Shown: positions 1 through 24,000 of the stretch, piece after piece
How the letters are laid out: each line of letters begins with the position of its first letter
Numbering within the stretch: the first letter of the stretch is position 1
Assembly (NCBI GenBank): GCA_050303535.1
Contig: JBNLBY010000002.1
Coordinates: forward strand, 63,534 to 87,533
Direction of reading: 5' to 3'
Length of the DNA stretch: 24,000 bases
From: Sideroxydans sp.
GTDB lineage: Bacteria > Pseudomonadota > Gammaproteobacteria > Burkholderiales > Gallionellaceae
Position numbers and translations under genes: made by a program
The notes under the pieces: model-generated
What the model was told of the DNA's origin: nothing
The model's input: only the letters and a program-made list of their open reading frames with translations
Databases searched by the model: none

Positions 1-488
1 ACGGACAACGCGAGCAGCATAAGGGACGCATGGCTTCGGTCGCCTATCACTTCTTCAACCAGTATCGTGCCGACGGATTCGTGAAACTGTTCGAAGGCTG
101 CGACGGTTATGCCAACGGCGGTCAGTTGCGCGATTTCGTTTCGGTGGAAGACGTGGCTAAAATCAATATGTATTTTCTCGATAACCCTGACAAGTCAGGC
201 ATCTTCAACCTGGGTACGGGCAAGGCACAAAGCTTCAACGATGTGGCAGCGGCAACCATCAACGCATTGCGTGCAGCCAAAGGTGAGGGATTACTGACGC
301 TGGAACAAATGCAGCAGCAACAACTCATTCGCTACATCCCATTTCCGGAGGCATTGCGCGGCAAATACCAGAGCTACACCCAGGCCGACATCGCAGCCCT
401 GCGCGAGGCCGGATATGCCGAACCGCTGCTGAGCGTGGAACAGGGTACGACGCGTTACATTAATTACATGCTGGAGAAGTCTAAATAG
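1..488 (+). CDS. hldD: ADP-L-glycero-D-manno-heptose 6-epimerase, C-terminal part (5' end is off the left edge)
   Basis: The frame is open from base 3. [20 protein letters not shown]...[15 protein letters not shown]...[28 protein letters not shown] matches by eye the C-terminal third of E. coli HldD/RfaD (GPREGHKGSMASVAFH...FNLGTGRAESF...[20 protein letters not shown]). Stop TAG at 486-488. Confidence 0.9.
396..485 (+). repeat. Direct repeat copy 1: the functional last 90 nt of hldD
   Basis: gccctgcgcgaggccggatatgccgaacc...ctggagaagtctaaa recurs at 1296-1385, exactly 900 bp downstream, with 84/90 identities by manual alignment. Confidence 0.9.
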
Positions 489-544
489 GGGAGAGGGTAT
501 GTAGTTCGCGGCACAAGCCGTATGGCCTGAATAGAGGATTAGTG

Positions 545-1246
545 ATGAAAGGATTGTTGCTGTTAATATTTGTACTGTCTGTATTTTCAATTTCTGCGTA
601 TGCGGAAGATGTGCCATTTTCGGCATCCCAAACAACCAATGTTCCAAAAATCAAAAAATGGTATTTTGGGGGTGCGTTAGGTCTTGCGGACATGGGCGGC
701 TGGGATGCCAAGCCTAATCGTGATTACTATAATTCTTTAGGGTATTACCACACTGGTGGATCGTCTTGGCTTTTTATGGCGGAGGTAAAATTCTACGGGG
801 GTTACCGCATGCGCGATTATATGGATGTTGAGATGGGGTTTGCGCATAGCGAAACACAGAATTCAGACACGTTTGAGAATGGAACTAACATTGTTTGGTC
901 GAGACGTAAAACTCAGGCTCAAGCTTTGCACTTGGCAGCATTGTTTAGGCCACCTTATGACGGATATGGGCACGGCCTGTTTCTTAAACTTGGTGGACAT
1001 GTTTCACAGTTGCAAGTGAATAGAAGTGTAACAGGTAATCCGTCTAACCTGAATGCGATTGCTGCAGGTGATCACATACCGGAAGATGGTTCATCCACTG
1101 GGTTTGGTCCTCTGTTTGGTTTTGGATTTGATTTCAGGACAGGGAAGGTTGGCGCTATTCGTTTGGCGATTGACCACTACTATAGGTTAGGTGGTACTTC
1201 GCACCAGAAAGATTCAGTTAACCTTGGATACCATGGAAGTTTTTAG
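545..1246 (+). CDS. Outer-membrane beta-barrel protein (OmpA-N/OmpW-like small porin fold), secreted
   Basis: ORF 542-1246. ATG at 545 lies 6 nt after AGAGGA. Signal peptide MKGLLLLIFVLSVFSISAYA/ED. Alternating aromatic/Gly-rich strands (FGFGFDFRTG, AIRLAIDHYYRLGG) and a C-terminal ...GYHGSF ending in Phe, typical of OMP barrels. Confidence 0.7.
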   Translation: MKGLLLLIFVLSVFSISAYAEDVPFSASQTTNVPKIKKWYFGGALGLADMGGWDAKPNRDYYNSLGYYHTGGSSWLFMAEVKFYGGYRMRDYMDVEMGFAHSETQNSDTFENGTNIVWSRRKTQAQALHLAALFRPPYDGYGHGLFLKLGGHVSQLQVNRSVTGNPSNLNAIAAGDHIPEDGSSTGFGPLFGFGFDFRTGKVGAIRLAIDHYYRLGGTSHQKDSVNLGYHGSF

Positions 1247-1295
1247 TTGAGTATTTCAGAGCAAGTGCAGAAGTTACACCTAAACAGACTTTGAC

Positions 1296-1385
1296 GCCCT
1301 GCGCGAGGCCGGATATGCCGAACCGTTGCTGAGTGTGGAACAGGGCACGACGCATCACATCAATTACATGCTGGAGAAGTCTAAA
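1296..1385 (+). pseudogene. Direct repeat copy 2: orphan duplicate of the hldD 3' end (gene fragment)
   Basis: 93% identical to 396-485. It encodes ...[19 protein letters not shown], but the stop position reads CAG instead of TAG, and no upstream hldD body is attached. Confidence 0.85.
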
Positions 1386-1482
1386 CAGGAGGATTGCAGT
1401 TATCACAAGCTGAAGCAGTCAATTCAGGAGGATATTTCTGTCCGCGACTTCCGTCGCTTAATCTTATGGAAAGGAAATTCTG

Positions 1483-1743
1483 ATGAAGAAATTGTTACTC
1501 TCCCTGTTTTTATCGCTGGCATTCTCCGGTATGGCTTTTGCAGCCGTGAACCTGAACACGGCAACCAAGGCCGAGTTGGAAGCGGTCAAGGGTATCGGCC
1601 CGGCCAAAGCGGAATCCATTATCAATTATCGCAAGCAGAATGGGCCGTTCAAGAAAGTGGACGACCTGAAATCGATCAAGGGTTTCGGGGAAAAATCGGT
1701 GGACAAGATTCGCGGCGAGGTAAGCGTAAGTGCTGCTGACTGA
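1483..1743 (+). CDS. comEA: ComEA-like periplasmic helix-hairpin-helix DNA-binding protein
   Basis: Signal peptide MKKLLLSLFLSLAFSGMAFA, then VNLNTATKAELEAVKGIGPAKAESIINYRKQNGPFKKVDDLKSIKGFGEKSVDKI, the classic tandem HhH motif of ComEA/ComE1 C-terminal domains. Confidence 0.85.
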   Translation: MKKLLLSLFLSLAFSGMAFAAVNLNTATKAELEAVKGIGPAKAESIINYRKQNGPFKKVDDLKSIKGFGEKSVDKIRGEVSVSAAD

Positions 1744-1790
1744 CTGGCAGACATGATGAATCATTAACGATTCATCTGTCTTGTCCTGAT

Positions 1791-1831
1791 AAAACCCGTC
1801 CGGCTTTTCACCGGACGGGTTTTTCGTTTTT
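1791..1831. terminator. Bidirectional rho-independent terminator between convergent genes
   Basis: aaaa-cccgtccgg (1795-1803), loop cttttca, ccggacggg (1811-1819), then tttttcgttttt. The A-tract upstream and T-tract downstream let it serve both strands. Confidence 0.8.
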
Positions 1832-1841
1832 CAACGACCTG

Positions 1842-2636
1842 CTAGAAAGAAAACTCCAACCCGGTGCTGTAGACCATATCCCTTTTGCGTACGGTCTGCG
1901 GCGGCTTGGAGTCGAATGAGATATCCAGGCTGATTTTCAGGTCGAGGTTGTCGTCGAGCTTCACCAGCATCGAGGCTTGTTCCAGGATGCGGTAATCGGA
2001 TGTGTCACCGAAGGCGGGCTGGTAGTAGGTGGTGTTGTAGACGCGAACCTGTTCGTTGATTTGCTGCTTCAGTATCAGATAGGAGTTGTATCTCCACAGG
2101 CTGACATGTGTCTGGTCAGTGGTTCCCAGTTTGTCTGTGAGGGTCTCCTTCTCGTGGAATGCGCCGAGGCCGAGATAGCCTGCCGTGACGTTGTTTTCTT
2201 CGAACATGATCCAGCGCGCCCCGCCGCCCAGCAAAGTGCGCCGCGTGAGCCGCGCAAACGGGTTTCTGCCAATCTGTGCGAAAGCCTCTGCGCCCCAGTT
2301 TGAAGTGATAGCAGTGCGATGGCGTAAGTGAGCGAATGCACTGTCCGTATCGATCTGGCCTCGGCTTTTGCCATAGGCATATTGCAGTTGCAGGAACTCT
2401 GTATGTTCTTCGTGTTGCCAGAGGTTGAGGGAATCTATTCTGGTCGAACTTTTTTCAGTGTTGCCGCTTGCCCCGTTGATGAGCAGGTCCAGCGTGGCAT
2501 GCATGCCTTCGGCGGGCTGACCGATGATCGCCTGCTCCACATTTACGATGGCATAAGCGGGTAAGTGGACGAAGAATCCACCCGCCATGAATAACGATGC
2601 CGGGAGTTTTATCAGAAAGGTAGTTATTTTATGCAT
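1842..2636 (-). CDS. DUF481-family outer-membrane protein (YdiY-like)
   Basis: ORF 1842-2738. The likely start is the ATG at 2636 (MHKITTFLIKLPASLFMAGGFFVHLPAYA/IV signal peptide). NGASGNTEKSS, repeated beta-strand pattern and C-terminal ...YSTGLEFSF are as I recall for DUF481 proteins. The start is uncertain (2648 or 2738 are also possible). Confidence 0.65.
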   Translation of the reverse strand: MHKITTFLIKLPASLFMAGGFFVHLPAYAIVNVEQAIIGQPAEGMHATLDLLINGASGNTEKSSTRIDSLNLWQHEEHTEFLQLQYAYGKSRGQIDTDSAFAHLRHRTAITSNWGAEAFAQIGRNPFARLTRRTLLGGGARWIMFEENNVTAGYLGLGAFHEKETLTDKLGTTDQTHVSLWRYNSYLILKQQINEQVRVYNTTYYQPAFGDTSDYRILEQASMLVKLDDNLDLKISLDISFDSKPPQTVRKRDMVYSTGLEFSF

Positions 2637-3102
2637 GGTTTCTCGCATGACAACATGGTTGTGGGGCATAAGGCAGACTGCTGAATCCGGAGACCGGGAG
2701 ATTACCGGGGTATTTATATGCCAGTTGTAATATGCCATGCTGACGATAATGATCTGCGGCCAGAATTCGTTCCATATAGATTCGAAAAAATAGACGGGTA
2801 CAAACCTGCAAGCCTGATTATAGACGCTTACAGGCGGTTATTCGCCCACACGTTACATCACAAGATAATAATCTTTCTGTGGAGGCGGATTTTCAATTCT
2901 TAATCTGGCTGCATGTGTGATGAGGGCCGGACACCAGATACAAGGAAAGATTTGACATGGCAAAATATAACCAGACAGAGCATGATCGAAACCTCGGAAT
3001 ACGCTGGTCGAAATAACGCGCAGCTATTTTAATGGCAGGCTGATTACGACATATGGTCATTGCACAAACCAGAACCAAAATATCCACTTAAGGGAGAACT
3101 TG

Positions 3103-3390
3103 ATGCTTGTGACATTCACCACCAAAGCCTATGCCGATATCACCATGTTTGGCGATGTGGCCGTTGCCCTGTTGAAAATGGCGGGACACAGCGGAACCGT
3201 ACCGAGTGCCATTCTGGCAGAAGATGTGCCGGCAGCGCTGGAGCGGTTGACAGCTGCGATCGATGCGGGAAAAGGCGCCCAGGCAACCGGGGATCAGAAT
3301 GATGCAGTCAGCATGGCGCATCGGGCATTGCCCCTGATTGATCTGTTCAAGGCTGCAGCAAGGGAAAAGTGCGACGTGATGTGGAAATAA
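3103..3390 (+). CDS. DUF1840-family small protein
   Basis: AAGGGAG RBS 6 nt before ATG 3103. MLVTFTTKAYADITMFGDVAVALLKMAGHSGTVPSAILAEDVPAALERLTAAI matches my memory of the DUF1840 N-terminal pattern (hydrophobic-TF-xS-xA-x-I-MFGDVA...GxVPGAxxAEDVPAAL). Confidence 0.6.
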   Translation: MLVTFTTKAYADITMFGDVAVALLKMAGHSGTVPSAILAEDVPAALERLTAAIDAGKGAQATGDQNDAVSMAHRALPLIDLFKAAAREKCDVMWK

Positions 3391-3421
3391 TTCCTGAGTA
3401 AATGCGTCTGTCCTGTCCGGC

Positions 3422-3748
3422 TCAAGCCTGCCACACGCCAAACCCGGCTTTGCGCAGATCGATTCCGATTTCCACCTCCCTGTCGCAGGCCTCGTCATAG
3501 GACATCGGATTGAACGCCTCATACAGATCCGGCAACAAGCGCAATCCGTATTCCCTGACATAGCGGTTGGACTGTATGCCTGCCTTGTGTTTATCGAAAC
3601 GCACATCGGGATCCATTCCCGTCATGCCGACGTAAACGCATGGTTTGCCGGGAATATAGCCGGGGTTGCAGCGCTTGAAGCGTCCCTCATACAGAACGTC
3701 TTTCGACAGTTCGATCACATAAACGTGGTAGTGGTTGCGGCGTCCCAT
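3422..3748 (-). CDS. Small uncharacterised protein, possibly GIY-YIG (URI) superfamily-like
   Basis: 108 aa. HVYVIEL ... CVYVGMTG ... RFDKHKAG ... EVEIGIDLRKAGFGVW resembles the GIY...YIG...R..H..G...E pattern, but the GIY to YIG spacer is about 27 aa, much longer than canonical. The family call is tentative. Confidence 0.35.
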   Translation of the reverse strand: MGRRNHYHVYVIELSKDVLYEGRFKRCNPGYIPGKPCVYVGMTGMDPDVRFDKHKAGIQSNRYVREYGLRLLPDLYEAFNPMSYDEACDREVEIGIDLRKAGFGVWQA

Positions 3749-3939
3749 GCCTGTTCCGGTGAAAAGAGTCGAGTACAGATTGTAAATCGAATTGCCAGCA
3801 CCCGAATGACCGGAAAATCATGGCCGGCTTGGCAATAAGCGGTCGACTCCTGTACATTGGCGTTCGCGCGCAATCCGAGCTTGTGGAAGAGCCGATTGCG
3901 CGGGATGACAGTCTTCTTACTTGAACAAGGCTTACACCT

Positions 3940-4365
3940 ATGACCTGGCAACTATACGATACGGAAATTCTCGGTAACCAATCGCAGGTTTTGCTCGACG
4001 ACAATTTTGTGGGGGATATCCCGGGCGATGAACTGCCCAACCTTGCCTGGATAGGCATATGGTGCCAGCAGAGCCCCGAAGGCCACTACTGGCATCCCGA
4101 GGAATCGGAAATGCTGGACCGGATCGAAAACGACCTGCTGGAACTCGTTTCACAATTCGCCCACGGCTGGGCGGTCTACACGCGACGTCTTGCAACGGTC
4201 GGACTGCGCGAATATTTCTTCTACTTCGGCGGCGATGCCGAACTGGAAAAAGTGGCGCCTGCATTGAAAGCGAAATACCCCGAGTATCGCATCGAGTCGG
4301 AAGCAAAACCCGATCCCAAGTGGGAGCTCTACCTGTCCTGGGTCAAGACCGCACCGCACGGATGA
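3940..4365 (+). CDS. DUF695-family protein
   Basis: 141 aa. W-x-Y..., PNLAWIGIWCQ, EESEMLDRIENDLLELV, RRLATVGLREYFFYFGGD fit the DUF695 pattern as I recall it (PxLxWVxV, E...L..IED.L, G.REFYFY). Confidence 0.5.
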   Translation: MTWQLYDTEILGNQSQVLLDDNFVGDIPGDELPNLAWIGIWCQQSPEGHYWHPEESEMLDRIENDLLELVSQFAHGWAVYTRRLATVGLREYFFYFGGDAELEKVAPALKAKYPEYRIESEAKPDPKWELYLSWVKTAPHG

Positions 4366-4382
4366 TCAACCGGGGCGCCAAG

Positions 4383-4581
4383 CAGGCTATTGAAAAATGT
4401 TGCGAGCGATGACAGAACAAGGCGCGCAATGGCGAGGTGGGTTAGGCAGGGATGGGCGGCTGATGTTGCTGCCCAACTCGCAAAAAGCGGAGTTTACAAG
4501 TAGTTTATCGCTTCGCGACCCCGCATTTTGAGCTATTAAGCAACGCAGTTATGTCGAGCGCAGTAGTTTTTCAACAGCCTG
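4383..4581. repeat. ~200-bp intergenic element bounded by 15-nt inverted repeats
   Basis: caggctattgaaaaa (4383-4397) against tttttcaacagcctg (4567-4581), 14/15 complementary. It lies in the 317-bp DUF695-cysK spacer. Confidence 0.55.
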
Positions 4582-4682
4582 TTAGTGATTCCGGTTCTAT
4601 ATATATAACAATTGAGCAGTTCAACAAGTGCCGGCATTTGGTTAGACTCGCAGCTTCGTAAATTCATTTCAGGTAGGAAGTC

Positions 4683-5657
4683 ATGGCAAACCCATTTGCA
4701 GATAATTCACTGTCCATCGGCAATACGCCGCTCGTGAAATTGAACCGCATCGCCGACGGTGCAAAGGCGACCATTCTCGCCAAGATCGAAGGCCGTAATC
4801 CGGCCTATTCGGTGAAAGACCGCATTGGCGTAGCCATGATAGACGACGCCGAGAAGAACGGTCTGCTCGGGCCGGGCAAGGAGATCGTCGAGCCCACCAG
4901 CGGCAATACCGGCATCGCACTCGCATTTGTGGCGGCGGCGCGCGGCATTCCGCTCACACTGACCATGCCTGAAACCATGAGCATAGAGCGGCGCAAGCTG
5001 CTGGTTGCCTACGGTGCGAAACTGGTACTGACCGAGGGCGCGAAAGGCATGAGCGGAGCGATTGCCAAAGCAAAAGAAATCGCGGATTCCGATCCCAAAT
5101 ACGTATTGCTGCAACAATTCGAGAACCCGGCCAACCCGGCCATCCATGAAGCGACCACGGGTCCGGAAATATGGAACGACACGGAAGGCAAGGTCGACAT
5201 CTTCGTATCCGGCGTGGGCACAGGCGGCACCATCACCGGCGTGTCGCGCTACATCAAGAAGACCAAAGGCAAGGCGATCAGGTCGGTCGCGGTGGAACCT
5301 TCTGCCAGTCCCATCCTGACACAGAAGCGCGCAGGGCAGGAACTCAAACCCGCGCCGCACAAGATACAAGGTATAGGCGCAGGTTTTGTGCCCGGTGTGC
5401 TGGACATGTCGCTGGTGAATGACATCGAACTGGTGAGCAACGAAGGCGCAGTGCAATACGCTCGCCGCCTGGCGCTCGAAGAAGGCATCCTTTCCGGCAT
5501 CTCCAGCGGAGCGGCTGTGGCCGTGGCAGTGCGTCTGGCGCAGCAGGAAGAGAACGCAGGCAAGACCATCGTCGTCGTGCTGCCTGACTCGGGCGAACGC
5601 TATCTCAGCTCGATCCTGTTTGAAGGACTGTTCGATGCGGCGGGTATCGCGATCTGA
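4683..5657 (+). CDS. cysK: Cysteine synthase A (O-acetylserine sulfhydrylase A)
   Basis: 324 aa. [14 protein letters not shown]-lysine motif [32 protein letters not shown], and length and C-terminus typical of CysK. Confidence 0.93.
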
Positions 5658-5681
5658 CGCGGATTTAGCAGTGCAAAAGAT

Positions 5682-5717
5682 AACGCCAGCATTTATCATG
5701 CTGGCGTTGTCTTTTTT
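5682..5717 (+). terminator. Rho-independent terminator after cysK
   Basis: aacgccagcat (5682-5692), loop ttatc, atgctggcgtt (5698-5708), then gtctttttt. Confidence 0.8.
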
Positions 5718-5729
5718 GCAGGACTGAGC

Positions 5730-6617
5730 ATGTACAAAACCCTCGACGACCATGTCGGAAATACGCCGCTGGTCAGACTCAAACGCATTCCGGGCGATAC
5801 TTCCAATGTCATTCTGGCAAAACTGGAGGGGAACAATCCGGCTGGCTCAGTGAAGGACAGGCCGGCGTTGTCCATGATCCGTCGTGCAGAAGCGCGCGGT
5901 GACATCAAACCCGGCGACACATTGATCGAGGCGACCAGTGGCAACACGGGTATCGCGCTGGCGATGGCGGCCGCAATGCGCGGCTATAAAATGATCCTGG
6001 TAATGCCCGAGAATCAGACCATGGAGCGCCGCCAGACCATGCGGGCGTTCGGTGCAGAGCTGGTGCTCACGCCGAAGGCGGGCAGCATGGAACTGGCGCG
6101 CGATACAGCGGAGAAAATGCGCGATGCGGGCAAGGGCATCATCCTTGACCAGTTCGCCAATCCTGATAACCCGCTGGCCCATTACGAAGGCACCGCGCCG
6201 GAGATCTGGCGCGATACCCAGGGCAGAATCACGCATTTCGTGAGCAGCATGGGCACCACCGGCACCATCATGGGATGCTCGCGTTACTTCAAGGAAATGA
6301 ATCCCGATATCCAGATTATCGGCGCGCAGCCGGAAGAGGGTGCGCAGATTCCGGGTATCCGCAAATGGCCGGCGGAATATCTGCCGAAAATATACAACCC
6401 GAAGAATGTGGACTTGCTGGTGAATGTCGGGCAGAAGAGTGCCGAGGAAATGACGCGCCGGCTGGCGAGTGAGGAAGGCATTTTCTGTGGCATTTCCTCC
6501 GGTGGTGCTTTGAGTGTGGCGCTGCATATCTCGCAGCAGGTGCAGAATGCGACCATCGTATTCGTCGTCTGCGACCGCGGCGACCGTTATCTTTCCACCG
6601 GGGTGTTCCCCGCCTGA
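5730..6617 (+). CDS. cysM: Cysteine synthase B (O-acetylserine/thiosulfate sulfhydrylase)
   Basis: 295 aa. [50 protein letters not shown], and the short C-terminus typical of CysM. Confidence 0.9.
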   Translation: MYKTLDDHVGNTPLVRLKRIPGDTSNVILAKLEGNNPAGSVKDRPALSMIRRAEARGDIKPGDTLIEATSGNTGIALAMAAAMRGYKMILVMPENQTMERRQTMRAFGAELVLTPKAGSMELARDTAEKMRDAGKGIILDQFANPDNPLAHYEGTAPEIWRDTQGRITHFVSSMGTTGTIMGCSRYFKEMNPDIQIIGAQPEEGAQIPGIRKWPAEYLPKIYNPKNVDLLVNVGQKSAEEMTRRLASEEGIFCGISSGGALSVALHISQQVQNATIVFVVCDRGDRYLSTGVFPA

Positions 6618-6761
6618 CAGGAATAATGCCATCTGGCTTCCTGATTGGCCGGCCCTGGGTACAGTGATGGGCCATATACCGGTTTTTTCATAAAATCCTT
6701 CCCAATTTGCTGAATTACACACTACTATCTCGAGTATTCAAGTGTGAAATAGGCATAAAAG

Positions 6762-7172
6762 ATGAGGCCGATCGCCATCAACTGGGCAATATGCTTTATG
6801 AACCAATGTGTTGCGTTATTGCTGTTCGGTTATTTGCTGGCGGGCTGTGCGGCAAGCGGTGATCCGTCTTCAGAATCCCCGGGGCCGGATGATACAGGCG
6901 CAGCCATGACGCAAGCGGCACATGCCATCATCTATTTCCAGGATCCGGTTTCAGAGACAACGGCAAATAACACATCCCTGTCCGCTGCCATTTCCGATGC
7001 GTGCCGTTGTTCGCCGGTATTTCTTCGAACCATCGGTACTCATGGACTGATCTACTCGATTACATTGCCGCAGGGGCAGGATTTCAGCGTTTTTGAAAAT
7101 ACATTGATGCGGAATGCGCCGCGGCTTGGCATTGAGACAGTGGAACAGGACGGCATGAAACAGGGCGACTAG
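6762..7172 (+). CDS. Hypothetical lipoprotein with a possible propeptide-like (alpha/beta) domain
   Basis: Lipobox LLAGC (alternative start MNQCVALLLFGYLLAGC at 6798). The mature part IIYFQDP...VFLRTIGTHGLIYSITLPQGQDF...LGIETVEQD shares its spacing pattern with the ORF at 9462-9830. Confidence 0.55.
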   Translation: MRPIAINWAICFMNQCVALLLFGYLLAGCAASGDPSSESPGPDDTGAAMTQAAHAIIYFQDPVSETTANNTSLSAAISDACRCSPVFLRTIGTHGLIYSITLPQGQDFSVFENTLMRNAPRLGIETVEQDGMKQGD

Positions 7173-7286
7173 CAGAGCGCCACGATCATGCATGGCTTTC
7201 AATTATCAATATTTATGAATATGGCAGTTTTCCGGAACGAAGTACATATCAGGGATTTTATTAATTAAAACAAAGGGGAAAATTTC

Positions 7287-7652
7287 ATGGAACGAAGTAT
7301 TTTCTGCACCATTTTGATTGCACTCTCGATGCTGATTCTTTCCGCCTGTGGCGGTGGCGGTGGCGGTGGCGGTGGCGGCGGCGGAGACTCTCCAACACCT
7401 ACCTCGCACTCGGTCGATCTGTCCTGGACGGCCAACCGGGAAGTGGAGGTCAACAAGGCGGGCGGAGGCTACAAAGTGGCGATCAGTGGACAGTCTGTCA
7501 TTGATGTGCCTTACGTTTCTGGTCCAACAGCACCGACCACGACTACGACCACTTTGATGTCGGGCAGTTATTCGGTGACAGTAACGGCCTATTCCGCGTT
7601 GAATCCGACCGGAACCCCTTCAGCCGCATATTCCTTCTCTGTACCTTATTAA
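7287..7652 (+). CDS. Lipoprotein with a 12-Gly tether and an FN3/Ig-like beta-sandwich domain
   Basis: AAAGGGGA RBS. Signal peptide plus lipobox ILSAC, then G12, then VDLSWTAN...YKVAISG...SGSYSVTVTAYS..., the W/Y-x-V-x-V pattern of FN3-like domains. Also contains a T6 run. Confidence 0.65.
   Translation: MERSIFCTILIALSMLILSACGGGGGGGGGGGGDSPTPTSHSVDLSWTANREVEVNKAGGGYKVAISGQSVIDVPYVSGPTAPTTTTTTLMSGSYSVTVTAYSALNPTGTPSAAYSFSVPY
7350..7385 (+). repeat. GGC/GGT hexanucleotide microsatellite encoding Gly12
   Basis: (ggcggt)x4 followed by ggcggcggcgga, in frame, immediately after the lipobox Cys codon at 7347-7349. Confidence 0.9.
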
Positions 7653-7669
7653 AATCGGGAGCAAACAAC

Positions 7670-9460
7670 ATGAACAAAACAATAATTGCTTCGCTTCTGA
7701 CAGGTCTTGGCTTGTTACTTGTACAAACATCATCGTTTGCCGCTGCTACATGGACATCTGCAAGCGGCGCCCAATATGTTCCGGATCAGGTACTGGTCAA
7801 ATTCAAGCCGGGTGTGGGTGCGGCGGCACGCTCGCAAATAGTGCAAACCCATGGCGCCAAGACGATGCAGGCAGTCGGCAAACAATCCAAACTGGTGCTG
7901 GCAAACCTTGCACCCGGTCAGTCGGTGGAACAGGCGGTCAAAGCCTACGCCAACGATCCGAATGTGGAATATGCGCAACCCAACTACATTTACCATGCGC
8001 TTGCCATACCAACGGATTTGCAATACGGCCAACTCTGGGCTGCAAAGAACACCGGGCAGACGATTTCATCAGGAACCTACTCGCCCAATTTTGGCACGGC
8101 AGGTGCAGACATGAACCTTGAATCGGCCTGGGATATCCAGAGCGATTGCAGCTCGGTTGTGGTGGCCGTGGTCGATACGGGCATTAACTACAATTCGCAG
8201 GATCTTTCAGCCAATATGTGGACTGGAAATACGAATCACGGGCAGAATTTTGCGACCGACGGAGCCGCTGGCGACCCGATGGATCTTAGCGGTCATGGCA
8301 CCCATGTGGCGGGCATTATCGCGGCGGCGGCAAACAGCGTTGGCGGTGTCGGTGTTTGCTGGAATGCACAACTCATGGCCGTGCGCGTTCTGGAAGCGGC
8401 CGGATACGGCTACACGTCTTCTATTGTGGCAGGCATCAACTATGCGGTAGCCAATGGTGCCAAAGTGATCAATATGAGTCTGGGGGGCGGCTATTACGAC
8501 GCAGCCATGAACACTGCTATTACGAATGCCCAGACAGCCGGCGTACTGGTTGTCGTGGCGGCCGGGAATTCGGCCAGCAACAATGACGCTGCCGGGAGCG
8601 AAGTCTATCCGTGTAACTATACCCAGGCCAACCTGATCTGTGTTGCTGCGCTCGACCAGAATTATGCACTGGCCTATTTCTCCAACTTTGGTGTGACGAA
8701 TGTCGACGTCGGCGCACCGGGCACCAATATCTATAGCACCTGGGCCGGGACCAACACAACCATGACTGATTTTTCATTCGGCGGAGGGGCGCCAGCAGGC
8801 TGGACGGTTAACAATGGATGGGGCGCTGATGCAGGTGGATGGATTCAGGATCCTGCCACTGGCTGGGGGACATCGCTGTATGCCGCCGGTACGGATGATC
8901 GTGTATATAAGACTTTCAATCTCTCGGGCGTCAGTGCAACTCTTGATGTCGATATTGCCATTAATGTCAGGAACCTGGATTATCTATGGGTATACTCTAT
9001 GCCCACGGCGGGTGATCCATTCGCAGGTGGCGGACAATATGTCTGGGGGATTACCGATGTGGCTTCTGGAACGATTGCTCCTCGTTTGCATGTAGACATA
9101 ACCTCCTGCATTAGCGCGACTTGCACTGTCGGATTTCAATTGACATCCAACGCTGGTTCGGCGGGAGATATCGGCTCCAGATTTACGAACTTTTCCATCA
9201 CGACACTGACGCTTGATAATGTGAGCTACAACACCATCAACGGCACTTCCATGGCAAGCCCTGAAGTTGCAGGTGTCGCTGCACTGGTGTGGGCGCATAA
9301 CCCGTCGTTCACTTATGCCGATGTGGCGGGCGCGGTCAAGAACGGTGGCGATGCCATTGCCGCACTGAGCGGCATCACCACGACGGGCAGAGCGGTCGAC
9401 GCATTGGGTTCGCTGACCTATATCAATCCGCCAACCGGGATTGCGGTAACGGTTCATTGA
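7670..9460 (+). CDS. Secreted S8 (subtilisin-family) serine peptidase with an I9-type propeptide and a ~160-aa internal insertion
   Basis: Signal peptide MNKTIIASLLTGLGLLLVQTSSFA. Propeptide VLVKFKPG...VEYAQPNYIYHA. Catalytic motifs VAVVDTGI (D169), HGTHVAG (H209), AAGNS (N300), NGTSMASPEVAG (S527). Residues ~361-519 between GAPGTNIYST and GTSMASP are extra. Confidence 0.9.
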   Translation: MNKTIIASLLTGLGLLLVQTSSFAAATWTSASGAQYVPDQVLVKFKPGVGAAARSQIVQTHGAKTMQAVGKQSKLVLANLAPGQSVEQAVKAYANDPNVEYAQPNYIYHALAIPTDLQYGQLWAAKNTGQTISSGTYSPNFGTAGADMNLESAWDIQSDCSSVVVAVVDTGINYNSQDLSANMWTGNTNHGQNFATDGAAGDPMDLSGHGTHVAGIIAAAANSVGGVGVCWNAQLMAVRVLEAAGYGYTSSIVAGINYAVANGAKVINMSLGGGYYDAAMNTAITNAQTAGVLVVVAAGNSASNNDAAGSEVYPCNYTQANLICVAALDQNYALAYFSNFGVTNVDVGAPGTNIYSTWAGTNTTMTDFSFGGGAPAGWTVNNGWGADAGGWIQDPATGWGTSLYAAGTDDRVYKTFNLSGVSATLDVDIAINVRNLDYLWVYSMPTAGDPFAGGGQYVWGITDVASGTIAPRLHVDITSCISATCTVGFQLTSNAGSAGDIGSRFTNFSITTLTLDNVSYNTINGTSMASPEVAGVAALVWAHNPSFTYADVAGAVKNGGDAIAALSGITTTGRAVDALGSLTYINPPTGIAVTVH

Positions 9461-9461
9461 T

Positions 9462-9830
9462 GTGAAAGCGGAATTCCTGATCAGCATGGCAGCCCTGTTG
9501 TCTTTGACAACGGTGGCTGCCTGTTCTCAGGTAACCCCATCGAGTTCAGTTGTGGCATCTGCTCCTCCGGCGGCAGTGAAAAAGGATTTTGCAAGCGGCA
9601 GCCAGACAGTCCCCGGGAGTTATATCGTCAAAGCACCCGGAGATGGTGCGACTGCGATTCGAAAGCATTTTGCGCAATACGGAGTGAAACAGGTGAATCC
9701 GATCGGGAACGAGCAGTACGAGATACGACTGGAGCATGATCCGGGCCTGGATGCCTTGAAATCGTCGGTTGTGGGATCGAACGGCGCGGTGACCACGATA
9801 CAGCCGAATTTTGTTTATCGCGCTTTCTGA
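9462..9830 (+). CDS. Lipoprotein made of a free-standing subtilase-propeptide-like (I9-like) domain
   Basis: Starts 2 nt after the subtilase stop (GTG 9462, or ATG 9486). Lipobox TVAAC. SYIVKAPGDG...YGVKQVNPIGNEQYEIRLEH...VTTIQPNFVYRAF mirrors the protease's own propeptide end (...VEYAQPNYIYHA). Confidence 0.6.
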   Translation: MKAEFLISMAALLSLTTVAACSQVTPSSSVVASAPPAAVKKDFASGSQTVPGSYIVKAPGDGATAIRKHFAQYGVKQVNPIGNEQYEIRLEHDPGLDALKSSVVGSNGAVTTIQPNFVYRAF

Positions 9831-9851
9831 ATCAGTTCCGGAAAATCCTGT

Positions 9852-10313
9852 GTGGCCTTTCCGGCGGACCGGCATGATATGTTCGCTATGCATTGGCAGC
9901 GGCTTGACTATAGACTGATCATTGCGGCCGTTGCGCCGCTGCTGTTGAGCCCCTGGCTCCCGCCTTGGGACGGAACTATCTTTGCGTGGGGACTGTTCGG
10001 GGCAATCGTTTTTTGCGTATCCGTTGCCGTGCTGGAAGAGGTGATCTTTCGCGGCGGTATTCAGGGCGGGTTGTTGCGCAAAGCGGTTTTCAACTTCAAG
10101 TTGTTCGGTTTGAGCCGGGCGAACTGGCTGACCAGCGCGCTCTTTGCCGCCGCACATCTCTGGCAGCATCCGTGGATGCTGATACCGGGGTATTTCGTGG
10201 TCTCGCTCGTCCTGGGCTATTTCCGCGAACGTTATAAAGGCATCACCGTACCGGTGGTGTTGCATGTCTGGTACAACCTGTCCTTGTTGTTTCTGCCCGG
10301 GCTGTATGGTTGA
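9852..10313 (+). CDS. CPBP-family (CAAX/Abi) glutamic-type intramembrane protease
   Basis: All three CPBP motifs are present: LEEVIFRG (EExxxR), FAAAHL (FxxxH), HVWYN (HxxxN). Multi-TM. Start uncertain (GTG 9852, ATG 9879 or 9888). Confidence 0.8.
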   Translation: MAFPADRHDMFAMHWQRLDYRLIIAAVAPLLLSPWLPPWDGTIFAWGLFGAIVFCVSVAVLEEVIFRGGIQGGLLRKAVFNFKLFGLSRANWLTSALFAAAHLWQHPWMLIPGYFVVSLVLGYFRERYKGITVPVVLHVWYNLSLLFLPGLYG

Positions 10314-10330
10314 TGCGCTAGCGCAGGGTG

Positions 10331-11581
10331 CTAGTCGCCTTGCGCCAATCTTGGCTTGGATAGTGCCGGGTTCTGCGCGAAGTAGCGTTTGATACCATCC
10401 AGAATGGCACGCGCCATTTTTTCCTGGTATCGCTCATCCTTCAACCGTTTCTCTTCATTCGGGTTGCTGATGAAGGCGGTTTCTACCAGTATCGAAGGTG
10501 TGTCCGGTGATTTCAGCACGGCAAAACCTGCCTGTTCGACGCGTCCGCGATGCAGCGTGTTGATCCTGCCCAATTCCTTGAGCACATGTTTGGCGAGTTT
10601 CATGCTGTCGTTGATGGTGGCGGTTTGCGACAGATCGAGCAGGGTGCGTGCAAGATAGGGATCTTTTACCGAGAGGTTTACGCCACCGATCAAGTCGGCA
10701 TCGTTTTCTTTCTTTGCCAGCCAGCGGGCCGAGGCGCTGGTGGCGCCATGTTCGGATAACGCGAATACCGAAGAACCGCGCGCATGCGATTTGACGAAAG
10801 CATCGGCATGAATGGAAACGAACAGATCGGCATGCGCCTTGCGGGCTTTTTCTACACGTCTGCCCAGCGGAATAAAGTAATCTCCGTCGCGAACAAGCAG
10901 GGCACGCATATCCGGTATATTGTCGATCTGTTTTTTCAGCTTGCGTGCAATGGCAAGCGTCACATTTTTTTCATATGTACCGCGGCGTCCGCGCGCACCG
11001 GGGTCTTCGCCGCCGTGTCCGGCATCGATGGCAATAAGCAGAATACGATTCCTGAGTTCGGTACGCACCGGTGGCGGTTCGGAAACATCGGTTTTGATTC
11101 CATCGGCGTCGGCTTCGCTTCCTGAAAGTTTCTCTTCACCTTGCTGTGCCAGCGCCATCAGCGGATCGACGGCAACCAGCGGATACACGTCCAGCACCAG
11201 GCGATGGCCGTAATCGCTCACCGGTTTCAGGCTGAACAATTGCGGTTTGACCTTGGCTTTGAGGTCAAGCACCAGACGCAGTACACCGGGTTTAAAACGG
11301 CCGAGACGGATGCTTTTGACATAGGGATCGTCGTTGCCGACCTTGCCGGCCAGTTCATTCAATACAGTATTGATTTTGACATCCTCAAGATCAATGACCA
11401 GCCGGTCCGGTTTGGAGAGGGTGAACATTTTGTAACGGATGGGCTGTTCCGATTCGAGCGTCAGGCGCGTGTAATCCTCTGCGGGCCAGATACGGGTCGC
11501 GGTGATGGTAACCTCAGCAAAGACGGAGGGAAGCCAGGCAAGCAATATGAGGAATATCAGGCGGGCAGCGCGCTTAAGCAT
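10331..11581 (-). CDS. N-acetylmuramoyl-L-alanine amidase, AmiB/AmiC type (AMIN domain plus Amidase_3)
   Basis: ORF 10331-11695. The probable start is the ATG at 11581 (MLKRAARLIFLILLAWLPSVFA signal peptide). AMIN-like ITATRIWPAEDYTRLTLES...LVIDL. Catalytic AIDAGHGGEDPGA, FVSIHADA, ILVETAFISNPNEE. Sits downstream of tsaE as in the E. coli yjeE-amiB operon. Confidence 0.9.
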   Translation of the reverse strand: MLKRAARLIFLILLAWLPSVFAEVTITATRIWPAEDYTRLTLESEQPIRYKMFTLSKPDRLVIDLEDVKINTVLNELAGKVGNDDPYVKSIRLGRFKPGVLRLVLDLKAKVKPQLFSLKPVSDYGHRLVLDVYPLVAVDPLMALAQQGEEKLSGSEADADGIKTDVSEPPPVRTELRNRILLIAIDAGHGGEDPGARGRRGTYEKNVTLAIARKLKKQIDNIPDMRALLVRDGDYFIPLGRRVEKARKAHADLFVSIHADAFVKSHARGSSVFALSEHGATSASARWLAKKENDADLIGGVNLSVKDPYLARTLLDLSQTATINDSMKLAKHVLKELGRINTLHRGRVEQAGFAVLKSPDTPSILVETAFISNPNEEKRLKDERYQEKMARAILDGIKRYFAQNPALSKPRLAQGD

Positions 11582-12084
11582 TTCTGTCCCGCATCGGTGT
11601 AGGCATGGAGCATGATTTCGCGCCCCTCCTGGAGAAAGTCGAAAGTGACGCCGATATCTGCGGGGGGCAGCAATCCTGTGGCCTGTTCCGGCCACTCAAC
11701 CAGACATATGTTGAGTCCGTCAAACTCATCGCGAAATCCGGAACCCTCCCATTCTTCGGCATCGCGGAAGCGATACAGATCAAAGTGGCGCAAGTGTAAC
11801 CCAGCCACTTCATAGCGCTCAACCAATGTATAAGTAGGGCTTTTCACGCGTCCCGTATAACCCAGCGCCCGCAACAACGCCCGTACCAGCGTGGTTTTGC
11901 CTGCACCAAGGTTACCGCGCAGATAGATCACCATTCCCGGCTGCAAACCGCGTGCGAAACGCGCCGCAAAATCGGCAGTAGCGGCCTCATCGAGCAGTTC
12001 TATTGCGAGTTTCCGCTCTTCGGCGGAATGCTCGCTTACACCACTTCGGATATGATTCGATTCATGCAAAACGGGACACCTCAA
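11557..12084 (-). CDS. tsaE: tRNA t6A37 biosynthesis ATPase TsaE (YjeE)
   Basis: LRGNLGAGKTTLVRALLRALG Walker A, SPTYTLVERY, HFDLYR, CLVEWPE all match E. coli TsaE. There is no in-frame ATG, so the start is probably TTG at 12084 or 12069. The stop overlaps the amidase start by 25 nt. Confidence 0.85.
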   Translation of the reverse strand: MRCPVLHESNHIRSGVSEHSAEERKLAIELLDEAATADFAARFARGLQPGMVIYLRGNLGAGKTTLVRALLRALGYTGRVKSPTYTLVERYEVAGLHLRHFDLYRFRDAEEWEGSGFRDEFDGLNICLVEWPEQATGLLPPADIGVTFDFLQEGREIMLHAYTDAGQKCLSALPA

Positions 12085-13134
12085 AGGGATTACGCCTCAC
12101 TTGCCGAACGCATCAAGGCGTGGGGCAGTGCGCTTGGATTTCAGGCAGTGGGCATCAGTGACACCTACCTCGAAACAGCAGAAACGCGTCTGCAGCAATG
12201 GCTGGCGAACGGATATCACGGTGCGATGGATTATATGGCAAAACATGGCGCCAGACGCGCACGTCCGGCGGAACTGGTACCCGGTACATTGCGCGTCATC
12301 TCGGTGCGAATGGATTATTACCCGAAACAAACCAGAGACTTGCATGCCGTACTGGCAGAAGGTGAGCGTGCGTATATTTCGCGTTATGCGCTGGGACGCG
12401 ATTACCACAAGGTCATGCGCAACCGGCTGGAAAAACTGGCACAAAAAATCCGCAATGAGGTCACAGCCTGCCGGTGTCGCGTATTCACCGACAGTGCGCC
12501 GGTGCTGGAAGTGGAACTGGCGCAGAAAGCGCATCTGGGCTGGCGCGGGAAACATACATTGCTGCTGTCGCGTGCGCAGGGCTCGTGGTTCTTTCTCGGT
12601 GAGATTTACATTGACCTGCCATTGCCCGTCGACGTGCCGGAAGAGAATCATTGCGGCACCTGCAGTGCATGTCTCGACATCTGCCCCACACAAGCCATCG
12701 TTGCCCCCTGGCAGCTGGACGCGCGGCGCTGTATCTCTTATCTGACCATCGAACTCAAGGGCAGCATCCCTGTTGAACTGCGGCCGCTTATCGGCAATCG
12801 CATCTACGGTTGCGACGACTGTCAGCTTGTCTGTCCGTGGAACCGTTTCGCGCAACAGACCGTCGAGCCAGATTTTGCGGTGCGAAATGGTCTTGACGAT
12901 GTTTCACTGACGGAATTGTTTGCCTGGGACGAGGAGGATTTCCATCGCAGACTGTCAGGCAGCGCCATCCACCGGATCGGATACGAACAATGGCTGCGCA
13001 ATATTGCCGTGGCGCTGGGCAATGCACCGGCCTCGCCTGAGAACATTTCTGCATTGCAGGGACGTTTGCAACACCCTTCTGCACTGGTGCGTGAGCATGT
13101 CGCATGGGCAGTGCAACGCCAATCCGAAAAGTAA
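12064..13134 (+). CDS. queG: Epoxyqueuosine reductase (tRNA queuosine biosynthesis)
   Basis: ORF from 12028. ATG 12064 gives an N-terminus aligned with E. coli QueG (LAERIKAWG...GFQAVGISDT...YHGAMDYMAKHG...PGTLRVISVRMDYYP). 4Fe-4S motifs CGTCSACLDICPTQAI and CDDCQLVCPWN. C-terminal HEAT-like repeat. Confidence 0.9.
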   Translation: MQNGTPQRDYASLAERIKAWGSALGFQAVGISDTYLETAETRLQQWLANGYHGAMDYMAKHGARRARPAELVPGTLRVISVRMDYYPKQTRDLHAVLAEGERAYISRYALGRDYHKVMRNRLEKLAQKIRNEVTACRCRVFTDSAPVLEVELAQKAHLGWRGKHTLLLSRAQGSWFFLGEIYIDLPLPVDVPEENHCGTCSACLDICPTQAIVAPWQLDARRCISYLTIELKGSIPVELRPLIGNRIYGCDDCQLVCPWNRFAQQTVEPDFAVRNGLDDVSLTELFAWDEEDFHRRLSGSAIHRIGYEQWLRNIAVALGNAPASPENISALQGRLQHPSALVREHVAWAVQRQSEK

Positions 13135-13149
13135 AAACGGGCATTTGCC

Positions 13150-13177
13150 TTGACAATTCTGCCTGCTCACATAAAAT
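13150..13177 (+). promoter_or_regulatory. Sigma70-type promoter for tRNA-Lys
   Basis: TTGACA (13150-13155), 16-nt spacer, TAAAAT (13172-13177), 13 nt upstream of the tRNA 5' end. Confidence 0.6.
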
Positions 13178-13190
13178 GCGCAGCTCTTTC

Positions 13191-13266
13191 GGGGCGTTAG
13201 CTCAGCTGGTAGAGCAGCGGACTCTTAATCCGTTTGTCGAGTGTTCGATCCACTCACGCCCCACCA
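13191..13266 (+). tRNA. tRNA-Lys (anticodon CUU)
   Basis: 76 nt. Acceptor ggggcgt/acgcccc, D-arm agctcagctggtagagc, anticodon stem gcgga/tccgt with loop ctCTTaa, T-arm gagtgttcgatccactc, encoded CCA end. Confidence 0.93.
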
Positions 13267-13273
13267 TAAAAAC

Positions 13274-13306
13274 AAAAGGCCCCGCATTTTCGCGGGGCCT
13301 TTTGTT
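13274..13306. terminator. Bidirectional rho-independent terminator (tRNA-Lys and the convergent EAL gene)
   Basis: aaaa-ggccccgc (13278-13285), loop attttc, gcggggcc (13292-13299), then ttttgtt. Confidence 0.8.
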
Positions 13307-13350
13307 ATCCGTACAATGGAAATGATTCGACAGACAGGGGCTTGTGGCGC

Positions 13351-14871
13351 TTATTCCGCGAGCGGTCTCGGCCGGGAGATACCGAACCCCTGCGCATAAT
13401 CAATGCCGACTTCACGTAACTTGGCAATGGTTTCCTCGCTCTCTACCAGTTCCGCGATGGTTTTCACGCCGATCTTTTTTGCCACCTGGTTAACGGCCGT
13501 TATTTTGGCAAGCTCCACAGGACTGCGCAGGATATTGAAAATGATACTGCCGTCGATTTTCAGGAATTCCACCCTGAATCCGCGCAGCAGATCGAATGAA
13601 ATCCGGTCATGACCAAAGCCGCTGATTGCCAACTGGCTGCCGCATTGTTTGATGCGCTGTGCAAATGTTGCAACCTCGTTCGGTTTTGCAACCAGCTCGA
13701 AATTCGGTATTTCAAAACACAAGGCTGCGCCTGGAACACCGTATTCCATGAGCGTCAACTGCAGGAATTCGGGAAAACTATGGTCGCTGATCGTGGCGCC
13801 GGACAGGTTGATGAAAAACAATGAGCTCTTGCGTTTTTTGTCCTGGTTGTTTTGAATGGAAACCCATTCGGTTACATGCTGTACAACCCAGCGATCCAGA
13901 TTCGGCATGAGTCCGTATTTCTCGGCAAGCGGAAAAAAAGCGCCGGGGGGCATCATGCCTTCCTCTTCTTCAAGCAACCGAACCAGAACTTCATAGTGTT
14001 CCATTTCGGTGGAGTCTGAGGCGAGCGGAGAAATGAGTTGGCAGTACAAACTGAAATCTCCTTTTTCGATGGCGGTCCGGATAATGTCAATACCCTTTTG
14101 TCCGGAAATCTGTTGGGAAAAAGAGTCAACATAAGTATTCTGGTTTGATATTTCATCCTGGAGAAGCGCATGTATTTCGGCTGTATCTTCGGAACGAGCC
14201 GAAATTTGTGCATTCACATCGGTATTCTGCACATCGCCGGGCGATGTGATGTCATTCATCAGCATGAAGAATCCGCTCAGTTTGCCATCCTCGTTCAATT
14301 GAGGGATGTGTTCGACGTGCAAGCGGTAGACCGCGCCGTCTGGCATTTCCTGCGTTCGCGCATAATGTACATGCTGTCCATCCAGTGACTGGCGCACCGC
14401 TGTTGCCGACTCCTGATAGGCCTGTGATCCCAGAATTGTCCGGATGTGCTGGCCGTCGATCTGGTCCGGCCGTAAATGCAGCCATTCCATGAAAGCGCGG
14501 TTGTGGTAGCGGCAGTGTCCTTGAGTGTCGAAAAAGGCAACCATGGTCGGCAACACTTCGTCGATCAGGTGCAAACGCGGCTTGCTTGCGGCAATCGTAT
14601 CTTCCGTCCATCGGCGAAGTTTCTTTTCATGATCGAGTTTATCTTTAAGGACGGTTATTTGTGCCAGGCGTCTTGTTGCCTGCCATTCGACTCTGGATGC
14701 GCGGGATGCTTCCGACAGTACCGCGGCCACCAGGACGCCACTCAGGAACGTGGACCATTGCGGGCCGAGTTCGGAAAAGTAAATCGTGAAAACGAGTGCT
14801 GCCGAGATGCCAATGACGGCAAGGCCCGAGACAAAAGGGCGAACTGTATGGAAGATAACGCGAGCTTTCAT
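13351..14871 (-). CDS. Membrane-anchored PAS-EAL protein (c-di-GMP phosphodiesterase-like, EAL motifs degenerate)
   Basis: AAGGAG RBS. Two N-terminal TM helices, a coiled segment, and a PAS domain (VAFFDTQGHCRYHNRAFMEWLHL...FFMLMNDIT). The EAL domain has YEVLVRL, FFINLS, FEIPN, LAISGFGHD (in place of DDFGTG), LKIDGS, AELVESEE and YAQGFGISRP. No GGDEF domain. Confidence 0.85.
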   Translation of the reverse strand: MKARVIFHTVRPFVSGLAVIGISAALVFTIYFSELGPQWSTFLSGVLVAAVLSEASRASRVEWQATRRLAQITVLKDKLDHEKKLRRWTEDTIAASKPRLHLIDEVLPTMVAFFDTQGHCRYHNRAFMEWLHLRPDQIDGQHIRTILGSQAYQESATAVRQSLDGQHVHYARTQEMPDGAVYRLHVEHIPQLNEDGKLSGFFMLMNDITSPGDVQNTDVNAQISARSEDTAEIHALLQDEISNQNTYVDSFSQQISGQKGIDIIRTAIEKGDFSLYCQLISPLASDSTEMEHYEVLVRLLEEEEGMMPPGAFFPLAEKYGLMPNLDRWVVQHVTEWVSIQNNQDKKRKSSLFFINLSGATISDHSFPEFLQLTLMEYGVPGAALCFEIPNFELVAKPNEVATFAQRIKQCGSQLAISGFGHDRISFDLLRGFRVEFLKIDGSIIFNILRSPVELAKITAVNQVAKKIGVKTIAELVESEETIAKLREVGIDYAQGFGISRPRPLAE

Positions 14872-15094
14872 TCTTATCTCCTTTCCGTCATGTGTGCTGC
14901 TGTGAACAAAAATGTCCGGGGAGGCATCTCAGATAGTGAAAGCCTATCACCAGCAGGGCATGCATGCCACGTTATTTCTGCACATCGGCATCTTTTCTGC
15001 AGTATTGCATTTCTTCATATGATGCTCTGATGCCCTGCAGAAAACAATCGCGGCAGATTTTCCGTAGAATGCAGGCTTTCACAGGAGAGCCATT

Positions 15095-15553
15095 TTGAAG
15101 AAACTCACGACTGCCGATCTGTCCAACCTGACTCAGCAGGCCCGGCAGGCGCCGCGTCTGCGCGCCAATTCCAACCTGCATCAGGACCTGAACGACCCAA
15201 TCCAGCGCCTGGCCATTGCCATGGAACCGGACACGCTGATCCTCCCGCATCGCCATCCACATACATGGGAGGTGTTGATCGCCCTCCACGGCAGATTCAC
15301 AGTGCTGGTGTTCGACGATGCAGGCAGGGTTGCCGAGCATGCAGTATTAGGGGAAGACAGCAGCGTCGTGGAGATCCCTGCAGGCGGATGGCATGCGGTG
15401 CTGTCACGAGATGCCGGAGCGGTGATTTTTGAAATCAAGCACGGGCCTTACATGCCCATTGCCGAAGCCGATATTGCAGACTGGAGTAAAGGGCGCACCG
15501 CAGCAGAACTGAACGCGTGGTACGCTGCAGCGCAGATAGGTGATCGTTTTTAG
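15095..15553 (+). CDS. WbuC-family cupin-fold metalloprotein
   Basis: AGGAGA RBS 6 nt before TTG 15095. PRLRANSNLHQDLNDPIQRL...LILPHRHPHTWEVLIALHG...VEIPAGGWHAV has the cupin His cluster and N-terminal pattern I associate with WbuC-like proteins. Confidence 0.55.
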   Translation: MKKLTTADLSNLTQQARQAPRLRANSNLHQDLNDPIQRLAIAMEPDTLILPHRHPHTWEVLIALHGRFTVLVFDDAGRVAEHAVLGEDSSVVEIPAGGWHAVLSRDAGAVIFEIKHGPYMPIAEADIADWSKGRTAAELNAWYAAAQIGDRF

Positions 15554-15672
15554 CAGGATATCTTCGGAAAGTATAATAAATACATGCGGATGAGTTAATT
15601 TTCAGGAACGCACCGTCCTGCAGAAACCCCCGAAAGGGGTAGTGAAACAGGCAATGCAATGGTGTTAGAATA

Positions 15673-15701
15673 TTGACTCGAAGGAAGAGAGTTCATATAA
15701 A
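15673..15701 (+). promoter_or_regulatory. Candidate sigma70 promoter for the 15802 membrane-protein gene
   Basis: TTGACT (15673-15678), 17-nt spacer, TATAAA (15696-15701), in an AT-rich 248-bp spacer about 100 nt upstream of the ATG. Confidence 0.4.
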
Positions 15702-15801
15702 GATTCGGGTTGCTATTTCATAAAGAATAAAAAAATAACAATAGCGACCTTTCAGGCTCCAGCTGAAATGTTCACTCATATTCAAGCAATGGAGGTGCGT
15801 C

Positions 15802-16416
15802 ATGTATCAGATTATCGGCCAGATTTCATATCCAGTCTTCATTGCCTGCGTGTTCATCTTCTTCATTCTCGCAAGCATATTCGCATTTGTTGTCGGTATC
15901 GGTTTGGCTACGCGTAATGCACGGATGTTGCGTTTCTTCGAATTTATGAACAGGCGCGTATCCACCCGCAAGCTGACGAAACCGCTGACCCAGCCGCACT
16001 ATATAGAACCCGTTCTTCTCAAGCGCCCCGCTGTGCTCGGGACAGGCATCATACTGGGCGCTATTGGTGCCATCCTGTTGCTCTGGGAATATGACCCGAT
16101 CATATTCCAGCCCCTGTACTCCGACATATTTGCCATCGAGACTGCAGACGTGCTGGCGATATATACCCGCGATTTTCTGCTGATCGGGAATGGCCTGTGT
16201 ATCGCATTGGGTGTGTTGCTGGTGTACGCCCCGGAAAAAATACAGGTTATCGGGCGTTATACCGACAAGTGGTTTACCTTGCGCAAGCGCACGCGTCTGT
16301 TGCACGAGCCTGTTTTCGATATGGATAAATGGATCATGTCAAACGCCACCATTGCAGGGGCTGCATTGAGTCTCATGTCGCTGGGGTTGGGCATCTGGAT
16401 GTTCATGAGTCTCTGA
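15802..16416 (+). CDS. Hypothetical integral membrane protein (about 4 TM helices), family not recognised
   Basis: GGAGG RBS 6 nt upstream. Hydrophobic segments VFIACVFIFFILASIFAFVVGIGLA, VLGTGIILGAIGAILLLW, FLLIGNGLCIALGVLLVYA and IAGAALSLMSLGLGIWMFM. Basic loops between the helices. Confidence 0.6.
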   Translation: MYQIIGQISYPVFIACVFIFFILASIFAFVVGIGLATRNARMLRFFEFMNRRVSTRKLTKPLTQPHYIEPVLLKRPAVLGTGIILGAIGAILLLWEYDPIIFQPLYSDIFAIETADVLAIYTRDFLLIGNGLCIALGVLLVYAPEKIQVIGRYTDKWFTLRKRTRLLHEPVFDMDKWIMSNATIAGAALSLMSLGLGIWMFMSL

Positions 16417-16435
16417 TTCGTTTGCAACGATCACA

Positions 16436-16465
16436 AAAAGGCCACGCCGTGCGGCGTGGCCTTTT
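16436..16465. terminator. Bidirectional rho-independent terminator (end of the V-ATPase operon and of the 15802 gene)
   Basis: aaaaggccacgcc (16436-16448), loop gtgc, ggcgtggcctttt (16453-16465). Confidence 0.85.
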
Positions 16466-16476
16466 ATATTCGGAAG

Positions 16477-17109
16477 CTACAAATTGTCCGCCTGCGCGGC
16501 ATGTTCGCGCATGATCTTGAGCTGGAATAGCGTGTTGCGCTCTTCCTCCGACAGTACCGATTCGATGTAACGGATGGTGGACAGGTAACGCGGGATGACG
16601 TTGTACTTGAGCGAGTTGACGCGTTTCTGGGTTTTGCGCTGTTCGGTCAGCAGGCGCCACAGCGCGGTTTCCGCTTCGCCCAGTTGTGCCAGCAGCACAG
16701 CGATGTCGGTCATGCGGCTGCGCGCCTCGTCGAAACTGGCATCCGTCCACATCAGTCCGATCGGCAGCAGGGGAGAGCTTTCCACCGACACGCTGGGATA
16801 TTCGACACCGATGCTGCTGCGCGGCAGGATATGAACCGACAATGCCGGCTTGAGACCGATCACCGCCTGGCGCAGTTGCGTGCTGCCCATGCGCATATGC
16901 GTGATCGTGAGCCAGTAGTAGGCACCTTGCAGGGACTGGCTGACTGCCTGGCGCAATTCATGATATTTCTTCAGGCGCTGATGTACCAGACGCGTGAGCA
17001 GTTCGCGTTTGCGTTCCAGCAGATCATGTCCATGCTGCAACGACACCACCTGCCGCCGCAGCGAGAGCAGCGTGCTTTTGGTGGGGCGGACCTGCAATCG
17101 TTTCTTCAT
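16477..17109 (-). CDS. atpD: V/A-type ATP synthase subunit D (central stalk)
   Basis: RPTKSTLLSLRRQVVSLQHGHDLLERKRELL at the N-terminus and QRKTQKRVNSLKYNVIPRY...EEERNTLFQLK at the C-terminus are the conserved V-type D signatures. The start overlaps the atpB stop (ATGA). Confidence 0.9.
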   Translation of the reverse strand: MKKRLQVRPTKSTLLSLRRQVVSLQHGHDLLERKRELLTRLVHQRLKKYHELRQAVSQSLQGAYYWLTITHMRMGSTQLRQAVIGLKPALSVHILPRSSIGVEYPSVSVESSPLLPIGLMWTDASFDEARSRMTDIAVLLAQLGEAETALWRLLTEQRKTQKRVNSLKYNVIPRYLSTIRYIESVLSEEERNTLFQLKIMREHAAQADNL

Positions 17110-18503
17110 GTGTTTATTGCCGCTGCGCCCTGCCAGCGGTGGTATTTGCCCAGGTCGGCCTCGCTCACGCGGGTAAGCGTTTCGGGCGGCAACAGTGAGA
17201 GCAGATTCCAGGCAAGGTTAAGCGTTTCGATAATGCTGCGATCCTCGTTCTCATTCTGCGCCACGAATTGCTGCTCGAAAGCATCGGCGAAAACGAGATA
17301 ATTCTGGTCGCTCTCGAATAATTCATCCGCGCCGATGATCGACGCGAGGTTGCGCACTTCCAGCGCGCGCGCATAGGAAGCGTAAATCTGCCCGGCGACC
17401 CGGGCATGGTCTTCGCGCGTATGTTCCTTGCCGATACCGTCCTTCATCAGGCGCGACAGTGAAGGCGGAATATCTATCGGCGGATAAATGCCGAGACTGT
17501 TGAGACTGCGGCTCAGCACCACCTGTCCTTCGGTAATGTAGCCGGTCAGATCGGGAATGGGGTGAGTGATATCGTCGCTCGGCATACTGACCACCGGCAC
17601 CATCGTGATCGAACCGTGCCGTTCGCGAATGCGGCCTGCGCGTTCGTAGATTTCCGCCAGGTCGGAATACAGATAACCGGGATAACCCTTGCGCGCGGGG
17701 ACATCGCCCTTGGCCGTGGCAACTTCGCGCAATGCCTCGGCGTAGTGGGTCATATCCGTCATCACCACCAGCACATGCAGATCGAGATCGAAGGCGAGAT
17801 ATTCCGCCACGGTCAGCGCCGCGCGCGGCAGGATGAGCCGCTCGATGGCCGGATCGTCGGCGAGATTCAGGAACATCACCACATTGCGCAGCACGCCGCT
17901 GTCGGAAAAGGTTTCGCGGAAAAAATGCGCATCATTGAAAGAAATGCCCATTGCCGCAAACACCACGGCGAATTGCGACTCCTCACCCGGCAGGCGCGCC
18001 TGGCGCACGATCTGTGCGGCGAGACGATTATGCGGCAGGCCGGAGCCGGAAAAGATCGGCAACTTCTGTCCGCGCACCAGCGAGTTGAGACCGTCGATGG
18101 CGGAGATGCCGGTCTGGATGAACTCGCGCGGATAGGCACGTGCAGCCGGATTGACCGGCGCGCCGTTCACATTGCGCTTCAGCCGGGAGAACAGCGGCGG
18201 CCGGTCGTCGCGCGGCTGGCCGATACCGTTGAACACGCGACCCAGGATATCCGGGCTCAATGAAATTTCGAACGGCTGATCGAGGAAGCGCACCCAGGTG
18301 CGTTCCAGATCGAGATTGTCGGTACCCTCCAGCACCTGCACCAGCACCACCTCATCCGACGTGCGGATCACCTGGCCGTTGCGCCGCCGTCCGTTATGGT
18401 CGCGCACCACCACGCGCGCACCCAGCGCCACGCCGGGAACGCCACGCATGTAGAGCAGGCCGCCACGCACGGCCGACGCCAGTCTGTATTCCTTGTCACT
18501 CAT
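17106..18503 (-). CDS. atpB: V/A-type ATP synthase subunit B (non-catalytic)
   Basis: 465 aa. SGSGLPHNRLAAQI (degenerate P-loop), VVFAAMG, PARKGYPGYLYSDLAEIYERAGR, SITMVPVVSMPSDDITHPIPDLTGYITEGQ. AAGGAG RBS 6 nt before the ATG. Confidence 0.95.
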   Translation of the reverse strand: MSDKEYRLASAVRGGLLYMRGVPGVALGARVVVRDHNGRRRNGQVIRTSDEVVLVQVLEGTDNLDLERTWVRFLDQPFEISLSPDILGRVFNGIGQPRDDRPPLFSRLKRNVNGAPVNPAARAYPREFIQTGISAIDGLNSLVRGQKLPIFSGSGLPHNRLAAQIVRQARLPGEESQFAVVFAAMGISFNDAHFFRETFSDSGVLRNVVMFLNLADDPAIERLILPRAALTVAEYLAFDLDLHVLVVMTDMTHYAEALREVATAKGDVPARKGYPGYLYSDLAEIYERAGRIRERHGSITMVPVVSMPSDDITHPIPDLTGYITEGQVVLSRSLNSLGIYPPIDIPPSLSRLMKDGIGKEHTREDHARVAGQIYASYARALEVRNLASIIGADELFESDQNYLVFADAFEQQFVAQNENEDRSIIETLNLAWNLLSLLPPETLTRVSEADLGKYHRWQGAAAINT

Positions 18504-18524
18504 GGGCGCTCCTTTTGTTTTCTT

Positions 18525-18709
18525 GCCCTCTCCCTAACCCTCTCCCGCAAGCGGGAGAGGGGACTAGTGTGGAGGCATATCGAAAGCTTCTCCGCTCTTA
18601 CTCCCCTCGCCCTCCGGAATTGGAAATTGCTCTTCTCTTTTGCTCCCTCTCCCGCTTGCGGGAGAGGGTTGGGGAGAGGGCATCGGGTGAGGGGTGGGGG
18701 AGAGGGTAG
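18525..18709. repeat. REP-like composite repeat module, left flank of the DUF559 core
   Basis: A 37-nt unit gccctctccctaaccctctcccgcaagcgggagaggg (18525-18561; internal 11-bp-stem palindrome) and its inverted copy at 18645-18681 (36/37). The inverted copy is preceded by a 29-nt unit ggaattggaaattgctcttctcttttgct (18616-18644) and followed by the tail cgggtgagggg. Confidence 0.9.
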
Positions 18710-19350
18710 TAATCTGCGGAGAGGATAAGAGCAGCACGTATCTTCTCCAGCACTTCTTCTAATTGCTGCATGACTTCCATGTTCCAGAACCGCAACACCG
18801 TATATCCCTGGCTGCGCAACCATGCATCCCGCTGTCTATCGTAATTAGCCTGCTCGGCATGTTGCCCGCCGTCCAGTTCAATAATGAGAAATCGTTCCAT
18901 GCAGACAAAATCCACGATGTAGCTTCCCAATGGTTTTTGCCGTTTGAACTTCAGATTCATGAAGCGATGCGCGCGCAGGTGATACCACAGGCGTTGTTCT
19001 GCTTCGGTCTGATTGGTGCGGAGAGATTTTGCGTTGGTTAAGGTCTGCTTATTTTTCGGCCCTCTCCCTAACCCTCTGGGTGAAACAACTAGCCATTCGA
19101 CTAAGCTGGCAAACGACGCCAGCAAGTCGCTGGTTATCCCGCAAGCGGGAGAGGGGACTGGTGTGGAGGGTTTTCCACCAGAATTGGAAATTGCTTCTCC
19201 TATTTGCTCCCTCTCCCGCCGGAGTTGGAAATTGGTCTTCTCGTTTGCTCCCTCTCCCGCTTGCGGGAGAGGGTTGGGGAGAGGGCCCCGGGAGAGGGTT
19301 GGGGAGAGGGCCCCGGGTGAGGGGATTTGTGCGATTCGTTCGCGATTCAT
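18598..19350 (-). CDS. DUF559 (Vsr/PD-(D/E)XK-like) endonuclease-domain ORF reading through flanking repeats
   Basis: The core (~18712-19040) AKSLRTNQTEAEQRLWYHLRAHRFMNLKFKRQKPLGSYIVDFVCMERFLIIELDGGQHAEQANYDRQRDAWLRSQGYTVLRFWNMEV is the canonical DUF559 pattern. The only in-frame ATG is at 19350 and overlaps the atpA stop (ATGA). The N- and C-terminal ~100 and ~40 aa are translated repeats (PLPNPLPQAGEGA, SPTLSRKRERE). True boundaries are uncertain; an internal TTG near 19116 is possible. Confidence 0.7.
   Translation of the reverse strand: MNRERIAQIPSPGALSPTLSRGPLPNPLPQAGEGANEKTNFQLRREREQIGEAISNSGGKPSTPVPSPACGITSDLLASFASLVEWLVVSPRGLGRGPKNKQTLTNAKSLRTNQTEAEQRLWYHLRAHRFMNLKFKRQKPLGSYIVDFVCMERFLIIELDGGQHAEQANYDRQRDAWLRSQGYTVLRFWNMEVMQQLEEVLEKIRAALILSADYYPLPHPSPDALSPTLSRKREREQKRRAISNSGGRGE
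19059..19323. repeat. REP-like composite repeat module, right flank of the DUF559 core (expanded copy)
   Basis: Same order and orientation as the left module. The 37-nt unit is split by 60 nt (19059-19077 and 19138-19155). There are two 29-nt units (19180-19208, 19221-19249), a half unit (19209-19220), a full inverted 37-nt unit (19250-19286), a partial unit (19291-19311), and the same tail cgggtgagggg (19313-19323). Confidence 0.9.
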
Positions 19351-21128
19351 TCTGCTTCCTTCCCATGTTGCGCATACTCGTTTGCCACGCGCGCAAATTC
19401 GTCGCGGACTTGCGTGGAAAACGCCTGCATCTCATTCAGCTGGTCGTTTGCATAGCTGCTTTTCAGACGCATGGCATTGGCGAGCAGCGGCAGGCGCAGC
19501 AATTCCTGCACCGGCACGCCTTTATCAAGTAAACCCAGCCCCTGCTGGTAGATGGACAGCATCAGGTCCAGCAGCGCGAATTGTTTTTGCGGCGAACAAT
19601 ATGTATCCACCGGATCGAGCGCGCTCTGTTGCAACACACCCTGCTTGAACAGCGCCACACCTTCCAGCGCCCAGCGCTGCTGCGGTGACAGTGCTTCAGG
19701 CCCGACCAGGTTGACGATGCGCGTGAGTTCGTCGGCTTGCGACAGGATGCCGAGCGCAGTGGCGCGATGCGTTTTCCAGCGCGGGTCGACGTTTTCCGCC
19801 CACCATCCGCTGCAACTGGTGATATAGCCGGAGAAACTTTCCACCCAGTCCACGGCAGGATAATGCCGGGCATCGGCCAGTTCCTTGGACAGTCCCCAGA
19901 AGGTCTGCACGATCTCCTTGGTGTGGCTGGTCACCGGTTCGGAAAAATCGCCGCCGGGCGGCGACACTGCGCCGATCAGCGTGATCGAGCCGCTGTCGTC
20001 CGAGAGCGTCGTGACGCGTCCCGCGCGCTCGTAAAACGCGGCAAGCCGCGAAGCAAGATAAGCCGGATAGCCTTCTTCCACCGGCATCTGTCCCAGGCGT
20101 CCTGCGACTTCGCGCAACGCCTCGGCCCAGCGGCTGGTGGAGTCGGCGAGCATCACCACATCGTAACCCTGGTCGCGGTAATACTCGGCCAGCGTGACGC
20201 CGACATAGATCGATGCTTCGCGCGCGACCACCGGCATGTTGGAAGTGTTCGCTACCAGCAGCGTGCGTTCCATGAGCGAACGCCCGGTGTTGGGGTCGAC
20301 GAGTTGCGGAAACGTTTCGAGAATGTCCACCAGTTCATTGCCGCGTTCACCGCAACCGACATAGATCACAATGTCCGCATCGGACCAGCGCGCGATCTGG
20401 TGTTGCACGATGGTCTTGCCCGCACCGAACGGGCCGGGGACGGCAGCGCGTCCGCCTTTCACCAGCGGGAAAAATGTATCGAGCACGCGCTGCCCGGTCA
20501 GCAGAGGCGCAACGGAATTGTCGCGTTTGCGGAACGGGCGCGGCATGCGCACCGGCCAGCGATGAAACAGTTTGAGCTCATGTTTTTTGCCGCTGGCATC
20601 TTTTGTGCGCGCCACCACTTCATCCACAGTGGCATCCCGGGCGGCTGATATTTCCAGCAATTCGCCGCCCATGCCGGGGGGCACCATGATGCGGTGGGTG
20701 ATGCTCTCTGTTTCCTGCACGGTTCCCAGCACAGAGCCATCCTCGACATATGCGCCGCTTTTCAGTTCGGGCAACGGCTCGAAGCGCCACACCTTGCTGC
20801 GATCCAGCGGATCGAGGTTGATGCCGCGCGGAATGAAATCGCCTTGTTGTTTTGCATATTCCAGCAGCGGACGCTGCACGCCGTCGAAAATTCCGCCCAG
20901 CAAACCGGGGCCGAGTTCCACCGACAGCGGATGCCCCAGTGCTTCCACCGGTTCTCCGGGATGCAGCAATTCGGTGGGCTCATACGTCTGCACCAGCGCG
21001 AATTCGCCGTGACGTTCGATGACCTCGCCCATCAGCTTGAGGCTGCCTATCCTGACCTGCTCGCCGGTCGTGACGTCGGGCAGTTTGACGGTGACCAGCG
21101 GTCCGTTGATTTCAACGATTTCAGACAC
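19347..21128 (-). CDS. atpA: V/A-type ATP synthase subunit A (catalytic)
   Basis: 593 aa. GPFGAGKTIVQHQIARWSDADIVIYVGCGERGNE (P-loop and GER motif), PVEEGYPAYLASRLAAFYERAGR, SITLIGAVSPPGGDFSEPVT. Normal length, so no intein. Confidence 0.95.
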   Translation of the reverse strand: MSEIVEINGPLVTVKLPDVTTGEQVRIGSLKLMGEVIERHGEFALVQTYEPTELLHPGEPVEALGHPLSVELGPGLLGGIFDGVQRPLLEYAKQQGDFIPRGINLDPLDRSKVWRFEPLPELKSGAYVEDGSVLGTVQETESITHRIMVPPGMGGELLEISAARDATVDEVVARTKDASGKKHELKLFHRWPVRMPRPFRKRDNSVAPLLTGQRVLDTFFPLVKGGRAAVPGPFGAGKTIVQHQIARWSDADIVIYVGCGERGNELVDILETFPQLVDPNTGRSLMERTLLVANTSNMPVVAREASIYVGVTLAEYYRDQGYDVVMLADSTSRWAEALREVAGRLGQMPVEEGYPAYLASRLAAFYERAGRVTTLSDDSGSITLIGAVSPPGGDFSEPVTSHTKEIVQTFWGLSKELADARHYPAVDWVESFSGYITSCSGWWAENVDPRWKTHRATALGILSQADELTRIVNLVGPEALSPQQRWALEGVALFKQGVLQQSALDPVDTYCSPQKQFALLDLMLSIYQQGLGLLDKGVPVQELLRLPLLANAMRLKSSYANDQLNEMQAFSTQVRDEFARVANEYAQHGKEAE

Positions 21129-21759
21129 TGCGCACCTCGCTGTCCGGAATTAAAAAGTCAGCGATTGCACGCTGCAAGGCTTCGCTCAATCTCTCCGTGC
21201 GTCCTTCGAATGTATTGTCGAATCGTATGTTGCCGTCCTTGCTGCTGATCAATACGCCGCCGATGGTGTTGATCGTCTGATCGGAAAGTTCCATCTGTTT
21301 GCCGGGCGCGGCCTTGCGTGCAAGACGCTTCCAGTCCGGACGCAGACGTTCCAGGTCGCGCGCATTGACCTGGACGACGAGTTCGTCGCGTTCGATGCTT
21401 TGCGCGCCTTCGCCCAGCCAGTCCAGCAACAGGGGCAGATAGTGCGATTCATCTTTTGCCAGTTCGGTCAGCCGTTTGGGTAATTCGGAGATAACGTCAT
21501 TGATCAGGCTCCAGCGCGTGCGGTCGAGTTCCGAACGCAGGTTGAGTTCGGCCGCCTGGATGCGTTGCTGGTAGGCACGCTCGCCGTAAGCCTTGGACGC
21601 GAGCGTCTCGCGTTCCTCTTCGCTGTGCAGGCGTTGCCTGGCATCCGCCAGCATTTGCTCGCGGGACTTGTGCGCGTCGGCGAGATATTCGTCGGCAAGT
21701 TTCTGCGCGCGTGCGAGCAGCGCGGATTCCAGACCGGCGACCTGATCGCTGTCACTCAT
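21121..21759 (-). CDS. atpE: V/A-type ATP synthase subunit E (peripheral stalk)
   Basis: 212 aa. Long charged N-terminal helix (AQKLADEYLADAHKSREQMLADARQRL...), C-terminal globular part ...IGGVLISSKDGNIRFDNTFEGRTERL. The position and overlaps (8 nt with atpA, 4 nt with atpF) fit. Confidence 0.8.
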   Translation of the reverse strand: MSDSDQVAGLESALLARAQKLADEYLADAHKSREQMLADARQRLHSEEERETLASKAYGERAYQQRIQAAELNLRSELDRTRWSLINDVISELPKRLTELAKDESHYLPLLLDWLGEGAQSIERDELVVQVNARDLERLRPDWKRLARKAAPGKQMELSDQTINTIGGVLISSKDGNIRFDNTFEGRTERLSEALQRAIADFLIPDSEVRSV

Positions 21760-22109
21760 TCCTGCACCTCCATTGCATTGGGGCCCAACAGGCTTTGCAC
21801 CAGCTCTTCCACGCGCGAATGGTACACGGCGGACTGATGGATTTCCGGAATCTCGGTGATGATGATGCGTCCGCCTTCCTTTTGCGCGAGCACCAGATAG
21901 CGGCCGGGGTTCTGCGCCAGCCGCTGTTCGATCACGACCAGCGCGGCCTGCTGCCGGTGCAGCAATTCCTCGAACAGTTTTTCGGACTCTTCCGGAGTGG
22001 GATCGGAAAATGTCTCGAAACCGATCAGCGCGAATCCTTCCATCAGCGCGGCGCTGCCCAGCGCGATCAGGCGCGCCGGTGTGCCGACAGATGGTAGTTG
22101 ATCATTCAC
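21756..22109 (-). CDS. atpF: V/A-type ATP synthase subunit F
   Basis: 117 aa. RLIALGSAALMEGFALIGFETF...ALVVIEQRLA...IITEIP matches the small alpha/beta F-subunit pattern. ATGA overlaps on both sides. Confidence 0.75.
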   Translation of the reverse strand: MNDQLPSVGTPARLIALGSAALMEGFALIGFETFSDPTPEESEKLFEELLHRQQAALVVIEQRLAQNPGRYLVLAQKEGGRIIITEIPEIHQSAVYHSRVEELVQSLLGPNAMEVQE

Positions 22110-22552
22110 GCAATTTTTCCCAGCAACAGGATGGTGACCACCAGACCGTAAATCGCGATCCCTTCGGCGAGTCCCAGATAGATCAGCGTGCGGCCGAACA
22201 TTTCCGGTTTTTCGGAAATGATCGCAAGCGACGCCGCGCCCACCGGCCCCACGGCCAGACCCGCGCCGAATGCGGCCAGTCCGGTCGGCAGGCCTGCGCC
22301 GAGCAGCGCCAGACCCAGCCCGGTGGAGATTTCAACATGCTGGGTGACGACCTCCTGGGCCAGCGCATCCTGCATGCCCAGCATCAGCACGCCAAGGCTG
22401 GCGCCGACGAACACCAGCAGGTTGACGGCCAGCGAACTTTTCAACCAGCGCCGCGCACGCACGCCGTCTGCCATGGGACGAAACCCCAGATAAGTACCCA
22501 GCCCGATAGTGCCGAGCACATTCAAACCGATTAATGCCATGAGCCAGTACAT
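22106..22552 (-). CDS. atpK: V/A-type ATP synthase subunit K (proteolipid c-ring subunit), 4-TM form
   Basis: 148 aa. Gly-rich helix GLGLALLGAGLPTGLAAFGAGLAVGPVGAAS, loop SEKPEMFGR, and the ion-binding helix LGLAEGIAIYGLVVTILLL with one conserved Glu. The N-terminal hairpin has no carboxylate. AAAGGA RBS. Confidence 0.85.
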   Translation of the reverse strand: MYWLMALIGLNVLGTIGLGTYLGFRPMADGVRARRWLKSSLAVNLLVFVGASLGVLMLGMQDALAQEVVTQHVEISTGLGLALLGAGLPTGLAAFGAGLAVGPVGAASLAIISEKPEMFGRTLIYLGLAEGIAIYGLVVTILLLGKIA

Positions 22553-22590
22553 AGTCGATCCTTTCTATTAGTGAACCATCCTTAAAACCC

Positions 22591-22765
22591 CAAATGTCCA
22601 CGAAAAACACGAAAGACACGAAAAAACACAAACAGGGACAATTGCAAACCCGGATTGACTGAAGCATCTGATGGATAACCAAAAAAACTTGAATAGCCGA
22701 TTGATTCTTTTCGTGACTTTCGTGTTTTTCGTGGATGAAATGAGTTTTTGTGGATCATTTGGTCT
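22591..22765. mobile_element. MITE-like palindromic element in the atpI-atpK spacer
   Basis: 28-nt arms tccacgaaaaacacgaaagacacgaaaa (22598-22625) and ttttcgtgactttcgtgtttttcgtgga (22709-22736), 27/28 complementary, around an 83-nt core. The arms contain three cacgaaa(r)a sub-repeats. ccaaatg(a)tccac recurs just outside both arms. No ORF of its own. Confidence 0.7.
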
Positions 22766-22773
22766 GTACTCCA

Positions 22774-24000
22774 TCATTTCTGCAAAGCCAGTTTCTGTTT
22801 GGCGCCCAGCGAGAGCGGACGGAACGGCCGTCCGTCCGCCTCGAAGAAACGCGAAAAGCCTTCATAGTATTCCAGCCGCAATGCCTGGATGGCAACAATG
22901 GCGCCTTCCAGCACGAGAATGAAAATATTGCCCAGCACCACCGTCACCCAGTATCCCGTGCTGTGCAGCATGTTTGCCACGGTGAAAATGGCGACCGCCA
23001 GCGCCACGTGATTCAGGCTGAATGCCGCCAGCCGCAAAAAGGACAACGTATTGGACGTGTACGCCATGGCGGTTTCCAGTCCTTCCATCAGCACCATCAG
23101 CAATCTTTCGCCGTAAGCGCTGCCGCTGTATTTGCGCCAGGTATGGCCGAAGATCGCGGCGAGTGCCGTGCACATCATCAGCGGCGCAACGATGCCGATA
23201 TGGCCGCTGGCGTACAAACGCCACGCGCCCAGCAGCAACCCCAGGTAGAGCAACAGGCCAGCAGCGCCGCGGCTGTCCAGCAATGCCTCATGCGTGCGGC
23301 CATCGGCCAGCCGGTTGCGTATGGTCAGCAAATTGGCCAGCACAATAAAAGAACAGCCCCATCCCAGTGCGATGCTGAGCATGCGCGACGGGTCGGACAA
23401 GGGCGACATCCACCATGCGGGAATGACATGCTCGTAGCCGAACACGCTGCCGTACAACAAACCGAACACGCACGAACAGGTTCCCGCCGCCAGCACCAGC
23501 GAAGTGTAGTGGCCGAGACGCTTGTGAAATAGCACACCCGCGAGCGCGATGACCGCGCCCTGGCCGACATCGCCGAACATCATGCCGAACATCAGCACGA
23601 AGGTGACGGCAAACAGGATGGTGGGATCGATTTCCCCGTAGCGCGGTACGCCGTAATTCAGCACCAGGCTGGAGAACGGTTTCATCCAGCGGACATGACT
23701 GATCAGCGACGGCACCAGCATGCGCTCGTCCGGACGCGGATCGCGCGCGCTCAACACATAACGGCCGGGAAGATTTTTTTCCAGGAGGCGCTGCAAATGC
23801 TTCAGCCCGTATACGGGAATCCAGCCGCTGACGGTGACGAGGTGGCCGCGCCCGCGCATCATCAGCGCCAGTTCGGCACAGGGTGCGGCGCGCGCCAGCA
23901 TACGCGAGGCATCGGTCAAGCGCGCAACGAAATCCGGCTGGGCTACCTGTTCGCGGCGCTGCCCGTCTTCCTTCGCGCGCAACTCATTCAGGCGCGCCAT
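22774..24000 (-). CDS. atpI: V/A-type ATP synthase subunit I (a-subunit, stator/proton channel), 5' end off the right edge
   Basis: 408 aa visible. GEIDPTILFAVTFVLMFGMMFGDVGQG, SFLRLAAFSLNHVAL (the conserved channel Arg helix), LEGAIVAIQALRLEYYEGFSRFF. Full-length subunit I is about 600+ aa, so the ATG at the window edge is probably internal. Confidence 0.9.
   Translation of the reverse strand: MARLNELRAKEDGQRREQVAQPDFVARLTDASRMLARAAPCAELALMMRGRGHLVTVSGWIPVYGLKHLQRLLEKNLPGRYVLSARDPRPDERMLVPSLISHVRWMKPFSSLVLNYGVPRYGEIDPTILFAVTFVLMFGMMFGDVGQGAVIALAGVLFHKRLGHYTSLVLAAGTCSCVFGLLYGSVFGYEHVIPAWWMSPLSDPSRMLSIALGWGCSFIVLANLLTIRNRLADGRTHEALLDSRGAAGLLLYLGLLLGAWRLYASGHIGIVAPLMMCTALAAIFGHTWRKYSGSAYGERLLMVLMEGLETAMAYTSNTLSFLRLAAFSLNHVALAVAIFTVANMLHSTGYWVTVVLGNIFILVLEGAIVAIQALRLEYYEGFSRFFEADGRPFRPLSLGAKQKLALQK

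Follow-up and report, generated by a model that had tools for sequence, protein, structure and literature searches.

The gap between atpA and atpB in the V-type ATPase operon of a Sideroxydans genome is an insertion, not an ancestral spacer. We analyzed a 24,000-nt window (the whole stretch of DNA considered here; contig JBNLBY010000002.1, positions 63,534 to 87,533, assembly GCA_050303535.1), in which a cassette with exact boundaries carries a DUF559 nuclease gene between inverted copies of the BoxC/PIT/TMECO repeat; the architecture and its polarity are general among related nuclease genes, and nuclease clade and repeat block type vary together. The case shows such a cassette occupying an essential, translationally coupled operon, the ATGA overlap having been doubled and a ribosome-binding site donated. 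We hold it slightly more probable than improbable that this was the insertion of a mobile DUF559-BoxC cassette whose nuclease recognizes the flanking units and promotes their copying.

The operon lies on the minus strand, as do all features described below, and its genes were identified with Pfam: those for subunits I (22774 to beyond the window end at 24000), K (22106-22552), F (21756-22109) and E (21121-21759), atpA for subunit A (19347-21128; 593 aa with ATP-synt_ab, Xtn and VA_C domains), atpB for subunit B (17106-18503; 465 aa, orthologs 87-98% identical) and the gene for subunit D (16477-17109). All other operon pairs from K through D overlap by 4-8 nt (K/F, F/E and B/D by 4 nt each, E/A by 8 nt), whereas atpA and atpB are separated by 843 bp (18504-19346). 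Pfam scans found no transposase family among 17 other window ORFs scanned and no methyltransferase among 18 scanned, none being adjacent to the DUF559 gene, whose neighbors are atpA and atpB. An Rfam scan of the window gave one tRNA and nothing else above threshold; sub-threshold miRNA-type matches in the spacer were dismissed as a mere reflection of its long hairpins.

The initial annotation, made from the sequence alone, had read the spacer as inserted between tightly coupled operon genes and proposed that ortholog alignment would define its ends. Both expectations held: the ATGA stop/start overlap is intact in seven of nine orthologous operons, and the boundaries fall at this ATGA, the 4 nt being doubled. 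The empty sites are L254 and six further loci, these six representing five further operons. L254 is the window's sister, with 94.5% DNA identity over atpB and atpD and an alignable atpA C-terminus; its empty site reads ...ggaaacggaATGAgcgacaagg, while the window has ATGA at both insert ends. Empty sites have no AAGGAG before atpB, the two genes there being coupled through ATGA. A second occupied operon, L255, holds a DUF559 cassette at the same ATGA, likewise with ATGA at both ends. Its upstream half is unrelated to that of the window insert and its downstream spacer homologous. Third-position identity between window and L255 (56% for DUF559, 63% for atpB) cannot tell a vertically inherited insert from one acquired independently, so we used tree topology instead; in a neighbor-joining tree L255 groups with the empty operons and not with the window, so that the site was occupied twice over. 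As evidence on mechanism the doubling of the 4-nt ATGA is weak, because selection for intact atpA and atpB demands exactly that, in L255 as in the window; the terminal inverted repeats (38 nt, 97% complementary) are clear. At the simple single-unit loci L197, L204, L209 and L210 no target-site duplications were recognizable. V-ATPase A genes are known intein targets, and the initial annotation found the location intriguing on that account; we rejected an intein or homing reading of that kind, because the insert lies between genes and not inside atpA and only the gene name coincides. The atpA/atpB junction has nonetheless been struck twice.

With one copy of the duplicated ATGA the cassette measures 847 bp (18504-19350). 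The left ATGA (19347-19350) contains the TGA stop of atpA and also provides the ATG of a 250-aa ORF (18598-19350; catalogued in NCBI as P0001) that runs through repeats and the DUF559 domain; the right ATGA (18500-18503), identified like the left one from the sequence and the empty sites, is the second copy and starts atpB. Pfam matches to this ORF were confined to DUF559 and MTES_1575. The canonical DUF559 core recognized by the initial annotation was borne out by the HMM search: PF04480, of the Vsr-fold PD-(D/E)XK nucleases, matches residues 103-208 (18727-19044) over model positions 3-108 of 109, with a score of 148.5 bits (gathering threshold 20.6; E=7.8e-44), and PDB 3HRL aligns with the domain over 93 residues (E=3.4e-33). 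Wherever 90% or more of 119 homologs agree at a column, the domain has the consensus residue; catalytic roles of single residues would be predictions. The protein scores 116.8 bits against the YcjD equivalog model NF007294, below its 218-bit cut-off, and is a family relative but not an equivalog. A marginal PADLOC match to a DpdF fragment was set aside as shared nuclease fold. Where relatives carry the ATG start of DUF559, the window has AAT (19051-19053; GGGAGAGGGccgaaaAATaag vs. GGGAGAGGGtgaaaATGagc in L195), which we read as a putative lost start codon; without its canonical ATG, this copy may be inactive. The statement in the initial annotation that annotated DUF559 proteins often begin with Pro/Gly/Glu/Arg-rich repeat-encoded peptides is correct, and applies to their ends as well.

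From the atpA side the cassette opens with a CCCCTCACCCG tail and a partial 23-nt tandem unit copy (19289-19324, the copy itself at 19289-19311), followed by a C-form BoxC/TMECO unit (GCCCTCTCCCCAACCCTCTCCCGCAAGCGGGAGAGGG on the operon strand; 19250-19286), the third unit of the spacer, which forms the upstream module's outer arm. Repeat searches then show two tandem copies of a 41-45-nt spacer unit (19175-19260; the '29-nt unit' of the initial annotation), of which the whole spacer holds three. Directly upstream of DUF559 stands a G-form unit that, as the initial annotation had missed, is split within one block, between GGGA and GAGGG, by a 59-nt hairpin mini-insert (19078-19136) into a first half, CCCTCTCCCGCTTGCGGGA (19137-19155), and a second half, AGAGGGTTAGGGAGAGGGCC (19058-19077), the last block of which is the DUF559 Shine-Dalgarno sequence in relatives. 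The mini-insert folds (z=-3.65), and in L130, L199 and L259 related copies interrupt the block at the corresponding point. Directly after the DUF559 domain come degenerate blocks and a tail, then a C-form unit (18645-18681, the whole at 18645-18706), a position conserved across loci. The downstream module continues with an 83-nt spacer (18562-18644), homologous to the post-DUF559 spacer of L255 and also part of the coding sequence for the C-termini of P0004, P0013 and P0027, and with a G-form, type A unit with a TTA loop (18525-18561); the Shine-Dalgarno sequence of atpB, AAGGAG (18510-18515), 6 nt 5' of its ATG, is borne by the insert. Beyond its core, the window cassette is extended by one further BoxC doublet on each side.

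These modules account for a 96-nt direct repeat (18604-18699 and 19209-19304, 91% identical) and for the inverted 38-nt arms (18524-18561 and 18645-18682), and CGGGTGAGGGG tails accompany them. A 24-nt hairpin has six strand-matches, all in the spacer, vs. 0.00 expected from 100 shuffles; outside the spacer the 24-kb window has only three isolated 9-mer block matches, one of them exact (at 489). The hairpin folds with a 10-bp stem, and 18525-18561 can pair with 18645-18681 in a 37-bp stem (RNA fold -106.5 kcal/mol, z=-5.9).

The initial annotation had assigned the 37-nt unit to the REP/BIME elements, an identification that we replace. Its sequence architecture, CCCTCTCCC-loop-GGGAGAGGG-loop-GGGAGAGGG, is that of the known BoxC/PIT/TMECO intrastrand-triplex motif, a hairpin plus a third block, with the mirror symmetry within blocks that a triplex requires. 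The published consensus, CCCTCNCCC N3-6 GGGNGAGGG N3 GGGNGAGGG (PMC4666352), matches exactly at 18526-18561, 18645-18680 and 19250-19285. These units were described by Bachellier et al. in the 1990s, by Hoyne & Maher in 2000 and by Holder et al. in 2015 (PMC4666352); the last counted 3,610 copies across 262 proteobacterial genomes, found only one TMECO in some E. coli strains, and showed that E. coli units form an intrastrand triplex in vitro, none being detected in vivo (PMC4666352). Genomic instability has been reported at TMECO loci. The exact 37-mer occurs at at least 119 loci in diverse genomes (Cupriavidus, Pseudomonas, Bradyrhizobium, Polyangia and Nitrosomonadales among the matches listed), and the unit hairpin in 72 viral-contig stretches. 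The window units share with the literature motif the architecture and consensus, down to the TTA (type A) loop, the habit of inverted pairing and the wide proteobacterial spread. They differ in bracketing a nuclease gene in fixed polarity, the whole behaving as an insertion, where the literature describes orphan repeats without gene or mobility and the 2015 study found no mobility genes nearby (PMC4666352).

That nuclease and repeats belong together, as the initial annotation suspected, turned out to be both real and general: nearly every examined YcjD-type DUF559 gene is bracketed by three-block units in the same polarity. In a sample of 62 metagenomic DUF559 loci, three-block units were enriched about 70-fold within 200 nt of the gene (exact units, 2.47 per kb near vs. 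0.035 per kb far), and block motifs reached about 10-28 per kb beside DUF559 vs. a usual 0-2 per kb in the remainder of each locus. The order was G-form unit, DUF559 gene, C-form unit in 42 of 54 loci; median distances were 36 nt for the upstream G-form and 19 nt for the downstream C-form. The strict E. coli TMECO consensus had given only 10 upstream and 6 downstream matches, since the second loop is 5 nt long in many units, and loop lengths were then relaxed. Block variants of the unit include GGGAGAGGG, GGGGGAGGG and GGGGAGGGG. A DUF559 clade of 11 loci (plus L231) has no flanking units other than those of GGGGGAGGG type, and around the main clade the units are of GGGAGAGGG type, although this co-variation could simply follow host taxonomy. 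DUF559 copies with cores 75-80% identical occur in unrelated contexts; the composite layout, split unit included, recurs between imuB and dnaE2 in L259 and L260, and remnants with internal deletions lie between units at L192 and downstream of ycjD. Neighboring genes show a weak orientation bias relative to DUF559 (24:10 upstream, 22:13 downstream, by a crude ORF method). The further claim that the module is self-contained found no support here; a DUF559 gene lay in the same chunk (of up to 8 kb) for none of the 119 randomly found exact 37-nt units among the matches listed; for viral-contig hairpins the figure was 3 of 72. Our literature search found no paper linking DUF559 to BoxC/PIT/TMECO motifs, in agreement with the earlier statement that no such nuclease-repeat system is known to have been formally described.

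The domain is shared with E. coli YcjD (b1289) and with the Neisseria gonorrhoeae 'endonuclease-like protein' 3HRL (DUF559, COG2852), although the window domain sits within a longer, repeat-encoded ORF. Both E. coli ycjD and the Enterobacter asburiae DUF559 gene end inside BoxC-type units, in different genomic places (sapF-fabI in E. coli, after a HemN-like radical-SAM gene in Enterobacter). The E. coli gene has a BoxC-like block at its end and a full TMECO unit after it, but differs from the window in having no BoxC unit upstream; the K-12 genome contains 23 units to a single ycjD. Among named YcjD homologs the genera Escherichia, Shigella, Enterobacter, Kluyvera and Klebsiella are represented, and Salmonella is not; TMECO is likewise present in Escherichia, Shigella and Enterobacter and absent from Salmonella (PMC4666352), a hint of joint distribution. 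The E. coli pangenome was tried as an empty/filled test for ycjD and abandoned: in about 2,080 genomes an inserted RND efflux operon changes the sequence upstream of fabI, which confounds the comparison.

We propose the following scheme. The core of the cassette is a YcjD-type DUF559 nuclease gene between two inverted BoxC/PIT/TMECO units, the G-form upstream supplying with its last GGGAGAGGG block the ribosome-binding site and the C-form overlapping or following the stop codon. The cassette landed on the overlap of atpA stop and atpB start; it duplicated the ATGA, so both genes are intact, and its own Shine-Dalgarno sequence would have replaced translational coupling for atpB. It has no terminator on the operon strand, and the V-ATPase operon therefore probably still works. 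DUF559 would recognize the flanking hairpin- or triplex-prone units and nick or cut at them, leading to copying of the cassette by break repair or a transposition-like reaction, and gene-less units and doublets might be copied by it in trans. The units far outnumber DUF559 genes, an observation that counts against this explanation, as do the E. coli strains in which a single TMECO was found (PMC4666352) and the Vsr-like behavior of a Caulobacter protein with a DUF559 domain (PMC12907096).

That excess of units, usually with no gene nearby, is what one would expect if DUF559 were instead a free-standing homing endonuclease targeting a BoxC doublet or junction and copied in by repair, with 37-nt units as homology arms; an unrelated process would then spread the units, and the nuclease would parasitize them. 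The placement of the gene between two inverted units suits this too, as do the presence/absence polymorphism between the window and L254 and the proven homing endonuclease I-Bth0305I in the Vsr/DUF559 clade (PMC3424549). Yet the empty atpA/atpB sites have no BoxC unit to home into; here, if not everywhere, the units arrived with the insert. Moreover, a 4-nt duplication is unexpected from homing, and the whole composite, outer doublets included, recurs at imuB/dnaE2. We consider homing unlikely, if worth keeping in view.

The association might also be passive, DUF559 being an ordinary host repair nuclease (Vsr-like, acting on T:G mismatches with a cytosine methyltransferase partner) and BoxC units piling up in permissive intergenic space or being co-opted as ribosome-binding site and mRNA stabilizer, while everything is moved by some transposase or host process. 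Relatives carry the JGI annotation very-short-patch-repair endonuclease, a DUF559-domain protein of Caulobacter, VsrA, resembles in its behavior a Vsr repair enzyme linked to methylation and has a functional tie to the ScmA methylase (PMC12907096), the upstream unit does act as a Shine-Dalgarno sequence, and neither Hoyne and Maher nor Holder et al. found that the units act as promoters or terminators or in mobility (the latter, PMC4666352). Accumulation, however, hardly yields the observed fixed polarity and spacing, 70-fold enrichment and clade/block co-variation; DUF559 enters operon junctions together with its flanks, is present in one and absent from another of two near-conspecific genomes and has no methyltransferase beside it or elsewhere among the scanned window ORFs, all of which makes a bystander role quite improbable. 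A very remote prospect, lastly, is that the spacer with DUF559 is the old state and the tight overlap of relatives derived. L255, with DUF559 at the same junction and a homologous downstream spacer, speaks for it, but the two inserts are unrelated to each other in their upstream halves, and the ATGA overlap is exact, with no insert, in the sister L254 and in the six loci (five operons) on either side of L255 in the tree, so that many independent, base-perfect deletions would be needed.

The favored DUF559-BoxC scheme would be analogous to that of RAYT with REP/REPIN elements, but with a PD-(D/E)XK enzyme. Both involve short palindromic extragenic repeats, single or in inverted doublets, that vastly outnumber a single-copy enzyme gene; the gene is flanked by inverted repeat copies, the repeat is otherwise dispersed without it, and enzyme clade and repeat sequence co-vary (a functional resemblance only). 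RAYT, however, is an IS200/IS605-like HUH/Y1 enzyme, whereas DUF559 has a Vsr-type fold and a putative activity; and where REPs are species-specific, one BoxC unit sequence is common to several phyla, its three blocks (hairpin and mirror-repeat third strand) being without a GTAG-type head. DUF559 falls in the same PD-(D/E)XK structural clade as the strand-specific nicking enzyme Vsr and the EDxHD homing endonuclease I-Bth0305I, a mobile-element nuclease (PMC3424549). It differs from Vsr in having no adjacent cytosine methyltransferase, although unlinked partners do exist (PMC12907096), and from I-Bth0305I in not lying inside an intron or intein. The doublet modules of about 160 nt, with 37-38-nt terminal inverted repeats and long mRNA stems, recall a further class of elements. 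MITE-like elements, such as the Correia elements of Neisseria and ERIC/IRU, insert into operons and supply expression signals. Similarly, the doublet modules are tolerated between co-transcribed genes and here provide a Shine-Dalgarno sequence, but they are tied to a nuclease gene and not to a DDE transposase family.

Catalogs of BoxC/PIT/TMECO in E. coli go back to the 1990s, without known function, origin or mobilizing activity, and DUF559/YcjD is a very large family of mostly uncharacterized members, one of them in E. coli K-12. The roughly 60 other loci suggest that this family may be the unrecognized partner of BoxC repeats. A bolder and more tentative extension, which we would not yet back, is that YcjD-type nucleases create and spread the proteobacterial repeats in trans, forming a second nuclease-repeat selfish system alongside RAYT-REP in which a Vsr-fold enzyme recognizes hairpin or triplex DNA. 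The systematic, polar and co-varying linkage makes for a hypothesis cheaply testable in E. coli K-12. If true, it would bring a new enzyme class into the repeat-plus-enzyme paradigm and offer a mechanism for the instability at triplex-motif (TMECO) loci.

The minus strand of the window carries a V-type ATPase operon (subunits I, K, F, E, A, B and D by Pfam) in which K/F, F/E and B/D overlap by 4 nt, E/A overlap by 8 nt, and atpA (19347-21128, minus) is separated from atpB (17106-18503, minus) by 843 bp (18504-19346). The initial annotation had placed a DUF559 nuclease core in this spacer, and the profile search agrees: residues 103-208 of a 250-aa ORF (18598-19350, minus) give a full-length domain match (PF04480, 148.5 bits, E = 7.8e-44) that follows the consensus of 119 homologs at all columns conserved at 90% or more. 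Among solved structures the Neisseria 'endonuclease-like protein' 3HRL comes closest (E = 3.4e-33), and the ORF falls short of the cut-off set for the E. coli YcjD equivalog model. A tRNA gene at 13191-13263 (Rfam RF00005, 68.9 bits), between queG-like and PAS/EAL genes, is unrelated to the cassette.

Judged by its atpB protein, the source falls within the Gallionellaceae-type Betaproteobacteria, e.g. Sideroxydans and Ferrigenium, and eight further orthologous operons were retrieved for comparison. In six of these the site is empty and ATGA forms the atpA/atpB overlap (the sister operon L254, Sideroxydans lithotrophicus ES-1, Ferrigenium kumadai, L261, L262/L263 and L264/L265); an equivalent A-B spacer is not common to all relatives. 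The junction reads ...ggaaacggaATGAgcgacaagg in L254, which is 98% identical to the window in atpB protein and 94.5% in atpB+atpD DNA, versus ...gcagaATGA, the insert and ...ggagcgcccATGAgtgacaagg in the window; the insert is thus 847 bp including one copy of the duplicated ATGA. The claim that a tight operon had been invaded therefore holds, now with exact boundaries and ATGA at both ends. The atpA stop and atpB start are both kept, and an AAGGAG 6 nt ahead of the atpB ATG comes with the insert.

The same junction is occupied, again with ATGA at both ends, in L255 (Nitrosomonadales MAG GCA_016716325.1). Its downstream spacer is homologous to that of the window, and its upstream half is a tandem array unlike the window's. 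Upstream of the L255 DUF559 gene (3930-4290) a ~60-nt unit (cccctcgcccgcctgcgggagatgcgcccatgaccgtcacttcccttcgggtcgcttgct) occurs four times in tandem; the window lacks this module. The two DUF559 cores are only 79% identical, no closer a match than with copies in unrelated contexts. A neighbor-joining tree of atpB+atpD joins the window to the empty L254 and puts L255 with empty Ferrigenium- and Sideroxydans-type operons. The parsimonious reading is that the 4-nt site gained an insert twice, independently, since the alternative needs many base-perfect losses; an ancestral A-B spacer is effectively excluded by this tree.

The repeat modules reported around the gene in the initial annotation were recovered by repeat analysis: a 96-nt direct repeat (91% identical) with one copy on each side of the gene, units of 37-38 nt that occur in either orientation and whose arms are 97% complementary, a spacer unit of 41-45 nt present three times, and CGGGTGAGGGG tails. 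Matches to the 24-nt hairpin are confined to the spacer (0.00 expected by chance). G-form and C-form denote the unit's two orientations on the gene strand. Behind the atpA stop come, in operon order, a tail, a C-form unit with a partial second copy in tandem, the duplicated spacer, a G-form unit that a 59-nt insert splits, and DUF559; a tail, a C-form unit, an 83-nt spacer, a G-form unit and AAGGAG then lead to the atpB start. The downstream doublet folds as RNA into a 37-bp stem (z = -5.9), and within the insert the operon strand has no predicted intrinsic terminator or sigma-70 promoter. A 55-60-nt hairpin mini-element (TAACCAGCGACTTG...CTTAGTCGAATGGCTAGT...), without an Rfam match, occurs at 19078-19136 of the window and in three comparison loci (L130 ~4160-4209, L199 ~726-751, L259 ~700-760); it hits different BoxC units, always inside a GGGA|GAGGG block, splits the unit immediately upstream of DUF559 in the window and L259, and may be a second, smaller repeat parasite or a regulatory add-on.

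Relatives read GGGAGAGGG-tgaaa-ATG where the window reads GGGAGAGGG-ccgaaa-AAT (19051-19053), which may represent a lost start codon in front of an otherwise intact domain. The sole in-frame ATG (19348-19350) overlaps the atpA stop, so the protein may be a 250-aa product coupled to atpA translation, a TTG-started product, or not made. The window ORF starts on the atpA-end ATGA (19347-19350) and the called L255 ORF ends on the atpB-start ATGA (L255 5001-5004); repeat-encoded extensions thus keep an open frame linking the nuclease to the operon's translational coupling, and stop-poor repeat sequence by chance could be the source of both.

The unit, CCCTCTCCC-YAA-CCCTCTCCC-GCAAGC-GGGAGAGGG, consists of a hairpin and a third mirror-symmetric block. 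It had been taken for a REP-type element; judged by its sequence it is instead the E. coli BoxC element, later named PIT (potential intrastrand triplex) by Hoyne and Maher and TMECO by Holder et al. 2015 (PMC4666352), and three window units match the TMECO consensus exactly. That consensus is CCCTCNCCC N3-6 GGGNGAGGG N3 GGGNGAGGG (37 nt), with loops TTA (type A) or CCG (type B); K-12 has 23 copies, frequently as inverted pairs, and 262 proteobacterial genomes have 3,610 copies, Salmonella being without; the element forms a triplex in vitro, has no promoter or terminator activity, and no mobility function was found near it (PMC4666352). Scanning one genome per species, we found the exact 37-mer at at least 119 loci, the listed matches including Cupriavidus, Pseudomonas, Bradyrhizobium, Polyangia, Rhodanobacter, Comamonas, Sulfuricella, Ferrigenium and Nitrosomonadales MAGs, and the hairpin alone in 72 viral-contig stretches; Rfam has no family for the unit. 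In Cupriavidus and in Pseudomonas citronellolis/delhiensis (L073-L191) the 37-mer forms one end of larger repeats that are specific to the genus and carry further conserved flanks (e.g. ...cacttcgtcgagactccg|GCCC... and ...caagagc|GCCC...GGGggctgtcctgagcgg, respectively). The unit appears, from these sequences, to be a module reused across several repeat families.

The link between nuclease and repeat extends well beyond this locus, as the initial annotation had supposed. N-termini reading ...SPLPLAGEGQGRG or PSPACGRGLGRG are very common among DUF559 homologs from Nitrosomonadales, Gallionella, Thiobacillus, Hydrogenophilales and others, and C-termini reading ...LSPNPSPASGRGE are common; these termini are translated units. 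Across 62 metagenomic loci with DUF559 relatives (down to ~42% identity), blocks carrying no more than one mismatch crowd the 250 nt on either side of the gene at almost all loci (~10-28 per kb, versus typically 0-2 elsewhere in the same loci), and exact three-block units are ~70-fold enriched (2.47 per kb within 200 nt, 0.035 beyond). Polarity is fixed, the nearest upstream block being G-form and the nearest downstream C-form in 42 of 54 loci, at median distances of 36 nt before residue 12 and 19 nt after residue 113 of the 120-aa query core. In its canonical form the cassette runs CCCTCTCCC-GCTTGC-GGGAGAGGG-nnn-GGGAGAGGG, 4-20 nt, the DUF559 ATG and, downstream of the stop, CCCTCTCCC-nnn-CCCTCTCCC-GCAAGC-GGGAGAGGG; the last upstream block serves the gene as Shine-Dalgarno. 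An extra G-form unit after the gene is positioned likewise for the next host gene, e.g. ubiD in L194/L195. The window-type composite recurs, split unit included, between imuB and dnaE2 in L259/L260.

Block sequence and nuclease phylogeny co-vary. Units of the CCCTCTCCC/GGGAGAGGG type flank the genes of the main clade; a clade of 11 loci, and L231 with it, has CCCTCCCCC/GGGGGAGGG units only, in most of these loci with a second loop that is a GC-rich hairpin and with GGGTGGGG as third block; two outlier loci have CCCCTCCCC-type units. In L237-L245, L248 and L251, loci of a separate DUF559 clade, the flanks show a distinct unit type that runs CCCTCCCCC-loop-GGGGGAGGG, GC-rich hairpin (e.g. GGCCGCCGAAGGCGGCC), GGGTGGGG, mirrored downstream. 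Starting from the repeats, the relation is reversed: DUF559 was absent from all 119 random unit loci among the matches listed and present in only three of the 72 viral hairpin loci, each time within ~110 nt of the unit. Downstream of its DUF559 gene, L192 (~4380-4500) holds an internally deleted gene remnant between two units; such remnants (5' and/or 3' gene ends only), seen here and in E. coli K-12, are what one would expect to find if full cassettes gave rise to gene-less doublets.

The ycjD gene of E. coli K-12 ends ...tcaCCCTCTCCCtga; next come a remnant second copy of the gene's 3' end (L258 ~4300-4370, minus) and, after it, a full TMECO unit. For ~2,080 of 5,426 complete E. coli genomes the best match to sapF-ycjD-fabI is the fabI end only, and at least in O157:H7 (L266) an RND efflux operon and TetR regulator lie directly upstream of fabI. 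The Enterobacter asburiae homolog occupies a different locus, after a HemN-like radical-SAM gene that we take to be yggW/hemW; its stop codon lies in the loop of a type B unit, with a type A unit directly next. Three independent short-read assemblies (L269, L270, L271) all stop 5 nt past the Enterobacter DUF559 stop codon, the behaviour expected where a multi-copy repeat starts. Named YcjD homologs came from Escherichia, Shigella, Enterobacter, Kluyvera, Klebsiella, Lelliottia and others, with none from Salmonella, which matches the reported TMECO distribution and fits a partnership, a weak hint since only a fraction of matches was named.

The insertion is polymorphic and precisely bounded, the cassette conserved and polar, and the gene's distribution non-syntenic, and we infer that the nuclease acts on the units bracketing its gene. 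Its DUF559/Vsr clade includes the strand-specific nicking enzyme Vsr and a true homing endonuclease, I-Bth0305I (PMC3424549), and a Caulobacter DUF559-domain protein causes DNA damage when cognate methylation is missing (PMC12907096). With guarded preference we favor a nuclease-repeat partnership, like that of RAYT with REP/REPIN, in which the gene would be carried between two copies of its own recognition structure and gene-less units and doublets would be non-autonomous passengers; its enzymology we hold with less confidence. A homing-type gene parasitising BoxC doublets is a less likely rival, against which stands the lack of a unit in the empty atpA/atpB site. Slightly less probable again is that a host repair nuclease is associated with the units passively or through regulation; the polarity of the flanking units, the co-variation of clade and block and the mobility of the gene all speak against this.

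The units and the DUF559 domain family are known; the cassette and the proposed partnership appear undescribed. The literature covered, which took in little of the subscription journals (e.g. the 1990s BoxC work) and so may lack an earlier mention, yielded no link of DUF559, ycjD or COG2852 to BoxC/PIT/TMECO or REPIN. We propose that the cassette is an enzyme-plus-repeat selfish system; with this, the long-standing question of the nature and spread of BoxC/PIT elements becomes one that can be put directly to experiment in E. coli K-12.
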